Source of the DNA: a phage
DNA length: 64,000 nucleotides
Sequence record: PZ495249.1
Strand: one strand, 5' to 3'
Positions within the stretch are counted from its first letter, which is position 1. Each line of letters starts with the position of its first letter. Under the pieces are notes generated by a model, which searched no databases, had not been told where the DNA came from, and saw only the letters and a program-made list of their open reading frames with translations. This document shows, piece by piece, positions 1 through 64,000 of this stretch. Both the position numbers and the translations under genes were made by a program.

Positions 1-2
1 TG

Positions 3-503
3 GAAGATAACAGCAATCTTTTCAGACTTGTTCGCATTGAAAACAACGGTGATTGGGTGTTTAAGGGTGTAACAACAGGAACTACTCAATTCTCTGGTGC
101 TGATATGGTGAAAACTGGTGAAGCCGTTATTACGCCAATGTACCCAGTTCTTCAAACAGAAAAACCAAAACGTGCCAAACGTAAAAAGGGTGAACGAAAC
201 AAAGCCCCAACTGTAAATAAAGCGACAATTACTTTCACAAGTGGAGAGCAGTATACAGTGAAAGACTTTATTTCCATCGAAGTAACTGCTGAGAAGGTTG
301 TCTTTATCATGGAAGATAACTGGAAAGATACTGTAAACTACCGTCAAGCAATCACCGTACCTAATGATGATGTTGCGCGTGTCAAAGTCCGTGGTGTTAA
401 CCATCAATTTGAACTGGATATGTCACTCACCAACTTGGGGACTGTGATCCTCGAAGCTGAGGGTGCAGAAATGTACACATCCTCCATTAACATGACTGTA
501 TAA
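3..503 (+). CDS. hypothetical protein, 5' end probably outside the window
   Basis: ORF 57..503 stays open in frame back to base 3; next gene starts 10 nt downstream with its own RBS. Confidence 0.5.
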   Translation, partial: EDNSNLFRLVRIENNGDWVFKGVTTGTTQFSGADMVKTGEAVITPMYPVLQTEKPKRAKRKKGERNKAPTVNKATITFTSGEQYTVKDFISIEVTAEKVVFIMEDNWKDTVNYRQAITVPNDDVARVKVRGVNHQFELDMSLTNLGTVILEAEGAEMYTSSINMTV

Positions 504-513
504 GGAGAAAGAA

Positions 514-1617
514 ATGTCTAAGAGTCCATTCCTGAATGCCGTGAAAGGCAATAAGCATGGTGCAAGTGTTCTGACCACTGTTGATGACAAACGCTCTGCA
601 CTGGCTCCAAGTGTGCTGGAAGCAAGCCCTGTGTTTGCTCCGGCAGTTGTTAAACCTGTACCTGCTCTTCCTGCAATGAGCCGCAAGGAGATTGATGGAG
701 TGGGCGCTGAGGCAGGACTAACTCTGCGTAGCCTCAACAGCGAAGTGCTGAAACACCAACGTGGTAATCAAGGCGGGGAGATGAATGAACGCCTCACTGC
801 CCTGATTAAACAGGCTAAACAGCTTGATCCTTCTTCAATCAAGCAGTCAAAAGGCGTTGGTAAATTCATCAAGAAGATCATGGGGCTGAAAGAAGATCTG
901 TTTGCTGAGTACGACAACGTTAACAACCGTATTGATGTTCTGGTGAAAGAACTGGAAGGTGATGTACGTAAAGAGGAAGATTCACTTGTCTATCTGGAAA
1001 AACTGAAATCCGCTATTGCTCAGTACGCCATGAGCCTTAACCGTGATGTGGAACTCCTGACGGACACCTACGCAAAAGAGGAAGCACGTTTCTTGAATAC
1101 ACCAGAGGAACAAGTGGAAACTCGTACCGAGATCCGTGATACCCTGGATATTCTGGAGATTCGTATTGCTGACCTTAAAGCACTGCGTCTGCTGTGTGTT
1201 CAGATGGGACCACGAGTGAACAGTATGATCAAGGTTAGCGAGATGCTTATGCGATCTGCTCGTAACATAGTGAACAACGTTATTCCGGCTTACTCTGCAA
1301 ACTTCTCAATGTATATTGAGAGCTTACGCCAGGCAGAAGCTGGTAAAACTCAGGCTAATGTGTTGGATGAATTCAACACTGCAATTCAAATGGGGAGCGA
1401 TTTGGCTGCACAAAACATTATCAATGCTACGGCTCTGTCTAACCGTCAGATTCTGGACATTGAAACCCTGCGTAAAGATCAGGAAAACCTGGTTAAAATG
1501 CTGGAAGAAACCAACCGCATCAATACCGAGGCTCGCGCCGCTCGTATTGATTACATCAACGAGGTTCAATCCCTGGAAGATGGGATGATCCAAAAAGTCA
1601 AATCTGGCTTAGTGTAA
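514..1617 (+). CDS. TelA-like (toxic anion resistance family) protein, tentative
   Basis: 367 aa, coiled-coil-rich all-alpha protein of typical TelA length; sits directly upstream of a vWA and a TerD gene; RBS aaggagaaagaa before ATG; no motif-level confirmation. Confidence 0.4.
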   Translation: MSKSPFLNAVKGNKHGASVLTTVDDKRSALAPSVLEASPVFAPAVVKPVPALPAMSRKEIDGVGAEAGLTLRSLNSEVLKHQRGNQGGEMNERLTALIKQAKQLDPSSIKQSKGVGKFIKKIMGLKEDLFAEYDNVNNRIDVLVKELEGDVRKEEDSLVYLEKLKSAIAQYAMSLNRDVELLTDTYAKEEARFLNTPEEQVETRTEIRDTLDILEIRIADLKALRLLCVQMGPRVNSMIKVSEMLMRSARNIVNNVIPAYSANFSMYIESLRQAEAGKTQANVLDEFNTAIQMGSDLAAQNIINATALSNRQILDIETLRKDQENLVKMLEETNRINTEARAARIDYINEVQSLEDGMIQKVKSGLV

Positions 1618-1626
1618 GGAGAAAAC

Positions 1627-1833
1627 ATGCGAATTCGTATTTATAAACTGGAAGATGGGTATGTAGCTGTTCGTTATGATGATGAAGAGCAGTTTGCAGG
1701 GAACAGTGATCATATTTTATCTTTCCCTAATCTGGAGCCTGTGTTGGCTGTTGGTCGTGAACTCTATGGTTATGACCAGTGTTCAGCAGAACGCTTTGAT
1801 GAACTTGAGTTGGTCAAGGAGTTTGAGGTATGA
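1627..1833 (+). CDS. hypothetical small protein
   Basis: 68 aa ORF; RBS ggagaaaac before ATG; tightly packed with neighbours. Confidence 0.45.
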   Translation: MRIRIYKLEDGYVAVRYDDEEQFAGNSDHILSFPNLEPVLAVGRELYGYDQCSAERFDELELVKEFEV

Positions 1834-2069
1834 AGATTGCTCTCGTAATTGCCGATTGCGGTGATGGTAGCGCCACTATTCGTTTCTTCAAAGATGTTGA
1901 CTTTGCGGAGAAGATCGCTTACCATGATTACTTCTGTGAAGAGTTAGCAATGAGCGAAGGTGGAACAATCATCGAAGTGCCTGATGACTTCAAACCACCC
2001 GCTGGTTGGTCAGATCAAGACTATCGTGAAGAAGTAGAACGTGCAGGGTTGGATTTAGACGATGAGTGA
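1830..2069 (+). CDS. hypothetical small acidic protein
   Basis: 79 aa ORF; ATGA start/stop overlap with upstream gene. Confidence 0.45.
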   Translation: MKIALVIADCGDGSATIRFFKDVDFAEKIAYHDYFCEELAMSEGGTIIEVPDDFKPPAGWSDQDYREEVERAGLDLDDE

Positions 2070-2268
2070 TAAAATTGTCTTGACACGCGAAGAGTTGAAG
2101 ACTATCATTGAAGACGCATTCATAGATGGTTGGAAGCAAGGGCAAGAATCGGATTGGTACGATGCAGAAGACTTTTTGCACTACCACGCCAATCCAGATG
2201 GTTCTGAGGAAGAAACTCAGTCTGAAACAACCATCGCAATCAAAAACTTAATGGAGGAAAAATTATGA
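2062..2268 (+). CDS. hypothetical small protein
   Basis: 68 aa ORF overlapping the stop of the upstream gene. Confidence 0.45.
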   Translation: MSDKIVLTREELKTIIEDAFIDGWKQGQESDWYDAEDFLHYHANPDGSEEETQSETTIAIKNLMEEKL

Positions 2269-3059
2269 GCGAGAAAATTAGTCTGGTGAAACGTCAGGAA
2301 CAACTGGTAATCAGCCTGAAAAAGAAAAAGATTGCACAGATCGTACTGCGCGTTGCATCTGCACTGGATATCTCCGGTAGTATGCACAGCCTATATCGTA
2401 ACGGGACTGTTAGCGATTTCGTTGGTAAACTCCTGCCGTTCGGTATGCAGTTTGACGATAACCAGCAGATCGATATGTGGGCGTTCAACAACTACTCTTC
2501 TGAACTGCCGCCAGCTACCGCTGACGTGTACGATGACTATGTAGGTAAATGTATGCGTAACGTATCCATCAATGGTGGCACGAGCTACGCACCAGTTATC
2601 CAGGCGATCTACGACGAATACTTTGGCTCTACGCCAATGAAAACTGTATCTCGTGAAGTTGAGGTACAAGAGCAGCGTCCGGTGAGCGGTTTCTTTGCCA
2701 AACTGACAGGTAAAACTGAAACCGTTACTGTCAAGAAAACGATCACAGAACAAGTACCAGATACCTCTGCGCCTGTGGATACCACACCTGCAATGGTGTT
2801 CTTCCAGACTGATGGTGAGAACAATGACGAATCCGCAGTACGCGCTGTACTGAACCGTAACAAAGGTAAACCTATCTACTGGTTCATGGTTGGTGTTGGT
2901 AATGCTCGCTTTAGCTTCCTGAAAGCTCTGGCAAATGAATACGATAACGTAGCTTTCATCGGCATTGATGACCTGGATCTGTCTGACGAGCAACTCTATG
3001 ACAAACTGCTGTCTGATGAGTTTGGTCAGTGGGTTGAGAAAGTAGGTGCAAAAAACTAA
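2265..3059 (+). CDS. von Willebrand factor A domain protein with TerD-like N-terminal ISLxK motifs
   Basis: MIDAS DISGS, then GGTSYAPVIQA and FFQTDGENND vWA motifs; N-terminus MSEKISLVK...ISLKK resembles the TerD N-terminus of the next gene; RBS ggagg. Confidence 0.75.
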   Translation: MSEKISLVKRQEQLVISLKKKKIAQIVLRVASALDISGSMHSLYRNGTVSDFVGKLLPFGMQFDDNQQIDMWAFNNYSSELPPATADVYDDYVGKCMRNVSINGGTSYAPVIQAIYDEYFGSTPMKTVSREVEVQEQRPVSGFFAKLTGKTETVTVKKTITEQVPDTSAPVDTTPAMVFFQTDGENNDESAVRAVLNRNKGKPIYWFMVGVGNARFSFLKALANEYDNVAFIGIDDLDLSDEQLYDKLLSDEFGQWVEKVGAKN

Positions 3060-3068
3060 AAATAGTTG

Positions 3069-3096
3069 TTGACTTACCCGAAGAAATACGTAGAAT
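3069..3096 (+). promoter_or_regulatory. sigma70-like promoter TTGACT-N16-TAGAAT upstream of terD
   Basis: -35 TTGACT at 3069..3074, -10 TAGAAT at 3091..3096. Confidence 0.45.
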
Positions 3097-3109
3097 AGAT
3101 TACATCAAA

Positions 3110-3130
3110 GGGGAAGAGCGGTTCTTCCCC
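3110..3130 (+). promoter_or_regulatory. leader hairpin in the terD 5' UTR
   Basis: Perfect 8 bp stem GGGGAAGA/TCTTCCCC with loop GCGGT between the promoter and the RBS. Confidence 0.4.
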
Positions 3131-3164
3131 CCAGTAAATGAAAACAGAAAGAAGGAGAACATAC

Positions 3165-3767
3165 ATGTCTGAGAAAATTTCCCTGAAAAAAGGTTCCACC
3201 GAAAAGATCTCCCTGAAAAAGATCGCACCTCTGCTGAAAGAGATTCGTCTGGAATTCTCCTGGAAATCATCCACTAAACTGGATCTGGACGTAAGCGCAC
3301 TGGTGTGCCGTCATAATGCCTCTGGTAATCCAGAAATGCTGTCTGCCCGTCACCTGGTTTGCTATGCAAACAAAGTTGATCCAGAGCGTTCAACCTTCGC
3401 TGGCGAAGATGTTCGTGATGGTACTGGCAACCTGGAGCAGATCGATGTTACTCTGAGTAAAATCTCCCAGAATGCAGATGAAATTGCATTCGTGATCACC
3501 ATCGACGATGAAACTGGTCAGAAGCGCCTCGGTCATGCCTCCGAAGGTATGCTGAAAATCTTCGACGCAGAACGTAACGTCGAGATCCTGGACTTTGACT
3601 TCCTTGCACCGGAAGTTGCTGGTAACACCATCTGTCACGTAGCTTCGCTGGTTCGCGAAGATGGCGAATGGAAACTGAAAGCCTACGGTGTTGGTAAAGC
3701 AGGTATGGATATCTGTGATGTGGTGGTAGCATTCGGTGGTGACGTCAACTGGTTTGACTGCCCGTAA
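3165..3767 (+). CDS. terD: TerD-family protein (tellurite resistance / stress response)
   Basis: Protein-level resemblance to E. coli TerD as recalled: MSEKISLKKG...ISLKK, DLDVSALVC, DGEWKLKAYGVGKAG; RBS agaaggagaa before ATG at 3165 (ORF track start 3138 is upstream of the RBS). Confidence 0.85.
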   Translation: MSEKISLKKGSTEKISLKKIAPLLKEIRLEFSWKSSTKLDLDVSALVCRHNASGNPEMLSARHLVCYANKVDPERSTFAGEDVRDGTGNLEQIDVTLSKISQNADEIAFVITIDDETGQKRLGHASEGMLKIFDAERNVEILDFDFLAPEVAGNTICHVASLVREDGEWKLKAYGVGKAGMDICDVVVAFGGDVNWFDCP

Positions 3768-3782
3768 GGATTAATCTGCCAC

Positions 3783-3800
3783 GGAGGGCGCAAGCCCTCC
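3783..3800 (+). terminator. GNRA-tetraloop hairpin after terD (terminator or processing site)
   Basis: GGAGGGC-GCAA-GCCCTCC; no T tract follows. Confidence 0.35.
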
Positions 3801-3828
3801 CCACTGAAACTTAAAGAAGGAGAATAAA

Positions 3829-4482
3829 ATGAGTGCATTAGAGAAACTGCGTAGCCTGTTCGAAGAAGATTTTGTTATTGATGTGGACTACAACGCAGCT
3901 AAGAGCCGCAAAGCTACAGCTTTATTTCAAGATGTAAGGGATATGGGTATTCATTTCACCGTCTGCGAGAATTTTGAAGATACTTGGATGGGTAAAACTG
4001 GTTTCACAATTGATAACTGGAACTATATGGGTATCAAAGACGGTGACACCGAGATCGATGACTGCGACTGGAGTGATCGTGATCCTCTCGAAGTAGAAGA
4101 GTTTGAAGAGATGGTTAGTGCAGCAATATCGGAATTCCAGTATCTGCAAAGTTTACCATCTTCAACCACTCTTGCAGTAGGTGTAAATACTGCTCCAGTG
4201 GCAATCGTGTTGGGTGATAATCTGGTAGTTAGCGGTGGTGTAGTTGTCGTCAACTATAAAAACGGTAGTTCTTACCACCTGGAACATGACGGTAAAGCTA
4301 CTCTGATCGTCGCAGACAAGGTGGTAGTCACAGAGCGTACTTTCCTGAAAGATGGTCAACCAGCCTACGAGCGTGTGACTGTCAAACTGGAATCTCTGGA
4401 TAATATTCAGAGCGACACCCTCAAGCTCACCGTCCTTGAAGATGGCGCTAAAGTGGACTTCACCACCACTTTCACACTGTAA
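3829..4482 (+). CDS. hypothetical protein
   Basis: 217 aa ORF; RBS aaggagaa; followed by an intrinsic terminator. Confidence 0.5.
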   Translation: MSALEKLRSLFEEDFVIDVDYNAAKSRKATALFQDVRDMGIHFTVCENFEDTWMGKTGFTIDNWNYMGIKDGDTEIDDCDWSDRDPLEVEEFEEMVSAAISEFQYLQSLPSSTTLAVGVNTAPVAIVLGDNLVVSGGVVVVNYKNGSSYHLEHDGKATLIVADKVVVTERTFLKDGQPAYERVTVKLESLDNIQSDTLKLTVLEDGAKVDFTTTFTL

Positions 4483-4485
4483 CAT

Positions 4486-4511
4486 GAGAGGGGCGAAAGC
4501 CCCTTTCTCTT
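4486..4511 (+). terminator. intrinsic terminator
   Basis: AGGGGC-GAAA-GCCCCT followed by TTCTCTT. Confidence 0.55.
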
Positions 4512-4569
4512 GCAAAATCCTCCCTCCTGTGATAGAATAATAGTTCGTAAAACAAAAAGGAGGCAAAAT

Positions 4570-5094
4570 TTGCTGATACGAAACTTTGTAACAATTGCGT
4601 TACTATCATTAACTGCTTTTACATTTACACCTGTAATCGGCGTTGCCGAAGCTGCAAACGTAAAGACCGCTAAAGTAGTCCACAAGTGTACAAAGCGAGA
4701 TACGAAAGAAAATCTTTTAGCTTGTGCAATGTACGCAGAGAGCCGTAACCAAGGAAAGAAAGGAATGGCTGCTGTCGGTAATGTTGTTCTGAATCGTGTT
4801 AACGATCCTCAGTTCCCTAAGACCGTCAAAGGTGTTCTCTTCCAACCAGGACAATTCTCATACACGTATAAAGGCGCATTTAATGTCGTCGAAAAGGACA
4901 GATGGCAGGAGGCAAAGCATATTGCTGATCGCTTAATCTACCTTGATAAGAACTTCCCCGAAGCTCGTGATGCAACAGATGTAACGAAAGGGGCTAAGTA
5001 TTTCAAAAAGAAGAATATCCGTACCCATTGGGAGAAGGATATGATCTTGGTGTACCGTTACAAGGAACATCAATTCTATATACCTAAGAGCTAA
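4570..5094 (+). CDS. SleB-like cell-wall hydrolase with N-terminal signal peptide (candidate secreted endolysin)
   Basis: AMYAESRNQ...GNVVLNRV...FPKTV...QPGQFS resembles the Hydrolase_2/SleB family; predicted signal peptide MLIRNFVTIALLSLTAFTFTPVIGVAEAA; probable TTG start at 4570 after RBS aggagg. Confidence 0.6.
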   Translation: MLIRNFVTIALLSLTAFTFTPVIGVAEAANVKTAKVVHKCTKRDTKENLLACAMYAESRNQGKKGMAAVGNVVLNRVNDPQFPKTVKGVLFQPGQFSYTYKGAFNVVEKDRWQEAKHIADRLIYLDKNFPEARDATDVTKGAKYFKKKNIRTHWEKDMILVYRYKEHQFYIPKS

Positions 5095-5103
5095 GGAGAA
5101 AAT

Positions 5104-5385
5104 ATGCAGGATAGACATGTAGTGGTGGCGAGTTATTTGATGATTGGACTCACTGAGGAGGATGCTCTGTACATCCGTAAACACCTCGAAAGTTATGGTC
5201 AGATGTTCGTGGAGGAAGATGAGAACCCAAACGTGTTTCACGTAGAGGTTATTCACGACTCTATCTATCCTTGCATAGCTCTCAAGGTTGATGCAGAGGT
5301 GTGGGAACGTTTTTCACGATCTCACGACATGGTAGAACTCAGTGCTACGATGGCACAGAATAACATCTTGGGAGCAGTACATTGA
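5104..5385 (+). CDS. hypothetical protein
   Basis: 93 aa ORF; RBS aaggagaaaat. Confidence 0.45.
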   Translation: MQDRHVVVASYLMIGLTEEDALYIRKHLESYGQMFVEEDENPNVFHVEVIHDSIYPCIALKVDAEVWERFSRSHDMVELSATMAQNNILGAVH

Positions 5386-5609
5386 TGGCAGATATCATCG
5401 AAGTTAATTTTCGTACTAAGAAACGTATTGAGAAGTACACAATCCTGAAAAATGTTTGCGTTGTGTGTTTCAACAGTGTAATCTATGACTCTCGTCGGGA
5501 AGATAACTCCCCGTATATTGAACTTGAAAAGAACAAAGGCAATTGTATCTGTAAAGATTGTGCCGTAGCCATTAAGGAGGTTGTTGATGCAAACGAATGG
5601 GACAAATGA
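5382..5609 (+). CDS. hypothetical small Cys-rich protein
   Basis: 75 aa ORF with CVVC...CICKDC spacing suggesting a zinc-binding fold; ATGA overlap with upstream gene. Confidence 0.4.
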   Translation: MMADIIEVNFRTKKRIEKYTILKNVCVVCFNSVIYDSRREDNSPYIELEKNKGNCICKDCAVAIKEVVDANEWDK

Positions 5610-5784
5610 TGTAGAGGTGTTTGATGACCTGACTCAGGTGACAGACGAGAAGCTCTTGAAGCTGCGCGATGTGGCTGGTGATCATCTCCAGGAGACTTTC
5701 ACAGAGTACATGGCTGCACGAGATCGCTCTATTGCCATTCAGTTGGAGCTACAGAATCGTGGCATTGTGAAGCCTAAAGATTAA
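5581..5784 (+). CDS. hypothetical small protein
   Basis: 67 aa ORF. Confidence 0.35.
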   Translation: MLMQTNGTNDVEVFDDLTQVTDEKLLKLRDVAGDHLQETFTEYMAARDRSIAIQLELQNRGIVKPKD

Positions 5785-5846
5785 TAGGCAATACCGATTG
5801 GACATTTCCACTGATCGGTGCTAAATTAACATTACAGGAGGGAGAA

Positions 5847-6410
5847 ATGATCTTCCACATTACTCCCTATCTTTCTGGTGATATCGGCAAAGGCATCAAC
5901 GATACCATCCGTGAACTGCCGGAAGATAGTTGGATTTGCTTGAGGGATATCGACACGATGTTCCTACTACCAGAACAACCGATGTGGCTTGAAACCCTCG
6001 TCCGTTCTAACCCAGAGTATGATGTTATTGGTGCATCATGCAACCGCTTGGGATCTACTTACCAATTGTTCGGTAACGAAATAAGTGACGATTCAGACAT
6101 ACGCAATCACATAGAAATTGCGAAAGCAGCCCGAACAGCCTGGGGCAATAGCATTGAAGATGTTCCTCTGGGAGTACCACTTGCAGGATTCTTCTTATTA
6201 TTCAGGAAGAGTTTGTGGCAAGAAATTCCATTCGAAGAAAGATCTATTCAATTCGATTTAATCTTCTCTAATACTCTACACGCAGCAGGAAAGCGATTAG
6301 GAATCATGCGAGGAATGTATCTGTTCCATACTTATCGTCTTGGAGCAATCGATCCACGTAGAGCCATTTCGCATCTCATTCACTGCCAGGATATGGAGAA
6401 GGTAATATGA
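5847..6410 (+). CDS. hypothetical protein, possible small GT-A-like glycosyltransferase
   Basis: 187 aa; RBS ggagggagaa; DxD-like RDID motif; first gene of a three-gene block. Confidence 0.3.
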   Translation: MIFHITPYLSGDIGKGINDTIRELPEDSWICLRDIDTMFLLPEQPMWLETLVRSNPEYDVIGASCNRLGSTYQLFGNEISDDSDIRNHIEIAKAARTAWGNSIEDVPLGVPLAGFFLLFRKSLWQEIPFEERSIQFDLIFSNTLHAAGKRLGIMRGMYLFHTYRLGAIDPRRAISHLIHCQDMEKVI

Positions 6411-6436
6411 TTGATAATTTAAGGAGGATGTTAAAC

Positions 6437-7405
6437 ATGCTTGTTCATAAGCCCCGCTTATATTGTGATAACAAGTTAGGGAGTGGGTGCGACTATCACC
6501 GAGTGGTGATGCCTTTTGCTGATAATAAATTCAAACCAAAAGAGAATGTATTGGTGTTCAACCGTATTTATTCTCGTGGTGCAGAAGAGGTTCGCCGTCT
6601 GAAAGAGCGTGGTGTTAAAGTGGTAGTAGATTTAGATGACTTCTATGAACTTAACCCTGAGCATTACCTGGCAAGCGTGTTCACAAGTCACACACAGAAC
6701 ATCATTGACATGGTGAAATTAGCAGATATTGTTATCGTCACCACTGAATATCTGGCTTACAAGGTAAGGCCACTGAATAGAAATGTGGTGGTTATCCGTA
6801 ACGCACTGCCTTTCGACACTGGTCAGTTTACCCTGAGTGAAGATAAAGAGTCAGACACTCCGCTGATATGGGCGGGTGGTGCAAGTCACTATCCTGATCT
6901 ATCTCTTGTCTCGAACAGTTTTGATGATGATTTGTTAACAATTGCCGGATATGAAGAGCACAAGTCTGCTCCTGCTGGTAGTCATCAGCAATTGACAACT
7001 GCCGAGTGGAGAAAAGTCAGACGTAAGCTACCAAATGCACAATACAAACCAGCAGTACATCATTTAGGCGAGTATATGTCGGTGTACGATGGTCATGCCG
7101 TAGCTATTGCTCCCTTGGTTGATAACGACTTCAATGCTTGTAAAAGCAACTTGAAGATCCTGGAGGCAGGAGCTAAGGGACTACCTATCATTTGTTCTAA
7201 GGTGTTACCATATTATAATCCGGTGGATGCTAACGTGGTGTTTTATGCTGAATCCCGCGCAGAATGGCACTACGAGGTGGTGAAACTTCTTCGTAATCCA
7301 AACTACGCAGAGGATCGTGGTTTAATGCTTGCAGAACACGTCAGAACACATTACAATCTTGATGATGCAAATGAATTGCGCCGACAAGTGATCGAAAGTT
7401 TATAA
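6437..7405 (+). CDS. putative GT-B glycosyltransferase, paralog A
   Basis: Shares DGH.V.IAPLVDN.FN.(A/C)KSNLKILEAGAKGLP.ICS and MDLDD blocks with the next gene; start chosen at third in-frame ATG by RBS spacing (6407 and 6428 also possible). Confidence 0.5.
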   Translation: MLVHKPRLYCDNKLGSGCDYHRVVMPFADNKFKPKENVLVFNRIYSRGAEEVRRLKERGVKVVVDLDDFYELNPEHYLASVFTSHTQNIIDMVKLADIVIVTTEYLAYKVRPLNRNVVVIRNALPFDTGQFTLSEDKESDTPLIWAGGASHYPDLSLVSNSFDDDLLTIAGYEEHKSAPAGSHQQLTTAEWRKVRRKLPNAQYKPAVHHLGEYMSVYDGHAVAIAPLVDNDFNACKSNLKILEAGAKGLPIICSKVLPYYNPVDANVVFYAESRAEWHYEVVKLLRNPNYAEDRGLMLAEHVRTHYNLDDANELRRQVIESL

Positions 7406-7413
7406 GGAGTTCT

Positions 7414-8358
7414 ATGCCTAACATTGTGCTTGACACACGCGACGGACATAATTATAGTGTCTGTGATTTCCATAGAATTATCCTTCCATACAAACGAGCG
7501 CTCACCATTAACCCACAACACAATATCTTCGTGTTCAATGGTGTGCCTACTCGTGGGAAGTCAGGATTCCTGGCTCTCAAACAACTTGGTTTCAAAATGG
7601 TTATGGATCTTGATGACTCTCTACATATTCCAGAAGGACATATGCTTGAGGACTTGTTTGATACCCGTATCCGTGATGACCTCAAGTGGTTTTTGGAACG
7701 GAGTGATTTGGTAACAACAACTACTCCTGCTCTCCAGAAAGAACTCTCAGAATATAATGACAACGTGCATATTGTGCCGAATGGTTTGCCTTTCGATGAA
7801 TGGCAATTCACCATAACAAAGGATCGTTATTCTAAGAGTCCACTGGTGTGGGCTGGCAGTGAAACCCATAAACATGACTTGGCAATCCTACCGCCCCTCG
7901 GTAAGATGCTAACACTCTGCGGATTCCGTAGAGACAAAGAAGAGCTAAGTAGCTTGCAATGGATATTGATACGAGAAGATATTCAACCTGATTGTATCTA
8001 TGAAGGTGTCCGACCATACGCCACTTACATGGAATCGTATGACGGTCATCAGGTGAGCATTGCTCCACTTGTGGATAATCCTTTTAATAATGCAAAAAGC
8101 AATCTCAAGATTCTTGAGGCTGGAGCCAAAGGCTTACCGCTGATTTGTTCTCCTCGTGAGAATTATTTCACCGAAGAGTTTAAGGATCTGGTTTACTTTG
8201 CCGATTCATTATCCGAATGGAAAGATCTGGTAGAATACTTAGTAGAGTCTCCAGATATTTGTGTTGAAAAGGGAATGGCCTTAGCCAAATATGTACGTGC
8301 TCAATACAGTATTGACGCATTAAACGAGACTCGTAGATTACTTATTGAGAGGTTGTAA
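7414..8358 (+). CDS. putative GT-B glycosyltransferase, paralog B
   Basis: Tandem paralog of 6437..7405 with the same conserved C-terminal block. Confidence 0.5.
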   Translation: MPNIVLDTRDGHNYSVCDFHRIILPYKRALTINPQHNIFVFNGVPTRGKSGFLALKQLGFKMVMDLDDSLHIPEGHMLEDLFDTRIRDDLKWFLERSDLVTTTTPALQKELSEYNDNVHIVPNGLPFDEWQFTITKDRYSKSPLVWAGSETHKHDLAILPPLGKMLTLCGFRRDKEELSSLQWILIREDIQPDCIYEGVRPYATYMESYDGHQVSIAPLVDNPFNNAKSNLKILEAGAKGLPLICSPRENYFTEEFKDLVYFADSLSEWKDLVEYLVESPDICVEKGMALAKYVRAQYSIDALNETRRLLIERL

Positions 8359-8627
8359 TGAACACATTCGATTTTGAATATAACTTGCCGTCCGGCACTC
8401 CTGTAATTGTCGAAGTAGATTTCTTCTACGAAGAACCAAATCCATTGTCTCGTGAAAGTGATTGGGACTTCTACGGTGGACTCATCATTGATGATGTTCG
8501 TGTCTATGATGGAATGGAAGAAATATCCAACGTAAGTATTACAGGTGCAGAAATAGCTTTCCAATTTAAGAAATACAAGGAAGACTTGGAACTTAATTAT
8601 GTAATGGAGAGCAACGAATATTTTTAA
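8358..8627 (+). CDS. hypothetical small protein
   Basis: 89 aa ORF; start overlaps upstream stop. Confidence 0.4.
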   Translation: MNTFDFEYNLPSGTPVIVEVDFFYEEPNPLSRESDWDFYGGLIIDDVRVYDGMEEISNVSITGAEIAFQFKKYKEDLELNYVMESNEYF

Positions 8628-8639
8628 CAGGAGAAACCA

Positions 8640-10409
8640 GTGACACATGTTGTAAATAAGTACGGCTTTAATATTGATTTGAGTCGAGAAGGTCACACTG
8701 GTTGTCCACGTTGTATGAAGAATGGTAGAGATCGTTCACAGAATAACTTGATGGTATATGGGTTAGATAGTGGCGGTGAGCACAAAGGAGCACACTGCTT
8801 CTCATGCGAATTTACCATTCCGAGTCAAGAATGGTTGGATGAACACGGTGAAGAAATTGAAGAGGAGGATATCTTGGGAAGCGAGTTCAACCCACAAATT
8901 CATGATAAACTGAAAGAACAAACCGGAACAAACCCACGAGGCTATCGTGGAATCCGAGAAGATATTTCAAAACCCCTGGGTGTACGTTATGGTTATGATG
9001 CTGAAACAGGCAATGTGACAGACACATATTATCCAACCACTAAGAGCTATCAGATCGCAGGTTATAAACACCGCATTGATCCGAAAGACTTTACGCAACC
9101 CGTAGGGGAAACAGGTAAAGAATGTGACCTGTTCGGTGAGTTTAAATATCGAAACCACAGTGGTACAATCGTCATCGTAGGTGGTGAGCATGACATGCTT
9201 GCAGCTACACAGATGCTGATGGATCATAACAAAGGTGGTAAATACCCTGTGCCAGCCGTTGTCTCTGGTACATGCGGTGAGAGTTCCCTGCACAAGCAAC
9301 TGCAATCACGCTACAAGTTCCTTGATCAGTTCAAGAAAATCATTCTCTGCATGGACAATGATGATGCTGGTAGAGCAGCAGTAGAGAAGTGTGTTAAGAT
9401 TCTACCTCGCAACAAAGTGTACGTGATGGACTTAACTGAGGTTAAAGATCCTAATCAGGCACTTGAAGAAGGGAAGGTTGATCACTTCATTGACCGATTC
9501 TTTAAAGCGAAGATGTACACCCCTGCTGGTGTATACGCATCAAACGTCCTGTACGAGGCTGCATTGGAATGTTTGGAGGCTAAGGTCATAACCCTACCGC
9601 CATTCATGCGACAGGCTGCTAACATGCTTGGAGGCGGTTTGGTGGAGGAAGAGATTACTGTTATTCTGGCTAAAACCAGTATCGGTAAAACTCTCCTGGT
9701 GAATGAGATCACCAAACACATTATCATGGCGCACCCAGAGCATACTCTTGGCGTTCTTTCCTTGGAGGCAACGTACAAGAAGTATTCTCGTAACTTGCTG
9801 TCATCTTTCCTGCACATTCCTCTGCACCGTAAAACGGCAGAAGAGAAACAGGAGATCCTGAAAGCGAATGAGGAGAGAATTCGTAACTTCTACGAGCACG
9901 AAGACGGCACTCCACGTTTCTACGTGTGTGATGACCGAGGAGCTAACGTAGACGTTATCAAGGAAAAGGTTCTGGAGATGATCATCTACTTCGGAGTGAC
10001 AATCCTTGTTATCGACCCTTATTCTGACTTGCTTTCTGGTATGGATGTTTCCGCGCAGGAAGAACTCGCAACTTGGCTGAAACGTATTATGAAAGAGTAC
10101 GGTATCACTATTATCGTAATCTCTCACGTTAAGAAGTCTTCCAATAACAGCAATGAACACATTGTGGAAGATGATGCAATGGGTAGTAGCTTCCTGGCTA
10201 AAGGTGCTGGTATCACCATCGCACTGGAACGTGACAAACAAGCAGAAGATCCAATGGAACGAAACCGTACATATTGCTACATCCTCAAGAACCGTGAGTT
10301 CTCTGAGACAGGTGCAGCAGGTAGTTTCTTCTATGAAATCAAGACTGCTACCCTTCATGATTACGATCAGTACATGAACAAACTGCCTGTACCCGAAGGT
10401 AGTTATTAA
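8640..10409 (+). CDS. bifunctional DNA primase-helicase (T7 gp4-like)
   Basis: N-terminal zinc ribbon CPRCMKNG...CFSCEF, central TOPRIM-like region, Walker A ILAKTSIGKT; GTG start after RBS aggaga. Confidence 0.85.
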   Translation: MTHVVNKYGFNIDLSREGHTGCPRCMKNGRDRSQNNLMVYGLDSGGEHKGAHCFSCEFTIPSQEWLDEHGEEIEEEDILGSEFNPQIHDKLKEQTGTNPRGYRGIREDISKPLGVRYGYDAETGNVTDTYYPTTKSYQIAGYKHRIDPKDFTQPVGETGKECDLFGEFKYRNHSGTIVIVGGEHDMLAATQMLMDHNKGGKYPVPAVVSGTCGESSLHKQLQSRYKFLDQFKKIILCMDNDDAGRAAVEKCVKILPRNKVYVMDLTEVKDPNQALEEGKVDHFIDRFFKAKMYTPAGVYASNVLYEAALECLEAKVITLPPFMRQAANMLGGGLVEEEITVILAKTSIGKTLLVNEITKHIIMAHPEHTLGVLSLEATYKKYSRNLLSSFLHIPLHRKTAEEKQEILKANEERIRNFYEHEDGTPRFYVCDDRGANVDVIKEKVLEMIIYFGVTILVIDPYSDLLSGMDVSAQEELATWLKRIMKEYGITIIVISHVKKSSNNSNEHIVEDDAMGSSFLAKGAGITIALERDKQAEDPMERNRTYCYILKNREFSETGAAGSFFYEIKTATLHDYDQYMNKLPVPEGSY

Positions 10410-10413
10410 TAAA

Positions 10414-10429
10414 AGGGGCGCAAGCCCCT
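10414..10429 (+). terminator. GNRA-tetraloop hairpin after primase-helicase
   Basis: AGGGGC-GCAA-GCCCCT; same family as 4486 and 13370. Confidence 0.35.
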
Positions 10430-10448
10430 TGACTTAGAGGAGAGAATT

Positions 10449-10766
10449 ATGATACAGTTAAAAGGTTCCGTAACGACAGTCGAGAGAATGGATGTAGAAG
10501 TTACCCCGCAGGAACTATCCAAACACACAATAAAGAACTTCACCCCTTACGAAATAACCCGCATGGCTTATGCAAGTTGGCTTGCTGGCAAGGGTATGGG
10601 GACAGATGTTCAACTCAAACAAAATTCCCTTGGTGCATATTATTTTCAAGAGTATGAAAATAATGGGAGCCATTATTCAGGTTATTACGAAGTGAGTAAT
10701 GCATACAAGGAAGGTGACGAAGTTATTTGGGAGCAATTCCATCAGCTACTTAATACATTAAAATAA
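10449..10766 (+). CDS. hypothetical protein
   Basis: 105 aa ORF; RBS gaggagaga. Confidence 0.45.
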   Translation: MIQLKGSVTTVERMDVEVTPQELSKHTIKNFTPYEITRMAYASWLAGKGMGTDVQLKQNSLGAYYFQEYENNGSHYSGYYEVSNAYKEGDEVIWEQFHQLLNTLK

Positions 10767-10778
10767 TTAGGAGGGAAA

Positions 10779-13364
10779 ATGGGAGCATTTACTTTCGACA
10801 TTGAAAGTAACAACTTGCTTAATGATGAGAGTGTGGATTACCTGTCAAGTCCTTATCGACTGAAAGACAGTTTCGAGATGCACTGTATTGTATGCGAGAG
10901 TCATGACACCGGAGAGATTATTGCTTTCCACGATGGAGACAAGTATCACTTCGATGGTCGTCCTTACGTAGAGACTGACGGGAAATACACTTACAGCCTG
11001 TTAGAATACGAACATCAGGATTACACCCATTTTCCAATGAGCGCATTCCGAGACTTCGTTAAAGGCACTGGTGTATTTGCCAACAAACCTCAGTACAAGA
11101 TTACGAAAGTAGTTGGTCATAACATTATCAACTTTGACTTGTTAGCCATTAAACTCTACTTTAAAATGAATTACAGCGTGAAATACAATACTTGGGATAA
11201 TCAGGATGTAGAAATCTGTGATACCATGATCCTGAGTAAAGTGCTGAACCCTGACCGTTTCGGTGGTCATAGCCTGGCGGAATTATCCAGCAAGGCAGGT
11301 GGTGATGTTAAGCTTGACTTCCGTAAAGATATTCCGGTTGAAGATCGATTCAAAACGTTTGCAGCAGACATGCTCTATTACTGTATTTACGATAACAAAT
11401 CGAACACCGCCGTATATAAATATCTGATGGAAGAATGGGGAGACTACGATAAATGGGCGGAACCATTTATTCTTGAACAACGTATTGCTGATATTATCAC
11501 TCGTCAGGAACACCGTGGCTTCGCTTTCAATATGAAACAAGCCGAAGAGAATATAAAAGATCTTGATTCTAAGATGGAAGCGTGTAGACTTGAGGCTGAA
11601 CCTATTCTTCCTCCGAAACCTGCAACGAAAGGTTATCTGAAAGACTTCATTCCGCCTAAACTCCAGTTTAAGAAGAATGGTGATCCAACGAGTAACATTA
11701 CGAAGTTTGCAGCTAAGCATGGTGGTGAACTGGTTGAACGTGAAGATGGATGGTGGTTGATCGCCTTGGATAAGGAAATGAAACTTCCTATCTCCAGTGA
11801 AGAGCCAATCTGTGAACCTACTGTTCCGGCTACACTGAACGACACGACACACATCAAGAACTGGCTGGTAGGATTAGGCTGGAGTCCTTCTGAGTACAAA
11901 GATAAAGACATTACGTTGAAGTCTGGTACTAAGATTAAAAAGGACGAGGCGCAGATGGAGAAAGCGATTCGCGATTACGTGGATCAAACTTTAGCATCAA
12001 ACTTCTGTCAAGATCGTTGTGACCACCTTGAATGTACGCCTGAAACTCTTGAGTGGAAGCTGCGTGACCGTATTGCTAAGGCAAAAGGTAAAGGTGTGAA
12101 GGTATTGACTAACCCATCATTCACCAAGGGGCAGGAGAAAGAGATTTGTCCTAACTTGGCTGAACTGGGTGAGAAGTTCCCGTATGCTACCCAGATCGTG
12201 GAATACCTGACGTACAAACACCGTCGAAACTCTATTCTCGGTGGTGGTGCAGATTGGGAAGATGATGAAGAGGATCAGGAATACAACAAAGGTTATCTTG
12301 CAGCAGTAAGGGCAGACGGGCGTATTCCAACGCCAGCGGCAACGTGTGACGCTGCTACTTCTCGTATGAAACACCGTCTTGTTGCTAACATTCCTCGTGT
12401 AACCTCTCTATACGGTTTCCAGATGCGTAACATGTTTGGTGTAGAGGTTCCGGCATACTTCCAGATTGGTTATGACTTTGACTCACTTGAGGCGAAGATT
12501 GAATCACATTACTGCTGGAGATATGAAGCAGAGCCGCATGAATATTGTAACGCTCTTCTGTTAGAAAAGCCGCACGATGTTCACTCAATGATGGCACGAC
12601 GCATTACAGAAACTATCGGACGTAAGTTTGAACGTGCTCCGGCTAAATCTGTTAAGTATGGTATCACATACGGCGCTCAGGCTGCGAAGGTGGCTAAGAC
12701 AATCGGTAGTGATATGCACACAGGCCAGATGGTTTATGATGCATTCTGGGAAGCTGCAAAGCCTCTCGCATTACTGAAAGAACGTCTGCATGACTTCTGG
12801 GTTAAAACAGGTAAGAAATACATTCTCGGTATCGACGGACGTAAAGTGCCTACCCGTTCTGCTCACGCTATCCTGAACTCACTTTTCCAGAGTGGCGGGG
12901 TAATCTGTGCGAAACGTGCAATGGTGATTTACGACGACCTGATCGAAGAAGAAGGGCTGGCAGTTGACTTCTTTGTTGACGATTGGAAAAACAAATCCTT
13001 CGTGCAGCAAATGATCGCTTACCACGATGAAGCACAACTTGAGGTTACTCGTGACCTGGTTGAGTTCAAATGGTTCTCCAAAGAATCTCTGGGCTGGATT
13101 CAAGTTGAGGATGAGAAAGAGCAGGAACGAATCGACAAAGAATGTATGGCTAAAGTAAATGCGTGGAAAGCTGAGGAAGAAACTCGTACTGGTAAGATCT
13201 GGGCTAACGTACACGAATCTCCGAAAGGTGGTTGGTTTACTGGCTACAGTCGTGCAGGTGAACTGGCATCCATCGCAGTTAAGAAAGCAGGTGAATTCTA
13301 TGGCCTGAACGTAGAACTGACAGCAGGTTATGACTTAGGTAATTCCTGGGCGTCCTGTCACTGA
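10779..13364 (+). CDS. DNA polymerase, family A, with 3'-5' exonuclease domain
   Basis: Exo I FDIESNN; motif A YDFDSLEAKI; motif B RAPAKSVKYGITYGAQAAK; motif C YHDEAQLEV; 861 aa. Confidence 0.9.
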   Translation: MGAFTFDIESNNLLNDESVDYLSSPYRLKDSFEMHCIVCESHDTGEIIAFHDGDKYHFDGRPYVETDGKYTYSLLEYEHQDYTHFPMSAFRDFVKGTGVFANKPQYKITKVVGHNIINFDLLAIKLYFKMNYSVKYNTWDNQDVEICDTMILSKVLNPDRFGGHSLAELSSKAGGDVKLDFRKDIPVEDRFKTFAADMLYYCIYDNKSNTAVYKYLMEEWGDYDKWAEPFILEQRIADIITRQEHRGFAFNMKQAEENIKDLDSKMEACRLEAEPILPPKPATKGYLKDFIPPKLQFKKNGDPTSNITKFAAKHGGELVEREDGWWLIALDKEMKLPISSEEPICEPTVPATLNDTTHIKNWLVGLGWSPSEYKDKDITLKSGTKIKKDEAQMEKAIRDYVDQTLASNFCQDRCDHLECTPETLEWKLRDRIAKAKGKGVKVLTNPSFTKGQEKEICPNLAELGEKFPYATQIVEYLTYKHRRNSILGGGADWEDDEEDQEYNKGYLAAVRADGRIPTPAATCDAATSRMKHRLVANIPRVTSLYGFQMRNMFGVEVPAYFQIGYDFDSLEAKIESHYCWRYEAEPHEYCNALLLEKPHDVHSMMARRITETIGRKFERAPAKSVKYGITYGAQAAKVAKTIGSDMHTGQMVYDAFWEAAKPLALLKERLHDFWVKTGKKYILGIDGRKVPTRSAHAILNSLFQSGGVICAKRAMVIYDDLIEEEGLAVDFFVDDWKNKSFVQQMIAYHDEAQLEVTRDLVEFKWFSKESLGWIQVEDEKEQERIDKECMAKVNAWKAEEETRTGKIWANVHESPKGGWFTGYSRAGELASIAVKKAGEFYGLNVELTAGYDLGNSWASCH

Positions 13365-13369
13365 TAAAC

Positions 13370-13386
13370 AGGGGCGAAAGCCCCTT
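13370..13386 (+). terminator. GNRA-tetraloop hairpin after DNA polymerase
   Basis: AGGGGC-GAAA-GCCCCTT. Confidence 0.35.
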
Positions 13387-13402
13387 ATTAGAGGAGAAAA
13401 CA

Positions 13403-13633
13403 ATGAAATTAGTATTCCAAACAGACGACATTTTCATGTTCACAAAGGATATGGGAACATATACAGGTGGACAGATTATCATCCTGGGAGATAAAAACGG
13501 ATCATCATTTAATATCTTAGGTGACATTCGTAAGGATGGGGAAGAAAAACCTGTGACTGTAACAGGTTCAGAGAGTTGGTTAGAAACTTTATACCAAACT
13601 GGTGTTATCAAATTTATTGGGGAGAAAAAATGA
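13403..13633 (+). CDS. hypothetical small protein
   Basis: 76 aa ORF; RBS gaggagaaaacaATG. Confidence 0.45.
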   Translation: MKLVFQTDDIFMFTKDMGTYTGGQIIILGDKNGSSFNILGDIRKDGEEKPVTVTGSESWLETLYQTGVIKFIGEKK

Positions 13634-13872
13634 AACTTGTAGAAACAGTAATCACTACCGTAGAATTTGAAGTAGGGGATGTAGTTATGTTCCTGGATGA
13701 AGTTGGCTTTTATAAATTGGGAGATGTAATTGTTCTCCGTAAAGATTCCGAGCCAGAGAGATTCAAAGCTGAGGGTGCAGGGTTTATTGCTGGAGAAGCT
13801 AATGTAACACAGAAATGGCTGCATGATCTTCTGAAAGAAGGTCGAGTGAAACTGTTAGGGGAGTTAAAATAA
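13631..13872 (+). CDS. hypothetical small protein
   Basis: Start chosen at ATG 13631 after RBS ggggagaaaaa; shares MKLV start and LLGELK-like end with the previous gene. Confidence 0.4.
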
Positions 13873-14510
13873 TGGCATTATTCATGACCGTAGATAATCA
13901 AAAGCAAGCAGCATCAGAACTTCTTTCTAAATTGAAGATGGTAGATCCGTTTGCTATGATCGCAGGTGGTGCTCCTCGTGACTGGTACTTTAACACCGTT
14001 GCCAAGGACTTGGACGTATATCTCCGTCTTCCTAACCACAATACCATTGGATTGGTAACTTCCTTGGCTGCAATGGTGGGGATTAAAGATTTCTACCCTA
14101 TCGACAAGATTAAGGAATCAACCTACGCAGAATTACCTAACCTGAAATGGGTGTTTGAAGGTCGTTACAACGGTGTTCAAGTTAATCTGATGGTTATGGA
14201 GAAGGGTGTACGCGAAGAAATTATCAAAGATTTCGACGTGGCTATCTGTCGGGCATGGTTTGATGGGATCGAGTGTCATTACAATGAAGAATTTCAATTC
14301 TGTGTGAAGACTCGTGTTTGCCTGGTTCATGAGAACTACACTGGTAAAGAAGCCCACCTGCGTAAGATGGCTAAACGTTTCCCACAATTCATGTTCTATA
14401 AGAAAGTGGAGATCCCAGAAGAACCGGACGTGAGCTTTGACGCACCTCCAAGCCACGCTAAGGCTGCACCGCTTCCTCGTAAGCTGCCTGATTTCTGTGA
14501 TGAAATTTAA
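13872..14510 (+). CDS. pol-beta-superfamily nucleotidyltransferase (CCA-adding / poly(A) polymerase head-domain-like)
   Basis: IAGGAPRDW...KDLDVYL fits the GGxxRD...DxD head motif of class II tRNA nucleotidyltransferases; 212 aa. Confidence 0.5.
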   Translation: MALFMTVDNQKQAASELLSKLKMVDPFAMIAGGAPRDWYFNTVAKDLDVYLRLPNHNTIGLVTSLAAMVGIKDFYPIDKIKESTYAELPNLKWVFEGRYNGVQVNLMVMEKGVREEIIKDFDVAICRAWFDGIECHYNEEFQFCVKTRVCLVHENYTGKEAHLRKMAKRFPQFMFYKKVEIPEEPDVSFDAPPSHAKAAPLPRKLPDFCDEI

Positions 14511-14514
14511 TAAA

Positions 14515-14550
14515 TAAGGGGTTGACAAGCCCCTCCATTTTATGTTAAGA
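14515..14550 (+). promoter_or_regulatory. hairpin whose loop carries TTGACA; possible promoter TTGACA-N18-TAAGAT
   Basis: GGGG-TTGACAAG-CCCC at 14515..14533 directly upstream of gene 14562. Confidence 0.25.
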
Positions 14551-14561
14551 TGAGGACTTGA

Positions 14562-14960
14562 ATGACAGATTCACGCGCTAAAATAACAGTCGAGACTTCT
14601 TACAGTCGTGAGATGAACAGTCTCGTTCTCGTTGAGAAAGAAGCACTTCCGCAAGACAATTCGTTCTTCATACAACTCCTGAGTATCACTGGCGGTGCAG
14701 TACGTTTAAGTGTACGTATCGACGATTCTCAGTTCTCAGAACAAACTGTCACCCGTAAAGAATTTACCCTGTTGCAAGACACACTCCGAAATATCTTAGA
14801 TACTCCAGGCAAAGCCGGAATCATTAATCTTGGTGGAAACAAGATTCAACTTCTGCATTTTGAAAATGGTGAAATCGGTGTGGGTATTGGGAAAGGTAAA
14901 TATCTGTTAGAACCAACAGATGCAATTCTATTAAGAGAATTCTGTGTCAAAGTAATGTAA
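14562..14960 (+). CDS. hypothetical protein
   Basis: 132 aa ORF. Confidence 0.45.
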   Translation: MTDSRAKITVETSYSREMNSLVLVEKEALPQDNSFFIQLLSITGGAVRLSVRIDDSQFSEQTVTRKEFTLLQDTLRNILDTPGKAGIINLGGNKIQLLHFENGEIGVGIGKGKYLLEPTDAILLREFCVKVM

Positions 14961-14977
14961 TCCAAAGAGGAGAATAT

Positions 14978-15886
14978 ATGCCAGTAATTAATTCCGAAAT
15001 CGACCGCAAGACTAAACAAGAAGCATTCTGGGCTGAGGGTATTGTAGAATACGTTAAGCTGGATAAGTTTGCAGAGATGAAAGTCTCTTACATTAAAGTC
15101 GCTGGTCAGCCGGATAAGAAAATTGAGTCCACTCACAAAGCTTCCATTCTTCTGAAAGAGAAAGGTGCTGGTAAGGATGATCCAGGTGTTTGGATCGGTC
15201 TGGGTGATGTTAAGCTGCATCCAGAGCATGAAAATCTGCAAGTCAAGAAAGACGACCAGTGGGTGACTATCGAACGTGGTGTTGAAATTACACTGGACGT
15301 TAAGCCTAATGAATGGCAGGGTAAAACTTATTACCAATCATCCAAAGGTAAGATCTTCGTTGTATCTACCGAAGGTGTTCAAGCTGCTGCTCCGAAAGCA
15401 GGAAAAGGTGGTGATAGCACTCCAGCTAAACAACCGTTCAAGAAACGCGATACCGTAGGTATTGAAACTGGTCACGCTGTTAACGGTGCTCTTGAGCTAA
15501 TCCGTGGTGGTGTGAAAGGTGATGCCTTTGAACTCGCAGGTGTAGTACAGTCTGCCACTGTAACGCTGAAAGCAGAAGTTGCTAAGGCTCGTGGTGTGGA
15601 TATCACTGATTACGATCTGGGTGCTTCTGTCGGTCATGCTATCCTGAATGCTTGCCGTGATCACTCTCGCGATGATGTGACCATTGACGAACTGATTGAA
15701 GCTGCTCGCGATGTGCTGGCGCTATCTGATAAGGTGGCTGCTGCAATCCGTGGTGATGCTCCTGTTGCTGAATCCAAACCAGCCGCAGAGAAGCCAAAGA
15801 CAACTCGTAAGCCAAAAGAGGCGGTAAAAGCTCCTGAGCCAGAGCCAGAACCTCCAATGGACTTCGACGACGATATTCCTTTCTAA
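14978..15886 (+). CDS. ssb: single-stranded DNA-binding protein
   Basis: Ends PMDFDDDIPF, the canonical acidic SSB C-terminal tail; Gly/Ala/Pro-rich linker; RBS agaggagaa; sits with polymerase and primase. Confidence 0.8.
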   Translation: MPVINSEIDRKTKQEAFWAEGIVEYVKLDKFAEMKVSYIKVAGQPDKKIESTHKASILLKEKGAGKDDPGVWIGLGDVKLHPEHENLQVKKDDQWVTIERGVEITLDVKPNEWQGKTYYQSSKGKIFVVSTEGVQAAAPKAGKGGDSTPAKQPFKKRDTVGIETGHAVNGALELIRGGVKGDAFELAGVVQSATVTLKAEVAKARGVDITDYDLGASVGHAILNACRDHSRDDVTIDELIEAARDVLALSDKVAAAIRGDAPVAESKPAAEKPKTTRKPKEAVKAPEPEPEPPMDFDDDIPF

Positions 15887-15899
15887 GGATAAAAATAAA

Positions 15900-15930
15900 G
15901 GGAGCCTCTTTCGAGGTTCCCTTTTTTATT
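15900..15930. terminator. bidirectional intrinsic terminator between the convergent plus and minus modules
   Basis: GGGAGCCTC-TTTC-GAGGTTCCC flanked by an A run upstream and TTTTTTATT downstream; SSB ends at 15886 and the minus-strand gene ends at 15929. Confidence 0.7.
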
Positions 15931-17080
15931 ACACAGCATTTACGGATAAGTAGGAGCTATCAGAAGCAACCACCGTACCTTGATATGTGGCAGTACATCC
16001 TATCCTGCACCCGCCATCGCCTACTCCAGTAATAAGACCATTACTATCAACCGTAGCCACTGTAGGATCTGTTGTGGTATAAGTGATAACCATATCTGAT
16101 AACGACGCTGCACCATCTGGTGTTATCGTTGCCACAAGTTGTTGTGTAGTCCCTACACTCATTGCACTCAAGCTTTCAGTGTACACGCTTAATGTAGATG
16201 CATAGCCTCCAGAACTATCAGAGAGCGTTGTTCCAACATTGTTTTTAGCTGTTAAACTTGCATCGAAACCACCTTCACTAACAAACGACATTAGCCCATT
16301 AGTATCAATGGTCATAATAGAAGTATTACTTGAAGCATAAACTTTATCTGTTATTGGTGCTCCGGTTGGAGTAACAGAGTATGTTAATTGTTTCGTGCCT
16401 CCCACTATTGCAATACCGATGGAATCTGTGGTAATGCTTGTGGCTGTCGGTACTATACTGGTCATGATAGTTAGATCGTCTATTTTACCACGCAGCATTA
16501 GCGCGTTATCTGTAGTCCCAGCAATACAGAAGGGATTAGCAGTATTTCCCCCGAAACCCTTAGAAATAGTTAAAACAGATCCGAGAAAGACATTATCTTT
16601 CTTCACATACAAGCTACTCCCTGACTTCGTTATTGTCAGTCGAAACCAAGTATTAACTGGTAGTGCAGCAGTCCCAAAACGAAATCTTTGGACTTCCCCT
16701 GTCGTGCTGTAGCCATCTATACTAACGGATGCGAATACTTGATACGTATTGTTTAAGGTTATCCACCAACTACCAGAACCAGCATTGTTATTCAAGTTAC
16801 CGCATAGAATAGCTTGAGAGGTGTTATCTAAATATAACCATGTGTCTATAAGTAGGTCGGTAGTAGTCCCAACCACAAGACCAGTAGGTAGGCCACCAGA
16901 CGGGTTTGTAACGGTTATTTTACTATTAGATGTTCCACTAAATATGAGCGAACCTTTCCCTGATGCCGAATCTGTAGACTCGGCAACACCTGCACCCAAG
17001 GTAACTACACCGAATTCTTGCAAGCGTTTAACGATGTAGTTTACGTAAGGCTTTCCTCCGGCGAGTAACACTTCAAGCAT
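15929..17080 (-). CDS. LamG/concanavalin-like domain protein with Ig-like repeats (virion-associated)
   Basis: 383 aa; N-terminal MLEVLLAGGKP motif shared with 55897..56553; Thr/Ser-rich beta-rich sequence. Confidence 0.5.
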   Translation of the reverse strand: MLEVLLAGGKPYVNYIVKRLQEFGVVTLGAGVAESTDSASGKGSLIFSGTSNSKITVTNPSGGLPTGLVVGTTTDLLIDTWLYLDNTSQAILCGNLNNNAGSGSWWITLNNTYQVFASVSIDGYSTTGEVQRFRFGTAALPVNTWFRLTITKSGSSLYVKKDNVFLGSVLTISKGFGGNTANPFCIAGTTDNALMLRGKIDDLTIMTSIVPTATSITTDSIGIAIVGGTKQLTYSVTPTGAPITDKVYASSNTSIMTIDTNGLMSFVSEGGFDASLTAKNNVGTTLSDSSGGYASTLSVYTESLSAMSVGTTQQLVATITPDGAASLSDMVITYTTTDPTVATVDSNGLITGVGDGGCRIGCTATYQGTVVASDSSYLSVNAV

Positions 17081-17089
17081 AAGTTCACC

Positions 17090-17758
17090 TTAACTAATAA
17101 ATGTATTAGGTACAGCAGGTAGATTCTGCTTACTTGTCGCCTCGTATGTTGCTTTCAAGACAGTCAGATAATTTTGTACCACAACACCCCATTGCTTCAT
17201 AGCTTCATCAATTAGGCCAAGGGTATCTGTTTTATTTAGTGGATTTGACACACCTTCTTTCAGATTGATCAGATAAGTATCGGTGGCAGTTCCGCTGGTA
17301 GCAGACGTTTTGATAATATTTAATAGTGCCATACCATCTGCTGTCATTTGCAGGGTGTAATTTTGACCTGCGTATGTAACAGTGATACCTGTGAAACCAT
17401 CTTGAATAAAGATGTTATACAAGTTAGCTGCTTGACCTTGTTTTCTTTGTGCAAGATCTGCTGCGGCTTCTTGTTCATCAAAATCACGTACAACATAAGT
17501 ACGGTAGAATTTACCATCTGCCCCTTGCACTGGAGTGACTTCTGTAATAACATCACCATCAGGAATAGGTGAATCGAAAATCACAGCATAACCAAACTCT
17601 TCAAGAATGTAATCTCGGCAAGGGTATGGATAACTGATGTTAGTGTTAGAAGCACGAATAGCAGGGAAATAAATAGGCCAAGAAAGATCAGCCATATTAA
17701 TTAACGGGGTGTAATCATAAACCAAAGTAAAATCTTCGATTGAAGTAGTTTCTTCCAT
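17090..17758 (-). CDS. hypothetical tail-fibre-associated protein
   Basis: 222 aa; RBS ggaggaata; immediately downstream of the collagen-like fibre gene. Confidence 0.4.
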   Translation of the reverse strand: MEETTSIEDFTLVYDYTPLINMADLSWPIYFPAIRASNTNISYPYPCRDYILEEFGYAVIFDSPIPDGDVITEVTPVQGADGKFYRTYVVRDFDEQEAAADLAQRKQGQAANLYNIFIQDGFTGITVTYAGQNYTLQMTADGMALLNIIKTSATSGTATDTYLINLKEGVSNPLNKTDTLGLIDEAMKQWGVVVQNYLTVLKATYEATSKQNLPAVPNTFIS

Positions 17759-17779
17759 CGTATTCCTCCGAATAAAAGA

Positions 17780-17799
17780 AGAGGGGATTTCTCCCCTCT
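17780..17799 (-). terminator. intrinsic terminator, copy 1 of an identical 20-nt hairpin
   Basis: AGAGGGGA-GAAA-TCCCCTCT (minus sense) followed by TCTTTTATT; identical to 20341..20360. Confidence 0.55.
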
Positions 17800-17803
17800 G
17801 TTA

Positions 17804-20296
17804 TTAAGCGTAACCACCTGGTTTGAAACCAAGTAGGCTCGTTCCGTCCCATAACAGACTAACTGTGCAACGTCCAGTGGTGTAGGTTGGAGCCGTTCCA
17901 TCTGTCCAGTTGATTGTGTTAGTCCATGACACTGAACCTGTATTACCAGTGAAGATAACAACAATGGTCATCGCTCTACCCGCTGGTAGGTTAGTAATCG
18001 TTAGGGTTTTGCTTGATGCCAGAGAGACAGTAAACACTTGTCCCTGACTTGCGTCAAGTGTAGCAGTTGCAGTAGATACAGCCAAATCGTAACGATTTAG
18101 ACGAGTCCACACACCACCGCTTTGCATGTAATATCCATCTGTGGTAGGGGCTTTCGCCAGTGTTTCTACCCAAGCTGTATCTTTACGTGCATAAACTTTC
18201 CCATCAGCAGGAGCATCTGAGATTCCTGGAGAAGGAATCGTAAACGCTGTCCAACCACCGTCTTTACGAGCGTACATAGAGCCATCGCTTGGTGCGTCAT
18301 AGACGTTACCACCACCCATGTAACCCATAGAAGCCCAGTTAAGGCTGCTGGTTTTCTGGAAGAACTGTAGTGTTAAGGAGTTTAGGAAGTAGTCGCCTAC
18401 ACGTCCGTCAGCAGGTCCAGGGTTACGCTGCAATACGATCCACAGTGTACCTTGATCACCCTTATCACCTTTCACACCCTGCGCACCTTGCGGTCCCGCT
18501 GGTCCCTGGATATTACCTGCGTTCTGGTATGATCCATTTCCTGAGCTATCTACGTTCCAAACCCAGAAGTTGCCATCAATCAGATAACCTTCACCGATGG
18601 TTCCAGTTGCAGGAAGATCTGCGGTTGAATCAAGTTCACCAAGGATCTTAACCCCTGGTCCCATAGGACCTGGAATACCCTGAATACCTTGTTCCCCTTG
18701 AATACCCTGCTCACCCTGGATACCTTGTGGACCGCTGTTCACGCCCATATCGATCCAAGCTGTACCGCTCCAGATGTATGAACGCTGGTGAATGTAGTAC
18801 ATGTCACCTTGAATGTTACCAGTGGTAGGTAGGTCTGAGGTGTTACTTAGTTCACCCTTCGCATGAATAGAATTACCAGTGGCTCCTGTTGCACCTTGTT
18901 CCCCTTGGATGCCACGAAGAACACCCATATCCACCCAACCTTCACTCTTGTCAAAGTTTAGCGTATAGATGTAAAGATTGCCAGTGTCTTCTAAGCTATA
19001 TGCGCTACCGTATGGAGGCTTAACTGGAAGATCGCTTGCAGATGGTACTTGACCTTTAGCGGTGATTGAGATACCTTGTAGAACACCAGCGTTGAGCCAT
19101 TCACCAGTTCCTGCAACAGGATCTATTGCTACCCAAATATAGATGTATTTATCAGGACCGACTAAGTAAGCTGTACCATAATTAACATCTTCCGGCGGAG
19201 GTAATTGACTTTCGTTATCTACTTCACCTACGATGTTAAGACCTGTACCAGGAACACCTTGGATACCAGGTACACCTTGCTCGCCTTGGATACCTTGTTC
19301 ACCTCTATCTCCTTTATCTCCCTTCAGAGATGCAAGGAAATCGGCTTCGGAACCAAAGTTACCAGCATTAATCCAGATTTGGTAAGCGGAGTCCCCGTCT
19401 TTACCATCTGCACCGTTTGTACCAGCATTACCTTTGTCTCCCTTATCCCCTTTGTCGCCTTTCGGACCGACAATAGCTCCCATGTCCACCCACGCAGTAC
19501 CGTTAGATACGTAGAGGTAGGTTCCATAGCTCCATGCCTGAGATACGTTAGCTGGAGATGGTAGTGGCAGTAGTCCAGGATCAGAGATAGCACCCTGATA
19601 ATCAAATCCGTTAGCGTTTACACCAGGATCACCTTTCTGTCCTTGTGGACTTGGATCACCTTTATCGCCCTTGATGGATTGAACGAAGTCAAGCTCTGTA
19701 CCTGTGTTACCAACGTCTAACCAACTTTGATACGCAGATTTACCTTCCGGTCCCACTTGACCAACAGGCGACCATTGGATACTATCCCATACCCACATTT
19801 GCTCTTGAACAATATATGCATCACCAGGAGAGTTTCCTGTCATAGGTAGGTCGGATACAGAATCAAAGCTTCCTTTGATTACAAGACCACTACCTGTATC
19901 TCCTTTCAGAGAATCAAGCCATTCTTGTTCAGTACCGACGAAGCCATTATCTACCGCAATATCATATGCAGATTTACCAGCTTCTGGAATTTGTGTAGCG
20001 AGGTCGTCGATCTCTTGTTGAATAGTTGTGAACTTGGCATTGATAATAGCAATATCGTCAGCTTTACCAACGTTAACCCAAGTGTTAACACCGATGCCAC
20101 CTGTAGAACCAGGGGTAGAGTTTGCTGGAACGACTTTCGGTAAAGCGCCCTTCCATTGATAGTAGTTACCGTCTGTATCGTACAGTAATACTTCTCTTGC
20201 ATTTGTTAATGTAAAGCCAGCTACAAAGCTTCTACGCTTTCTGTAGGTAGCTTCGACCATATCAGCAATAGCGCTATTAGGTCTTGTTAGAATCAT
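17804..20296 (-). CDS. tail fibre protein with collagen-like Gly-X-Y repeats
   Basis: 830 aa; GXY tracts such as GPQGIQGEQGIQGEQGIQGIPGPMGPG and GPKGDKGDKGDKGNAGTNGADGKDG. Confidence 0.7.
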   Translation of the reverse strand: MILTRPNSAIADMVEATYRKRRSFVAGFTLTNAREVLLYDTDGNYYQWKGALPKVVPANSTPGSTGGIGVNTWVNVGKADDIAIINAKFTTIQQEIDDLATQIPEAGKSAYDIAVDNGFVGTEQEWLDSLKGDTGSGLVIKGSFDSVSDLPMTGNSPGDAYIVQEQMWVWDSIQWSPVGQVGPEGKSAYQSWLDVGNTGTELDFVQSIKGDKGDPSPQGQKGDPGVNANGFDYQGAISDPGLLPLPSPANVSQAWSYGTYLYVSNGTAWVDMGAIVGPKGDKGDKGDKGNAGTNGADGKDGDSAYQIWINAGNFGSEADFLASLKGDKGDRGEQGIQGEQGVPGIQGVPGTGLNIVGEVDNESQLPPPEDVNYGTAYLVGPDKYIYIWVAIDPVAGTGEWLNAGVLQGISITAKGQVPSASDLPVKPPYGSAYSLEDTGNLYIYTLNFDKSEGWVDMGVLRGIQGEQGATGATGNSIHAKGELSNTSDLPTTGNIQGDMYYIHQRSYIWSGTAWIDMGVNSGPQGIQGEQGIQGEQGIQGIPGPMGPGVKILGELDSTADLPATGTIGEGYLIDGNFWVWNVDSSGNGSYQNAGNIQGPAGPQGAQGVKGDKGDQGTLWIVLQRNPGPADGRVGDYFLNSLTLQFFQKTSSLNWASMGYMGGGNVYDAPSDGSMYARKDGGWTAFTIPSPGISDAPADGKVYARKDTAWVETLAKAPTTDGYYMQSGGVWTRLNRYDLAVSTATATLDASQGQVFTVSLASSKTLTITNLPAGRAMTIVVIFTGNTGSVSWTNTINWTDGTAPTYTTGRCTVSLLWDGTSLLGFKPGGYA
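18460..19435 (-). repeat. coding collagen-like GXY repeat region inside the tail fibre gene
   Basis: Five or more interrupted Gly-X-Y tracts; approximate boundaries. Confidence 0.6.
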
Positions 20297-20340
20297 TTAT
20301 TACTCCTCGTTCGATTATTAAACGGTAGCATAGAAATTAA

Positions 20341-20360
20341 AGAGGGGATTTCTCCCCTCT
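20341..20360 (-). terminator. intrinsic terminator, copy 2 of the identical hairpin
   Basis: Same 20 nt as 17780..17799, placed right after the tailspike stop codon. Confidence 0.55.
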
Positions 20361-20362
20361 AT

Positions 20363-23300
20363 TTACGTCGTTGGTACATCGTTTGGAGTTGGACGAATTA
20401 CCGCAGTGTTACCCACTGAAACATTACTTGCGTCGTTAGGAACAGTTTTAATTCTAATTCCAGCCGCAGTAGCTGTTTGAATAGGATCGGCAATATCAAT
20501 CTTGACAGGGTTTGTCCACAGGTCATTATCTTGATATGGTGCGCGGGTAATTACAGTATCGAGATCTGCACCACCTGCACCTGCCCCAGGAATACGGATA
20601 CGTGTTCCGGCTGATAATGGGTAATGGTATAACCAAGAAGCGTTTGTCGCCGTTCCATTTGGTACTAAGTTCTGAGCCAGTGATTTATCGCCAACAGTTG
20701 TTGCACGAATTCCGAATGCTGCAATATCTGGGATATATGCACCACTTGTCGTAACAAGGAAGAACGTGTTATCTGCTTTAACGATCATGTCACCTTTATC
20801 AAACTCTTTCCCAGTTGGGAAGTGCAGACCATCAATGTTTCTGCTTGGGTTAGCTTCCAGGTAATAAACCTTTCCGGTAGAACCAAGAAGAGCACCAATT
20901 CCGCCAGCGATGTTGGTATACATGTTGGCTTCAACGTTACAGTTGACACGGTGAATGTCAGAGTAACGGCAACGGCTCCATGCTGGACGACCACTAACCA
21001 TTGTGTTACCATTTGGGTAGCAGTTTACGTTAACCATTTCAAGAACAGATTTCTCGCGACGGAAGAATCCATCGTAGAATGTACCTGGTCCTGACTCTGG
21101 TTGACCAACACACTCGAAGCTGTTACAAGTGATGTTTGACATTGACAGCCAAGAAGCAATACCGAATAGCTGTAGTGCAGCACAACGGATGTTCTCGAAG
21201 CTCACACGGTTTTCAAATCCTGGTCCTGCTGAAACACCTGCGAACACACGCCCTGTGCGGGTATGAACGTTCTTAACAGAGTAGTTGAAGCAAGGGTTTG
21301 AAGGTCTACCTTGTGGTGGCTGAACTGGTTGTCCATCCGGTCCCAATACTGGGTTAGTACCCCACTCCAAGTAAATCAGACGGATATTACTTGCTGGAGT
21401 GTTAGCATCAGTTTTAGGTTCACCGTAAACACCGTCAATCGTGAAGTCTTTGCTTCCGTACATTACCACTGCACCTGTTGCTAAACCAGTACCTGTCGAA
21501 ACAGTCTGATCAGGATCACCGTGGATGTTCTCAATAGTAATGTTACGTCCAACTTCTACGTGAACAATTTGACGACAACGTTTTGCAAACACGTTGCGGA
21601 TTGTGATATTCTTACAGTATTGACTGTCTGGGATATCGTAACCATATGGTCCCTGTCCTGCCACACCGATACCGATACCCCAGTTGGAGTTAGCGATAGG
21701 AGCGTTTGTACCGTCAATGTTAGACAGATAGATGTTCTCGATCACACAACCATCATCATAGTGTTTACTGATAACGTTAAGTTCGATAGCATCACCTTGC
21801 ATATCCATGAAGGTAAGGTTGCGGAATACACCACGAGTTACAGGCTCACCAGTACCTTGTTGAAGAATACCGTATAAACCGTTTTTGAAGGTACAGTTGT
21901 CAATCTCGAATGTACCCGTGATTGGGTTGCCCTGGAATACCAGGCTACCAACTTGTCCTGCGCGTGGCGCACCGTCCCACAGGCAGTCGTAGATACGAAC
22001 TGCACCACCCCAATACATAACGCGAGCGTTACGGAAGGTTACACCTTCTAAGGTAGCATTTTGTAAACGATAGTCACGTTGACCACGGAATACACCACCT
22101 TTCAGCGTGATACCAGTGATATCAAAGCTGCTTGTAGTGAAAGTCATGTCACACCCGTAGGCGTTCAACACTTTCCCTTTGCTGTTAGCAGTTGCTGTCA
22201 GAGCCGCCTGGAAAGCTGCTTCTGGTGTGGTGTATTTTGAATTGTTCGCAAACTCAGACAAGTAAACAACGTCGAACAGATCGTTGAATACACCACCGTG
22301 TGGTGTTAGAAGCGCTTCTGTGTTCGTCAGAACCCAAGTGGTAGGGCTAACCCCTCCGCTGCTTTCTAAAGTGTCTGTAGCTGAAATTGTCTTAGGTAGA
22401 GTACCAGCCCAACGATAACGACCTGAACCCATACCGATAGTTTGGTTCTTGATAGTTAAAGTAGCTGCGTTACCGAAGCTCGTTGGCAGGTGAACAAATT
22501 GTCCACGTTCAACAGCCAGTGCAGCAAGGTCAACTGTACCACCTGAGTAAGTTAACACACCTGTTGCAGAAAGGCTACCGAAGTTACCGCTAATACCTAC
22601 TGGTAGAGTGTACGCTGCTTGGGTTGTAGGATCGTAAAGAGCCTTAATCCCTGTTAGAGACTGCCCTGTTTGTGCTAAACCAACTTCTGCATCTTTCAGA
22701 CCGAACTTACGTGCCACAATCTGTGTTGGAACTTTACTCATCTGAGTCGTCAGATCAGAAGTAGTAGTTTCCAGTGCAGTAACACGGTTTGCCAGGTTAG
22801 GATCGTTATCTGCGGCAGCTACAATTTTACCAATGTACGCAAACAGTTTGTTAGGTAGTCCAGTAGCAGGATCTAAACCAAGAGGTTCAGAAAGAATGAT
22901 CTTGCTGTCCTGAATAGTATACGCATCACCAACAATCTGCACAACCCCGTTGATAGTTACGATAGCACTATCAAACACGTATGGAGGGCTGATAACTTTC
23001 TCATAACCTGTTGCGCCAGTGTACAACCAAGGGTATACTTCGTTAGCAAGCTGTTCAGTTTTCATAGCCCAGAGAACCCAGTTATTATCTCCTACTGGAG
23101 TCCCTTGCATAGGGATTGGGTTAGCGGTTGTCGCTGTTGGAGCGTAGTAATACCCACTCAGAATCCCATTCTGGAAGAAACGGAGTTGGTTAAATACTGT
23201 TTCATTAGTACCTGCCGCCCAAGCGACAGGGCTTTTGAAATAGAAGTTATCAAGCAACGCTTTACGCAGCGTAGGAATTAAACCTGTTTCAGTTTCAACC

Positions 23301-23407
23301 GTAGCTGTCGCAGCACCGTTAATAACATCGTGCAACTGGTTAGAAGAGAAAATAACCAGGTCAACACCCTGATCGAGTGTTGTAGCAGGATATGTTGGAA
23401 ATGCCAT
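20363..23407 (-). CDS. tailspike protein with right-handed beta-helix (pectate-lyase-like, candidate depolymerase)
   Basis: 1014 aa; long run of N/G/T/V-rich beta-helix-type repeats (NITIRN, NITIEN). Confidence 0.6.
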   Translation of the reverse strand: MAFPTYPATTLDQGVDLVIFSSNQLHDVINGAATATVETETGLIPTLRKALLDNFYFKSPVAWAAGTNETVFNQLRFFQNGILSGYYYAPTATTANPIPMQGTPVGDNNWVLWAMKTEQLANEVYPWLYTGATGYEKVISPPYVFDSAIVTINGVVQIVGDAYTIQDSKIILSEPLGLDPATGLPNKLFAYIGKIVAAADNDPNLANRVTALETTTSDLTTQMSKVPTQIVARKFGLKDAEVGLAQTGQSLTGIKALYDPTTQAAYTLPVGISGNFGSLSATGVLTYSGGTVDLAALAVERGQFVHLPTSFGNAATLTIKNQTIGMGSGRYRWAGTLPKTISATDTLESSGGVSPTTWVLTNTEALLTPHGGVFNDLFDVVYLSEFANNSKYTTPEAAFQAALTATANSKGKVLNAYGCDMTFTTSSFDITGITLKGGVFRGQRDYRLQNATLEGVTFRNARVMYWGGAVRIYDCLWDGAPRAGQVGSLVFQGNPITGTFEIDNCTFKNGLYGILQQGTGEPVTRGVFRNLTFMDMQGDAIELNVISKHYDDGCVIENIYLSNIDGTNAPIANSNWGIGIGVAGQGPYGYDIPDSQYCKNITIRNVFAKRCRQIVHVEVGRNITIENIHGDPDQTVSTGTGLATGAVVMYGSKDFTIDGVYGEPKTDANTPASNIRLIYLEWGTNPVLGPDGQPVQPPQGRPSNPCFNYSVKNVHTRTGRVFAGVSAGPGFENRVSFENIRCAALQLFGIASWLSMSNITCNSFECVGQPESGPGTFYDGFFRREKSVLEMVNVNCYPNGNTMVSGRPAWSRCRYSDIHRVNCNVEANMYTNIAGGIGALLGSTGKVYYLEANPSRNIDGLHFPTGKEFDKGDMIVKADNTFFLVTTSGAYIPDIAAFGIRATTVGDKSLAQNLVPNGTATNASWLYHYPLSAGTRIRIPGAGAGGADLDTVITRAPYQDNDLWTNPVKIDIADPIQTATAAGIRIKTVPNDASNVSVGNTAVIRPTPNDVPTT

Positions 23408-23748
23408 TAATTTTTGTCCTTACTTTGTGTGCGTTTAGTTATTTCCTCTAACATCATCTGGATAGTCGCATTCTTGAGATCCATAATCTTTTCGATTTTC
23501 TGTTCAAGAGCGGTATTGTTTGCCATCAGAGTAGAGTTTATCTGGTTCAGCATCTGAGCAAGTTCGGCTTTCGTTGCGTAAGTTGATTCGACAAAGACGA
23601 GTTTCTTTTCTAATTCTCGATACTTGTCTTCAACTTCTTCTAAATCCGATGACATGTCATCAACTTTCTGTTTGAAGAAGAACCAGATAACACCAATTAA
23701 AGGGAGTATCGTTTCCTTTGCGATATCCCATAGTTCGGTAATTTGCAT
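23407..23748 (-). CDS. hypothetical protein (possible fibre assembly factor)
   Basis: 113 aa; coiled-coil-like; start overlaps upstream stop. Confidence 0.35.
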   Translation of the reverse strand: MQITELWDIAKETILPLIGVIWFFFKQKVDDMSSDLEEVEDKYRELEKKLVFVESTYATKAELAQMLNQINSTLMANNTALEQKIEKIMDLKNATIQMMLEEITKRTQSKDKN

Positions 23749-23757
23749 GTGATCTCC

Positions 23758-24303
23758 TTATTTGGTTGGCAGGATAGGCCATTCAATATTAGTTGGATAG
23801 CCCTCTTGCGAAGTCACACGGCTTAGATATACCAAGTAACGTTGCAATTCTTTTAAGTAGGCAGCTTCTTCGTCAGTCATCATATCCAACTCTTTAGCCG
23901 CCTGTAACGGAGCCATAAGTTGAGAGACTTCGTTTTGTAATGTATCTGCTTTACTTTTTGCATTTGCAATCAGTTCTTCACGAGTTGGTATACGATCTTT
24001 TATTTTCCCTGTTCGAAGATCAAACACCTTGTTTTTGAAATCATCAATGACACCATCTAAATCAATATCGGCAATGCAAGCATTGATAGGCCACAAGCCA
24101 GATACATCCTTGGAGACGGATGTAATTACCCCAGACTGTTTATCGAAAACAATTTTCAGCTTATCATTATCAAACAAACGCTGGCATTCGTACCAATCTA
24201 CACCTTCTTGACTTTTCAGAAAAATGACGTTTAAAGTTTTCTGTAACTCCAGCTTGTCTTTATCTTCTGGGTTGTAAATTTTAAAATTTGTTAAAATAGT
24301 CAT
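23758..24303 (-). CDS. hypothetical protein (possible tail fibre chaperone)
   Basis: Start set at ATG 24303 (TAATG overlap with upstream stop) rather than ORF-track 24327. Confidence 0.4.
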   Translation of the reverse strand: MTILTNFKIYNPEDKDKLELQKTLNVIFLKSQEGVDWYECQRLFDNDKLKIVFDKQSGVITSVSKDVSGLWPINACIADIDLDGVIDDFKNKVFDLRTGKIKDRIPTREELIANAKSKADTLQNEVSQLMAPLQAAKELDMMTDEEAAYLKELQRYLVYLSRVTSQEGYPTNIEWPILPTK

Positions 24304-25358
24304 TATAATTGTCCCACCGTGTACCAATTTCCGTTAACATTCTTCTGGACAGGTTTGAAATATAATGTATCCCCGCCAGGGTTTTCACCCTCGAAGTAAT
24401 AACCCATTACAAAACCGCCACCATCTGCTAAGACAGCCTGATTGTGTTTAATAATCTTCGTGTACGTCGCGCCTAAGCGGATATCTATAACACAGTTAGC
24501 AAGAGTCCAGTTCCAGTTGTTAGAGATCTGCCCTTGCAGGTAGTCCTGTACGTTAGTAATACGGTTGTTAACTGCACCAATCTGAGAGTTGATGTAGTTA
24601 GTTAGGTTGGTATTAACGTTGTTGATGTTGTTTTGCAACGTCGTCTGTAACGTGTTTAAACGTGAGTTTAAATAGTCTAAACGAACAAGCGCATTCTGGT
24701 TCACTGTATCCTGTGCATCGTTTGTACGAGGACTTGTCAGGGTAACATAACCACCATCCCACATAGTAACAACAGCAGTTTGAGCACCGTTTGCAGGGTT
24801 AATACGTGCCATTGATAAATAACCACCACCCGCATAAGTGGATGAGAAGTTACCATTAGTCTGACCAGCGAAATTCTGAAAGAAGATCGTTGCAGCATCT
24901 GTTGTGCTTGTACCACAGACATAAATATCACCGCCCCAAATACCACCATTACCATCTCGCTTAACTAATACGTTAGGAGTGACAACATTACTTGTAGCAT
25001 CTGAGATATTCGCTGATAAGTGGTTGTGACTGTTATCTACCACCTGAATTGAAAGAGTAACCTCTTTGTTACCATTCCAAGTTACAGAACCCGTGGCATC
25101 ACCAGCCATTGTAATCTTAGTACCAACAAGCGGAAGATAGGTGTTTGGTAACGTTGGCATGAAGTCATCTACGATGTAGTGAATCCATAATCCAAGGTTA
25201 TTCAGCAGCCAGTTTAATTCTTCGCAAGTCATAATTTGACCGAAGTCCATACCCACTGTGCGGATAGTTTCTTTCGGTCTAATCTTGTTTGTGTTCCCTG
25301 TCCCTGGAAGCGTTACTGTTTGTGTCGCCCAATCAGGGTAGTATGTTGGCTTAGCCAT
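24303..25358 (-). CDS. tail fibre protein
   Basis: 351 aa; Asn/Thr/Gly-rich with C-terminal NxxN repeats; lies after the baseplate genes. Confidence 0.5.
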   Translation of the reverse strand: MAKPTYYPDWATQTVTLPGTGNTNKIRPKETIRTVGMDFGQIMTCEELNWLLNNLGLWIHYIVDDFMPTLPNTYLPLVGTKITMAGDATGSVTWNGNKEVTLSIQVVDNSHNHLSANISDATSNVVTPNVLVKRDGNGGIWGGDIYVCGTSTTDAATIFFQNFAGQTNGNFSSTYAGGGYLSMARINPANGAQTAVVTMWDGGYVTLTSPRTNDAQDTVNQNALVRLDYLNSRLNTLQTTLQNNINNVNTNLTNYINSQIGAVNNRITNVQDYLQGQISNNWNWTLANCVIDIRLGATYTKIIKHNQAVLADGGGFVMGYYFEGENPGGDTLYFKPVQKNVNGNWYTVGQL

Positions 25359-25367
25359 TTAAACTCC

Positions 25368-25997
25368 TTACTCTATTTGCGCTATTAGCATACACATGCG
25401 TCCAGTTTCTTCTCCGGTAGATTCCATGTATAGGGAACCCAGGCCACCAATCCCATGAGGGGGCTTAGTCGCGTAATAGGAAGTGAAACCGAAAGCCGAT
25501 CCAGACTTCGCTCCTAAACGGTAGCTACTTAAAATTGGGAAAACGTTAAGCAGTTGCGCAATAGCCTGATCAGATTGCAGACACAAGTTATAAAAGAATA
25601 CGTCGAAGGTTTTGTTTAACCCAACGTATGTGTTAATCGTAGATCTATCTGTACCTGTGAAACGAGCGAAAATATCAATAATGTCGCCTCGTGTACCAGA
25701 GGATGCAACACGATATGCCCTGATTTTTAAAATCGTTCTATACTCTTCATCGTCAGAACCATTTCGTTCGATCCCCATTTCTTCACCGATGATATCGAGA
25801 TATTCACCTGTAGCAGTGGAGATCAAACGGTGTTTAGCAAGATAGATCATTGCCTGATCTATCTTTTGCTTTTCACTTGAAATGACGTAAAGGAGCTTGA
25901 CAATGTTTTCAGAAGATTTAAAATCTTCAATCAGGAGGTTTTTAACATCTTCATTGATATTATCCCAAGTCGTTACATGGTCAACACTCACTGCCAT
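25368..25997 (-). CDS. baseplate protein (gpI-like position)
   Basis: 209 aa immediately downstream of the baseplate J-like gene. Confidence 0.4.
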   Translation of the reverse strand: MAVSVDHVTTWDNINEDVKNLLIEDFKSSENIVKLLYVISSEKQKIDQAMIYLAKHRLISTATGEYLDIIGEEMGIERNGSDDEEYRTILKIRAYRVASSGTRGDIIDIFARFTGTDRSTINTYVGLNKTFDVFFYNLCLQSDQAIAQLLNVFPILSSYRLGAKSGSAFGFTSYYATKPPHGIGGLGSLYMESTGEETGRMCMLIAQIE

Positions 25998-25999
25998 TT

Positions 26000-27487
26000 T
26001 TAGACTCCGTATTCGTATGAAATGTTTTCAAGGTCGAATGATGGTACAACGTTGTACGCAGGAACGATATCGCTCTCAGTGTATTTACTGTCATCCTCAG
26101 TATTAAGTTTAACATAAACACGCAGAGAAGTCAAGCGTCCAAACGCCAGAGCGGAATAAATTACCCCTTTAATCTGGTCGTTAGTAACAGTTGAACCTAA
26201 TTCGAAGTAAGCTTGCAGGTCAGAGAGAGCCTTGACAATGTTTTCTCTTTCTGTCGTACTTAGAGTAGAACCGTTAGCACTCTGATAAACCAGTTTCAGA
26301 GAGTAAACTTGGCTATCACCTGGAGAGAAACGAATAATCTCTTGACCACCGTCTTCCGTTGTGATAGTAATAGCTGTAGTCCCATAAGTCAGGGTGTTGA
26401 TTGGCTTAGTGTCATAAATAACTTTAGCCACTTCCTCAGCGTTACCACCGAATACGATAGTTTGGAAAGTAAAGGCTGGTGCATATGTCTGATCGTGCAG
26501 TGTCGGGTTATCATAAATCTTAACCTTAGTTACACCGTCAGTTAACAGCAGAGCTTTGACAATCGCAGCACGAGTAGCAGCATTTGCTTCATCAAGGTTG
26601 TCATTGAAACGTGAACGGAATTCCGCATCGGTTTCAACATCACGACCTGGGGAGAATGCATAGAAGTTACCAGTGTCTAAGTAACCCGCAAATGTTGAAG
26701 AGATACCAGTGATACTCTCCACGCCAACAGGGTTATATCCAGCCTCTGCACCAACGACAGGAATTTCACTCCACTTAATTCCGATAGGAATGGAAGCGTA
26801 GAATTTCATTGGAGTAACAAGCCCAACGGGATTAACGTTATCTGAGGTATTAAAACCTACGTATACGTTGCTTGAATCGTTCCATACAAGGTTTCTATCC
26901 GTGATAGATACGTTTGCCTTAATGAAATTCATTAAGTCTGTAATGAACGTTGTAGAGTTCGGATTTAGCGTTTTACTGTTCAGACCACCATCACTTGCGT
27001 TCTGCATGTAGAATGTAATAGCGTTTACACCAGATCCTGTTGCGTTAGCCTTGGAAATAGTGTATGCTCCAATCTTAGCATTAAGCATGGTAGGAGTGCT
27101 GACGTAATATGTCAAGTCGTTATCTGCATTGAAATAGGTTTCTGTGCCTAATTCATAAGTCCAAGCAGCTTTGTTGTTTGTCTTAACGTAAGCATAACCA
27201 CTACCAGCAGATGCACCTTGGCGGTAGAAACCACGTTTAGAGAAAATCTCGTCGAGGTAAATACCTTCTGCGCCATCTAAGGTTTGCGTGTTATAGACAC
27301 CCTGCATACCTTCCCACAATGTGTAGTCGGTGTATGCAACAATGCGGAACAACTGCCCGAAAACCGTATCTTCGGAAGTTGCAGTGTCTGCCCCGAAAGT
27401 GTTTTTCAGGGAAGTCATGTAGTTATTCAGAATGTCATCGAATGTCGGGATTACAAATCCCGCATCTGTTAGGCCATAATCTGCCAT
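26000..27487 (-). CDS. baseplate J-like protein
   Basis: 495 aa; size and position typical of Baseplate_J proteins. Confidence 0.5.
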   Translation of the reverse strand: MADYGLTDAGFVIPTFDDILNNYMTSLKNTFGADTATSEDTVFGQLFRIVAYTDYTLWEGMQGVYNTQTLDGAEGIYLDEIFSKRGFYRQGASAGSGYAYVKTNNKAAWTYELGTETYFNADNDLTYYVSTPTMLNAKIGAYTISKANATGSGVNAITFYMQNASDGGLNSKTLNPNSTTFITDLMNFIKANVSITDRNLVWNDSSNVYVGFNTSDNVNPVGLVTPMKFYASIPIGIKWSEIPVVGAEAGYNPVGVESITGISSTFAGYLDTGNFYAFSPGRDVETDAEFRSRFNDNLDEANAATRAAIVKALLLTDGVTKVKIYDNPTLHDQTYAPAFTFQTIVFGGNAEEVAKVIYDTKPINTLTYGTTAITITTEDGGQEIIRFSPGDSQVYSLKLVYQSANGSTLSTTERENIVKALSDLQAYFELGSTVTNDQIKGVIYSALAFGRLTSLRVYVKLNTEDDSKYTESDIVPAYNVVPSFDLENISYEYGV

Positions 27488-27735
27488 TAATCTTCCTCCT
27501 TCTTATCAGGGGCAGGTGTTCTGCCCCAACGTAGATCGATCAGATTCTTCATTAAGCGTGAAGGTGTGATCATGAAAACGAAAGCCCAACCCATCCACTC
27601 AGGGATCTCTTTTTCGATCCCTAAGAAGATGAACATTCCTGTCATGGTAAGCATTCCGACTGCGTTCCACACTTTGGTAGAACTAACTTTGCTGTTTGGA
27701 TAAGTACAAAACATTCCGATTAAAAATTTCTTCAT
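27487..27735 (-). CDS. small membrane protein
   Basis: 82 aa with two or three hydrophobic segments (GMLTMTGMFIFLGI, WMGWAFVFMITP); overlapping stops and starts with both neighbours. Confidence 0.45.
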   Translation of the reverse strand: MKKFLIGMFCTYPNSKVSSTKVWNAVGMLTMTGMFIFLGIEKEIPEWMGWAFVFMITPSRLMKNLIDLRWGRTPAPDKKEED

Positions 27736-30566
27736 TGGTTTTTTCTCAAGTCAATGCCAATATCTGGTAGGCTTGACTGCGGATTCAGTTCACGGTAAAG
27801 TGCATACAGACCGAAGCCACGTAGCAATTCACCTGCGTGGAAACCGAAGAACATGCCGTTGTCCGTATTGGCGCGAGGTGCAACACTCCAGCTTCCGTTC
27901 ATTGGATGATTAGGAGTCAGAATGATGTAATTTTCTTGGATCAGTTCGAAGCAACGATCAGCCACAATACCGATGTTAGGAATTTGATTTTCCAGACCAG
28001 CAAGACCAACATAAGAACATCCAGCCATCCACAACGCTGACATGTGACTTGTGAAGTCATCAATAGGTGCAAGCACTGTTCCATCTGGGTTAAAGATGGT
28101 TGGTGTACGTCCATCATTATGATCCTGGAACCATTTCAGGTAATCAACCCAGTTCTTAACAACTGTCAGTAGTTTAGGTGGAATAGGCTCGTTACGAGCT
28201 TTTAGTTCGTGCAGACAACGTGCAGCACAATAGAATGCGCGAGCTTCGTATCCATCCCAAGCTTTCTCGTTCCAGTGTTTCATTGTGAACTCATTGGTGT
28301 CACCGTATTTCTTAGCATCCCAACGATCCCATACGAATGCTTGAGCCATAGGACCAGGCATTACAGGATTGAATGTTGTGTAGAACCATTGTTGAGCGTC
28401 ATAAAGGAAGTTGATACTTTCATTCAGACGTGTATAATCAATGTTCTGACCTTTGAAGCAATACAGAGTAGGGTACTGGTATCCTGGGTATGGAAGTCCA
28501 CGCCATCCATCAAACAAAGCCGTATTAGGGTCACTGATGTTGGAGAACGGGATAATACCAGGTGTGTAGTACAAACTGTTTAGCTTATAGTCGATGATTA
28601 CACAATCACCAAGTTTGGCATTGTACGGATTGCTTCCCTGTACCGTGATACGGAAATACATGGTATAATCATCACCACTCGTAGAGGAGTAGGTGGTAGG
28701 TACGTCATTAACGCAATACCAATCAATTTTACCATTTACACCGTTCACTGGATCTGTATCCAGCACCAGGTTGATTTGATCTACATGGCTTAAATCAATA
28801 ACAGATGGTTTAGGATCTGTCTCTGGGTGGTTAGGCTGATAAGCACTTAATTTGAAGCTTGCTGGAGTTAGGTTTAATGTAGACCATGCACCACCAGTTT
28901 TCGGAACCATAGCCCACCATCTCCATCCGGCAGCATCTGTAATCGTGATATTAAAATCATCGTTGTAAGATCTGTACGATAGAGACTTTAAGTTTGTTGT
29001 CTCAGCATCAAGTAACCAGAAACCGATAGTGATACCACCATCGCCATCCATTGTTGCACTGCAAATCTGATCACTAATTCCTGATAGAATGTTAGTAGTA
29101 TACTGGAATTGTACCACAGTATTATCACCCCAGTCAACAACAATTCGTGGATCTGCAATAATATATTGACCACCACCAGGAGGAGTTGAACGGACGAAGT
29201 TATATAGCGGAATATCCATTGACTGAATCGCTGTTGTACCTAATGGCAAACCACAACGATACTCAACTAAATCATTCTCAGTTTTTGATTTACTCAGTGA
29301 TAATTCAGGGCGGAACAGCAGACCATTACCTGCATCATCTACACCGGAGAATTGAACACGGAGTTTAGAATTCTGATCTACACGGAACCAGATTGCTTGT
29401 TGTTCCAGTGTAGTTTGTGCAGCCACATTCTGACGAATTGTGATATAACCCTTTGAGTCACGTCCATATACCGGAGTAGCATCTGAGGGGTATGTGTAAT
29501 CATAACTGATACCGTCAGTAAATGGAATAGCTGCCATTGTTGATTTACGGAAGAATTTATCAAAACGGTCAATATCTGAATAGTCGATACATACCATTAA
29601 TGAAGACTGCCAGCAAAGCCAGTATTTTCTTTCTCCAGTAATTTTATACATGATGTAGTTAACATCGCACCACCATGTCTCAGCATCCGAGGCATTGTCT
29701 GCGAAGTCAAGAGAAATAGGAACGTTCACAGGACGGTTATGCCACATTTCATTACGTCCCATTAAATATCCACCTTTATCCACCGGATTGCAAGTTGCGT
29801 AATTGAACTTGTGGTTTCCATTTAATGTTGTGTTCTTTAACTGAACTGTTCCATATTCGGCAACAGAATACCCTTCTTGGATAATATTTCCGTCCCAATC
29901 CACTTTACGTCCCAGGCGGTCGATAATCCAATCCACATCATATTGCTGTCCCTTAGCATCCCAGTTTGTTGATCCGTCAGCGTTAGCAGCATATACTGTT
30001 GCGTTAACAGAATTCCAACCTAAGTTACCGTCGAAAGCGAACCATGCTTTGTCCAGATATTCACCCCAATGCGGAGCACCGTGAGGAATAACAGTACGCC
30101 CGTTTGTCCATGTCATCATGCTTCCTTTGAAGCCACCATGAGTAGGATATCCGTCATCGGTTAACGGGTAGTGTGCCAGGCGCGGTTCTTTCCCGTTAAT
30201 GATCCAGTTAGGACGATATTTAGCCGGAGGATCAGGAATAGGTTGACCACCGAAGAAGTGATCAATATAGGCTTGCCAGTATTTCTTAGCAGAGTCTAAA
30301 TATTTCTTATCCCCCGTAGCAAGATATGCATAGGCACATCCAAGAATCAGCACTGATTGACCTTCGGTAGTAGCGTCACCATTTGGCTGACCTTCTTGAC
30401 CTGTCCAGTTAATAAAGTGTCTGTTGTTCGCTAATACGAATTGTGGGTTGAATACGTAGTGTTGAACTGTAGGATCAATAGTCAAACCCGTATTACGATC
30501 AAGGAACTGAATATGTCCCTCAATCAATTGAAAAGCATTGTCAATATTGTGCTGTGTTCTTGACAT
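27732..30566 (-). CDS. large baseplate/tail-associated protein, function unknown
   Basis: 944 aa, Trp/Tyr/Asn-rich; embedded among baseplate genes. Confidence 0.5.
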   Translation of the reverse strand: MSRTQHNIDNAFQLIEGHIQFLDRNTGLTIDPTVQHYVFNPQFVLANNRHFINWTGQEGQPNGDATTEGQSVLILGCAYAYLATGDKKYLDSAKKYWQAYIDHFFGGQPIPDPPAKYRPNWIINGKEPRLAHYPLTDDGYPTHGGFKGSMMTWTNGRTVIPHGAPHWGEYLDKAWFAFDGNLGWNSVNATVYAANADGSTNWDAKGQQYDVDWIIDRLGRKVDWDGNIIQEGYSVAEYGTVQLKNTTLNGNHKFNYATCNPVDKGGYLMGRNEMWHNRPVNVPISLDFADNASDAETWWCDVNYIMYKITGERKYWLCWQSSLMVCIDYSDIDRFDKFFRKSTMAAIPFTDGISYDYTYPSDATPVYGRDSKGYITIRQNVAAQTTLEQQAIWFRVDQNSKLRVQFSGVDDAGNGLLFRPELSLSKSKTENDLVEYRCGLPLGTTAIQSMDIPLYNFVRSTPPGGGQYIIADPRIVVDWGDNTVVQFQYTTNILSGISDQICSATMDGDGGITIGFWLLDAETTNLKSLSYRSYNDDFNITITDAAGWRWWAMVPKTGGAWSTLNLTPASFKLSAYQPNHPETDPKPSVIDLSHVDQINLVLDTDPVNGVNGKIDWYCVNDVPTTYSSTSGDDYTMYFRITVQGSNPYNAKLGDCVIIDYKLNSLYYTPGIIPFSNISDPNTALFDGWRGLPYPGYQYPTLYCFKGQNIDYTRLNESINFLYDAQQWFYTTFNPVMPGPMAQAFVWDRWDAKKYGDTNEFTMKHWNEKAWDGYEARAFYCAARCLHELKARNEPIPPKLLTVVKNWVDYLKWFQDHNDGRTPTIFNPDGTVLAPIDDFTSHMSALWMAGCSYVGLAGLENQIPNIGIVADRCFELIQENYIILTPNHPMNGSWSVAPRANTDNGMFFGFHAGELLRGFGLYALYRELNPQSSLPDIGIDLRKNQ

Positions 30567-31039
30567 TAAATAACTCCTGCTGTCGCTAACTTACCTGTCC
30601 AGGTAGCGCCGTTGTCATAGCTGGTGAACTCGAAAGTGTCAACAGCCCCTTGTGCATAACTCAACACCGGATCACGTCCATAGCTCCACTTGACAGAAGG
30701 AGGCCATGATACTAAATTAGCACCACTGCCTTGTTTCAATGCCAATACAAACGTCTGAACCACGTTCGTAGTTACAGGAATGTTTGTGAAGCTGATTGTA
30801 CATGTTGAGGATGATAGTGTGGCAGTGAAATAGTCTGCCGTGTTTAAGTCTAAAGATAAAGCACTACCTACTGTTCCTCTTACAGAGAGGCGGTTACGCA
30901 CCACCCCTCCTCCGGCAAGAAGAACTTTCAAGGCAGTTTTCTTAGTGATACCCGCTTGGTCAGTAATGAAGAAATCATTATCTCCTACTGACGTTGTTTG
31001 GGAAAGATCACTAACCTTGATTGTTGTTAGATCTGCCAT
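30566..31039 (-). CDS. hypothetical tail/baseplate protein
   Basis: 157 aa; translationally coupled to neighbours. Confidence 0.4.
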   Translation of the reverse strand: MADLTTIKVSDLSQTTSVGDNDFFITDQAGITKKTALKVLLAGGGVVRNRLSVRGTVGSALSLDLNTADYFTATLSSSTCTISFTNIPVTTNVVQTFVLALKQGSGANLVSWPPSVKWSYGRDPVLSYAQGAVDTFEFTSYDNGATWTGKLATAGVI

Positions 31040-31667
31040 TTATACTGTTAACTCCCATAGTTGCAGTAATACCGAAGCCATTATCATTCGCCAATGCTTT
31101 ACCACCCTCGTTGACCATGATTTTCTCAACGAGTCCTTCTTCAACCCATTCATTCCACCAGGTAGAATATGTTCCTCTTGGTAGCCCAACAAAGTTGATG
31201 AAGCGGTATAGACGGTTAGAAGAATCGACAATTTCGAATGCTTCACAAGTGATCGAAGCGTTATCATCCCCAGATTCAGGATAAATAAATTCTTCGGAAG
31301 GTTGTGTGTTAAATACTGAGGTAACAGTATCTGCACCAACTGTAACAGTGACATTCATAGAGTAATATCTTTCATCACGATCAAAGTAGGACGTGTATGA
31401 ATTGATATTGTCTACGTAAATGTTGTTAGCAATTTCAGCCAGGAAGATTCTGTCCACAACTTCTTTCTTCTTAGCCACACCTACAATTTCTTGGAGATAT
31501 GGTACACCGAATTGAGAATTTAGGAACCACTCTCCACGATATGTTTTAAGAGTGATACCTAAAGTTTGAGCAGCAATTTCCGTCTTCGTTGTCGTTAGTG
31601 TAAGATCCCCGTTCGCAAGAACGAGGTCATTATTACTACCTAACTTTAGATCAAATGGAATACCCAT
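31011..31667 (-). CDS. hypothetical baseplate protein
   Basis: 218 aa. Confidence 0.4.
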   Translation of the reverse strand: MGIPFDLKLGSNNDLVLANGDLTLTTTKTEIAAQTLGITLKTYRGEWFLNSQFGVPYLQEIVGVAKKKEVVDRIFLAEIANNIYVDNINSYTSYFDRDERYYSMNVTVTVGADTVTSVFNTQPSEEFIYPESGDDNASITCEAFEIVDSSNRLYRFINFVGLPRGTYSTWWNEWVEEGLVEKIMVNEGGKALANDNGFGITATMGVNSINGRSNNNQG

Positions 31668-31669
31668 TA

Positions 31670-32404
31670 TTATTCTCCAGTAGGTGGATCAGATTCACGA
31701 GAACTATTACCGCTCTGAACGTTACGGACTGTGTGGGTGTGGTTATGGAATCCAATACCGTTACCATCAGTCATCTTACCGCTTTCGTCGATAATTAAGC
31801 CGTTAATGTTTACTACGCCACCTTTCCATGTTAACTTACCGCCAGAGATGGTTAATGTTCCTGTACCATCCGTGATAGTTATTCCAGAAGGTGTCATATC
31901 CATTTTCATGCCTTGGCTATTGTAAATGGAAATAGTACCTGTCGGGTCGAATGAGGCGTATGTATTTTTATTGTTTGAGATAACCACTTTATCGGAGTCA
32001 ACTGGTTCAGTCGAATCGGTTGCAGTAGAAATCTTAGGAATGAAGCAAGCCGGATAAAGCCCACACGGTTGAATTAAAGTGCTTCCACTGGAAGAGTCAC
32101 CAGATGTTTGGAATGCATTAGATGGATCTCGTTCAGAGAAGATCACCACTCCAATATCCCCCGCTTTAATCGGGAATGAAATGCGTCCAGTACCACCACC
32201 ATTTACCATAAAGGGTACATCGTGGAATGTTGGGTAGTCAATTTCATCATCAGTAGAACGTGTGTTCTTTACGATAGATTCCAGTGTAACTGTTTTACCG
32301 CCGTAATCAACGCCTGTAACACGTACAGGCAATGATGTATGAACTTCCGCAAGTTGCTCCAGCATTAAACCTCGAAGAGAGGTTACAAAATTAAGAGCGT
32401 CCAT
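31670..32404 (-). CDS. baseplate central spike (gpV-like) with C-terminal His-rich apex
   Basis: 244 aa; C-terminal GIGFHNHTHTV motif resembles metal-binding spike tips. Confidence 0.45.
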   Translation of the reverse strand: MDALNFVTSLRGLMLEQLAEVHTSLPVRVTGVDYGGKTVTLESIVKNTRSTDDEIDYPTFHDVPFMVNGGGTGRISFPIKAGDIGVVIFSERDPSNAFQTSGDSSSGSTLIQPCGLYPACFIPKISTATDSTEPVDSDKVVISNNKNTYASFDPTGTISIYNSQGMKMDMTPSGITITDGTGTLTISGGKLTWKGGVVNINGLIIDESGKMTDGNGIGFHNHTHTVRNVQSGNSSRESDPPTGE

Positions 32405-33423
32405 TATTTACCTTTCTTGATAATTGCGGATACAGATACAGACTCAACTTCTGTTGTCCAATCTTTCCCTTCTTTGTCGCCAGTGTGTGTCACAGACACA
32501 ACTTTAAATCCACCATCATAATCATGACTCTTGAGCCAAACTGTTTTCTCTGGTAGAATAGCACCATTCATTTCACATTTGAATTTAACACCATCAGTAG
32601 GTTTCTTAGCCTTCTTAGAAGACTTGGTAACTTTCTGGGTTGGTTTAATATCGTTGTGGAAAGGTTCGGGACTTCCTATTAAACCTGTCTCTGGGCTAAT
32701 GTACGCACAACGTGCGCTTGACATTTGAGAACGAGGTGTAACATAAACTGAACCATCTTGAATAGACACGTTATGATCGATACTTCGACAAATATGTTCA
32801 AGATAGTGCGAAGTGTTTCCGCACATCGCTGTGGCTGATGAAAGTGTTTGGTCTGTGTCAATGTGAATATTACCCTCGGTTGTACCGAGATCTTTCACCA
32901 GGTCACTTACTACTTTCTTAACCTTAGTACCTTTTGGATAACTACGACTTGTACGGGCTTCGGCAATGTTAATGCCACCATCAAGGCAATGTAACACTGT
33001 CTTGCGTTCCGTGTTATTGAATGTGTCACTTACCCATTGCACAGTTCCTTTGAAAATCATAACTAAATCTTGACCTTCATATCCAACTGCCAATGCAACT
33101 GCCAAGTTGTTTCGGATAGAACGGTTAATATAGTTTACTGTGTCATCTGATAAGTTATAAATAGTAATCTCTGCCTGATTAGGATCTTTATTATTATCTT
33201 TCTTTACTGTGAAAGATATTTGATGTTCCGTAAGTAGATATAAATTAGCAGACGACTTTGTTGTACTTGAAATCTTTGTGTCCAAATCAACTGTCGATTT
33301 AAATGAAGAGTTCTTAGTACGTTTCTTTGAAGTATCGGTAGCTGTACCGATTAGAAGCTTATAGGCTCTATTTAAGTTAGGAGCCGGAGCTTTCGTATAT
33401 TGTCTTTCTGTTGTATCTGCCAC
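32404..33423 (-). CDS. baseplate hub / tail protein
   Basis: 339 aa; position between spike and tape measure. Confidence 0.4.
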   Translation of the reverse strand: MADTTERQYTKAPAPNLNRAYKLLIGTATDTSKKRTKNSSFKSTVDLDTKISSTTKSSANLYLLTEHQISFTVKKDNNKDPNQAEITIYNLSDDTVNYINRSIRNNLAVALAVGYEGQDLVMIFKGTVQWVSDTFNNTERKTVLHCLDGGINIAEARTSRSYPKGTKVKKVVSDLVKDLGTTEGNIHIDTDQTLSSATAMCGNTSHYLEHICRSIDHNVSIQDGSVYVTPRSQMSSARCAYISPETGLIGSPEPFHNDIKPTQKVTKSSKKAKKPTDGVKFKCEMNGAILPEKTVWLKSHDYDGGFKVVSVTHTGDKEGKDWTTEVESVSVSAIIKKGK

Positions 33424-33434
33424 GTAACCTCCTA

Positions 33435-33854
33435 TTAAGCTTGATCAGATACTGCATCTATGTAGACAAGTGCAAAACGTTTATCTAATCCGGTTGTTGT
33501 GAAACCTGGTCTTCCGTTCATCTTCACTGTGTCTACCAAGAAAAGCTGTCCATCTGGTACTGATTCTAAATGTTTGTACGGCAACAGTAAGTCTAAACCG
33601 TTTGTAATCTTGAAGGTAATACTCGGATCATCCCCAGATAACCCCAACTGACATTGCCAGGATTCATCTCTGGTGTTCCAACGCAGACGAATATCGTAAT
33701 CTACTCCATCCAGTGTTACGGTGTAAGTTTGATCTGGGTATTCTTCTGTCTTGAGATACCATGCGAAATATGTTGAACGGTCGTCAAGGAATACTGCTTT
33801 GTAGCCAGTGTTCGTTGTTGTACGGCTGGCTTGAGAGAATGAAGAAATAGCCAT
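33435..33854 (-). CDS. hypothetical tail protein
   Basis: 139 aa. Confidence 0.4.
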   Translation of the reverse strand: MAISSFSQASRTTTNTGYKAVFLDDRSTYFAWYLKTEEYPDQTYTVTLDGVDYDIRLRWNTRDESWQCQLGLSGDDPSITFKITNGLDLLLPYKHLESVPDGQLFLVDTVKMNGRPGFTTTGLDKRFALVYIDAVSDQA

Positions 33855-34558
33855 TATCTTCCTGTCGGACCTCCGTTGTTAAGATTAGACGTTCCTGTTG
33901 TATCACCAGTACGCTGAGTTAAATCACCCTGTGGTGCAACAACCTTCTGCTTAACTGTGCCACCGACGTTCTTGTTGGCTTTGGTTTTAGTTGCAATTAT
34001 GTTTGTTTCGCCATAGGATACAAGACGAATTTGCTCAAACTCCAATTCAAATTGCATGGCATATTCAGATTGATAGTCGTAAGAAATTCCCTTGAGGATC
34101 ACATTTTCATAAACTCTATGTTCTGTGATAAGAATAATTGGTTGACGCGCATCAAAAATCTGGTCAAGATAGGTGATAGCCTGACTAATACGTGTTCCGT
34201 TAACTCCTGCACTGTAGAGCATGTCCCTCATAAGACGGACAGGCGTTTCAGTTATCATACCCGATAATGTGAATGTGTTGTTCTTAATTTGCACATGGTC
34301 TGATACGTCAGCGCCATTTTCTACAGGATAACTTGTAACGTCTGCTTGACGTTTAATCCCTACACTCGGAACGGCATCGAACACAATGGCTTGAAAGTTC
34401 TGAATGTACTGATCGCTGGAACTGTTGTAGATGCTTGCAAGAATACAAAATCCGTTTTCACTTTTTACCGTAGAACTGGTATTACTATTCTGCGTAGAGT
34501 TAATGGCTCTTTCCATTTCGGACATTTCGCCAGTGTTTTGGCTTGGTTGTGTTGCCAT
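33854..34558 (-). CDS. hypothetical tail protein
   Basis: 234 aa; preceded by a promoter-like element. Confidence 0.4.
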   Translation of the reverse strand: MATQPSQNTGEMSEMERAINSTQNSNTSSTVKSENGFCILASIYNSSSDQYIQNFQAIVFDAVPSVGIKRQADVTSYPVENGADVSDHVQIKNNTFTLSGMITETPVRLMRDMLYSAGVNGTRISQAITYLDQIFDARQPIILITEHRVYENVILKGISYDYQSEYAMQFELEFEQIRLVSYGETNIIATKTKANKNVGGTVKQKVVAPQGDLTQRTGDTTGTSNLNNGGPTGR

Positions 34559-34603
34559 GTTTTACCTCTTAGTTAGTTTAGGGTGGATCTTCCCATATGA
34601 CTT

Positions 34604-34633
34604 ATTTTAACACATATAGCAAGAGTTTGTCAA
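34604..34633 (-). promoter_or_regulatory. sigma70-like promoter TTGACA-N18-TAAAAT with TGT extended -10 (minus sense)
   Basis: Reverse complement of 34628..34633 is TTGACA and of 34604..34609 is TAAAAT; sits between the tape-measure terminator and the next gene. Confidence 0.4.
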
Positions 34634-34646
34634 GAGAAACGAAAAA

Positions 34647-34668
34647 ACCCCGCCGAAGCGAGGTTTAT
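34647..34668 (-). terminator. intrinsic terminator after the tape measure gene
   Basis: Minus sense CCTCGC-TTCG-GCGGGG followed by TTTTTTC. Confidence 0.5.
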
Positions 34669-34670
34669 CA

Positions 34671-36629
34671 TTATCCGCCAGTTGATGAACCACCACTTGA
34701 CATTTGTAATGTCAGTGACTGAGTGTATGAGTTACTGAATTCATTCATACGAGCATCAAACATGTTCTGGAATCCGTAGCTGTCTGGTGTAATCAGAACT
34801 TGGAACGCCTCTTTAGGGATCGTCAGAGTGTTCTGTACTAATAGTTGAGACTGCGTAGGACGATAAGAGTTAGCACCAAGAGTTGCTTGGTTAGCAGCAA
34901 AACTGTATGGGTCCATACTTGCGTAGCTGTTTGCAAATCCAACCTGGTTCGGACCGAGAGCAGCCTGTCCAGCCATAAGGTTAGGATCTTGTACGCCAGG
35001 GATCATGTTCAGATTGGCTGCGCTATTCATCATACTATTCCAACGAGCTACCAACCAACCAACTGCACTATCTTCATAGTACAAGCCGTTATCGGAAAGT
35101 TTTTCATGCTTATTCTCAGGATTAATACTTACAACCCAACTTGCAAGAGATGCAAGAGCGACAGCAATTTCACCCGCTGATTTACCGATCTCTTTCGCTG
35201 CATTCATGAATAGAGGAACATTCTTCTGGAACTCAGGAGCTTCCTTCATTGCATCCATGAAACCAACCACCATGTTAGCGCTAAAACCGTCACCGAACTG
35301 ATTCATTTTCTCTGAAAGAATAACGTACTGTTGAGCGGCTTTGATTTGTTGATCAGTTAGCGCACCACCAGTTTGAGTTAACTGGCGAACCATGTCCATG
35401 TACTCTTTACCGTTGTCCAGGAACATACGTTGGTAGTGCATTAAGTCATCACCTAAGTTTTCCATTAGACGACCAATCTGCGCAGAGTTCATACCACGAC
35501 GCTGACCTTCATTCACAGTTGCCTGGATAAAGTCAAGAGGTCTGTTCTGGAATTGTTTAAGCTGATCAATGTTCCAACCAAACTGGTTCATGATATCGTT
35601 AATACCGCTATCACCACCTTTCCACTTCCCTGATTTTTGGTCAAAGGTAGAGTTCATCGCAGAGTTACCTAAGCGTTCACGAACGTCTTTGATGTTGTCG
35701 ATTGCTTTGATGATGTTAGCTGAGTCAACACCGTTCACACGTCCCCAGGCTTGCATAGCTAAGATTGCGTTAGGGTTAGTCTGTACGTTCTGAGCACCAC
35801 GAGAAATCATGTTGGTACGTTCAGCACTCTTCGACATTGTTTCCTGAATACGGCGTAGTCCTTCAACCACTCCAGCACCAAGAATAGCCCCTGCAATCAT
35901 GCTTGGGTTAAGTCCTAAACCACCTTCTTTGATTCTATCATAACGACGAGCACGATCTCTTGCTCTTTGATCCTGTTCACGCTTCTGTTCACGTTCACGA
36001 AGTTTACGTTCTCTTTCACGTTGACGAATACGGGCTTTTGCGATAGCCTCTTCTTCACGTTTGACACGGCGACGGCCTCTCACTTCATCTTCGATCTCTG
36101 CGTTCTTAGCGCGGTGAGAACGACGAATGTTATCAAGCTGATGAGCCATTGTTTGGTTTAAACGTTGAAGAGTGATTTGCTCTTGACGATATAAATCTAA
36201 CGTCTGTGAGACAATACGGTTTGCTTGTTGGAGTGTAGCGTTATCGGCTTTTGGAAGCTGTGCTGCTCGGAACGAGAAGTTTTCCATCTTCATGTTCGCG
36301 ATATCATTTCTACGTACAGCCGGATCTACCTTCGGTGGTTTTGGCGGCTTAGGTGGACGTGGAGGAGGTGGCGCGGGTGGTGGATTACCACCGCCAGCAC
36401 CTGGAGGAGGATTGCCCCCTCCGGCTCCGCGCATAGCGTCACGAATACGTTTAGCGTAACGTTCCATCTCTTGCATCTGGCGTCTAATCTTCGTCATGTT
36501 CAATGACGGTTGAATACCTTCCGCAAAATTTTTGATACCTTGGATGGAATCCTTTGCCTCTTTCAGACTCTGTTTATCCACCGTAAAGGTAACGGTGTTT
36601 TTGATTTTCGAAGTGTTAATTTCTAACAA
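34671..36629 (-). CDS. tail tape measure protein
   Basis: 652 aa; Lys/Arg/Glu coiled-coil tract, Pro/Gly-rich GGGNPPPGAGGGNPPP segment; located after the chaperone frameshift pair. Confidence 0.65.
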   Translation of the reverse strand: MLEINTSKIKNTVTFTVDKQSLKEAKDSIQGIKNFAEGIQPSLNMTKIRRQMQEMERYAKRIRDAMRGAGGGNPPPGAGGGNPPPAPPPPRPPKPPKPPKVDPAVRRNDIANMKMENFSFRAAQLPKADNATLQQANRIVSQTLDLYRQEQITLQRLNQTMAHQLDNIRRSHRAKNAEIEDEVRGRRRVKREEEAIAKARIRQRERERKLREREQKREQDQRARDRARRYDRIKEGGLGLNPSMIAGAILGAGVVEGLRRIQETMSKSAERTNMISRGAQNVQTNPNAILAMQAWGRVNGVDSANIIKAIDNIKDVRERLGNSAMNSTFDQKSGKWKGGDSGINDIMNQFGWNIDQLKQFQNRPLDFIQATVNEGQRRGMNSAQIGRLMENLGDDLMHYQRMFLDNGKEYMDMVRQLTQTGGALTDQQIKAAQQYVILSEKMNQFGDGFSANMVVGFMDAMKEAPEFQKNVPLFMNAAKEIGKSAGEIAVALASLASWVVSINPENKHEKLSDNGLYYEDSAVGWLVARWNSMMNSAANLNMIPGVQDPNLMAGQAALGPNQVGFANSYASMDPYSFAANQATLGANSYRPTQSQLLVQNTLTIPKEAFQVLITPDSYGFQNMFDARMNEFSNSYTQSLTLQMSSGGSSTGG

Positions 36630-36644
36630 GGGATTCCTCCGCTA

Positions 36645-36995
36645 TTACTCGTTAGGGATCATATTCTTGAAGACATTATCCAGTTGTTTAACTGTACGTT
36701 GTTGTCCTCGTTTAATATCATGATCTTTGGCATAAAGCGCCTCAACATATTCTTCGTAAGTCAGATATTCATACAACTTGAGAAGATAGTCCACCCCGTA
36801 GTTATCCAGCGTGTACAATGTTTCAGAGGTGTGTTTCACTACTTTACAGAGAATAACTTCATACCATGTTAAGCTAATTGTTTGCGAGGCAATGTCAATT
36901 GCATGTTTAATGGCTGGATTTAGCTCTTCGCCAGGCTCTCTATTCCTTTGAACTGTGTCAACAGTTTTCCGAAACCTCGTTTGAAAAAAGGGGAA
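36645..36995 (-). CDS. -1 frame extension of the tail assembly chaperone (GT-like product)
   Basis: The -1 frame is open from the slippery site at 36993..36999 down to the stop at 36645 and contains ORF 36645..36839. Confidence 0.55.
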   Translation of the reverse strand, partial: FPFFQTRFRKTVDTVQRNREPGEELNPAIKHAIDIASQTISLTWYEVILCKVVKHTSETLYTLDNYGVDYLLKLYEYLTYEEYVEALYAKDHDIKRGQQRTVKQLDNVFKNMIPNE

Positions 36996-37402
36996 TAGTT
37001 CACCTCAAGAACTTTCGCAGTTAATTCAATTACGAGTTCAGGGTGAGCAAAGAATAATTCGTCGAAGTTTTCTGATACGTTATGACCAGATTCAGTATAA
37101 ACCTCATCAAGAATTTTCTGGAGGAATAACGCCAGGTTCTTTTCTTCCAATCCTGAGAATAGCTGAATAAGTGCCATCGCAATACGCGCTTCAAGATCCT
37201 CGTCTGCTGACGAAGTAGCCGTGTCATACATGATCATTGGGACAGCTAATACGCTTCCCAGTTCAGGAATCCTTTCAAATACTTTGGTTGGACTCCATTT
37301 TAAAATTCTGAATCGGACAGAACGACCTTCATCAAGTTCAATGTCTACGATTTCTTCTGGACGTGCATACTTTTGGATAGTATTATCTTTCTGTTTTTCC
37401 AT
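36920..37402 (-). CDS. tail assembly chaperone (G-like, 0-frame product)
   Basis: Sits between tube and tape measure; start set at ATG 37402 after RBS gagagaggaatatata; slippery heptamer 18 codons before its stop. Confidence 0.6.
   Translation of the reverse strand: MEKQKDNTIQKYARPEEIVDIELDEGRSVRFRILKWSPTKVFERIPELGSVLAVPMIMYDTATSSADEDLEARIAMALIQLFSGLEEKNLALFLQKILDEVYTESGHNVSENFDELFFAHPELVIELTAKVLEVNYSPFFKRGFGKLLTQFKGIESLAKS
36993..36999 (-). other. programmed -1 ribosomal frameshift slippery heptamer T_TTT_TTC
   Basis: Minus sense ccT TTT TTC in the X_XXY_YYZ register of the 0 frame. Confidence 0.55.
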
Positions 37403-37425
37403 TATATATTCCTCTCTCAAAAAAT

Positions 37426-37446
37426 AAAGGGCATTGCTGCCCTTTT
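37426..37446 (-). terminator. intrinsic terminator after the tail tube gene
   Basis: Minus sense AAAGGGCA-GCAA-TGCCCTTT followed by ATTTTTT. Confidence 0.5.
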
Positions 37447-37449
37447 ATA

Positions 37450-37929
37450 TTACTGAATGGTCAGCGCAGAAATTGAGTTCAGCGCGTTAACGCCAACACC
37501 AATTGTTGAGCGAAGCAGAGTCGCATCTTGCAGACCGATTACCCACTGGTTTTCCTGAATAGTGTCACCGATGGTATCGTCTGGTTGACTTTGAATCCAA
37601 CCAATGGTAGTAATGTAGTAACCGCGAGGGTCTTCCAGGTATACGCTGAAAGCTACTGCGCGAGTAGAATACATTTGCTGTGCATAGGCTGAAAGAACTT
37701 CATTAGCCGGAGATGTACGTTGCAAAGACATAGTTAGCGTACCAAGACGGTTACGGCTAAGCGCTAATGAAACATCACCATCAGTACCAGCATATGGGTT
37801 GATGATATCGTTGGTTTTAGATACTACGATCTTAGTATCTGAGGCAAAGCCCCACGGTTCCCAACCACCCAGAGAAAGAATTACCTGAGAAGGGTCGTAG
37901 GCCATCATGCCTGTAAGCATTTTATCCAA
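37450..37929 (-). CDS. tail tube protein
   Basis: 159 aa directly downstream of the sheath gene. Confidence 0.55.
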   Translation of the reverse strand: MDKMLTGMMAYDPSQVILSLGGWEPWGFASDTKIVVSKTNDIINPYAGTDGDVSLALSRNRLGTLTMSLQRTSPANEVLSAYAQQMYSTRAVAFSVYLEDPRGYYITTIGWIQSQPDDTIGDTIQENQWVIGLQDATLLRSTIGVGVNALNSISALTIQ

Positions 37930-37955
37930 AGTGGATCTCCTTTACTTGTGTATAA

Positions 37956-37973
37956 GCGGGGCTTTCACCCCGC
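37956..37973 (-). promoter_or_regulatory. hairpin between sheath and tube genes (possible attenuator)
   Basis: GCGGGG-loop-CCCCGC, 6 bp GC stem, no strong T tract. Confidence 0.3.
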
Positions 37974-37979
37974 CCTCGA

Positions 37980-39386
37980 TTATGAGGATACTGTAGTGCT
38001 GTTAGAGTTCTGTACGTTGGCAGTACGGTTCGTTAGAACGTTCACCTGCACTTTAACGTAGTGGAAGAATCCAGCATATACATACTCAATCACCATACCG
38101 TCTACCAGGCGCTGGTTGATTTGCGCATCGGTCATGTCGGCACGAGATGGGATGTAAACCGTTGGTTTCAGACTCACAAGCAGTCCAGTTTCTTCTGAGG
38201 TAACTACTTCGTTAGAAATAGAACCGTTACGAATACCCACTTGGATTGGGTTTGCCATTACCGCTTGACGAATCAGAGCGATACCAGCAGATGTTGCACG
38301 AACACCGCTTCCAAGCATTGATTGCTGCTTGAACAGAGTGAATAGAGATTCTTCTGTACGAGCTTTGAACCACAGTGAGTGAACAACGTAGTCAACGAAG
38401 AACCCATTAACCATGAAGCCATCACGATAGAACAGTACGCCGTGTTCTTTACGGTAGATGTTACCATTCTGTTGAACAATATAGTTCTCGGAAGTCTGAT
38501 CCAGTTTTTCAATCTCAATACCAACCAGAGTCTTACCGTGAAGGGTAGTCGTACCAGGTTGAGCAGAGCAGATTGAACCTACAACCGCAGCTTCTGGGAA
38601 TACAGTGTCAGCTTTCGTCATCCACAGGGCAAAACAAGTGTTCACATAACCCATGTCGCCAAGGCGTTCAAGGATGTTATCTGTGGCCTTAGTTTTGATG
38701 CCAGGTTCAGAGCTTGAGAAGAAGTACACTTTATCGTGTTCTTCAACATACCCTGCTACGTCAATGATATCCTGATCTACGTGAGAATCAGAAACTACCC
38801 AGAAGTAACTGTTATCTTCGTTAGAGATTGCTGTCAGATCTTCGAGAATAGAGTTCTCATAAGTTGTTACGCTTGTGAAACCTTGGCTTGATACGGAAGC
38901 AAATTTACCTGCTTTCGGTGCGAAGGTCATCTTAGCTCCATCGTTTGCCACGGTGAAGAAAGCGTTATAAGTTGTGTCTGCGTTGATCATTTCGGTTAAA
39001 CCTACTACGATCTCTTGCGCAGTTGCAGTGTCGTCAGAAACGAACTTGAAGTCCTTGCTCTTAGTACCGTTCTTGATAGTTACAATGTAGGTGTAGCTAT
39101 CTGTTACAATCGGTGTTAGAGTGAACTGGTCAACGTCACGTTTACCAACGATTACTTGTTGTGGTGCGAACAGTCCATCAAATAGCAGTTTTGCCATTTT
39201 ATAAGCTGGATCGCTCGTACTGAAACCTGCCGCCAGAAGTGCATCTGACGAAGTGAAGTAGTCAACTAAATTACCTGTTACAGAATGCCCTGTAAGAATT
39301 AGCGGAATGTCGAACTGAACTTCACTAATTGCAGTAGCACCGTAGGTAAGAGTAACGGAAACTACCTTTTCGCGAAAAGTTGCCAT
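37980..39386 (-). CDS. tail sheath protein
   Basis: 468 aa; size and position upstream of tube typical of contractile tail sheath. Confidence 0.6.
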   Translation of the reverse strand: MATFREKVVSVTLTYGATAISEVQFDIPLILTGHSVTGNLVDYFTSSDALLAAGFSTSDPAYKMAKLLFDGLFAPQQVIVGKRDVDQFTLTPIVTDSYTYIVTIKNGTKSKDFKFVSDDTATAQEIVVGLTEMINADTTYNAFFTVANDGAKMTFAPKAGKFASVSSQGFTSVTTYENSILEDLTAISNEDNSYFWVVSDSHVDQDIIDVAGYVEEHDKVYFFSSSEPGIKTKATDNILERLGDMGYVNTCFALWMTKADTVFPEAAVVGSICSAQPGTTTLHGKTLVGIEIEKLDQTSENYIVQQNGNIYRKEHGVLFYRDGFMVNGFFVDYVVHSLWFKARTEESLFTLFKQQSMLGSGVRATSAGIALIRQAVMANPIQVGIRNGSISNEVVTSEETGLLVSLKPTVYIPSRADMTDAQINQRLVDGMVIEYVYAGFFHYVKVQVNVLTNRTANVQNSNSTTVSS

Positions 39387-39420
39387 TTATGCTCCTGTTA
39401 GAAACTTTATTCCAATGAAT

Positions 39421-40098
39421 TTATCCGTTAGGATTATTAAATAATGATCCATCACTTGGCACATAAACCCCGTTAGGATTATGAGTGACGTAAACTCTAT
39501 CCAATGTTAAATCCAATGGATAAGGATCATCGTAAGTATCTCTGAATGAAAGAATGTGCATGTTGATTGCTTCAATTGGTGTGGTATCGAGGTCTTCGAT
39601 AATCATCTGCGTATTGAAGGTCATAAACATACGCGCTCTTGGTTCAGTTTTATCTCCATCCAGTACGGTGTTAGCTTGTGCAATATTACTTGCAGATAAG
39701 AAGCCAAGCCCTTTGGAATAAAGATACTGGTATTTTAATTCCTCTGCACCACGAAGAGCAGCCAGAACGTAAGTCATTAACGTCATCGGTCTACCACGAA
39801 CAGCAACAAGTTCTATTTCATACGTGTTGTCCATTGCATAGGATTGAGCCGATTGCGTGAATGAATATCTTTGTGACCACCCGCCTGAGTCATCAGACGA
39901 AACGATCCGTAGTGCCAGGTAGGGTGTTGTTGGTTTGACGAATGGTTTGTCCATTACATAAACCGGAAGCCCCGTTAATCTCTGTAAGAAACTCCCGATA
40001 TTAAGCAGGATGTTATTTTCATACAGTTCAATTTGTTCGTAGATATTAGCCAAAGTTGCCACCTTGTTCCGAATAAGAATATGTGTTGCTTTGGTCAT
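39421..40098 (-). CDS. hypothetical head-tail joining / tail completion protein
   Basis: 225 aa between the connector genes and the sheath. Confidence 0.35.
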   Translation of the reverse strand: MTKATHILIRNKVATLANIYEQIELYENNILLNIGSFLQRLTGLPVYVMDKPFVKPTTPYLALRIVSSDDSGGWSQRYSFTQSAQSYAMDNTYEIELVAVRGRPMTLMTYVLAALRGAEELKYQYLYSKGLGFLSASNIAQANTVLDGDKTEPRARMFMTFNTQMIIEDLDTTPIEAINMHILSFRDTYDDPYPLDLTLDRVYVTHNPNGVYVPSDGSLFNNPNG

Positions 40099-40489
40099 CT
40101 AAGATAGCCACACAATGTGTGTGAATCAGGAAGGAAGTTCTTGTCCAATCCTTTAAAGAGTAAATGGAGTACCACAGACCGTCAATTAAGATCATGTCCG
40201 GTAGTTGATTCGTTCCTTGCTGGATGCCTCTGATATCTGTTTTAGTCCAGAAGCTGTATTGAGCCTTAGATCTGTAACCTTCTGGAAGCGCCTGGAGAGT
40301 CTTGCCTGAAATAGGTTGCAAGCTCGCTGCTTCGATGGTAAATTCTTCGTAATCGACAGAGTTACCCATGTTGGCAATTGGCGAATCAGGATCTGAGACA
40401 TAGATTCTTCTACGTCCCTGATATGTTGTAAGATCAAGGAGAGTAAATTGGTCTAATAGCATTAGTATCTCCTTTTTAGTATACATCAA
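40046..40489 (-). CDS. hypothetical head-tail connector protein
   Basis: 147 aa; overlaps the downstream gene start. Confidence 0.35.
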   Translation of the reverse strand: MMYTKKEILMLLDQFTLLDLTTYQGRRRIYVSDPDSPIANMGNSVDYEEFTIEAASLQPISGKTLQALPEGYRSKAQYSFWTKTDIRGIQQGTNQLPDMILIDGLWYSIYSLKDWTRTSFLIHTHCVAILDDQSNTYSYSEQGGNFG

Positions 40490-40507
40490 AAACAGACTTA
40501 TTGCAAG

Positions 40508-40996
40508 TTATTTTTTCTTGCGACCACGCTTAACGTCTGACTCAATCGAGTTAATCAAGTGAGCAGTGTCGATAAGAATGTGAGTTGACATGTTGCCTCT
40601 GTCTTGACGAATCTTAATTGTCACAGGAGACAGCGGTTTATAACGTTGCAATGCAATTGCTTGCGCAATCCCTTCTCGTGTTGCCTTGGCAATAGGTTCG
40701 AATGCGCCCAATCCTTTACCTCTTAGCAGATAATCTCTGAACACGGATTGCCAGTGTTTAGGTATTTCTTTCGAAGCATGAAGCGCCCCGTCTGTTAAGA
40801 AGGGACGCGCAGGAACATTGTTGCTCTCGTTACCGAATTGTTGAATGGCAGCGATAGTAGGGATTGTGAGATCTGATTCAGGATGCATTTTCGGTTGAAG
40901 GAAACCTGCCTCTATTTCAATATAGTCCAGGGCTTCCATCTTGCGGAAATAATCTTCGAGAGACATATCATCGCCTTTAAGGATCTCACATTTCAT
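40508..40996 (-). CDS. hypothetical head-tail connector protein
   Basis: 162 aa. Confidence 0.35.
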   Translation of the reverse strand: MKCEILKGDDMSLEDYFRKMEALDYIEIEAGFLQPKMHPESDLTIPTIAAIQQFGNESNNVPARPFLTDGALHASKEIPKHWQSVFRDYLLRGKGLGAFEPIAKATREGIAQAIALQRYKPLSPVTIKIRQDRGNMSTHILIDTAHLINSIESDVKRGRKKK

Positions 40997-41544
40997 TATT
41001 TGTCTCTTCTGTAATAGCCTATGTTGCCATAATTACGGAGATAATTAATGTTACGTGTTTGTCTATCAACACTTGCAACCCCTCCGAGTCCGTTAACGGA
41101 ATCAGGATCACTGTTGACACGATCAATTTCACGAGCGCTAACGCCACCAACAATCACTTTACTCGTTACGCCACGTCCAGAAGCACAACCAGGAATCATC
41201 ATGTCACCATTGATATATCCATTGTAGATATCTTCCCAAGGTGATTTATATTCTGTTTGTCCGTTACTGAACACAACTTCAACTTGCACCTCTCCGACTT
41301 TTTCTTTGCGAGAGAGAGCACCACCAGATTGACTATTATGATTTAGTATATCGGTGTTCCACAGGTATTCAAGAACAGAGATTAAACTGTTCCACAGTAC
41401 AGCACATTTATTCGAGTCTTCATTCCCAAGAATATCAATCCAAGTTTGGATAATTGGGATTAGCACTTCATCCGGCAATACTTCCTGTGAAGGACTAAAT
41501 ACCAGGATACGAATCATAGGTGCGAGTTCAGTAGCAATAAGCAT
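40996..41544 (-). CDS. hypothetical head completion protein
   Basis: 182 aa. Confidence 0.35.
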   Translation of the reverse strand: MLIATELAPMIRILVFSPSQEVLPDEVLIPIIQTWIDILGNEDSNKCAVLWNSLISVLEYLWNTDILNHNSQSGGALSRKEKVGEVQVEVVFSNGQTEYKSPWEDIYNGYINGDMMIPGCASGRGVTSKVIVGGVSAREIDRVNSDPDSVNGLGGVASVDRQTRNINYLRNYGNIGYYRRDK

Positions 41545-41554
41545 TACTCACTCC

Positions 41555-41914
41555 TTATTTTTTAAGGGATGTGCGTTGAGATCTTTTCTTAGCTGGAGTA
41601 TCTACGGCTTTAACTTCAATCTTTTCCGCAGGGGCTTGCTCGTCTAATTTGGTATAGTCTTCAAAGCTCACCAGGTAATAACCAACGTGTTCTTCGCTGC
41701 TGAATGGAAGCACTTTAAGACCAGTTTCTTCACGTAGACGCACAAGGAAGTGTACAAAGTTTCCACCAAGTGCTACTCTACCATCAGTTGTGTAGAAGGA
41801 CATTGGCGGCGCAACGCTCAGAGTCTTACCTGCATCGAGAGATGGGGCAAGAGAGGCGAAGTCCATGATCATTTCATGGTATGAAAAATAACGTTTTAGT
41901 TCAGGGCTTGACAT
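41555..41914 (-). CDS. hypothetical head protein
   Basis: 119 aa downstream of the capsid terminator. Confidence 0.35.
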   Translation of the reverse strand: MSSPELKRYFSYHEMIMDFASLAPSLDAGKTLSVAPPMSFYTTDGRVALGGNFVHFLVRLREETGLKVLPFSSEEHVGYYLVSFEDYTKLDEQAPAEKIEVKAVDTPAKKRSQRTSLKK

Positions 41915-41948
41915 TTGAGTTCTCCTCGTTTATATTCTTCTCATAACA

Positions 41949-41975
41949 AAAAAGCCCACCCGCAAGGGGCAGGCT
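41949..41975 (-). terminator. intrinsic terminator after the major capsid gene
   Basis: GC-rich hairpin with GCAA/TTGC loop followed by TTTTTTGTT on the minus strand. Confidence 0.55.
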
Positions 41976-41993
41976 TTTTAGAATCCGTTAGGA

Positions 41994-42995
41994 TTAAGCA
42001 GTAGTCAGACGAACAACCAGTTCTGGGCGAGTGTTAACTGCCAGAAGAGAGAATTCAGACTGTAGCTGAACTGTACGGTGTTCTGATACCATGAAGGTAT
42101 ACAGTTCACGAGCAACAGTGTTCGCCAGTTCAGGTGTGTCAGCAGGAGCGTAGTGCGCCTGGAACATATCTGGGATACCCATTGGCAGCACGAATGCTTC
42201 ACCAGCAGGGATGTTTCCGTGGATATCTTCGATGTAAGTTACACCGTTCCATTCGAACACTTGAACGTCCATGTTGCCACTCAGACGGTCACGCAGCAGG
42301 TTTGGAGTACCTTGGAAATACTGGTACGCCTGACGCACGAACGGAGAGTTCACCAGAGAGGCGAAGAACTCGCGAGAGCACAGAGCGATGATACGAGTAG
42401 CGGTAGAACCGTCTTGTTTCTCGTCGATGATGTACGCACGAGCTTCCTGTTCTACAGTTGCCGCAGGGGAAACAGTAGTAGAAGTGAAGTCGATTGGTAC
42501 AACTTTCTGTGTTGCGTTCCATTCTGTGTACCAGTTGTACGCAGAGTTAGCTGCACCACCTGGTCCATTGTACGCGAAACCACGTACTGCATCAGCAAAG
42601 ATAGTTTCTTTGGTTTTGGCTACGTCGCGCATGATTTGAGTCATGTAGCGGTTAACAACTTCCGCTTCGGTACGAAGACTATCGTTGATACCAGCCATAG
42701 CGAAGCTACGGAAGGATTGGATATCCTGTGCCTTAATGTTCTTATCCAGAGGGAAGAACGGAATACGGAAGACTTTAACGCTTGGTGCGTCCATAGTCAG
42801 GAAGTTACGTTCACCACCACGTTCACGGGCAGGAATCAGACCATCAGCGTTTTTCTGTTTACCGATTTCGATAGCAGTAGTCGCGTGATAGTGAGTGTCG
42901 AACAGGCCAAGACTTGCGATCAGAGTATCAGGGGTGTCCTGTAACTCGATCATTGGGCTAAAGTCTACAACCTGGTCCAGAATAATAGCTGGCAT
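41994..42995 (-). CDS. major capsid protein (lambda gpE-like family)
   Basis: 333 aa; preceded by a small decoration-like gene and a scaffold gene; followed by a strong terminator. Confidence 0.6.
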   Translation of the reverse strand: MPAIILDQVVDFSPMIELQDTPDTLIASLGLFDTHYHATTAIEIGKQKNADGLIPARERGGERNFLTMDAPSVKVFRIPFFPLDKNIKAQDIQSFRSFAMAGINDSLRTEAEVVNRYMTQIMRDVAKTKETIFADAVRGFAYNGPGGAANSAYNWYTEWNATQKVVPIDFTSTTVSPAATVEQEARAYIIDEKQDGSTATRIIALCSREFFASLVNSPFVRQAYQYFQGTPNLLRDRLSGNMDVQVFEWNGVTYIEDIHGNIPAGEAFVLPMGIPDMFQAHYAPADTPELANTVARELYTFMVSEHRTVQLQSEFSLLAVNTRPELVVRLTTA

Positions 42996-43016
42996 GTATT
43001 AATCTCCTATTAATAA

Positions 43017-43409
43017 TTAAGAAGTGAAAACGACTTTTTCAGTCAGTTTCAGATCGTGAGTTTCCAGAGCAGCTACACCAGCGTCGTCGATCAGATTACC
43101 ATTTTTGTAGTAAACTGCGAAACGGTTTAGAGTCAGGTCACGTACACCAACAACTGCGGTGAAAGTGTCACCCACAGCTACATCGTCGATACCGAACAGT
43201 GCATCAGTCCATAGAAGAACTTTAACAGCACCAGAGGCAGCGGTAGCTTCCGTGTTGTCGGCTTGCAGTACAGAACCAATTTTCATGGTTGCAGTTTTAA
43301 CCAGGTTTACTTCGCGAACGCAGTGTCCAAGGTCAGAACTGAATACTCCACCCAGAACAAGGTGTCCGAATTCCTGGCGGTAGTTAGATAATGAAATTCC
43401 AGTTGCCAT
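43017..43409 (-). CDS. head decoration protein (gpD-like position)
   Basis: 130 aa immediately upstream of the capsid gene. Confidence 0.45.
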   Translation of the reverse strand: MATGISLSNYRQEFGHLVLGGVFSSDLGHCVREVNLVKTATMKIGSVLQADNTEATAASGAVKVLLWTDALFGIDDVAVGDTFTAVVGVRDLTLNRFAVYYKNGNLIDDAGVAALETHDLKLTEKVVFTS

Positions 43410-43427
43410 TAATTAAATCTCCTGAGA

Positions 43428-44558
43428 TTATTTCTGGGCTTTAGATTTTTTAAGTTCAGCGGCTTTCTGACGAATCAGATCAGAGGCAGATTTAGCAACT
43501 TGTTCTTGGTTGTTAACATCAACACCAACTTCTTTGCCAAATTCTTTCTTCACTGCTTCAACTTCTTCGCGAGCTTTCTCAAATGCAACAACAATAGTTT
43601 CAGCGATATCTTTGTTTTCGATCAGGTATTTAACCAGCGCTTCTACTTTGTCTTCTGCTACGAAATCATAAGATTTGATTACGGTAGCGTATTCGTCTTC
43701 AACACGAGCCAGTTCAGCTTTACGCAGTTCTTCTGCTGCTGCCTGTGCCTTAGCGATTTCTTCCTGAGCAGCGGCTTCGGCTTCTGCTTTCGCTTCGGCT
43801 TTTGCTTTTGCAATTTCTTCTGCTACCTGAGCTTTAATTAGCTCTTGGATTTCCGCAGATTTCAGGATTTCGTCTTTGTCGATATTTTCCAAAGGGATAT
43901 CTCCTTTATTTATGTCGGTTGTGTTTGCAGGGGAATTTGTATTTCCTTCTGCTGGATTATCCTCTGCAATCACAGAGTTCTTATCGGCGCGAGCATCAGA
44001 TGCTTTCACCAGGTAATCTTTTACATGATCAAATTTAATAGCACCTTTAACAAGGTTGCCTAATGCATCGTCGATCAGGTTATCAAAGAAATCCAGAGAG
44101 ACTAAAACATCACCGTCAACTACTTGATAATCTGTTGTCTGCACTACCGGATTAGCCACATCACCAACTTCAACAAGAAGTCCATTCAGTGTAAACTCAG
44201 TAGAGAACATTCCGTAGTCGCTACAGAAAATTACGATACCATTATCAAAGTCGGCATCCACAACATATACCCAATCCCAACCTGATTCGTATTTCTCACG
44301 AACAGCTTCTTGCAGAAGTGACATTAGTTGGTTAAGGTATGATTTACGTAGTTCGGTAACATCTTCACCCATCTTTTCGAGAGCTTCTAATTTCTCAAGA
44401 TTGATTTCAGGGTTGTCACCAGATTTGAAAAGTAAGGGGGTATTAAACCCAGAAGCTGCACCGCCTTGGAAATCGAAGGTATATGCGATGTGCGCTCCGC
44501 ATGAGTCTTCCGTAGCTTTACTTGAAAAGTCTACGTCAGTTAAATAAGTATGTGCCAC
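43428..44558 (-). CDS. capsid scaffolding protein (possibly protease-scaffold)
   Basis: 376 aa with C-terminal Ala/Glu/Lys coiled coil AEEIAKAKAEAKAEAEAAAQEEIAKAQAAAEELRKAE. Confidence 0.5.
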   Translation of the reverse strand: MAHTYLTDVDFSSKATEDSCGAHIAYTFDFQGGAASGFNTPLLFKSGDNPEINLEKLEALEKMGEDVTELRKSYLNQLMSLLQEAVREKYESGWDWVYVVDADFDNGIVIFCSDYGMFSTEFTLNGLLVEVGDVANPVVQTTDYQVVDGDVLVSLDFFDNLIDDALGNLVKGAIKFDHVKDYLVKASDARADKNSVIAEDNPAEGNTNSPANTTDINKGDIPLENIDKDEILKSAEIQELIKAQVAEEIAKAKAEAKAEAEAAAQEEIAKAQAAAEELRKAELARVEDEYATVIKSYDFVAEDKVEALVKYLIENKDIAETIVVAFEKAREEVEAVKKEFGKEVGVDVNNQEQVAKSASDLIRQKAAELKKSKAQK

Positions 44559-44560
44559 GA

Positions 44561-45040
44561 TTAGTCCTTCTTGACTATTCTACCCATAGCGCCAATGCTC
44601 AAGCCTTTAAGAACTCCGTCCTTACGTGCTTGGTATAGCTCTGCGTCGTAGAATTGGATTTTAACGAGAGGTGTACCTTCAACAACGAGTTCGTCACCAA
44701 TATAACAATCAACTTCATTAACCCATGCTTTAACTGGTTTAAATTTGTCAGTGTTTTTCAAGTGACCAAGATTGCCACTTACGTTGGCAATGTTTGCGTT
44801 GAAGTTGTCAACCATCTTTCTGATCTCAAGGTCAGACATACGTTCACCGTGAAGGTCGTCGTATTCTGGTGGACAATACATCACTTCGATAACTTGCATT
44901 TGTTCTTCATCAAACTTATTGTGTTTGATTACTTGCGCAGGTGTATCTTCTGGTGTAGAATCTTGTTGAGATGTGGAATCCTTACCCATAGCTTTAAAGG
45001 TTTCGAATAGATTCCAAAGTGTGTCTTTATTCAGTTCCAT
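44561..45040 (-). CDS. hypothetical head morphogenesis protein
   Basis: 159 aa between portal and scaffold. Confidence 0.35.
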   Translation of the reverse strand: MELNKDTLWNLFETFKAMGKDSTSQQDSTPEDTPAQVIKHNKFDEEQMQVIEVMYCPPEYDDLHGERMSDLEIRKMVDNFNANIANVSGNLGHLKNTDKFKPVKAWVNEVDCYIGDELVVEGTPLVKIQFYDAELYQARKDGVLKGLSIGAMGRIVKKD

Positions 45041-45076
45041 GAGGTTCCTCGTAAAAACAAATATCCCATAAATCTT

Positions 45077-45105
45077 AGTCTACAGGATATTCGCTTATTT
45101 GTCAA
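45077..45105 (-). promoter_or_regulatory. sigma70-like promoter TTGACA-N17-TAGACT in the AT-rich gap downstream of portal
   Basis: Minus sense TTGACA at 45100..45105, TAGACT at 45077..45082; 95 nt AT-rich intergenic region. Confidence 0.3.
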
Positions 45106-45135
45106 TACCTAAATTAAAAATTTTTCAAATTATTT

Positions 45136-46704
45136 TTAATTCGATAAATTTGCTGCTGAGTTGTCGGTTGCTGATGGGCTTGTTGAAGTGCCGTTTCCGG
45201 CTCCTGCTGCGAGTCCATCCCCAGAGCGTGAGGTTTTATCCGGTAAGAACGTAGCTGAGAACTCAGCCCACTTCTCAGGGCTTGTCACAATATCATCAGG
45301 GATACGATAGTTGATTCCACACATTGCGTAGAACTGGTTCATAACTTCTGGTGTCACTGCGATAGCTCCGGCTGCTACCAGTTGCTGGATAGCTTTGGCA
45401 TTTACCTCGATATTAGGATCGCCAATGTCATCACTGACAAACTTAGGCATATCTTCATCAGATAAGAAAATACCGTTAAGGCGAAGCATCTGCGGAATTA
45501 ACTGCGTATTGATGGCTTCTACCACGATATCAACATCACGTTCAATAAAGTGTGATAGTAATGTTTGTTTGTTATCGGATAATGCAAAACTACCTGCATC
45601 TCCGTCACCCATAATCAGAACACCTGCACCGAAACGGTTAAAGATATCCAGCTTACGCTGTTTGATTAGGGCTTGTGTGTCAAACTGTTTACCTGTACCT
45701 TGAACACCCTGGAAAGCAAGATCATATTGACGCATTACCGTTCCTTCGTAAACGTCAGAAGGTAGCACCATGTATGACTGCTCACCTGCGTGTAGGTTGG
45801 CAATATTAGCCTGTAGCACACGTAGAGATTGTGCCTCATCACCTTCTGGGTTCAGAGATGCACGATTAAGAATGTCGCTTGGAACCATCAGCACTGGCAT
45901 ACCGCCAAGGTCTTTTGATACCCCAACAACTTCGTATTCTTGGATCAGAGATTTCTCACGCCATGATCTGTACACTGCTAACAGTGGACTCACACCGAGA
46001 GGGTTATTCTCTGTAATATTGCTCCCGACATAAAGCACCTTATCCATCGGGATTTCTTTACGACCAAGCAGAGATACGTTAGTGCCTGGTGTCACCATAG
46101 ATCCGGTGATATTCTGGTTCACCGTAAGAATTGTGCGACCATCAGCAGAATAAGTGAAAGGCTCTGATAGATCAATTGTATCCTGGGGTCTAAACGCCAA
46201 TTTAGTAATGCGATAGTAACCGAAATACGGACTCTTTGGATCTTCGTCAAGTTCAAATACTTTCTCCGCAAACGCGAAACCAAACTGCTTGTATGTCAGT
46301 AATGAACGAACATACTGGCGAAGTGGAGCGTTCATGTTACGCAGAGCGAAGTCAACAAATTTTGCAGCCTTTCTTGACTTAGCTGATTTAACGTTGTATT
46401 CTATTGTGAAATCAAAGAATGCTCTGTCTACAAAGATATAGGTAGCGTCAAGAGCAGTTGCTACGTCTGGGTCTTCGCCCATCTCTTTGTACGTGCGGAT
46501 ATTCTCTGGGAAGCGAGTTTCATATGGCTGCATGAAATTCGTAAAGGCTTTGATTGAATTAAGCCCGATAGTACCAATTTCAGGCGACAGGAGTAAACTC
46601 TTTTCCTGCTGTGCTGTCTTAGTCGGTGAAAGTGTGGCTTTATTCGTCGTACCTTTGTTCCAGTAATCCGATTTTTTAGTGTACTTACGTTTTTCCGTTG
46701 ACAC
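45136..46704 (-). CDS. portal protein
   Basis: 522 aa directly downstream of the large terminase. Confidence 0.55.
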   Translation of the reverse strand: MSTEKRKYTKKSDYWNKGTTNKATLSPTKTAQQEKSLLLSPEIGTIGLNSIKAFTNFMQPYETRFPENIRTYKEMGEDPDVATALDATYIFVDRAFFDFTIEYNVKSAKSRKAAKFVDFALRNMNAPLRQYVRSLLTYKQFGFAFAEKVFELDEDPKSPYFGYYRITKLAFRPQDTIDLSEPFTYSADGRTILTVNQNITGSMVTPGTNVSLLGRKEIPMDKVLYVGSNITENNPLGVSPLLAVYRSWREKSLIQEYEVVGVSKDLGGMPVLMVPSDILNRASLNPEGDEAQSLRVLQANIANLHAGEQSYMVLPSDVYEGTVMRQYDLAFQGVQGTGKQFDTQALIKQRKLDIFNRFGAGVLIMGDGDAGSFALSDNKQTLLSHFIERDVDIVVEAINTQLIPQMLRLNGIFLSDEDMPKFVSDDIGDPNIEVNAKAIQQLVAAGAIAVTPEVMNQFYAMCGINYRIPDDIVTSPEKWAEFSATFLPDKTSRSGDGLAAGAGNGTSTSPSATDNSAANLSN

Positions 46705-46803
46705 TCCAATCTCCTTAGATTGATGCTGGACAAATAAAACTACCCCAATAAAGGGGTAGACTCTAAAGTTACTTTAACATACTTTGACAACTTTTGTCAA
46801 GCT

Positions 46804-48897
46804 TTATCTGCGACGAGTAGACCAAGGCTGAGCGAAGGAAGCCCTTGAACTGTTTTGCAGTTTTCCGTATCCGGTGGTTGCTCCCATCGGTGTAGGAATG
46901 GCTACAGCTTTGAATACTTGCTCTTTTGACAATGTGTTGAAGCATGATGCCGCAGCATCGGGAATATCGTCTTTAAGCGTTGCGGTAGAACGTTCCCCGT
47001 TGAACGATTCGAGTTCTTTGTAAAAGTGATCCAAAGTCTCTTTGTTCGGGAATGATTCTTCAACGATGTAAACGAAACCATTCTGACATGCACTACTGAA
47101 CGGCATGAAACGCTGGAGCTTCTTCTTGTTACCAGGCATTGCGTCCGGCTTAACAATGAATCCCTCTGCGATCAATTTCTTCGCTGACTCGGTGTATTCA
47201 ATTAAACCTGCACCAGATGGATCTTTCGGTAACACTACCGTCACTTCATCACCATCAATTTTACATTGCTGGAGAATCAGATTATCACGATCACCTGGTA
47301 GGCGACGGAATCGACCAAAGATCTTGCTGTCTTTATCCTTAGCGTCATAATCATAATCACCAAAGATATAAATATTCCCGTCCGAGTCTTTCGCCATCTT
47401 AACAGATGTTGTATAGTCAGGGTAACGATAAGATTCAGTTGGAACAGAAACAGCCTTATCCCATGCTCGCATGTATTTCAGGTTGTTTGGCAGATCTGCA
47501 AACTTGATTACGTTCAGCCATTCGCGCTGGAAGAAACTCTCTTCTTGCGCACGAGCAAACCAGCAACCATCCAGAAGCTGTGCTCTCTTAACCGCAGTCT
47601 GAGATTTCAGAGCAGCAAGATATTTAGGGTTGAGGCGAATCAATTCAGGGTTATCGAAGATTGTACCACCGATGAACACGAAACTCTGTGGTTCAATGTC
47701 AACCATCTCTCCGGTGTTTGGGTTGATGATTTGACAGTTGTCAGGATACTTCTCTTTGAGTTCTTCTGCTGTCTCAGCAAATACTGGTTCATCTTGAACG
47801 ATGATGAAGTAAAGCTGCTTACCGCACATATCTTCACGAGGGAATCCCGCTTCATCCAGATATGGCAACACCCAATTCAATACCCAACTATCTGCATCAG
47901 GGTTACAGGTGCAAAGCATGAATGACGTTTCAGATTCAGAACGAAGACGACCAAGCAGGTATAGGAATTCATACTGTGTGAAGTGTGTCAATTCGTCGAA
48001 ACCAATCATAGAATACTGTGTACCCTGATGGTTAGTCTCTGCTGTTACGTTATCATTCTCTAAGTGGTCAAACTTGAGCGTACCACCTTTCGTTGCTCTG
48101 AATTCCATCTCCATTGCCTGTTCACGAACGTGCGGGCGTAGTGGAGAATATAGTTTCTTAGCCTCAGAGAACAAGCCCCCTGGTTTACGGTGAGCAGTGG
48201 TATTCTTACGGAATAAGATTCCCCCGAAGAGAGGATCTTTGTATGCGTATTTAAGCGCCTTTAAAAGCAGTAGGCGAGACTTACCGCTATTGCCAGTAAC
48301 GAAGATGTGATCGCCACGTCTAAAGACAACATAGCTACTTGGAGTTTCAAAACAGTATTTCTTATCATCGGTTGTCATTACCTCGTGAATTTTCAGGTGA
48401 GTGCTTGGCTTACCTTGAATGTTAAACGGTACACGCTTTCCAAACGGGTTTTCAATATATCCTCTGAGAGGATGCCCTGCTTGTTGTAACGCGATCAGAT
48501 CCCCAACAAGGATCTCGAAATGCTTCTTGGATTTCTTCTTCTTGTAGAATACAAATCGGTGTTCCATACTCAATTCTTGGAATACACCAACACCATTCGT
48601 AATACGATGTAAGTTGTCACTTGTTTCATGTTCTACGAAATACGGTGAAGTTAGTTCAAGACGTTTATTACGAGGATTGTATTGATAAATATCCTCTCCT
48701 GAATATCCGCTGATTGGCTTCCAGCCATCCACTGTCAGATATTCTGTTTCTGCACTGACACATCCCGCAGCCCCACCGTAAATCATTAGCTCCGGCATTA
48801 AATCCATCGCCAGTGTTTGTTTACCTGGTTGTGCTTTTACTTCAATGTCAGCATCTGCCAACGACATATTGGCCTTAGCTTTTGGTGTCCTTGCCAC
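46804..48897 (-). CDS. terL: terminase large subunit interrupted by a candidate mini-intein
   Basis: Walker A split as YGGAAG / SGKS by a 158-codon insert; Walker B IGFDELTHF; CTCNP motif; GTG start after RBS aggagg. Confidence 0.75.
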   Translation of the reverse strand: MARTPKAKANMSLADADIEVKAQPGKQTLAMDLMPELMIYGGAAGCVSAETEYLTVDGWKPISGYSGEDIYQYNPRNKRLELTSPYFVEHETSDNLHRITNGVGVFQELSMEHRFVFYKKKKSKKHFEILVGDLIALQQAGHPLRGYIENPFGKRVPFNIQGKPSTHLKIHEVMTTDDKKYCFETPSSYVVFRRGDHIFVTGNSGKSRLLLLKALKYAYKDPLFGGILFRKNTTAHRKPGGLFSEAKKLYSPLRPHVREQAMEMEFRATKGGTLKFDHLENDNVTAETNHQGTQYSMIGFDELTHFTQYEFLYLLGRLRSESETSFMLCTCNPDADSWVLNWVLPYLDEAGFPREDMCGKQLYFIIVQDEPVFAETAEELKEKYPDNCQIINPNTGEMVDIEPQSFVFIGGTIFDNPELIRLNPKYLAALKSQTAVKRAQLLDGCWFARAQEESFFQREWLNVIKFADLPNNLKYMRAWDKAVSVPTESYRYPDYTTSVKMAKDSDGNIYIFGDYDYDAKDKDSKIFGRFRRLPGDRDNLILQQCKIDGDEVTVVLPKDPSGAGLIEYTESAKKLIAEGFIVKPDAMPGNKKKLQRFMPFSSACQNGFVYIVEESFPNKETLDHFYKELESFNGERSTATLKDDIPDAAASCFNTLSKEQVFKAVAIPTPMGATTGYGKLQNSSRASFAQPWSTRRR
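48289..48762 (-). mobile_element. candidate mini-intein (Hint domain, no endonuclease domain) in the terminase P-loop
   Basis: Begins with Cys (CVSAETEYLTVDGW), ends with Asn followed by Ser; 158 aa; removal restores GGAAGSGKS. Confidence 0.55.
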
Positions 48898-48905
48898 TTA
48901 TCCTC

Positions 48906-49235
48906 CTACTTGGAAATGATACCTTTCTCTTGCAATGTTCTGATATAATTCTGCAAGGATGTTAGTTTAGCTCTATCTTTACTCCACAACACATTGTTTG
49001 AGGCTTGGTTATCAACCACCTCAGAACGGCTCACGCCGCGCTCTATCTGTTTTGTAGTGTAAGGAATAGGGTGAGATGGGTTATCCATGTCTGTAGCGTC
49101 TGGAGCCTTAATCTGCTCCGTTGCTACCGCTTTGCATTGATCAATTAGAATCGGTTGGGAAGCTTTCGTTGATGATGCGCAGCCCGTCATCGCGAGGGGC
49201 AAAGCAAGACATAGAGCCAGCAGAAGTTTTCGCAT
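48906..49235 (-). CDS. o-spanin (Rz1-like outer-membrane lipoprotein)
   Basis: MRKLLLALCLALPLAMTGC signal peptide with lipobox Cys; start lies inside the i-spanin gene in another frame. Confidence 0.6.
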   Translation of the reverse strand: MRKLLLALCLALPLAMTGCASSTKASQPILIDQCKAVATEQIKAPDATDMDNPSHPIPYTTKQIERGVSRSEVVDNQASNNVLWSKDRAKLTSLQNYIRTLQEKGIISK

Positions 49236-49584
49236 AGTCAGTCTTCTCTTGGTTAGTCTTCCTTTCTTTCTTATCAAGTTGCTCACGAAGATCTTTGTTC
49301 GTTGCTGAAAGAGAGGTGATTTGTTTATTAAGATCAGTTCTGTCCTTGTCGGCTTGTGCCTGGAGAACATCAAACTGTTGTTTAGCTTTTGCCTGATTAT
49401 TCTTATCAACTTGCACTTGATATGCAATACCAGCACCATACCCTTCTTGGTATATGCTGTCTCGGATACTTGCTGCACATAGATATAGAACAATCACAGA
49501 TGCAATGATGAGAATAGCACTTCTCACCCACTTATTCTGAAATATCTTCGCCAGTAGGCTCAGGAATGTCGTCATAATCTGCAA
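49141..49584 (-). CDS. i-spanin (Rz-like)
   Basis: N-terminal transmembrane helix SAILIIASVIVLYLCAASI followed by a charged coiled coil. Confidence 0.6.
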   Translation of the reverse strand: MQIMTTFLSLLAKIFQNKWVRSAILIIASVIVLYLCAASIRDSIYQEGYGAGIAYQVQVDKNNQAKAKQQFDVLQAQADKDRTDLNKQITSLSATNKDLREQLDKKERKTNQEKTDYAKTSAGSMSCFAPRDDGLRIINESFPTDSN

Positions 49585-49947
49585 ACCTTATCTTCGGGAG
49601 ACTCGGTGAATTATTCTTGATTTGTTTCACTGCCATTGGCTGAGCTTCTTGAAGAATCTCTTCCCATGTCTTTTCCGTCATCATAATCTAATTCCTCATC
49701 GAGATCCCAGTTACGGGAATAATCATTCTTCTTGTCACGGTGGACAGAAGAACGGTTAAAGTCATTCTTTGCTACATAGTTTCTCATACTTTCCTCCTTT
49801 TCTTTGATCTTATCACAAAACGCACAGTAATTGCAAGCATTTTAAACGAAAAAATCCCCTAACCTTTCGGAGAGGGGCGTTAAATAACGAGGAGGATGGG
49901 AGCAAGGCTCCCAAGAGAGGAGAGATGTTAATCAAGCAGACACTTGA

Positions 49948-50247
49948 TTAGATTGAGATTTTAAGACGTTCAGTACCAGCAGACTCAGGCGTTTCCTCGT
50001 CGGCTTCTTCCATTGCTTCGTAATGTTCTTCCAGCCATCCTTCGACTTGCTCTTTGACAGTCTTCGCTGCTTGGAAGCGCAGATTCTTGGGTGCTTGATC
50101 GTCCATAACAAGTTCGACGATATATTTCATAGCAGCCAGATATTTATCTGCGAACAGTTCCTTTACTTGTGCCTGGGCAGCGTCCATCGCGTAGATTTGC
50201 TGCATCTCGGCTGTTGGTCTACCACGACCACGTTTTAGTTTTGGCAT
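49948..50247 (-). CDS. hypothetical small DNA-binding protein (possible terminase small subunit)
   Basis: 99 aa; basic N-terminus MPKLKRGRGRP, acidic C-terminus. Confidence 0.3.
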   Translation of the reverse strand: MPKLKRGRGRPTAEMQQIYAMDAAQAQVKELFADKYLAAMKYIVELVMDDQAPKNLRFQAAKTVKEQVEGWLEEHYEAMEEADEETPESAGTERLKISI

Positions 50248-50321
50248 AATTGCACCTCCTAATAATTCATTTTAACATGAAATTATTAGTTTGTAAAGTA
50301 ATTTGTTTTGGACAAAAGAAA

Positions 50322-50338
50322 ACCCGCCGGAGCGGGTT
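50322..50338 (-). terminator. intrinsic terminator at the 3' end of the tRNA array
   Basis: Minus sense AACCCGC-TCCG-GCGGGTT followed by TTCTTTTGT. Confidence 0.55.
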
Positions 50339-50449
50339 ATCAGATTTGCGTTTAGAAGTCGCAACCCTTCACTCTTAGAAGGAACCAGGCAAGGTCTTCG
50401 AAGATACCGCTGGAGCGGAATTTGGTATTCAGACTTGCGTCTTCAATAT

Positions 50450-50524
50450 TGGTTGTAGCAGATGGAATCGAACCATCATCAATCGGTTATCAGCCGAACG
50501 TATTAGCCGTTATACTATGCCACA
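50450..50524 (-). tRNA. tRNA-Ile (anticodon GAT)
   Basis: 7 bp acceptor with encoded CCA, loop CTGATAA, T arm GATGG-TTCGATT-CCATC; hand-folded. Confidence 0.55.
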
Positions 50525-50530
50525 ATTGTT

Positions 50531-50613
50531 TGGCATCCAGGTGAGGAATCTAACCCCTTGAAACTGGTTTTGGAGGCCAGCAACGGGAACACCCATTTTT
50601 AATCTACCCAGAT
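50531..50613 (-). tRNA. tRNA-like element, possibly Trp (CCA) with aberrant D region
   Basis: Acceptor pairs with two G/U wobbles; loop CTCCAAA; T loop TTAGATT lacks C56; D region about 7 nt too long. Confidence 0.25.
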
Positions 50614-50619
50614 ATTGTT

Positions 50620-50695
50620 TGGAGGCGGGAGCCGGAATCGAACCGACCTGCGACAAGCATATGAAACTTGTGAGTTCCCAGAACTCTATCCCGCA
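50620..50695 (-). tRNA. tRNA-Met (anticodon CAT) with U1/C72 mismatch
   Basis: Loop TTCATAT, T arm GTCGG-TTCGATT-CCGGC, CCA encoded. Confidence 0.5.
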
Positions 50696-50776
50696 CTTTT
50701 GGTTGATAGTAAGAGAATCAAACTCTTCTCACAACGCCGTATGAAAGCGTCCGAAACATCAGCTTCACACTATCAA

Positions 50777-51040
50777 TTAAACACGATGGATTATTTTAAC
50801 TGTCTCACCCTTATCATTCATAAGGTAGGCACTTTCATTCCTATGAATAAAGTCCGTAGAGTTGCCACTAATGACACTTGCAATAACACCATCCAGCTTA
50901 TCATAACCTTCAAAATGATATTGGATGTGTATATTTCCATCAAGTTCTATATAATGTTCTTCTTCATCTACCTCGTAAGGTACTGAGTCATAAATTTTTG
51001 TCCCTTTGGGGAACTTGCGAACTATTTTCAATGTATACAT
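50777..51040 (-). CDS. hypothetical protein inside the tRNA array
   Basis: 87 aa; RBS gaaggaaa. Confidence 0.4.
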   Translation of the reverse strand: MYTLKIVRKFPKGTKIYDSVPYEVDEEEHYIELDGNIHIQYHFEGYDKLDGVIASVISGNSTDFIHRNESAYLMNDKGETVKIIHRV

Positions 51041-51124
51041 AGTATTTCCTTCGTAGTGTTTATATTAGTAATATGCCGTCCCAAGCCGAACGGCGATTAG
51101 TGTTTTAGCTTGGCATTGATAATA

Positions 51125-51199
51125 TGGTACTTCCTGGAGGAATCGAACCACCGACGCTCACCTTGTAAGGATGACGTTCTACCATTGAACTAAGGAAGT
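51125..51199 (-). tRNA. tRNA-Val (anticodon TAC)
   Basis: D arm GTTC-AATGGTA-GAAC, loop CTTACAA, T loop TTCGATT. Confidence 0.6.
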
Positions 51200-51272
51200 A
51201 TGGCGGGGATTTTCCGCACTGTCTATCGCGATATGGACTCGGACAGTGTTCTCGGCTAAATACCCCATTGTT

Positions 51273-51359
51273 TGGTACATCAGGTCAGACTCGAACTGAC
51301 ACGCCCTCACGAGCACTGGAACCTAAATCCAGGGCGTCTACCAATTTCGCCACTGATGC
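51273..51359 (-). tRNA. tRNA-Leu (anticodon TAG), long variable arm
   Basis: Loop TTTAGGT, 15 nt variable arm, T loop TTCGAGT. Confidence 0.6.
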
Positions 51360-51367
51360 ATTTAATT

Positions 51368-51444
51368 TGGTGGAGAAGTGGAGAATCGAACTCCATACTC
51401 GAAGGTGCAAACCTCGTGTTTTAACCGAATATTACTACATCCCC
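51368..51444 (-). tRNA. tRNA-Ala (anticodon TGC)
   Basis: Loop TTTGCAC; G3/U70 wobble in the acceptor stem (Ala identity element); T arm TGGAG-TTCGATT-CTCCA. Confidence 0.6.
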
Positions 51445-51506
51445 AATTTGTATACACTACACAGAAGATAGGTCTGATTGCCTCGGCAGTTGCCGTAGTG
51501 TTTATC

Positions 51507-51582
51507 TGGTACGGATGGAAGGAGTCGAACCTCCGACGCAGGGCTTCGTAGACCCTCGTTCTATCCACTGAACTACACCCGT
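51507..51582 (-). tRNA. tRNA-Arg (anticodon ACG)
   Basis: D arm GTTC-AGTGGATA-GAAC, loop CTACGAA, T arm GGAGG-TTCGACT-CCTTC. Confidence 0.7.
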
Positions 51583-51588
51583 ATTGTT

Positions 51589-51663
51589 TGGTGCAGAGTG
51601 TTGGTAACGATCCAACCTGTGTGGCTTTTCAGACCACCACTAATCCATCTCAGTTAACTCTGC
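51589..51663 (-). tRNA. tRNA-Phe (anticodon GAA)
   Basis: Loop CTGAAAA; T loop ATCGTTA (A54/U58 covariation). Confidence 0.6.
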
Positions 51664-51669
51664 ATAATC

Positions 51670-51745
51670 TGGTCAGTGAGAGAGGACTCGAACCTCCAAC
51701 AGCTACGCCCCAAACGTAACACTCTACCACTTGAGCTACTCACTG
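51670..51745 (-). tRNA. tRNA-Pro (anticodon TGG)
   Basis: C1-G72 first pair typical of bacterial tRNA-Pro; loop TTTGGGG. Confidence 0.6.
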
Positions 51746-51752
51746 ATAAATC

Positions 51753-51827
51753 TGGCTACAGGTCTTGGGATCGAACCAAGTCATACGGTGGTCAAAGCAC
51801 CGTGCCTTCCCATTTGGCTACCCTGTA
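51753..51827 (-). tRNA. tRNA-Gln (anticodon TTG)
   Basis: U1-A72 and 3 bp D stem GCC/GGC as in E. coli tRNA-Gln; loop CTTTGAC. Confidence 0.6.
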
Positions 51828-51834
51828 ATTAAAT

Positions 51835-51922
51835 TGGTATCGTGGACGAGATTCGAACTCGCAAGGGATTACTCCCGCCAGATTGAAAGTCTGGTTACTT
51901 AGGCCGTTTTGTATACCACGAT
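51835..51922 (-). tRNA. long-variable-arm (type II) tRNA with anticodon loop CTTTCAA (anticodon TTC); isotype ambiguous
   Basis: Perfect acceptor ATCGTGG/CCACGAT, anticodon stem CCAGA/TCTGG, 15 nt variable arm with GGGA-GTAA-TCCC stem, T arm GCGAG-TTCGAAT-CTCGT. Confidence 0.45.
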
Positions 51923-52025
51923 ATAAAATTTCTTAAAGAGAACTGCTGAAAGTTGAAGGAGAAAACCATGAGCGAAAAGAGAAAAGGTTTCCAGCAGTTC
52001 CATTTAAAAAATCTCGTAGGGTTGT

Positions 52026-52104
52026 TGGCGCGGGTGACAGGATTCGAACCTGCGACGAACTGGGTGGAAGCCAGACACTCTACCAAACTGAGTTACACAC
52101 GCGC
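52026..52104 (-). tRNA. tRNA-Gly (anticodon TCC)
   Basis: Loop CTTCCAC, T arm GCAGG-TTCGAAT-CCTGT; D region slightly long. Confidence 0.5.
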
Positions 52105-52170
52105 TGATTAACAACTCTATAATACTACTCTACTACATTTTAGCCCTCGTTGTCAAGGGCTTTTGACAAA

Positions 52171-52497
52171 TTATTTCAGAAGTTTTTCCAAACCTTGCTT
52201 CATCGCATACTCTATGAAGAAGTTTAGTTCACCGATTAACTCTGGTTCCCACTGGTCTTCCAAGCCATAACATGAACAATGTCCACCATGAACTTCATAA
52301 AACTTATTGTCACGCTTATCGTAGAAGTAAACATCGGATGATCCAGTGTAGCACTCATACGTATAATCTGCGTACAGGATGATAATATCATCTTCTGTTA
52401 GATCAACATGATAATCACTCATCACTTGATCGAAGTCTGAAAAGTCGTTATCATACACGTCAACATGCAGATACTTTTCTAATTCTTGTTTATCCAT
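52171..52497 (-). CDS. hypothetical acidic protein inside the tRNA array
   Basis: 108 aa; strong RBS aagaggaggaaac; HGGHCSCYG motif. Confidence 0.5.
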   Translation of the reverse strand: MDKQELEKYLHVDVYDNDFSDFDQVMSDYHVDLTEDDIIILYADYTYECYTGSSDVYFYDKRDNKFYEVHGGHCSCYGLEDQWEPELIGELNFFIEYAMKQGLEKLLK

Positions 52498-52737
52498 GTT
52501 TCCTCCTCTTTAGAATATGTGGGGCAGTGACGGATACCCCTTTGGGTGACAAACCCTACGTTCGGAAGCTCGGTCAGACTGACACAAAACACGAAGTCAA
52601 ATGTCCTTCCTCCCTGCTGTCGATTGGAGAGAGCCGATCCCCTCTGAACTTCATTTAAGCGCGATACCACTTAGGGCTGTCTAACACTTTCCTGAACTTA
52701 CCAATCCACCTAATCCCAGTCACGGTTTCGGATTTTC

Positions 52738-52813
52738 TGGTGCTCCCACACTGAATCGAACAGTGATTTGCGGGTTACAAAGCCGCAGTAATAGGCCATT
52801 ATACGATAGGAGC
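52738..52813 (-). tRNA. tRNA-Thr (anticodon TGT)
   Basis: T arm CACTG-TTCGATT-CAGTG, loop TTTGTAA closed by a C/C mismatch. Confidence 0.55.
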
Positions 52814-52819
52814 AAATTT

Positions 52820-52895
52820 TGGCGGGCAATATTGGATTCGAACCAATTACCATTCGGTTAACAGCCGACCGCACATCCGTATGTGCTTATCACCC
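52820..52895 (-). tRNA. tRNA-Asn (anticodon GTT)
   Basis: Loop CTGTTAA, T arm ATTGG-TTCGAAT-CCAAT, acceptor with two G/U pairs. Confidence 0.55.
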
Positions 52896-52973
52896 ATGTT
52901 CTTCGTTAAGAGTAGGCGCGTTTCATCAGTCGCCTCGTGTTATTTTCTCCTGTTTCCAGGCTCCCTTTAGTGC

Positions 52974-53096
52974 TCGCGAGGGAGGGATTCGAACCACTCA
53001 CCTCTGCCAGAGCCAACCAGATCTTTCGGGTAATTACTCCGTCCAACCATTTGATTAACCTGCTGGCAGCGTCCATCGCCCTTAGACTGCCTCGCG
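52974..53096 (-). ncRNA. tRNA-like element, 123 nt, perfect 7 bp acceptor but weak T stem (pseudo-tRNA or tRNA with insertion)
   Basis: Acceptor CGCGAGG/CCTCGCG, T loop TTCGAAT present, about 35 nt more than a type II tRNA. Confidence 0.2.
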
Positions 53097-53136
53097 TCTG
53101 TCAATTCAGATGCCACTAAAGCTCTCTCAACTAATT

Positions 53137-53220
53137 TGGTGTGGGTAGATGGATTCGAACCACCGCGCCTTTCGGATCAGATTTACAGTCTGGTGCATTC
53201 AGCCACTCTGCCATACCCAC
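53137..53220 (-). tRNA. tRNA-Tyr (anticodon GTA), long variable arm
   Basis: Loop CTGTAAA, T arm GGTGG-TTCGAAT-CCATC, CCA encoded. Confidence 0.7.
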
Positions 53221-53226
53221 ATTGTT

Positions 53227-53303
53227 TGGTGCGCCGGAAAGGATTCGAACCTTTAGTCCTCTCATTAAAAGTGAGATGCCTTATCCAGTTTAGCTACCGA
53301 CGC
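53227..53303 (-). tRNA. tRNA-Lys (anticodon TTT)
   Basis: D arm GCTA-AACTGGATAA, loop CTTTTAA, T arm AAAGG-TTCGAAT-CCTTT. Confidence 0.7.
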
Positions 53304-53443
53304 ATAAATTTTCTTTAGGATAGGAAGTGTGGGGCACTTCACTATTTATATCGGTGATGGTTGCCGCCATCTGCCGAAAGTTTACTCTATCTAAGTAAGA
53401 GTCGAAACGCTACACGAATAGTATTTCTATCATAAAGAAAACT

Positions 53444-53529
53444 TGGCGGAAGAGGGGAGGGTTGAACTCCCACGCCCTTTCGGACGGCAGTTTAGCAAAC
53501 TGCTATGGCTACCATTTCATCACTCTTCC
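53444..53529 (-). tRNA. tRNA-Ser (anticodon GCT), long variable arm
   Basis: Loop TTGCTAA, 14 nt variable arm, T arm GGGAG-TTCAACC-CTCCC. Confidence 0.65.
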
Positions 53530-53537
53530 ATTTTGTT

Positions 53538-53614
53538 TGGCAGTCGCGACGGGTTACGATCCCGCATTCTCTCCCGTGACAGGGGAGTACCATTACCAAG
53601 CCAGCCCCGCGACT
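53538..53614 (-). tRNA. tRNA-Asp (anticodon GTC)
   Basis: Anticodon arm CTCCC-CTGTCAC-GGGAG; T loop ATCGTAA. Confidence 0.65.
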
Positions 53615-53621
53615 ATTAATT

Positions 53622-53711
53622 TGGAGGAAGATAATGGAGTCGAACCATCACCGTATCACTACAATGGGCCAGGGTTCAAATCTGGTTGCGTACCACTACG
53701 CCCTATCTTCC
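53622..53711 (-). tRNA. tRNA-Ser (anticodon TGA), long variable arm
   Basis: Acceptor GGAAGAT/ATCTTCC, loop TTTGAAC, long variable arm. Confidence 0.55.
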
Positions 53712-53775
53712 AATCTATACTTCTTAGTCTATCATACTTTTCAATCGGTTGTCAATAGCTTTTTGAAAATTATTT

Positions 53776-53853
53776 TGGTCGGGGAGATAGGACTCGAACC
53801 TACATTTCCTCCATTACGCTATACGGCTTAGAAGACCGCCACGGTACACCCCG
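53776..53853 (-). tRNA. tRNA-like element, possibly Arg (TCT), with aberrant D region
   Basis: T arm GTAGG-TTCGAGT-CCTAT and arm GCGGT-CTTCTAA-GCCGT present, but no canonical D arm and 19 nt between anticodon and T arms. Confidence 0.3.
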
Positions 53854-53881
53854 ATCTCTTAGTGCTGACTATAACATAACT

Positions 53882-54052
53882 TATTCGTTACTGTCAAGCT
53901 CTTTTTTAATTTCTTTTCTTGCTTTCTGACGTTCAGTGGCTTTACACACTTCCTGCCAAGATTCGTACTCGTCACCTTTACGGTAGCCACGGCTACGACA
54001 AAGGGAGCAGAGACAACCTTCTTGACGATATTTCAAACCATGAGGTTTCATA
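53882..54052 (-). CDS. hypothetical small Cys-rich protein (not in ORF track, 56 aa)
   Basis: ATG after strong RBS aaggaggatatATG; MKPHGLKYRQEGCLCSLCRSRGYRKGDEYESWQEVCK. Confidence 0.4.
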
Positions 54053-54064
54053 TATCCTCCTTAA

Positions 54065-54139
54065 TTGGTGAGCATTACCAGATTCGAACTGGTGTCTTTC
54101 GGGTTTAGAATCCTACGCTTTACCGCTAAGCTAAATGCC
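54065..54139 (-). tRNA. tRNA with anticodon CTA (candidate amber suppressor); low-confidence fold
   Basis: Acceptor GGGCATT/AATGCTC, D arm GCTT-AGCGGTA-AAGC, T arm ACCAG-TTCGAAT-CTGGT, loop TTCTAAA; anticodon stem has two mismatches. Confidence 0.35.
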
Positions 54140-54371
54140 CTTCGTAAATGTCACGACTATCAGGATCGTGATACAATTCTGCAATTTCTTTACTTAAAGT
54201 AGCTCTCAGTATAATCCCTTTGTGCGAAACAATCAAGTAGATTTTCGTTTCACTTACATCTCCAGGGGCTAAGAGTTTACCTCTTACAATCCGCAAACGT
54301 TCTGCTGAATACCCTTCTTCGAGATCAGCCAACATATCTGCCAACGATTTAGAGAAAGTTAACCGATGCAA
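54126..54371 (-). CDS. hypothetical protein (TTG start, weak)
   Basis: 81 aa ORF with weak RBS; 3' end overlaps the CTA tRNA. Confidence 0.25.
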   Translation of the reverse strand: MHRLTFSKSLADMLADLEEGYSAERLRIVRGKLLAPGDVSETKIYLIVSHKGIILRATLSKEIAELYHDPDSRDIYEGHLA

Positions 54372-55459
54372 GGTATTACTTTCACGGTTTACAATTCCCC
54401 AGATACGATCATCCAGTTTGCAACTTCCTGACTCACAATTAGTCTATGACATTTTCGTTCTCCTGTTTGTTAATAAAACATATAAAGAAGGACAATGATC
54501 AGGTGACGTTTGCCAACGCCCTGCCGAAGTTCCGAAGATTGCAAGTCTTCGCTTGAACCGCATTTCATCAGGAGTAACGTATGATCAGTACGTTTTTCCG
54601 AAATGCTCACACCCCACGGTGCTGACAGTTTTAACACCAATCAATGCCTTTCTTTATATGTTCTGTCGATGGTGGAGGACGGTACGGGATTTTAACCCGT
54701 CTAAACTGGTTTGCAATCAGCCACATAGACACTCTGACAACCGTCCCATCGAAAAGCCAGTCTGTTCCTGGCTGTCACCACAGTTTTAACATTCTGTGGC
54801 TTGAACGTAGGAGCTATTCGATGCTGGCATTCTCCCGTAGCTCTGCCTTTATAGGGGTATGAACCCGTAGGGCGCACCTTATTGTTCCGTTCAAGGGATC
54901 ATGTTGAATGTTAACCTCTGCTTTTCCTTTAGGTTATTCGGAGAGGTACAACGATTGGGTTAGCGAAGCCCAAACACCTCCAGAGCAAACAACAATCTCC
55001 AAAACTGGTGTGACTGGTGGGGCATGATCCCACATCATCTCCTTCACAGGGAGGAACGTTAACCAGCTTACGCTCACAGTCACCATTGTTTGTAGTGTCT
55101 CCAAGGCTTCCTATTCCATCCTAAGATGATCCACCCCTTCAACTAACGCGCTACATCCCTACGAAGAATGAACGTCATTCTCATCGTCTGAAATCTTGTT
55201 CAGAGCATACCACTGCGGAGATTAACCCGCTTCTCATCCTACGTGGTCGGTAGTAGTTGTCAATCAAACAACTCGTAAAATATATTCTCGTAAGAACACA
55301 TATTGCGAGAGTTTGGCACCAGGAGGAGGAGTCGAACACTCCTAATCAGGTCATGACTCCTGACTATCTCAAACCAAACACTGTTGTGTCGGCTATTGCA
55401 TAACAGCGAGCGCTCACTCCTATGCAGACCTTCACCAGTGTCGAGATCCTGGTATTGTT

Positions 55460-55550
55460 TGGTACGGGTGACGAGATTCGAACTCGTAAGATCATCAAAG
55501 ACCTGGGGGATTTTAAGTCCCATGTGTACTGCCAATACCACCACACCCGC
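55460..55550 (-). tRNA. tRNA-Leu (anticodon TAA), long variable arm
   Basis: Anticodon arm GGGA-CTTAAAA-TCCC as in E. coli Leu-UAA; T arm ACGAG-TTCGAAT-CTCGT; 91 nt. Confidence 0.7.
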
Positions 55551-55558
55551 TTTATTTA

Positions 55559-55741
55559 TTATCGACGAAGAATATCAATCACTTCGCCAAGCAACGCACT
55601 GTACGCCGCATCTTCGAGAATATCCTTCTGGAGTTCACTGTCAATCCCTGTTACGCTCTCGACAGTATCTGTTACCGGAGATACAACATCACGAGCAACG
55701 CTGGTAACATCATCAAGCACTTCACCGATAAATCCGAACAT
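55559..55741 (-). CDS. hypothetical small acidic protein
   Basis: Start set at ATG 55741 after RBS aaagaggagaa. Confidence 0.4.
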   Translation of the reverse strand: MFGFIGEVLDDVTSVARDVVSPVTDTVESVTGIDSELQKDILEDAAYSALLGEVIDILRR

Positions 55742-55760
55742 AATATTCTCCTCTTTAAGT

Positions 55761-55838
55761 TGGTGGTTCCACCTGGTTTCGAACCTGGACACTCTCGGTT
55801 ATGAGCCGAGTGCTCTGACCTACTTGAGCTATGGAACC
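55761..55838 (-). tRNA. tRNA with anticodon CAT (elongator Met or Ile2)
   Basis: Perfect acceptor GGTTCCA/TGGAACC, anticodon arm CTCGG-CTCATAA-CCGAG, T loop TTCGAAA. Confidence 0.6.
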
Positions 55839-55896
55839 AATATGCCTACCTTAACACAGATAGGCTTTCATTGTCAATACCTTATCGTAAAATATT

Positions 55897-56553
55897 TTAA
55901 TCTACGACAAACGGTGTAGTTGGAACAGAGAAGTTAGCATTATATCTGGCAACTTTACTGATGCGGATCTGATCAATATCACCAAACATTGTAGCTTCAC
56001 CAAAGCCGATTCGAGCTATGGCTGTAGCCAGTCCCCAACCGCCAGAAGCAAATCCAGCGCCAGTTACAGCCGTCGAACCATTGACATACAACTTAGTTAC
56101 ACCGTCCTTGTTAACCAAGGCAATGTGTGTCCAGTTAGTAAGAGGCCAAAAGTTACCATTGAAAGTTAATCCGGCAGATTGATCTCTCAAAGTAATGGTT
56201 CCACCATTGTTTCGCAAATAACTCTGTGTATTGTTACCAGCAAAGTATAACCACCAAGATCCAGCAATACTGTTGTTTCTTGACCACCATTCAATTGTGT
56301 AGTCTTGATTAGCAGCAAAAACCAAATCTGCTCTTTCGGATGCAATCATTTCGAAATAGTTCGGTGAACTTGTGCAAGTAAACATCTTATTGTTAAACTT
56401 TGCCACACTCGAAGTCGTTACCGTTGGTACTTTCGAAAAGGCTCGCGTTGGCTTTGCCTGGTCTACACCACCTTTATCTGCCTGTAACAGTAATAGTGTA
56501 CTGTTTGGCTGAGGTGTTGGTGGCTTGCCACCTGCTAACATTGTTTCTAACAT
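55897..56553 (-). CDS. LamG/concanavalin-like domain protein, paralog of 15929..17080
   Basis: 218 aa; N-terminal MLETMLAGGKP shared with the other LamG gene; Trp/Asn/Gly-rich lectin-like sequence. Confidence 0.5.
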   Translation of the reverse strand: MLETMLAGGKPPTPQPNSTLLLLQADKGGVDQAKPTRAFSKVPTVTTSSVAKFNNKMFTCTSSPNYFEMIASERADLVFAANQDYTIEWWSRNNSIAGSWWLYFAGNNTQSYLRNNGGTITLRDQSAGLTFNGNFWPLTNWTHIALVNKDGVTKLYVNGSTAVTGAGFASGGWGLATAIARIGFGEATMFGDIDQIRISKVARYNANFSVPTTPFVVD

Positions 56554-56570
56554 GCTTTACCCTTAAGTTC

Positions 56571-56840
56571 TCAAGAGAAGATAGCAAGTTCCTCATCACC
56601 TTCTGCGCGACGTTCAAACAGGACAGTAGCCAATGCACAAGCATTACCTTCTGTACGTTCTAAACCCATTATATCCATTGTCGCCAAGAAGTCAAGAAAT
56701 TCTGCGTCTTCATTCAAAATAAAACCTTCACCAGATGGATTAGGTGTGACTGCCTTTTCAGGCTCAAATACTAAAATTGTTGATCCGTCAGTACCCACTA
56801 ACAAGTGTTTGTTCAGGGTGTCGATATCGATCATTTCCAT
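56571..56840 (-). CDS. hypothetical protein
   Basis: 89 aa ORF. Confidence 0.4.
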   Translation of the reverse strand: MEMIDIDTLNKHLLVGTDGSTILVFEPEKAVTPNPSGEGFILNEDAEFLDFLATMDIMGLERTEGNACALATVLFERRAEGDEELAIFS

Positions 56841-56842
56841 TA

Positions 56843-56938
56843 TTGCTCTCCTCTTTCTCGGTATCCTGCTATGTAACCAGCAGCGAATGACACTACTGCG
56901 ATAAAGACACCGACACCAAACAGCATTTCAGTAGTCAT
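56843..56938 (-). CDS. hypothetical single-pass membrane micro-protein (32 aa, not in ORF track)
   Basis: MTTEMLFGVGVFIAVVSFAAGYIAGYRERGEQ read on the minus strand. Confidence 0.25.
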
Positions 56939-56947
56939 GGTATCTCC

Positions 56948-57166
56948 TTAATTATAATCTGAGTCGTCCTCACCAACGGAGGTGAGAAGCAAGTCTGTTA
57001 TCATTTGATGCTGATAAACCCTTTCGGGAGTATCATCGAAAGCCAAGCCTGTACATATCGAACAGAGATCCGACTCTTGAATAGTTCCTGTCCTATCTCG
57101 ACGGGAGTGATTCTTCAAGTGCCTATTACAGGCTCGGCATCGAAAGTAAAAATTGTTTTGTGACAT
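56948..57166 (-). CDS. hypothetical zinc-ribbon protein
   Basis: 72 aa with CRACNRH...CSICTG Cys pairs. Confidence 0.4.
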   Translation of the reverse strand: MSQNNFYFRCRACNRHLKNHSRRDRTGTIQESDLCSICTGLAFDDTPERVYQHQMITDLLLTSVGEDDSDYN

Positions 57167-57244
57167 AATTCCTTCATACCCCAGAGTGGGGAGTTATCGG
57201 CATCTCCTCACTCTTATATTAACATGAAGGAATCATTTAGTCAA

Positions 57245-58942
57245 CTATTTCACCTCAATCAGATGATTCATAACCTCTTTATCCAGACGCGCACGAATAT
57301 CGTTGAAATCTTCATCTCGACCGTTCACCTGCGGAATCAGCACATCTCCGTTACGGAAGATTGGCTGCAACAGGTTATCTTCATCGTTGATCTCGTTGAA
57401 GGAGATGTTGTCAACCTGACGGATAACACCATCGTCACCACGAACAACTTTGATGAAGCCTTTCGCAGAGCGTTTACCTGGATCAGTTTTCGGCTCTTTG
57501 CTCACCATGATTTCGTAATCGTCAATGAAGCAACCAGTAGCTTTCACAGCAATACCGAAGGTATCACGAGTGTTGAACTGGTAGGTGAAGCTACCAACAC
57601 CGAATACGATGTTTGAGGAAGCAAAACCGTTACGTTTCAGACGAGACAGAATTTCAATCTCACGCTGAACAGTGATTGAATCACCGTAAATCATGCCGAT
57701 ATGAGTATCCAGCACTTTGTAACCTTTGTTGTTCACTTCACCACCGAAGATTTCCCACAGGATCTGGATAGAACCTACCGCCTCATGGCGTGGAATCTCA
57801 CGGTCTTCGTCGATCAGCCAGTAAATATTCTCTTCTTTCAGGAACGCAACTTCTGTCAGGATATGACGAGAAGTGTTAATGAAGTGTTCACGATTCTCGA
57901 ACTCTTCAATATGATAACCAGCAACAACATGTACCGGATTACCTGAGTCAGGGCGAATAACCAGGCGACCATCACGAGCCATAATCTCTTCTTTCAGTTC
58001 GCTCAGGATGCGAGTCAGTACAGTCCAGTAATCGTAGGAGTCAGCAACGTAAGAGCAGAAACCTTTAGGAACCACTTTGGTAATAAAGTGCAGCAGGAAT
58101 TCTTTCTCTGCAAGATAACGGAGGCCATCAACATCACCTGCGAGGTGAGGGAAATGCTCTTCGAGATCTTTTACGATACGACTGATGTTTGTAGTTGCCA
58201 CAGAGTGCTCAGACGCAGGGATACTACCAGCAACGAAATCATCTTCATCAATACCGTAGTATTCGTAAACCGCGTCGATTGCCAGAATGTTATCTGTACC
58301 AGTGAACGCTGCCAGGTGAGCGATACCGCTCTTATAGCCGTCTTCAATACAAGATAAACCGCGCAAACTGAAATCGTGACACTGGAAATTAACGTGATCC
58401 ACATTGTCACAAGTTGCCAGTGCATATGACATTGCCACACGCTTGTACTGGAACGCAGCAGTTGCGTTGGTGATCGCTTTCCAGCTTTCGGTTGACATTA
58501 CGGTTTCAACGTAGTTAGTCACCCAGAAGAATTTCTCAATCGTATTGTGAATGGTATAAACCGGAACACCAATCGGAGACAGAATACCTTCTGGCAGAGC
58601 ACGAATTTCCAGAGGCAGGTAGCCTAAATCGTGCAGTTCACCCCAACATTCAGCGCTTGGCGCAGATTCACCGAGTGATTTTTTAGCCATGCGATCAAAA
58701 CGCTTAACGGCTGCTTCTCGCTTCATCTTGAAGAATTTCTTCCACATGCCTACCATTGAGTCCATCACCATACGGCGGAAGCCGATGACGATAACACCGC
58801 GAGCATTTTTATCTGCGTAATGCGCAAAGTTCTTGTCATTACGTGGAGTCAGGTTAGAGAAGATCAGTTTAGTGTTTGGATTGTACATTGGCTTGTGACC
58901 AGGTTTGTACCAATCGGCAGCAGACGGTGCATAAATTTCCAT
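57245..58942 (-). CDS. nadV: nicotinamide phosphoribosyltransferase (NAMPT/NadV)
   Basis: 565 aa; NAMPT-family motifs recalled by eye (GTDNILAIDAVYEYYGI, FGVGSFTYQ); RBS aaggagaaaca. Confidence 0.8.
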   Translation of the reverse strand: MEIYAPSAADWYKPGHKPMYNPNTKLIFSNLTPRNDKNFAHYADKNARGVIVIGFRRMVMDSMVGMWKKFFKMKREAAVKRFDRMAKKSLGESAPSAECWGELHDLGYLPLEIRALPEGILSPIGVPVYTIHNTIEKFFWVTNYVETVMSTESWKAITNATAAFQYKRVAMSYALATCDNVDHVNFQCHDFSLRGLSCIEDGYKSGIAHLAAFTGTDNILAIDAVYEYYGIDEDDFVAGSIPASEHSVATTNISRIVKDLEEHFPHLAGDVDGLRYLAEKEFLLHFITKVVPKGFCSYVADSYDYWTVLTRILSELKEEIMARDGRLVIRPDSGNPVHVVAGYHIEEFENREHFINTSRHILTEVAFLKEENIYWLIDEDREIPRHEAVGSIQILWEIFGGEVNNKGYKVLDTHIGMIYGDSITVQREIEILSRLKRNGFASSNIVFGVGSFTYQFNTRDTFGIAVKATGCFIDDYEIMVSKEPKTDPGKRSAKGFIKVVRGDDGVIRQVDNISFNEINDEDNLLQPIFRNGDVLIPQVNGRDEDFNDIRARLDKEVMNHLIEVK

Positions 58943-59011
58943 TTGTTTCTCCTTTCTCTTGTTTGTTTCGATGAGGAGAAGATTAAGTTATCCTCTCCAC
59001 AAAGTCAACAC

Positions 59012-59911
59012 TTATTTGTAATTTTTACGAAGATTGCCGTTCAGAATGAAATTCTGGAGCGCTTGTTGGTTTAACACCAGTTTACCTGTCTCGTCAACAT
59101 TATTCTCCCACACATTGAAAGAATGGATGCAATCAAAGTGCTCATTTAGTTCTTTCATACCCTTAGAGAAGATACCGTGGGTAACGAACAGTTCAATCTT
59201 ACCAGCGTTACGTTCACGCAATACTTTGGCAAGCTCAATGAAAGTACGACCACCATCGCAGATATCATCCACGATCATCAAATTCTTACCGCAGAAGTCC
59301 TCGACGTTGATGTTGGTCTTGACAATATCTCCGGTCTTCGTATCACGGATTTTCTCTGCACAGTGTACAATGAGTTGCATTGGTTTAGCCAGTTTGAAGA
59401 TTTTCTTCAAGGCTCCACCGTCTGGACTAACCAGATCAAACTCTTCCATACGGAGTTTCCAGTTAATCGCGAACATTGCAATCTCTTCTTGTGGGATAAC
59501 AAACAAGTTATGGATTACAGCCGGAGTTACATCACTGTGCGGATCAGCAACAGTCACACGGTCAAAGTTAAGGTTGTTAAGTGCTTCTGCAAACGCACCG
59601 ATACCATTGGCTTCACCTGGTTCACACACTCGGTCTTGTCGAGCATATGGCACATAGAGCATAACAAGCTCTGTTGTGTGAGGGATGAATTTAAGAATGT
59701 TATCAATTGCATTCTTAGTCATCAGCAACACCATGAAGTCATTACCTGATCTTACTTCGTGATGGATAATCACACGAGAACCTGGTTCAGTTAATGCAAT
59801 CATCGTGTCTGCATCAACACGTACATGTTCTTCTCCGCCAGAGAAGGTGAATGTTTTGATTGGTACAGGATAAACTTCACTGTTGTGTGGGTGCATGATA
59901 TCAATCTTCAT
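59012..59911 (-). CDS. prs: ribose-phosphate pyrophosphokinase (PRPP synthetase)
   Basis: PRPP-binding loop NLMIVDDICDGGRTF, conserved YARQDRV; start set at ATG 59911 after RBS gaggagg. Confidence 0.8.
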   Translation of the reverse strand: MKIDIMHPHNSEVYPVPIKTFTFSGGEEHVRVDADTMIALTEPGSRVIIHHEVRSGNDFMVLLMTKNAIDNILKFIPHTTELVMLYVPYARQDRVCEPGEANGIGAFAEALNNLNFDRVTVADPHSDVTPAVIHNLFVIPQEEIAMFAINWKLRMEEFDLVSPDGGALKKIFKLAKPMQLIVHCAEKIRDTKTGDIVKTNINVEDFCGKNLMIVDDICDGGRTFIELAKVLRERNAGKIELFVTHGIFSKGMKELNEHFDCIHSFNVWENNVDETGKLVLNQQALQNFILNGNLRKNYK

Positions 59912-60113
59912 TGTCTTCCTCCTCTTCTTCAATTTCTTCAATTTCACTTAAACGATCAAGAATTGTCTGAGCCTGGTCCCAGAGAGCATCATAGGCTCTA
60001 CGCTCACGAGGAGATAGCTGTGAAGGTCTGAAATCATCTTGGTACATCTTATCAATAATATCTTGCATATCGTTCGATGTATTCTCGAACATACAATAAC
60101 TCATGTTTGACAT
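59901..60113 (-). CDS. hypothetical acidic protein
   Basis: 70 aa with poly-Glu C-terminus. Confidence 0.35.
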   Translation of the reverse strand: MSNMSYCMFENTSNDMQDIIDKMYQDDFRPSQLSPRERRAYDALWDQAQTILDRLSEIEEIEEEEEDNED

Positions 60114-60378
60114 ATCTTTCTCCTTGGTTAGTTGATGGACAGGAGTATAGATATGTAAGATCAGTAAGTCAACTACTTTCTTAGTATGAATTAATTAAGG
60201 AATAGATTGACTCAGGTATGTTAGATCTGATACATTGACAGACATGAAAGATATCTATACAGACAACTCTACTGTCTAAGAGATCTAAGTGAAACAGAAT
60301 GAGAGAATCTCCCCTCGCTTCGCTCGGCAAACTTCGTGTTTAGGGTAGCATGTTTCAAAACAAAAGTCAATACCTCAA

Positions 60379-60528
60379 AGGAGAAAAATGAAAATTAATT
60401 TAGAACAAGTAAAAGACCTCACACCTAAGTATAAGAGAGGCGGTGCATCACGCCGTAGAACGCTGCGTGAGGGCATTGACAAGCCACGGTTAGTGGTTTA
60501 TCATCCAGAGAAAGAAAACGGCTCATAA
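60379..60528 (+). CDS. hypothetical small basic protein (49 aa, not in ORF track)
   Basis: RBS caaaggagaaaaATG; first plus-strand gene after the divergent intergenic region. Confidence 0.35.
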   Translation, partial: RRKMKINLEQVKDLTPKYKRGGASRRRTLREGIDKPRLVVYHPEKENGS

Positions 60529-60546
60529 CGCGATACAGGAGGTCTG

Positions 60547-60849
60547 ATGGACTTTACGCACACAACTTTGATGGGAGAGCTTCACGGATTCTACAATGGT
60601 GAAGTTTTCTGTGCTGCTTACCACGACGATGATATGTCAGTGGAATGGGAGCAACTTGAATTTATCTCGGAGAAAGCCAGTGTGATGGTTGACTTCGACC
60701 ACATCGAGTGGTACATTGGCAACTCTGTTAAGGTGGTAGGTTTGGATCGTAACCAGATCATTGATCTTGATTGCAAATTAATCAACTTCCAATTTGGGAA
60801 TAAGATTCCCTTGGAGCGACAATTACAACTCGTTTGTGAGGAGGAGTGA
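60547..60849 (+). CDS. hypothetical protein
   Basis: 100 aa; RBS aggaggtctg. Confidence 0.45.
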   Translation: MDFTHTTLMGELHGFYNGEVFCAAYHDDDMSVEWEQLEFISEKASVMVDFDHIEWYIGNSVKVVGLDRNQIIDLDCKLINFQFGNKIPLERQLQLVCEEE

Positions 60850-61073
60850 TGAGTAAATATCAAAAAGGTATCTGGTATCCTTGGGGAGAAAGCGGGGATA
60901 AGCGTAATGGTTTCCCGCCTGTCCCGCTTGGTACAAAAGTAACTGTTCGTCATCGTGACGGTGACGTGATTCCTGATCAGTTTGTAGGGTATGGTGCTGC
61001 CGAAACATGGGTAGTAATCAATGACCGTTACTGGGACGGTGATATCATGGCTTTTATGGTTGAGGAGGAATGA
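60846..61073 (+). CDS. hypothetical protein
   Basis: 75 aa; ATGA overlap. Confidence 0.45.
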   Translation: MMSKYQKGIWYPWGESGDKRNGFPPVPLGTKVTVRHRDGDVIPDQFVGYGAAETWVVINDRYWDGDIMAFMVEEE

Positions 61074-61285
61074 TGGAGACTATCTACCGTGTAACCCTGG
61101 GTGGTATTCATGATGTTAAATCGACGTACAACTACGCAGAGGCGAAGGAACACTTCCTTATGTGGGTTCAAGAGGAGATTATGGATGAAAAGGTGGCTTA
61201 TAAAAGTGTGACGCTAACTGCCGATCATGAGCCAATCCTGGAGTATATTCGTCAACCCTACCCAGAGGAGTTTGACAATGAGTAA
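61070..61285 (+). CDS. hypothetical protein
   Basis: 71 aa; ATGA overlap. Confidence 0.45.
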   Translation: MMETIYRVTLGGIHDVKSTYNYAEAKEHFLMWVQEEIMDEKVAYKSVTLTADHEPILEYIRQPYPEEFDNE

Positions 61286-61517
61286 ACATCCGATCACAGG
61301 TGTTACCTACTCTTGCGTTGGTAAGGGTGGACTGTATTCAGTGCTAAGTTTCCCTACCCCTGCTGGTGTATCGAAGGTATTTGATCCTATTGTGATCTAC
61401 GAAGACCTTCGTACTGGTGCGCAATATTGGCGTTTTCAGGGCGATTTCTTAGATCGTATGGAGGTGGTGAGTGGCGAAAACACCGAAGAAGCAATCCGCT
61501 CGAAAACCCGCTACTAA
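61279..61517 (+). CDS. hypothetical protein
   Basis: Start set at ATG 61279 (MSKHPITG). Confidence 0.4.
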
Positions 61518-61809
61518 GCGTACAACGCCAGCTAAATCGCAAACTGCACCGAAACCTAAGTTTGACACGGAGGCATTTGTCTTTGACACACCGATTGAGA
61601 AGATTGAAGAGGCGCTCCAACGCCTTGAAGAGCAGGAGGCAGATCCTATGGCTGAACCTCTCACGCAGGATCAACTCTACTGGTGGGGATGGTGGACATT
61701 GCACATGCCTGATGCAAAAAGACGTGGCATGACTACGGTTCCGATTTGTGCGAAAGAGTCTGCGGTGTTGGGGCTTTACGAGAAACCGAAAGGGAGGAAG
61801 AAGAAATGA
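61471..61809 (+). CDS. hypothetical basic protein
   Basis: GTG start after RBS ggaggtg; Lys/Arg-rich N-terminus. Confidence 0.4.
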   Translation: MAKTPKKQSARKPATKRTTPAKSQTAPKPKFDTEAFVFDTPIEKIEEALQRLEEQEADPMAEPLTQDQLYWWGWWTLHMPDAKRRGMTTVPICAKESAVLGLYEKPKGRKKK

Positions 61810-61961
61810 AACTACGTATCACTGATATCCGAGCGTTTGACAACTATCACATAGCCTTGTCAATTCTTGGCGCACATAATGTAGGTGATGTGTTGGAGTA
61901 TAACGAACATATGCCTATCTTCGATATCTTGATCGAAAAAGGTTGGGTGCAAAAGGTATGA
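61806..61961 (+). CDS. hypothetical small protein
   Basis: Start ATG 61806 after RBS gggaggaagaagaa. Confidence 0.4.
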   Translation: MKLRITDIRAFDNYHIALSILGAHNVGDVLEYNEHMPIFDILIEKGWVQKV

Positions 61962-62302
61962 GAATCTGGCTTGATGATTTACGTGATCCAAGAGATTACG
62001 GATACCCTGATGCCATCTGGGTTAAAAACTCCATTGATTTCAAGCTGCAACTTATTGATTGTCTGCTTATGGAAGATGATGGTGATAGCCTGGTAGCGAT
62101 CCACTTTGACAACGATATTGGAGAAAAGACCGAAGGTTATCACCTCTTCTTAAAAGTGGAGGAGATCATTCATGCTGGAAAATTCAAGGGCTTGAAAGAA
62201 ATCTTTGTCCATACGTCGAATTCAGGGGCGGCTCAGAAATTTATGCTTGCAAAAGACGGGTTAGCTCGTTATGATGTGAACATAATTCGTAAATACTATT
62301 GA
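61958..62302 (+). CDS. hypothetical protein
   Basis: Start ATG 61958 overlapping upstream stop. Confidence 0.4.
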   Translation: MRIWLDDLRDPRDYGYPDAIWVKNSIDFKLQLIDCLLMEDDGDSLVAIHFDNDIGEKTEGYHLFLKVEEIIHAGKFKGLKEIFVHTSNSGAAQKFMLAKDGLARYDVNIIRKYY

Positions 62303-62314
62303 GGAGAGATAACA

Positions 62315-62481
62315 TGTGGAGCACACCATCAAGAGGCCAACTGCCTAACCAAAACGAAGTTGTTGTGGCTGTCAGTCCAGAGGGTAAGGAATTGGAGATG
62401 TACCGAATTGGCAATCTGTGGTTCCCTGTCGGTGACACATGTTATGTCTACTGGACACCTGTAATGTGGAGGAATAAGTAA
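62315..62481 (+). CDS. hypothetical small protein
   Basis: Start ATG 62315 after RBS gaggagag. Confidence 0.4.
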
Positions 62482-63044
62482 TGTTTGTGACGAGTGATCG
62501 CCACTTCTGGCATGATAAAGTGCTGGATTTTCAGGCGCATACCCGCCCATTCTCTGATTTAGAAGAGATGCATGAGGCATATATTAAAGAGTGGAACGCC
62601 TGTGCAACCAAACCTGGGGTGAAAATGTTCCACTTGGGAGATTTCAGTTTTGGTCTTCAAGACCAGACAGAAGAAATCTGCAAGCGTTTGCAGGGTGATA
62701 TCACCTTCATCGTTGGCAACCATGACCGCAGCTATACCCGTTCCGTAATGGAAAAGTATGGGCGTGTCGTCTGGTATGATGAAGTGAAATATCAGAAACA
62801 CTTCTTTGTATTGAGCCACTACCCTATGCTCACCTGGAACAAATCCCACAAGGGGAGTATCATGTTACATGGTCACGAGCATGGCAACTTGGTGCATCTC
62901 GAAGAGGAGCGTGGTAAAACTATGGATGTGGGCGTAGACGTTCACGGTCGCTTCTTACATTTCGATGAAATCATTGAGATTATGAAAGACCGTCCTATGC
63001 GCATGGATCATCGTAAATTTAGAGGGGAGGATATTATCCGATGA
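62481..63044 (+). CDS. calcineurin-like metallophosphoesterase
   Basis: GDFSFG, GNHD and GHEH metal-binding motifs in order; 187 aa. Confidence 0.65.
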   Translation: MFVTSDRHFWHDKVLDFQAHTRPFSDLEEMHEAYIKEWNACATKPGVKMFHLGDFSFGLQDQTEEICKRLQGDITFIVGNHDRSYTRSVMEKYGRVVWYDEVKYQKHFFVLSHYPMLTWNKSHKGSIMLHGHEHGNLVHLEEERGKTMDVGVDVHGRFLHFDEIIEIMKDRPMRMDHRKFRGEDIIR

Positions 63045-63201
63045 GTACAATTTATATACTGTTTGCTCTGTTCACCTACGGTGAGAGTAACAGTTCTTTT
63101 GATAAGGAATTCAACTCACAAGGTGCTTGTATCATGGCTATGAATGAAGGTGTCAGTAAGCGGATATTTACCCGCGCAATGTGCGTACCGAAGGGCTGAT
63201 T

Positions 63202-63444
63202 ATGCGTATACCTGATGATTTTTATACCCACGAAGATACGTGGAGAAAGGCTCTTGAGCGTCTGATCGAACTGGAGCCAGTAACGGGTGAACCTGATGAA
63301 GATAACAGAGGGTTCTGGCAACATGAATTGAATGCGTTCAACCGCGCCTATGCAGAACTTCATGAAGGTTGTCCTCATGATGGCGCTACCTACTATGATA
63401 TGAGTGGGCGTGAACGCTGCGGAATGTGTGGAGGTGACATGTGA
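63202..63444 (+). CDS. hypothetical protein
   Basis: Start ATG 63202 after RBS aaggg; C-terminal CPHDG...CGMCGG. Confidence 0.4.
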   Translation: MRIPDDFYTHEDTWRKALERLIELEPVTGEPDEDNRGFWQHELNAFNRAYAELHEGCPHDGATYYDMSGRERCGMCGGDM

Positions 63445-63632
63445 GTACACTGAAACGTGGAGACACTGTTATGTTGAAATTCCCATTAGGTGGTACTTGG
63501 AGAAAACTTCTTCTGGTAGAACAAACACCGTACTTGGATAATAAAGTCGATGTAATCTACTTTGATACGCAAGAACGTATTTGTCGTGATCGCCTCCACA
63601 TTGATCTTGTAGAGAAAGTAGGAGAAGATTAA
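63441..63632 (+). CDS. hypothetical small protein
   Basis: 63 aa; ATGA overlap. Confidence 0.4.
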   Translation: MSTLKRGDTVMLKFPLGGTWRKLLLVEQTPYLDNKVDVIYFDTQERICRDRLHIDLVEKVGED

Positions 63633-63817
63633 TGAAAAGTTTTGTAGTTCCTTGGTTAGATTGTCCTTGCACATCTCATAATATTGAGGTAAGCTCGGAG
63701 AAAGGTGATGAACTCTATCTTTACTTTGGCGATGAAGTGAAGTGTCTCGATTGTGGTCGAGAGGGTGTCATTGAAACAGATGATTGCTGCGCATACGCAG
63801 TGTGGGAGGATGATTGA
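63632..63817 (+). CDS. hypothetical zinc-ribbon protein
   Basis: 61 aa; CPC...CLDCGREG...DCCAY. Confidence 0.4.
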   Translation: MKSFVVPWLDCPCTSHNIEVSSEKGDELYLYFGDEVKCLDCGREGVIETDDCCAYAVWEDD

Positions 63818-63993
63818 TGGCTGATTTCAGCTCGACAAAACGGAATGCTTCTCTTGAGGATTGGGGAGAAGCTCTTGAGTGTATGGTTGAACTTAACGGT
63901 AAATCGTTCGACATTACAGAAATGGAGATCGAGGCAGCTTATGAAGCATATAAGCGTGTAGACGATTTCTATTATGAAGAATGGGAGGACTGA
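63817..63993 (+). CDS. hypothetical small acidic protein
   Basis: 58 codons with ATGA overlaps at both ends. Confidence 0.35.
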   Translation: MADFSSTKRNASLEDWGEALECMVELNGKSFDITEMEIEAAYEAYKRVDDFYYEEWED

Positions 63994-64000
63994 TGAGTAC

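What the first reader, a model, noticed from the sequence alone, without database searches (positions are those of the whole stretch)
50450..55838. Large minus-strand tRNA array with protein genes interspersed and unusual T loops
About 19 tRNAs fold canonically by hand (Ile, Met, Val, Leu x2, Ala, Arg, Phe, Pro, Gln, Gly, Thr, Asn, Tyr, Lys, Ser x2, Asp, CAT) and several more elements are tRNA-like but aberrant. Phe and Asp have A54 with U58 in the T loop, a compensatory swap. Small protein genes with strong RBSs sit between tRNAs. His, Cys, Glu and Trp were not confidently found.
Basis: partly seen in the sequence, partly recalled or inferred. Interest (0 to 1): 0.4.

Follow-up and report, generated by a model that had tools for sequence, protein, structure and literature searches.

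The report
Phage tRNA cluster with odd tRNAs
This is the transfer-RNA gene cluster of a large bacterial virus related to phage phi92, an ordinary kind of feature, but several of its tRNAs have unusual shapes that are conserved in related viruses and for which I found no published description.

Summary
ARAGORN finds 23 minus-strand tRNA genes exactly at 50450-55838, against 0 in 30 shuffles. Rfam adds tRNA-Cys and a D-arm-less Arg(UCU)-like element. Comparison with relatives adds a non-canonical tRNA-Trp. That makes 26 tRNA or tRNA-like genes covering all 20 amino acids, plus a CUA (amber) tRNA, and all encode CCA.

The A54/U58 T-loop swap is real in Phe and Asp, and also in His. It behaves as covariation: orthologues carry T54/A58 on near-identical T stems.

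Five or six small conserved phage ORFs lie between the tRNAs, with sigma70-like promoters and one terminal terminator.

The cluster is syntenic with those of Stephanstirmvirinae phages (phi92, Citrobacter Tr1, Klebsiella 'Sichuanvirus'), so it is a new member of a known kind. Its U34 tRNAs match A-ending codons that the 43.5% GC phage over-uses. There is no TAG recoding.

The less ordinary content:
- a covariation-supported long-variable-arm tRNA with the Glu anticodon UUC, found almost only in phage arrays;
- the remodelled tRNA-Trp;
- a 140-nt tRNA-like RNA;
- slot-by-slot mosaicism of the tRNA alleles.

The parts
55761..55838 (-). tRNA with anticodon CAT, elongator-Met-like or Ile2-like; first gene of the array
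   Evidence: ARAGORN. Rfam 58.7 bits. 99% identical to the Citrobacter Tr1 allele. The positional homologue in phage FBKp34 is annotated tRNA-Ile2-CAT.
55559..55741 (-). small ORF, 60 aa, with an AAGAGGAG ribosome-binding site
   Evidence: No PHROG or Pfam family and no homologue in relatives.
55460..55550 (-). tRNA-Leu(TAA)
   Evidence: ARAGORN. Rfam 45.2 bits.
55314..55453 (-). E1: a 140-nt tRNA-like RNA. It has the acceptor-like stem ACCAGGA/TCCTGGT followed by G and CCA, a T-arm-like hairpin and a long extra arm.
   Evidence: MFE -57 kcal/mol, z = -4.1, 0 of 200 shuffles fold as well. 98.7% identical in FKP3 and phi1_175008 and 91.7% in FBKp34. Against FBKp34 there are 3 compensatory double changes. 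It occupies a tRNA slot with the same 3' flank. No Rfam hit.
55006..55083 (-). tRNA-His(GTG) with T loop ATCATGC (A54/U58) and discriminator A73
   Evidence: Rfam 44.6 bits. The Tr1 orthologue has TTCGAGT.
54673..54746 (-). tRNA-Cys(GCA) with T loop TTAAAAT (A56) and no GG in the D loop
   Evidence: Rfam 42.1 bits. Missed by ARAGORN. Fold. Orthologues in the Klebsiella phages are called Cys.
54126..54371 (-). conserved small ORF of up to 81 aa whose TAG stop lies inside the CTA tRNA gene
   Evidence: 88-89% protein identity over its full length in 3 Klebsiella phages. Stop context.
54066..54140 (-). tRNA with anticodon CTA (amber-suppressor type). It has normal D and T loops and a weak anticodon stem (A28.G42, A31.C39).
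   Evidence: ARAGORN labels it 'Pyl'. Rfam tRNA 60.2 bits. Found in only 4 Klebsiella phage records of 50,697.
53881..54051 (-). small ORF, 56 aa, with a TAAGGAGG ribosome-binding site
   Evidence: phrog_14783, E = 3.5e-16. 80-93% identical in FKP3 and phi1_175008.
53776..53853 (-). Arg(TCT)-like element. It has acceptor, anticodon and T arms plus CCA, but the D arm is reduced to 4 nt and 16 nt are inserted in the variable region. Possibly degenerate.
   Evidence: Rfam 33.7 bits, with alignment. Not called by ARAGORN. The strongest promoter-like site, 53897-53868, lies directly upstream.
53622..53711 (-). tRNA-Ser(TGA) with discriminator U73
   Evidence: ARAGORN. Rfam gives only tRNA-Sec at 31.9 bits, below threshold. 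A T5-like phage carries a similar 90-nt Ser(TGA) with the same T arm and discriminator U73.
53538..53614 (-). tRNA-Asp(GTC) with T loop ATCGTAA (A54/U58)
   Evidence: Missed by Rfam. Tr1 has TTCGATC on the same T stem. T5-like Asp has TTCAAAT.
53444..53529 (-). tRNA-Ser(GCT)
   Evidence: 45.7 bits. 100% identical to the FKP3 allele.
53227..53303 (-). tRNA-Lys(TTT)
   Evidence: 65.5 bits.
53137..53220 (-). tRNA-Tyr(GTA)
   Evidence: 58.7 bits.
52820..52895 (-). tRNA-Asn(GTT), ordinary 76-nt form; relatives carry an 85-nt long-arm form in this slot
   Evidence: (48.4 bits). At most 62% identical to any relative. No exact match in IMG/VR.
52738..52813 (-). tRNA-Thr(TGT)
   Evidence: 100% identical to phi1_175008 but 57% to the other Klebsiella phages.
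52171..52497 (-). ORF, 108 aa, with an AAGAGGAGG ribosome-binding site
   Evidence: phrog_8792, E = 2.2e-33. Homologues in Tr1 and phi92.
52026..52102 (-). tRNA-Gly(TCC)
   Evidence: 58.2 bits.
51923..52025 (-). conserved long hairpin between Gly and Glu
   Evidence: z = -5.2. Conserved in all relatives including phi92 and phiWec181.
51835..51922 (-). tRNA with the Glu anticodon TTC and class II architecture: 3-bp D stem, 4-bp variable arm GGGA/TCCC, A73
   Evidence: Rfam 48.8 bits. Family covariation.
51753..51827 (-). tRNA-Gln(TTG)
   Evidence: 46 bits.
51670..51745 (-). tRNA-Pro(TGG)
   Evidence: 54 bits.
51589..51663 (-). tRNA-Phe(GAA) with T loop ATCGTTA (A54/U58)
   Evidence: 43.4 bits. 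phi92 and Tr1 share the swap. The Klebsiella phages have CTCGATA and T5-like has TTCGATA.
51507..51582 (-). tRNA-Arg(ACG)
   Evidence: 59.2 bits.
51368..51444 (-). tRNA-Ala(TGC)
   Evidence: 45 bits.
51273..51359 (-). tRNA-Leu(TAG)
   Evidence: 50.5 bits.
51201..51265 (-). E2: a 65-nt element with an acceptor-like stem and a GCCA 3' end
   Evidence: 95-98% identical in 3 Klebsiella phages. z = -2.2. Too little variation to test the structure.
51125..51199 (-). tRNA-Val(TAC)
   Evidence: 62.4 bits.
50777..51040 (-). ORF, 87 aa
   Evidence: phrog_8729, E = 2.8e-33. Homologues in the Klebsiella phages, phi92 and phiWec181.
50700..50775 (-). atypical tRNA with anticodon CAT. T loop TTTGATT (U56); 6-nt D loop CTGATG, read as G18 A19.
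   Evidence: ARAGORN. No Rfam hit. Conserved in the Klebsiella phages.
50620..50695 (-). initiator-like tRNA with anticodon CAT. Positions 1-72 are unpaired (U1.C72) and the discriminator is U73.
   Evidence: Rfam 33 bits. It resembles the tRNA annotated fMet in a T5-like phage. It lacks the three G-C pairs of bacterial initiators.
50531..50613 (-). non-canonical tRNA-Trp. Anticodon loop CUCCAAA, G73, CCA. The D arm is replaced by a single-stranded linker plus a short hairpin. T loop TTAGATT (A56).
   Evidence: Model R2 scores it 80.3 bits. Family covariation. Missed by ARAGORN; Rfam gives only tRNA-Sec at 26.8 bits.
50450..50524 (-). tRNA-Ile(GAT), last gene of the array
   Evidence: 63.7 bits.
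50321..50338 (-). intrinsic-terminator-like hairpin followed by a T run, downstream of the array
53868..53897 (-). sigma70-like promoter, TTGACA-18-TATAGT with TG, 11 of 12 matches
   Evidence: Further promoter-like sites at 53755-53726, 52156-52127 and 55263-55236.

Best explanation
This is the tRNA gene cluster of a virulent myovirus of the Stephanstirmvirinae type, whose relatives include phi92, Citrobacter Tr1 and the Klebsiella 'Sichuanvirus' group.

About 5.4 kb on the minus strand carry 26 tRNA or tRNA-like genes. They cover all 20 amino acids and include one CUA tRNA. Every gene encodes its CCA end. Most neighbours are only 4-8 nt apart, and five or six small conserved phage ORFs lie between some of them.

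The cluster is probably transcribed by host RNA polymerase from several sigma70-like promoters as polycistronic precursors. Transcription would end at one intrinsic terminator downstream of tRNA-Ile, and the host's tRNA-processing enzymes would cut out the tRNAs (inferred).

Its main job is most likely to give the AT-rich phage (43.5% GC) its own decoders. In every four- and six-codon box the phage tRNA has U34, and the matching A-ending codon is over-used by the phage. Phage translation would then not depend on scarce or depleted host tRNAs.

Several members are architectural variants that compensatory changes have kept foldable:
- the 54-58 tertiary pair is swapped in Phe, Asp and His;
- the 19-56 elbow pair is changed in Cys, Trp and one CAT tRNA;
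- the Glu-anticodon tRNA carries an extra helix in its variable region;
- the Trp tRNA has a remodelled D arm.
That these are functional tRNAs is supported by covariation. That the changes were selected to make the tRNAs differ from host tRNAs, so as to escape host tRNA-directed nucleases or modification enzymes, is inference.
For: Identity and significance. There are 23 ARAGORN calls against 0 in 30 shuffles. Twenty-two elements reach the Rfam tRNA threshold.

Synteny. The order of isotypes is the same as in phi1_175008, KP2025, KP13-26 and FKP3, with partial matches in Tr1, phi92 and phiWec181. The flanks are also the same: NAPRTase and PRPP-synthetase genes upstream, spanin, terminase and portal genes downstream.

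Codon match. All ten A-ending codons read by phage U34 tRNAs are enriched relative to a 50-kb E. coli sample. Examples are GGA 0.21 against 0.07, ACA 0.34 against 0.12, CCA 0.41 against 0.18 and AGA 0.15 against 0.05.

Expression signals. There are 21 promoter-like sites against 10.9 +/- 3.1 expected, including TTGACA-18-TATAGT, and a terminator-like hairpin lies downstream of Ile.

Functional constraint on the odd tRNAs:
- The 54/58 swap covaries.
- The class II UUC tRNA family has 95.3% of cells paired against 72.4% in shuffles (0 of 500 shuffles as high). All 4 variable-arm pairs show changes on both sides.
- The Trp family has 87.8% paired against 62.8% (0 of 500), and all 5 D-hairpin pairs show double changes.
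- In the Trp family the window's hairpin loop UGUU goes with A56. Relatives have loop UGG with C56.

The small ORFs belong to conserved phage families.
Against: No expression, processing or aminoacylation data exist.

The host is unknown. The codon comparison used only 50 kb of E. coli K-12, and that stretch includes highly expressed ribosomal genes.

The phage tRNA set reads about the same fraction of codons in the E. coli sample (75%) as in the phage (77%), so the enrichment is per codon rather than global.

The Lys anticodon loop matches my recollection of the E. coli tRNA-Lys loop. That gives no sign of the anticodon-loop evasion described for other phages (PMC10264068).

The Arg(TCT)-like element may be a decaying gene. 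Its fold is no better than shuffles (z = +0.37) and it has no orthologue with the same architecture.

The role of the CUA tRNA is unexplained.
Confidence: 0.85

Rival explanations
1. The cluster exists mainly as a counter-defence. It would replace host tRNAs destroyed by tRNA-targeting immune nucleases, such as PrrC, PARIS AriB, retron PtuAB, Schlafen and OLD. On this view the structural oddities (A54/U58, altered elbow, extra arm, remodelled D arm) are the features that make the phage copies resistant. This overlaps with the best explanation rather than excluding it.
For: Phage tRNAs rescuing infection from tRNA-cleaving systems is documented (PMC10264068, PMC11555353, PMC11464382, PMC13056530). 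The array is strongly mosaic. A given isotype slot holds alleles that are 100% identical to one relative and only 57-62% identical to another, as expected under rapid allele replacement. The unusual architectures recur in unrelated phage contigs and are nearly absent from cellular genomes.
Against: No known defence nuclease has been tested against these variants. I found no paper linking T-loop, variable-arm or D-arm changes to evasion. The codon-usage match needs no defence argument.
Confidence: 0.35
2. The CUA tRNA marks a stop-codon-recoding phage, in which TAG is read as an amino acid in late genes as in crAss-like and Lak phages.
For: A well-scoring tRNA with anticodon CTA (60.2 bits) is present. 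It is conserved at 96-99% in three 'Sichuanvirus' genomes and one IMG/VR contig.
Against: No long ORF in the 64 kb is interrupted by an in-frame TAG. TAG ends 5 of 67 genes, about what I recall for E. coli (roughly 7-8%; not computed here). Readthrough extensions after TAG are no shorter than after TAA or TGA. The structural genes are intact under the standard code. The tRNA's anticodon stem has only 3 standard pairs out of 5.
Confidence: 0.03
3. The atypical elements are decaying pseudogenes or chance folds without function. These are the class II Glu tRNA, the Trp-like and Arg-like elements, the CAT tRNA at 50700, E1 and E2.
For: Public annotations mark some homologues as pseudo: phi92 Phe and Ser(TGA), and KP2025 'tRNA-Pseudo-TGA'. 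Rfam or ARAGORN miss several of them. The Arg-like element has no D arm and no structural z-score.
Against: Compensatory covariation across divergent phages supports the Glu family, the Trp family and E1. All keep intact acceptor stems and encoded CCA ends. Without Glu and Trp the set would lack two amino acids.
Confidence: 0.1
4. The long-arm tRNA with anticodon UUC is not a Glu acceptor. Because of its class II shape and A73 it would be charged by LeuRS, TyrRS or SerRS, giving deliberate Glu-codon mistranslation. Nematode nev-tRNAs and allo-tRNAs (PMC5389517) are analogues.
For: It has class II architecture and A73 in all 19 family members. In at least 9 phage loci an ordinary 72-77-nt Glu(UUC) tRNA sits beside it.
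Against: In the window and its close relatives it is the only tRNA with a Glu anticodon, and the phage uses GAA/GAG normally. Most family members have a Glu-type D arm with U13.G22. Ordinary Glu tRNAs in the same loci mostly share A73 and the same 1-72 pair types. Other class I isotypes also occur in long-arm form, including Asn with G73, so the arm looks like an add-on rather than an identity switch.
Confidence: 0.07

Closest known systems
tRNA gene clusters of Stephanstirmvirinae phages: the Klebsiella 'Sichuanvirus' group (phi1_175008, KP13-26, KP2025, FKP3), Citrobacter Tr1, phi92, phiWec181 and FBKp34
   Same: The genomic position is the same, between the NAPRTase/PRPP-synthetase genes and the spanin/terminase genes. 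Strand and isotype order match: Met-Leu-His-Cys-CUA-Arg-Ser-Asp-Ser-Lys-Tyr-Asn-Thr-Gly-Glu-Gln-Pro-Phe-Arg-Ala-Leu-Val-Met-Met-(Trp)-Ile. The interspersed ORF families are shared. So are the oddities: A54/U58 in Asp and His, the class II Glu tRNA, the CUA tRNA, the Trp-like element and E1.
   Different: Only 46% of the region aligns, at about 87% identity, and the window's structural genes are only about 75% identical to any known phage. The alleles are mosaic, ranging from 57% to 100% identity per slot. The window has an ordinary Asn where relatives have the long-arm form. It has a degenerate Arg(TCT)-like element where relatives have a normal tRNA. It lacks the DUF2828/DUF7788 gene that sits in the Klebsiella phage arrays. 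The published description of the group says only '18 tRNA genes' (PMC11726925).
tRNA region of T5-like phages (Demerecviridae)
   Same: Many CCA-encoding tRNA genes are interspersed with small ORFs. The Asp tRNA is about 92% identical over positions 6-68, and the Ser(TGA) tRNA has the same length, T arm and U73. An initiator-like CAT tRNA with unpaired 1-72 and U73 is also shared.
   Different: It belongs to an unrelated phage family. All 23 T5-like tRNAs examined have canonical T54/A58 T loops, Glu is an ordinary 77-nt tRNA and Trp is canonical.
Phage T4 tRNA region with the small stable RNAs RNAC and RNAD
   Same: Non-tRNA small RNAs are transcribed from within a phage tRNA cluster and their roles are unknown (PMC3014915). 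E1 and E2 sit in tRNA slots with tRNA-like ends.
   Different: No sequence similarity was tested or is expected. Whether E1 and E2 accumulate as stable RNAs is unknown.
Suppressor tRNAs of stop-codon-recoding phages (crAss-like, Lak; bioRxiv 10.1101/2021.08.26.457843, PMC10879173)
   Same: A phage-encoded tRNA with anticodon CUA.
   Different: There are no in-frame TAG codons and no TAG avoidance in the 64-kb window, and its genes read normally under the standard code.
Long-variable-arm tRNAs with non-class-II anticodons: allo-tRNAs (PMC5389517) and nematode nev-tRNAs (from memory)
   Same: A long variable arm sits on a tRNA whose anticodon belongs to a class I amino acid.
   Different: The phage Glu tRNA has the normal 7/5 acceptor/T-stem arrangement, not 8/4 or 9/3. 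It carries the Glu-type U13.G22 in most members and shares A73 with ordinary phage Glu tRNAs. There is no evidence of mischarging.

Membership tests
tRNA (Rfam RF00005; cloverleaf) | Covariance-model score at or above the 29-bit gathering threshold | tested here: met
   22 elements score 33-65.5 bits. Not met by Asp 53538-53614, the CAT tRNA at 50700-50775, Ser(TGA) and the Trp-like element; ARAGORN or the custom model supports those.
tRNA (Rfam RF00005; cloverleaf) | Seven-bp acceptor stem, discriminator base and 3' CCA | tested here: met
   All 23 ARAGORN genes, plus Cys, the Trp-like and Arg-like elements, E1 and E2, end in NCCA after a 6-7-bp stem.
tRNA (Rfam RF00005; cloverleaf) | Canonical T loop with the T54-A58 reverse-Hoogsteen pair and the G19-C56 elbow pair (PMC5485724) | tested here: not met
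   Met by 19 of the 23 ARAGORN tRNAs. Phe, Asp and His have A54/U58. The CAT tRNA at 50700 has U56. Cys and the Trp-like element have A56, with matching D-loop changes read by eye.
Stephanstirmvirinae tRNA cluster | Same isotype order and same flanking genes as in phi92 and the 'Sichuanvirus' phages | tested here: met
Stop-codon recoding system (TAG reassigned) | Suppressor tRNA with anticodon CUA | tested here: met
   54066-54140.
Stop-codon recoding system (TAG reassigned) | In-frame TAG codons in conserved genes; genes fragmented under the standard code | tested here: not met
   None in 64 kb. The long ORFs are intact.
tRNA-Pyl (ARAGORN's label for the CTA tRNA) | Small D loop lacking G18G19, 3-nt variable loop, no TΨC consensus, 6-bp anticodon stem (features recalled from memory) | tested here: not met
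   D loop AGCGGTA contains GG, the variable loop has 5 nt, the T loop is TTCGAAT and the anticodon stem is a weak 5-bp stem. The label only reflects the anticodon.
Class II (long-variable-arm) tRNA | A base-paired extra arm between the anticodon and T arms | tested here: met
   51835-51922 has GGGA/TCCC. In 19 family members all 4 arm pairs show changes on both sides.
Class II (long-variable-arm) tRNA | In bacteria the isotype is Leu, Ser, Tyr or Sec | tested here: not met
   The anticodon UUC (Glu) is invariant in the family.
tRNA-Glu (E. coli GluRS identity set, from memory) | U34 U35 C36 A37; U13.G22 with A46 and no residue 47; G1-C72 and U2-A71 | tested here: inconclusive
   The anticodon loop CUUUCAA is kept. 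U13.G22 is present in 11 of 19 family members but is A.A in the window. Pair 1-72 is A-U and 2-71 is U-A in the window. The region around position 47 is replaced by the arm. Charging cannot be tested with these tools.
Bacterial initiator tRNA-fMet | No Watson-Crick pair at 1-72 | tested here: met
   50620-50695 has U1.C72.
Bacterial initiator tRNA-fMet | Three consecutive G-C pairs at the bottom of the anticodon stem (from memory) | tested here: not met
   The anticodon stem is ACAAGT/GCTTGT.
tRNA-Trp (E. coli TrpRS identity, from memory) | Anticodon CCA, G73, A1-U72 | tested here: met
   50531-50613 has loop CUCCAAA, G73 and A1-U72. In the family, A-U occurs at 1-72 in 8 of 10 members. The canonical D arm is absent.

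The most novel reading that the evidence does not exclude
Phage tRNA arrays, this one included, may carry a set of phage-specific tRNA architectures that remain functional decoders. These are a Glu tRNA (and, in other phages, Asn, Gln, Asp, Val, Thr, Cys, Met, Pro and Ala tRNAs) with an added base-paired variable arm; a Trp tRNA whose D arm is replaced by a linker plus a triloop hairpin; and tRNAs with the 54-58 tertiary pair inverted. On this reading the changes were selected because they alter the surfaces that host tRNA-directed nucleases, modification enzymes or quality-control factors read. That would be immune evasion at the level of tRNA shape, not only of the anticodon loop. The slot-by-slot allele mosaicism of the array would be the footprint of that arms race.
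Probability: 0.3. Interest if true: 0.7.

Novelty: new member of a known kind. Interest (0 to 1): 0.4.

Why it matters
As a tRNA cluster it is ordinary. Large virulent phages of enterobacteria commonly carry such clusters, and this one is syntenic with published relatives.

Its value lies in the details. It holds a full 20-amino-acid decoder set in which at least six members depart from the universal tRNA core yet are held together by compensatory changes. That offers natural experiments on which tertiary contacts of tRNA can be rewired.

It also bears on the long-standing question of why phages carry tRNAs. The codon-usage match is clear here. In addition, the architectural variants and the allele mosaicism give concrete, testable candidates for evasion of tRNA-targeting immunity.

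The long-arm Glu tRNA family is almost confined to phage arrays: 20 IMG/VR contigs of 7-476 kb against 3 MAG contigs among 185,579 species genomes. I found no published description of it in the searches I made.

Tried and rejected
1. Stop-codon recoding by the CUA tRNA. Rejected for this window: there are no in-frame TAG codons, TAG usage is ordinary, and backup stops after TAG are no closer than after TAA or TGA.

2. 'tRNA-Pyl', ARAGORN's label for the CTA tRNA. Rejected, because its D and T loops are canonical.

3. Origin of the CUA tRNA. Alignment against all ARAGORN-called tRNAs in the fetched loci gave no parent above 71% identity outside its own small group.

4. Literature. Searches for A54/U58 in tRNA T loops, for long-arm class I tRNAs in phages, and for T-loop-based evasion found nothing relevant. 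Absence from this library is not proof of novelty.

5. The Rfam permissive scan of 50000-56500 gave no family for E1, E2 or the other spacers.

6. Several spacers fold no better than shuffles and were not pursued: 52498-52737, 54380-54520, 54880-55005 and 55084-55320. An element at about 52960-53125 has a T-arm-like motif and a possible acceptor pairing but no CCA and only z = -2.4. It was left unresolved.

7. A DUF2828/Ro60-like gene, which might have suggested Y-RNA-like partners for the tRNA-like RNAs, lies in the relatives' arrays but is absent from this window.

8. An exact-match search for the window's unusual Asn allele in IMG/VR found nothing.

9. A MAFFT alignment of the Trp-like family put the window's D hairpin out of register. 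It was realigned with a covariance model before pairs were counted, so those counts lean towards the model's structure.

Full report
**Observation**

ARAGORN on the whole window finds 23 tRNA genes. Thirty dinucleotide-preserving shuffles of 50200-56200 gave no call at all.

The Rfam tRNA model scores 22 elements at or above its 29-bit threshold. Two of these ARAGORN misses: Cys(GCA) at 54676-54746 (42.1 bits) and an Arg(TCT)-like element at 53779-53853 (33.7 bits). Rfam in turn misses Asp and the CAT tRNA at 50700-50775, and it sees Ser(TGA) only as a sub-threshold tRNA-Sec.

ARAGORN adds Glu(TTC), His(GTG), a CTA tRNA and a third CAT tRNA. Every gene encodes its 3' CCA, and most neighbours are separated by only 4-8 nt.

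**The four 'missing' amino acids are present, each in an atypical form**

- His has an A54/U58 T loop and A73.
- Cys has A56 in the T loop and no GG in the D loop.
- Glu is an 88-nt tRNA with a 3-bp D stem and a base-paired variable arm.
- Trp lies in the 95-nt Met-Ile spacer at 50531-50613. It has a 7-bp acceptor stem, G73-CCA and the anticodon loop CUCCAAA. In place of a D arm it has a single-stranded A/U-rich linker and a short hairpin.

The same Trp element sits in the same spacer of phi1_175008, KP2025/KP13-26/FKP3, Citrobacter Tr1 and phi92. It also occurs in IMG/VR contigs.

I realigned ten distinct members with a covariance model, so the counts lean towards the model's structure. In that alignment 87.8% of cells are paired against 62.8% in shuffles (0 of 500 as high). 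All five D-hairpin pairs show changes on both sides, and slid controls reach only 39-59% paired.

The hairpin loop is UGG in relatives, whose T loop has C56. In the window the loop is UGUU and the T loop has A56. This is as if the 19-56 elbow pair had changed from G-C to U-A. It supports an L-shaped fold.

**T loops**

T loops read from the ARAGORN structures are ATCGTTA for Phe, ATCGTAA for Asp and ATCATGC for His. The other 20 are TTCRANN-type. T54-A58 is the conserved reverse-Hoogsteen pair of the T loop (PMC5485724).

The swap behaves as covariation:
- Citrobacter Tr1 has Asp TTCGATC on the same T stem and His TTCGAGT on a near-identical one.
- T5-like phages have Asp, Phe and His with canonical loops, although their Asp is about 92% identical over positions 6-68 of the tRNA.
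It is C/A in 4, G/C in 2, A/A in 2 and T/T in 1.
- Fisher's exact test gives p = 3e-29.

That sample is biased and is not corrected for relatedness. I found no paper describing A54/U58.

**What the cluster is**

The region aligns best with Klebsiella phages phi1_175008, KP13-26, KP2025 and FKP3, at about 87% identity over 46% of the region. These form the proposed genus 'Sichuanvirus' (PMC11726925).

The isotype order is the same there. It is partly the same in Citrobacter Tr1, phi92, phiWec181 and FBKp34, all Stephanstirmvirinae.

The flanks also match. NAPRTase and PRPP-synthetase genes lie upstream, and spanin, terminase large subunit and portal genes lie downstream. The window's structural genes are only about 75% identical to any phage in the collection. 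It is therefore a new lineage carrying a known kind of cluster.

**Interspersed genes and signals**

- ORFs 50777-51040, 52171-52497 and 53881-54051 match phrog_8729, phrog_8792 and phrog_14783.
- ORF 54126-54371 is 88-89% identical at protein level in three Klebsiella phages. It ends at a TAG that lies inside the CTA tRNA gene.
- ORF 55559-55741 has a strong ribosome-binding site but no homologue.
- Promoter-like sites are about twice as frequent as in shuffles: 21 against 10.9 +/- 3.1. The best one, TTGACA-18-TATAGT, lies directly upstream of the Arg-like element.
- A good terminator-like hairpin lies downstream of tRNA-Ile.

**Function**

The window is 43.5% GC. In every four- or six-codon box the phage tRNA has U34, and the cognate A-ending codon is enriched relative to an E. 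coli sample. This holds for all ten codons:

| Codon | Phage | E. coli sample |
|---|---|---|
| GCA | 0.37 | 0.23 |
| GGA | 0.21 | 0.07 |
| CTA | 0.10 | 0.03 |
| TTA | 0.17 | 0.11 |
| CCA | 0.41 | 0.18 |
| CAA | 0.55 | 0.33 |
| AGA | 0.15 | 0.05 |
| ACA | 0.34 | 0.12 |
| TCA | 0.19 | 0.11 |
| GTA | 0.29 | 0.21 |

They support codon supply as the basic role. The caveats are that the true host is unknown and the E. coli sample is only 50 kb.

The counter-defence role shown for other phage tRNAs is compatible but untested here (PMC10264068, PMC11555353, PMC11464382, PMC13056530).

**The CUA tRNA**

It scores 60.2 bits and has normal D and T loops, so it is not a tRNA-Pyl. It occurs in only four Klebsiella phage records of 50,697, plus one IMG/VR contig.

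The window shows no recoding:
- TAA ends 51 genes, TGA 11 and TAG 5.
- No long ORF is split by a TAG.
- Extensions after TAG (0-22 codons) are no shorter than after TAA or TGA.

Its anticodon stem has only three standard pairs out of five. Its role is unknown.

**The long-arm Glu tRNA**

Homologues occur in the Klebsiella phages, in Tr1 and in a 642-kb uncultured phage. A pattern scan found 20 IMG/VR contigs of 7-476 kb. ARAGORN-91-nt Glu(TTC) tRNAs in 19 of them.

In 19 distinct sequences aligned to a covariance model:
- 95.3% of cells are paired against 72.4% in shuffles (0 of 500 as high);
- the covariation score is 0.669 against 0.207;
- slid controls reach 33-44% paired;
- all four variable-arm pairs show changes on both sides.

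A73 is universal in the family, and most members have a Glu-type D arm with U13.G22. In at least nine loci an ordinary 72-77-nt Glu(TTC) tRNA sits next to the long-arm one. Those ordinary Glu tRNAs mostly share A73 and the same 1-72 pair types. I therefore read the long-arm form as a Glu acceptor with an added arm, not as a mischarging tRNA, but only biochemistry can settle this.

The same scan of 185,579 species genomes found three hits. All are MAG contigs, and each hit lies inside a dense phage-style tRNA array.

Long-arm versions of other class I isotypes occur in the same loci. Of 448 class I-isotype tRNAs, 44 are long: Glu 20, Asn 6, Gln 4, and others. Among them is the 85-nt Asn(GTT) of phi92, Tr1 and the Klebsiella phages, which the window has replaced with an ordinary 76-nt Asn.

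**Other elements**

E1 (55314-55453) follows Leu(TAA) after the usual AACAAT spacer.
- It has a perfect 7-bp acceptor-like stem, G and CCA, and a T-arm-like hairpin.
- Its MFE is -57 kcal/mol (z = -4.1).
- It is 98.7% identical in FKP3 and phi1_175008.
- Against the 91.7% identical copy in FBKp34 it shows three compensatory double changes, three pair-preserving single changes and two breaks.
- In KP2025 the same 3' flank follows the Leu(TAA) tRNA itself, so E1 occupies a tRNA-like slot.

The nearest precedent is T4's RNAC and RNAD, small RNAs of unknown role from its tRNA region (PMC3014915).

E2 (51201-51265) is a 65-nt stem with a GCCA end and is 95-98% conserved.

The Arg(TCT)-like element keeps its acceptor, anticodon and T arms but has lost its D arm, and it has no orthologue of the same design. 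It may be degenerate.

**Mosaicism**

Per-slot identities to relatives range from 100% (His to KP2025, Ser(GCT) to FKP3, Thr to phi1_175008) and 99% (the first CAT tRNA to Tr1) down to 57-62%. Examples of the low end are Thr to the other Klebsiella phages and Asn to all relatives. Some spacers are 98% identical where the neighbouring tRNAs are not. The array evolves by replacing individual cassettes while keeping their order.

**Verdict**

As a system it is a new member of a well-known kind.

The undescribed features that I consider worth a specialist's attention are:
- the inverted 54-58 pair in three tRNAs;
- the phage-restricted long-arm Glu tRNA family;
- the remodelled Trp tRNA;
- the tRNA-like E1 RNA;
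- the orphan CUA tRNA.

The E. coli reference tRNA sequences used, and the synthetase identity rules quoted here, come from my memory and should be treated as leads.

Noticed in passing
window 51835-51922; loci L001-L006, L011-L030, L058-L060: A long-variable-arm tRNA with the Glu anticodon UUC forms a covariation-supported family almost confined to phage tRNA arrays. It often sits beside an ordinary Glu(UUC) tRNA. Long-arm forms of Asn, Gln, Asp, Val, Thr, Cys, Met, Pro, Ala, Ile and Gly tRNAs occur in the same phage loci.
   Followed up: yes
window 50531-50613; L001 1585-1653, L002 1339-1418, L003 6851-6930, L007 5028-5107, L017, L041, L049, L015, L018: A non-canonical tRNA-Trp family has its D arm replaced by a linker plus a triloop hairpin. 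ARAGORN and Rfam miss it. The phi92 annotation skips locus tag t016 between Met (t015) and Ile (t017), the interval where the element lies.
   Followed up: yes
window 55314-55453; L057 5001-5144: E1 is a 140-nt tRNA-like RNA with an acceptor-like stem and CCA, occupying a tRNA slot. It shows three compensatory changes against phage FBKp34. Its function is unknown.
   Followed up: partly
window 51201-51265: E2 is a 65-nt element with an acceptor-like stem and GCCA, 95-98% identical in three Klebsiella phages. That is higher than the identity of the flanking tRNAs.
   Followed up: partly
window 51923-52025: A long imperfect hairpin (z = -5.2) lies between Gly and Glu. It is conserved in all relatives, including phi92 and phiWec181. 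It could be a processing site or another signal. A 34-codon ORF overlaps it but has no ribosome-binding site.
   Followed up: partly
window 53304-53443: The Ser-Lys spacer folds into a multi-branched structure closed by a 10-bp stem (z = -4.45). Its core is partly conserved in phi92, Tr1 and phiWec181.
   Followed up: no
window 52960-53125: An element has a GGTTCGAATCC T-arm-like motif and a possible acceptor pairing CGCGAGG/CCTCGCG, but about 45 nt of extra sequence and no CCA. It may be a disrupted tRNA. Only the sequence 3' of it is conserved in relatives.
   Followed up: no
window 50450-55838 compared with L001-L008: Slot-by-slot mosaicism. Alleles in the same isotype slot are 100% identical to one relative and about 60% identical to another, while gene order is kept.
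   Followed up: partly
window 54126-54140: A conserved 81-codon ORF runs 15 nt into the CUA tRNA gene and stops at a TAG inside it. Amber readthrough would add one residue before a TAA.
   Followed up: partly
L001 5214-6644 (also in KP2025 and KP13-26); absent from the window: The relatives' tRNA arrays contain a 476-aa DUF2828/DUF7788 protein with a weak Ro60 vWA hit, flanked by about 700 nt of unannotated sequence. This recalls Ro60/Y-RNA modules with tRNA-like RNAs.
   Followed up: partly
L021 and L025 Phe(GAA); L008 and L039: Other 54/58 combinations occur in phage tRNAs: G54/C58 in two Phe tRNAs, and A54/A58 (the eukaryotic-initiator-like combination, from memory) in a CAT tRNA of phiWec181 and in an Asp tRNA.
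   Followed up: no
window 55006-55084: tRNA-His has a G at position -1 in the gene but A73 instead of the C73 I recall as the bacterial norm. The -1:73 pair would therefore be G.A.
   Followed up: no
window 25000-49999: The structural module is only about 75% identical at DNA level to the nearest phages (phiWec181, phAPEC8 and others). The tRNA array is closest to Klebsiella phages, so the window comes from an undescribed lineage with a mixed ancestry signal.
   Followed up: partly

What the first reader, a model, noticed from the sequence alone, without database searches (positions are those of the whole stretch)
51835..51922. Long-variable-arm tRNA carrying a UUC (Glu-type) anticodon
The element has a perfect acceptor stem, canonical T arm and a 15 nt variable arm with its own 4 bp stem, which in bacteria marks Leu, Ser or Tyr tRNAs, yet its anticodon loop CTTTCAA places TTC at positions 34-36. 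Because SerRS and LeuRS recognise the long arm rather than the anticodon, such a tRNA could insert Ser or Leu at GAA codons, or it may be an otherwise unusual Glu tRNA.
Basis: partly seen in the sequence, partly recalled or inferred. Interest (0 to 1): 0.5.

Follow-up and report, generated by a model that had tools for sequence, protein, structure and literature searches.

The report
Phage glutamate tRNA with extra arm
This phage carries a real, conserved transfer RNA that reads glutamate codons but has the extra hairpin arm that bacteria normally reserve for leucine, serine and tyrosine tRNAs. It belongs to a phage-specific lineage that I did not find described in the literature I searched.

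Summary
Window 51835-51922 (minus strand) encodes an 88-nt tRNA. It has a 7-bp acceptor stem, a 3-bp D stem, anticodon loop CUUUCAA (UUC), a 15-nt variable region with a 4-bp hairpin, a canonical T arm, A73 and an encoded CCA (ARAGORN; Rfam tRNA 48.8 bits).

- **Context:** it is the only Glu decoder in a phage tRNA array that covers all 20 amino acids.
- **Homologues:** they occur in Klebsiella and Citrobacter phages and in 25 viral contigs. All stem cells pair, and 13 of 20 pairs show compensatory change. The extra hairpin is kept while its sequence turns over.
- **Distribution:** in 185,579 prokaryotic genomes the motif occurred twice, both times in phage-like arrays.
- **Isotype:** scoring without the anticodon arm, T loop and variable region places it with phage tRNA-Glu, far from Tyr, Leu and Ser. 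A second subgroup is an E. coli-like tRNA-Glu core with an inserted hairpin.
- **Codons:** GAA/GAG make up 5.65% of codons in the large ORFs. They align with Glu in a relative that lacks this tRNA.

Verdict: most likely an unusual Glu tRNA, not a Ser/Leu mis-inserter. Charging is untested, and it lacks the E. coli GluRS D-arm determinants. The role of the arm, possibly escape from tRNA-targeting defences, is conjecture. It is a new variant of a known kind.

The parts
51835..51922 (-). Whole tRNA gene, 88 nt, anticodon UUC, class-II-like shape with a long variable arm
   Evidence: ARAGORN; Rfam RF00005 at 48.8 bits; covariation in 11 homologues
51916..51922 (-). Acceptor stem 5' strand, AUCGUGG (A1, U2, C3...)
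   Evidence: It pairs perfectly with 51839-51845. 6 of 7 pairs show compensatory change in homologues.
51896..51913 (-). D arm: 3-bp stem UAC/GUA (A11-U24), unpaired A13 and A22, 10-nt loop AAACGGCCUA with A14, A15 and G18G19
   Evidence: A D-arm-only score ties Tyr, Glu and Ser. R11-Y24 is found in 24 of 25 family members.
51878..51894 (-). Anticodon arm CCAGA-CUUUCAA-UCUGG
   Evidence: The same arm occurs in 115 viral stretches carrying short-variable-region matches, of which 76 distinct canonical phage tRNA-Glu were parsed.
51885..51887 (-). Anticodon UUC (positions 34-36), reading GAA/GAG
   Evidence: Plus strand reads GAA at 51885-51887; ARAGORN anticodon position 36
51863..51877 (-). Variable arm C-GGGA-GUAA-UCCC-UU: 4-bp stem, tetraloop, U48 opposite A15
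   Evidence: Homologues keep the hairpin with different sequences (GUAG/CUAC, GAGG/CCUC, GCAG/CUGC, CAC/GUG).
51846..51862 (-). T arm GCGAG-UUCGAAU-CUCGU
51839..51845 (-). Acceptor stem 3' strand, CCACGAU
51835..51838 (-). Discriminator A73 and genome-encoded CCA end
   Evidence: A73 is found in 24 of 26 long-arm and 122 of 141 canonical phage tRNA-Glu.
50450..55838 (-). Surrounding phage tRNA array: 23 ARAGORN genes plus weaker Cys, Arg-UCU-like and Trp-like elements. The target lies 7 nt upstream of tRNA-Gln and is the only Glu decoder.
   Evidence: The array is syntenic with Klebsiella phage phi1_175008 and KP13-26.

Best explanation
This is a functional phage-encoded tRNA that decodes GAA/GAG. 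Most probably the host glutamyl-tRNA synthetase charges it with glutamate, so it serves as the phage's own tRNA-Glu.

It belongs to a phage-restricted lineage of tRNA(UUC) in which the variable loop has grown into a stable hairpin. In the window's subgroup the D arm has been remodelled to the 3-bp-stem, large-loop geometry that accommodates such an arm.

What is shown:
- The gene folds as a tRNA and is conserved by compensatory change.
- The extra arm is conserved as a structure, not as a sequence.
- The body outside the anticodon arm scores as Glu.
- The phage uses GAA/GAG heavily, and as Glu.

What is inferred:
- Charging by GluRS. GluRS is a class I synthetase that approaches from the D-arm side, leaving the variable region towards solvent (my own knowledge). 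Its strongest determinants, U34 U35 C36 A37, are all present.
- The purpose of the arm. My preferred but weakly supported guess (about 0.3) is that it makes the phage tRNA structurally unlike host tRNA-Glu. Decoding of a very frequent codon could then continue when host tRNA-Glu is cleaved or depleted by tRNA-targeting defences, or by phage-induced host tRNA decay.
For: - **tRNA calls and fold:**
- **Covariation:** 100% pairing and 13 of 20 compensatory pairs in 11 homologues. The 15-48 Levitt pair switches from A-U to G-C in L008 and L037.
- **Variable arm:** hairpin present in 24 of 26 members with unrelated sequences.
- **Array context:** sole Glu decoder in an array covering all 20 amino acids.
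- **Isotype scoring:** a naive-Bayes classifier was trained on 1337 canonical phage tRNAs, without the anticodon arm, T loop or variable region (leave-one-out accuracy 0.76). The window scores as Glu, 12.4 nats over the runner-up. 24 of 26 long-arm UUC tRNAs score as Glu. The acceptor stem alone also gives Glu.
- **Type B members:** they carry U13.G22 and the T stem AGGGG/CCCCU, and their variable region UA|hairpin|UC corresponds to E. coli gltT's UAAC.
- **Other isotypes:** other long-arm phage tRNAs keep the discriminator of their anticodon's isotype: Asn G 8/9, Asp G 4/4, Cys U 3/4, His C 2/2, Thr U 4/4, Trp G 2/2. 55 of 79 classify as their own isotype.
- **Interchangeable slots:** phi92 and the Klebsiella phages carry an 85-nt long-arm Asn where the window has a canonical 76-nt Asn.
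- **Codon use:** GAA 38.5 and GAG 18.0 per 1000 codons. These codons align to E at 76.6% and 75.4% in Phapecoctavirus DE16, which did not match the 88-nt tRNA query. Replacements are D, Q, K and A, with no Y, L or S among the six commonest aligned residues.
- **Identity elements:** U34 U35 C36 A37 are listed as strong E. coli GluRS determinants and U2-A71 as a weak one. All are present (PMC9976931).
- **Defence context:** phage tRNAs, and specifically their variable loops, are documented determinants of escape from tRNA-cleaving defences (PMC13096335, citing PMC11555353).
Against: - No aminoacylation or expression data exist.
- By the E. coli rules the window tRNA lacks the 'augmented D helix' determinants. 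It has A11-U24 instead of U11-A24, A13.A22 instead of U13-G22:A46, and a long arm where residue 47 should be absent. It also has A1-U72 instead of G1-C72.
- It carries features used by LeuRS (A73, A14, A15-U48, G18G19) and TyrRS (A73, U35, long arm).
- Its D arm alone scores as well for Tyr and Ser as for Glu, and its nearest D-arm neighbours are Tyr and other long-arm tRNAs.
- The Glu reference set and the family were both gathered with a pattern fixed on the anticodon arm and T loop. I removed those positions from the scoring, but ascertainment bias remains.
- No defence system that targets tRNA-Glu was tied to these phages, and no tRNA-related enzyme lies near the array.
Confidence: 0.6

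Rival explanations
1. It is a mis-acylated tRNA. Because it has a class-II body with A73, host LeuRS or TyrRS (less likely SerRS) charges it, and it inserts Leu or Tyr at GAA/GAG. This could be an accident of its origin from a Tyr-like scaffold, or deliberate statistical mistranslation, as with nematode nev-tRNAs.
For: - A73, A14, A15-U48 and G18G19 match E. coli LeuRS elements. A73, U35 and the long arm match TyrRS elements.
- The D arm is closest to phage Tyr tRNAs and ties Tyr, Glu and Ser in D-arm-only scoring.
- L008 and L037 have Tyr-like variable regions ending in GUUC, with G15-C48.
- The GluRS D-arm determinants are absent.
Against: - GAA/GAG are 5.65% of codons in the large ORFs, and they are conserved as Glu against a relative lacking the tRNA, with no Y, L or S signal. 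Efficient mis-insertion would damage every phage protein.
- Full scoring favours Glu by 18 nats over Tyr and Leu, and the acceptor stem alone favours Glu.
- It is the only Glu decoder in the array.
- Type B relatives have a Glu core.
- Discriminators of other long-arm tRNAs track their anticodons, not A73 or G73 uniformly.
- G34 is missing, as are the G1-C72 pair seen in 13 of 15 phage Tyr tRNAs and the A at the 20a-equivalent position.
Confidence: 0.12
2. It is a non-decoding tRNA mimic. The molecule is made and processed like a tRNA, but it acts as a decoy or competitor for a host factor that recognises the tRNA-Glu anticodon loop or a class-II variable arm. Examples are an anticodon nuclease, or Septu/retron-Eco7-type nucleases that cut tRNA-Tyr in its variable arm. 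It would contribute little to translation.
For: - It coexists with a canonical tRNA-Glu(UUC) in 11 of 29 loci, which suggests a non-redundant role.
- It mixes a Glu anticodon loop with a class-II body.
- Some irregular bacterial tRNAs are charged but not used in translation (PMC5389517).
Against: - In the window and its Klebsiella and Citrobacter relatives it is the only Glu tRNA in a full set.
- The acceptor stem, A73, encoded CCA, T loop, Levitt pair and a standard 7-nt anticodon loop are all kept. A decoy would not need all of them.
- No cognate defence system is identified.
Confidence: 0.13
3. It is an ordinary Glu tRNA whose extra hairpin is a tolerated, selectively neutral insertion. Phage tRNAs are loosely constrained and the variable loop faces solvent, so the arm would have no function of its own.
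For: - About 3% of class-I-isotype tRNAs in 95 control phage arrays have variable regions of at least 9 nt.
- Conversely, 61 distinct phage 'Leu' tRNAs lack the long arm, so gain and loss of the arm seem easy in phages.
- Long-arm and canonical Asn swap at one syntenic slot.
Against: - The hairpin is retained by compensatory turnover across very different phages.
- The D arm has co-adapted in type A.
- A near-fixed R11-Y24 pair accompanies the arm: 24 of 25, against 27% in canonical Glu.
- Stretches with long-arm matches make up 25 of 140 (18%) of the viral stretches sharing this anticodon arm, but the motif is almost absent from 185,579 cellular genomes.
- It frequently coexists with a canonical copy.
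Confidence: 0.15

Closest known systems
Canonical bacterial and phage tRNA-Glu(UUC), e.g. E. coli gltT and the class-I tRNA-Glu of phage tRNA arrays
   Same: UUC anticodon with U33 and A37. U2-A71 and C3-G70 as in gltT. The same T loop, UUCGAAU. The acceptor end A73 with U72 is typical of phage tRNA-Glu. The anticodon arm is the same as in 76 distinct canonical phage tRNA-Glu. It scores as Glu outside the anticodon arm.
   Different: 15-nt variable arm instead of a 4-nt loop lacking residue 47. 3-bp D stem with A13.A22 and a 10-nt loop instead of a 4-bp stem with U13.G22. A11-U24 instead of U11-A24. A1-U72 instead of G1-C72.
Bacterial class II tRNAs (tRNA-Leu, tRNA-Ser, tRNA-Tyr)
   Same: Long variable arm with its own stem and tetraloop. 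3-bp D stem with unpaired 13 and 22. A73, as in Leu and Tyr. A15-U48, as in Leu. D loop resembling phage tRNA-Tyr.
   Different: The anticodon is not Leu, Ser or Tyr. The acceptor stem and T stem score as Glu. The 1:72 pair is A-U, not the G-C of Tyr and Ser. G73 and G2-C71 of Ser are absent.
Nematode nev-tRNAs and eukaryotic noncanonical V-arm tRNAs (Hamashima et al., PMC3333845)
   Same: A class-II-shaped tRNA carrying an anticodon of a class-I amino acid, conserved within a lineage.
   Different: nev-tRNAs derive from tRNA-Leu, are charged only with Leu and tend to match rare codons. Here the body scores as Glu, the codon is among the commonest in the phage, and the element is viral.
Bacterial allo-tRNAs and (8/4) tRNAs of bacteria and phages (Mukai et al., PMC5389517)
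   Same: Long variable arm combined with non-Ser, non-Leu anticodons. Some are found in phage tRNA clusters.
   Different: allo-tRNAs have an 8/4 or 9/3 acceptor/T architecture, a tRNA-Sec-like D arm and mostly G73 or U73 (Ser identity). This tRNA has the standard 7/5 architecture and A73.
Phage tRNAs that evade tRNA-cleaving defences (T5 tRNA-Tyr versus retron-Eco7; T6 tRNA-Tyr versus Septu)
   Same: A phage-encoded tRNA in an array. The variable arm is the part that differs from the host tRNA.
   Different: Those cases are tRNA-Tyr, which is already class II, and have demonstrated nuclease targets. Here an arm is added to a Glu decoder, and no targeting defence is known.

Membership tests
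tRNA (Rfam RF00005, standard 7/5 cloverleaf) | Score above the gathering threshold, with acceptor, D, anticodon and T helices and a 7-nt anticodon loop | tested here: met
   48.8 bits against 29; ARAGORN structure; 100% pairing with covariation
Bacterial class II tRNA architecture | Variable region of 10 nt or more forming its own stem-loop | tested here: met
   15 nt, 4-bp stem GGGA/UCCC, loop GUAA
Bacterial class II tRNA architecture | Anticodon belongs to Leu, Ser or Tyr (or Sec) | tested here: not met
   The anticodon is UUC
tRNA-Glu (E. coli GluRS identity set, PMC9976931) | U34, U35, C36 and A37 (strong determinants) | tested here: met
   Loop CUUUCAA
tRNA-Glu (E. coli GluRS identity set, PMC9976931) | Acceptor pairs G1-C72 and U2-A71 (weak determinants) | tested here: inconclusive
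   U2-A71 is present; 1:72 is A-U, not G-C
tRNA-Glu (E. coli GluRS identity set, PMC9976931) | U11-A24, the U13-G22:A46 triple and absence of residue 47 ('augmented D helix') | tested here: not met
   A11-U24, A13.A22 and a 15-nt variable arm. Type B relatives keep U13.G22.
tRNA-Glu (phage isoacceptors, empirical profile) | Body positions outside the anticodon arm, T loop and variable region resemble canonical phage tRNA-Glu more than any other isotype | tested here: met
   Naive-Bayes rank 1, +12.4 nats over the next isotype; leave-one-out accuracy 0.76
tRNA-Glu | Aminoacylation with glutamate by GluRS | not testable with these tools
   Needs an in vitro charging assay or acid-urea northern blots or tRNA-seq from infected cells
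tRNA-Leu (E. coli LeuRS identity set, PMC9976931) | A73, A14, A15-U48, G18G19 and A20a in a Leu-type D loop | tested here: inconclusive
   A73, A14, A15-U48 and G18G19 are present. The base after position 20 is C, not A (my numbering). The overall profile is 18.4 nats worse than Glu.
tRNA-Tyr (bacterial TyrRS identity, PMC9976931) | A73, U35, G34 and a long variable arm | tested here: inconclusive
   A73, U35 and the arm are present. Position 34 is U and position 36 is C. The 1:72 pair is A-U, whereas 13 of 15 phage Tyr tRNAs have G-C. The profile is 17.9 nats worse than Glu.
tRNA-Ser (E. coli SerRS identity, PMC9976931) | Long variable arm plus G73 and G1-C72/G2-C71 | tested here: not met
   A73, A1-U72 and U2-A71; the profile is 25.1 nats worse than Glu
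allo-tRNA (PMC5389517) | 8/4 or 9/3 acceptor/T-stem composition with a tRNA-Sec-like D arm | tested here: not met
   7-bp acceptor and 5-bp T stem, 3-bp D stem with a 10-nt loop
nev-tRNA / noncanonical V-arm tRNAs (PMC3333845) | Derived from tRNA-Leu and charged with Leu despite the anticodon | tested here: not met
   Derivation: the body scores as Glu, not Leu. Charging itself is not testable here.

The most novel reading that the evidence does not exclude
Adding a variable-arm hairpin is a general phage strategy for making 'disguised' tRNAs. Examples found here are Glu, Asn, Gln, Asp, Lys, Thr, Cys, His and Ile-UAU. These tRNAs would still be charged by host synthetases but would no longer be recognised by host tRNA-targeting immune nucleases, or by the phage's own host-tRNA degradation. 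A bolder version is that the window-type molecule, with a Tyr/Leu-like body and a Glu anticodon, has dual identity. It would then be either a decoy for variable-arm-cutting nucleases or a deliberate Glu-to-Tyr/Leu mistranslator.
Probability: 0.25. Interest if true: 0.8.

Novelty: new variant of a known kind. Interest (0 to 1): 0.55.

Why it matters
Textbook tRNA biology says that in bacteria a long variable arm marks only Leu, Ser, Tyr and Sec tRNAs. It also says that E. coli-type GluRS needs a tRNA with a specially shortened variable loop. A conserved, phage-restricted tRNA(UUC) with a full extra arm challenges both points.

- **If GluRS charges it:** the accepted Glu identity set is incomplete, and the molecule offers a natural scaffold for tagging tRNAs through the variable arm.
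- **If GluRS does not charge it:** it is a viral mis-translator or decoy.

It is the only Glu decoder in the arrays of cultured Klebsiella and Citrobacter phages, so the question can be tested directly. The wider pattern found here points to unexplored plasticity of tRNA architecture in viruses. Arms are added to many class-I isotypes, and arms are lost from Leu. This may be tied to the arms race over tRNA-cleaving defences.

Tried and rejected
1. **Alternative fold or register:** cmscan of the locus found only the tRNA model, with UUC at positions 34-36. There was no tRNA-Sec, tmRNA or other hit. Rejected.
2. **Similarity to host tRNAs:** blastn of the 88 nt against 5,426 E. coli genomes found nothing, even at E up to 10. 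It is not a captured host gene.
3. **Codon reassignment of GAA/GAG:** rejected by codon-to-residue alignment with phage DE16.
4. **A phage-encoded synthetase or tRNA enzyme next to the array:** Pfam scans of 10 neighbouring ORFs gave only NAPRTase, PRPP-synthetase-like, Laminin_G_3, terminase and portal.
5. **Descent from tRNA-Tyr by anticodon shift:** suggested by the D arm and by the AGACU...AAUCU anticodon stem. However, the same anticodon arm occurs in 115 viral stretches with class-I-size matches (76 distinct canonical tRNA-Glu parsed), and the acceptor and T stems score as Glu. I kept this only as a minor possibility for the L008/L037-like members.
6. **Discriminator or 1:72 signature as a Glu marker:** G.U/A73 is shared by phage Leu tRNAs (18 of 27), so on its own it does not separate Glu from Leu.
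7. **MAFFT alignment of the variable arm:** it mis-registers the hairpin, so I counted arm pairing per sequence with RNAfold instead.
8. **Literature searches:** searches for a described long-arm phage tRNA-Glu found none. The library is incomplete, so this is not proof of novelty.
9. **An intron or spliced insert in the variable region:** no known bacterial mechanism exists, and the hairpin is only 11-16 nt. Not pursued.

Full report
**1. What is there**

The window is a tailed-phage genome fragment related to the phi92/Phapecoctavirus group (Stephanstirmvirinae).
- Its structural genes are only about 75% identical to any deposited phage.
- Its tRNA region is 85-88% identical, in patches, to Klebsiella phages phi1_175008, KP13-26, KP2025 and FKP3.

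On the minus strand, between 50450 and 55838, lies an array of 23 ARAGORN tRNA genes. Three weaker elements sit in the same array: Cys-GCA at 54673-54746, an Arg-UCU-like element at 53776-53853 and a Trp-like element at 50531-50613.

Read 5' to 3' it is:

AUCGUGG UA UAC A AAACGGCCUA A GUA A CCAGA CUUUCAA UCUGG C-GGGA-GUAA-UCCC-UU GCGAG UUCGAAU CUCGU CCACGAU A CCA.

The Rfam tRNA model scores 48.8 bits against a threshold of 29. It uses the same register and treats the hairpin as a variable-region insertion. Nothing else matches the locus.

**2. It is a conserved gene, not chance**

Homologues of 84-91 nt occur at the syntenic position (between tRNA-Gln and tRNA-Gly) in the Klebsiella phages, and next to tRNA-Gln in Citrobacter phage Tr1. 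Another occurs in a 642-kb uncultured phage.

A pattern scan of IMG/VR (GACTTTCAATC, 18-28 nt, GTTCGAATC) found 25 more viral contigs. Each has an 83-91 nt tRNA(UUC) inside a tRNA array. Some are phage contigs of 183-476 kb.
- On 11 distinct window-type sequences, all 220 stem cells form standard pairs.
- 13 of 20 pairs change on both sides.
- None of 500 shuffles reached the observed values for four of the five measures (2 of 500 for further pair types).
- Slid registers pair only 32-39%.
- The tertiary 15-48 pair switches from A-U to G-C in L008 and L037.
- The variable region folds into a 3-8 bp hairpin in 24 of 26 distinct members, although the sequences are unrelated. Examples are GGGA/UCCC, GUAG/CUAC, GCAG/CUGC and CAC/GUG.

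So the arm is selected as a structure.

**3. It is phage-specific**

The same pattern was scanned over one genome from each of 185,579 bacterial and archaeal species. It gave only two real tRNAs. One is on a 16-kb contig of a Saprospiraceae MAG, and one is in a Kangiellaceae chromosome. Both lie in phage-like arrays of 10-18 tRNA genes.

The 88-nt sequence matches nothing in 5,426 E. coli genomes. With a short variable region, the same anticodon arm and T loop occur in 115 viral stretches. Stretches carrying a long-arm match are therefore about 18% (25 of 140) of those sharing this anticodon arm.

**4. Which amino acid?**

This cannot be proven computationally, but several independent lines point to Glu.

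(a) *Two body types.* Type B has the D arm UCGACUAGUGGCUUAGGUC with U13.G22. Its T stem, AGGGG/CCCCU, is identical to that of E. coli gltT. Its variable region, UA|hairpin|UC, corresponds to gltT's UAAC. It is a tRNA-Glu core with a hairpin inserted. The window belongs to type A, whose D arm is class-II-like: a 3-bp stem, A13.A22 and a 10-nt loop. Its nearest neighbours are phage tRNA-Tyr and other long-arm tRNAs.

I excluded the anticodon arm, T loop and variable region, because these had been fixed by my search pattern or define the oddity. Leave-one-out accuracy was 0.76.
- The window tRNA is classified as Glu by 12.4 nats over the runner-up. The margins are 17.9 over Tyr, 18.4 over Leu and 25.1 over Ser.
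- 24 of 26 family members are classified as Glu.
- The acceptor stem plus position 73 alone also gives Glu.
- The D arm alone ties Tyr, Glu and Ser.

(c) *The pattern across isotypes.* Phage arrays also contain long-arm tRNAs with Asn, Asp, Gln, Cys, His, Thr, Trp, Lys, Ile, Pro, Val and Met anticodons.
- Their discriminator base follows the anticodon's isotype: Asn G73 in 8 of 9, Asp G 4 of 4, Cys U 3 of 4, His C 2 of 2, Thr U 4 of 4, Trp G 2 of 2. It is not uniformly the A73 of Leu and Tyr, nor the G73 of Ser.
- 55 of 79 classify as their own isotype, close to the classifier's accuracy.
- phi92 and the Klebsiella phages carry an 85-nt long-arm Asn as their only Asn gene, where the window has an unrelated canonical 76-nt Asn.

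The arm therefore behaves as an add-on that does not change identity.

(d) *Array logic.* The window array covers all 20 amino acids, and this is its only Glu decoder.

(e) *Codons.* In 32 large ORFs, GAA is 38.5 and GAG 18.0 per 1000 codons, together 5.65%. I aligned 9,638 columns to Phapecoctavirus DE16. That phage did not match the 88-nt tRNA query.
- Window GAA and GAG codons face E at 76.6% and 75.4%. This is the same level as other codons with their own amino acids.
- Otherwise they face D, Q, K and A. Y, L and S are not among the six commonest aligned residues.

GAA/GAG therefore mean Glu. An efficient Leu, Tyr or Ser inserter would damage every phage protein.

**5. What speaks against Glu**

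The review of identity sets (PMC9976931) lists for E. coli GluRS:
- strong determinants U34, U35, C36 and A37, all present;
- weak determinants G1-C72 (absent; A-U here) and U2-A71 (present);

The window tRNA has A11-U24, A13.A22 and a 15-nt arm. It also shows A73, A14, A15-U48 and G18G19, which are LeuRS elements. And it shows A73, U35 and a long arm, which are TyrRS elements. Mischarging therefore cannot be excluded from sequence.

Ser is unlikely because of A73, U2-A71 and the short arm.

A purine-11/pyrimidine-24 pair accompanies the arm in 24 of 25 family members, against 27% of canonical phage tRNA-Glu. I cannot explain this coupling.

**6. Mechanism**

Most likely (0.6): the tRNA is transcribed and processed with the array. 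It lies 7 nt from tRNA-Gln and its CCA is encoded. It would then be charged with Glu and used for GAA/GAG.

GluRS is a class I enzyme that binds the D-arm face and the anticodon, so the variable region points away from it. This is my own knowledge, not tested here. It makes tolerance of an arm plausible.

Why keep the arm? Three observations argue against pure neutrality:
- its structural conservation;
- its coexistence with a canonical tRNA-Glu(UUC) in 11 of 29 loci;
- its near-absence from cellular genomes.

Phage tRNAs are documented counter-measures to tRNA-cleaving defences, and the variable loop of T5 tRNA-Tyr is what makes it resistant to retron-Eco7 (PMC13096335, citing PMC11555353). 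By analogy, I propose that the arm makes the phage tRNA-Glu unrecognisable to a nuclease or other factor that targets host tRNA-Glu. This is inference, at about 0.3. No such system was linked to these phages, and no tRNA-related enzyme lies near the array.

**7. Comparison with known kinds**

It works like a phage tRNA-Glu and looks like a class II tRNA.
- It is not an allo-tRNA, because it has 7/5 rather than 8/4 or 9/3 architecture and A73.
- It is not a nev-tRNA-type Leu acceptor by descent.
- GenBank annotators labelled the Klebsiella homologues 'tRNA-Glu'. The gene was missed in KP2025 and in Citrobacter Tr1.
- I found no paper describing a long-arm tRNA-Glu or the wider phenomenon in phages. 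The library is incomplete.

I rate it a new variant of a known kind.

**8. Limits**

- The family and much of the Glu reference set were collected with one fixed pattern, so its true breadth and the 18% figure are biased.
- The classifier is crude.
- Hosts of most contigs are unknown.
- Nothing here measures expression, modification or charging.

Noticed in passing
window 54066-54140 (-): A 75-nt tRNA with anticodon CUA (amber suppressor type). ARAGORN labels it 'Pyl' and the Rfam tRNA model scores 60.2 bits. It is also present in Klebsiella phage relatives and in L012. The 32 large window ORFs end in TAA 28 times, TGA twice and TAG twice, so wholesale TAG recoding is not evident.
   Followed up: partly
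L038 (phi92) 5721-5805; L001 4638-4722; L004 3197-3281; L002 2732-2817; window 52820-52895: phi92, the Klebsiella phages and Citrobacter Tr1 carry an 85-86 nt tRNA-Asn(GUU) with a variable-arm hairpin and G73, as their only Asn gene. At the syntenic slot the window has an unrelated canonical 76-nt tRNA-Asn.
   Followed up: partly
L005-L136 (phage tRNA arrays from IMG/VR): In 95 control phage arrays, about 3% of tRNAs with class-I anticodons have variable regions of at least 9 nt, usually hairpins. The isotypes are Asn, Lys, Thr, Cys, Trp, Gln, His, Ile, Pro, Met and Phe. Their discriminator bases match the anticodon's isotype.
   Followed up: partly
e.g. L019 8673-8910; 61 distinct sequences across L040-L136: Many phage arrays hold tRNA-Leu genes of class-I size (about 74 nt, no long variable arm). 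This is the converse anomaly to the one studied here.
   Followed up: no
L037 3754-3844; also L060, L066, L075, L100, L107, L109: A recurrent 91-95 nt tRNA-Ile(UAU) whose variable region carries a conserved insert (…CAGAUUAGCG… or …CAGAUAAUUGG…). Here the sequence is conserved, not only the structure.
   Followed up: no
family-wide; window 51899 and 51912 (positions 24 and 11): The 11-24 pair is purine-pyrimidine (A-U or G-C) in 24 of 25 long-arm tRNA(UUC), against 35 of 132 canonical phage tRNA-Glu and under 10% in most isotypes. This is the reverse of the E. coli GluRS determinant U11-A24.
   Followed up: partly
window 50531-50613, 53776-53853, 54673-54746 (-): Three tRNA-like elements missed by default ARAGORN. 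One is Trp-like (CCA) with an oversized anticodon loop. One is degenerate with UCU in its loop (Arg-like). One is an acceptable tRNA-Cys(GCA) with U73. With these, the array covers all 20 amino acids.
   Followed up: partly
window 57245-58942 and 59012-59947 (-): Nicotinate/nicotinamide phosphoribosyltransferase-family and PRPP-synthetase-like genes lie directly beside the tRNA array, as in phi92 (gp108 and gp107). They form an NAD-salvage module.
   Followed up: no
L038 (phi92) 4665-4793 compared with window 51835-51922: In phi92, the interval between tRNA-Gln and tRNA-Gly holds a small CDS (gp113, annotated as a putative rIII lysis-inhibition accessory protein). In the window and the Klebsiella phages that interval holds the long-arm tRNA(UUC). 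phi92 has no Glu tRNA annotated in the stretch of its array examined.
   Followed up: no
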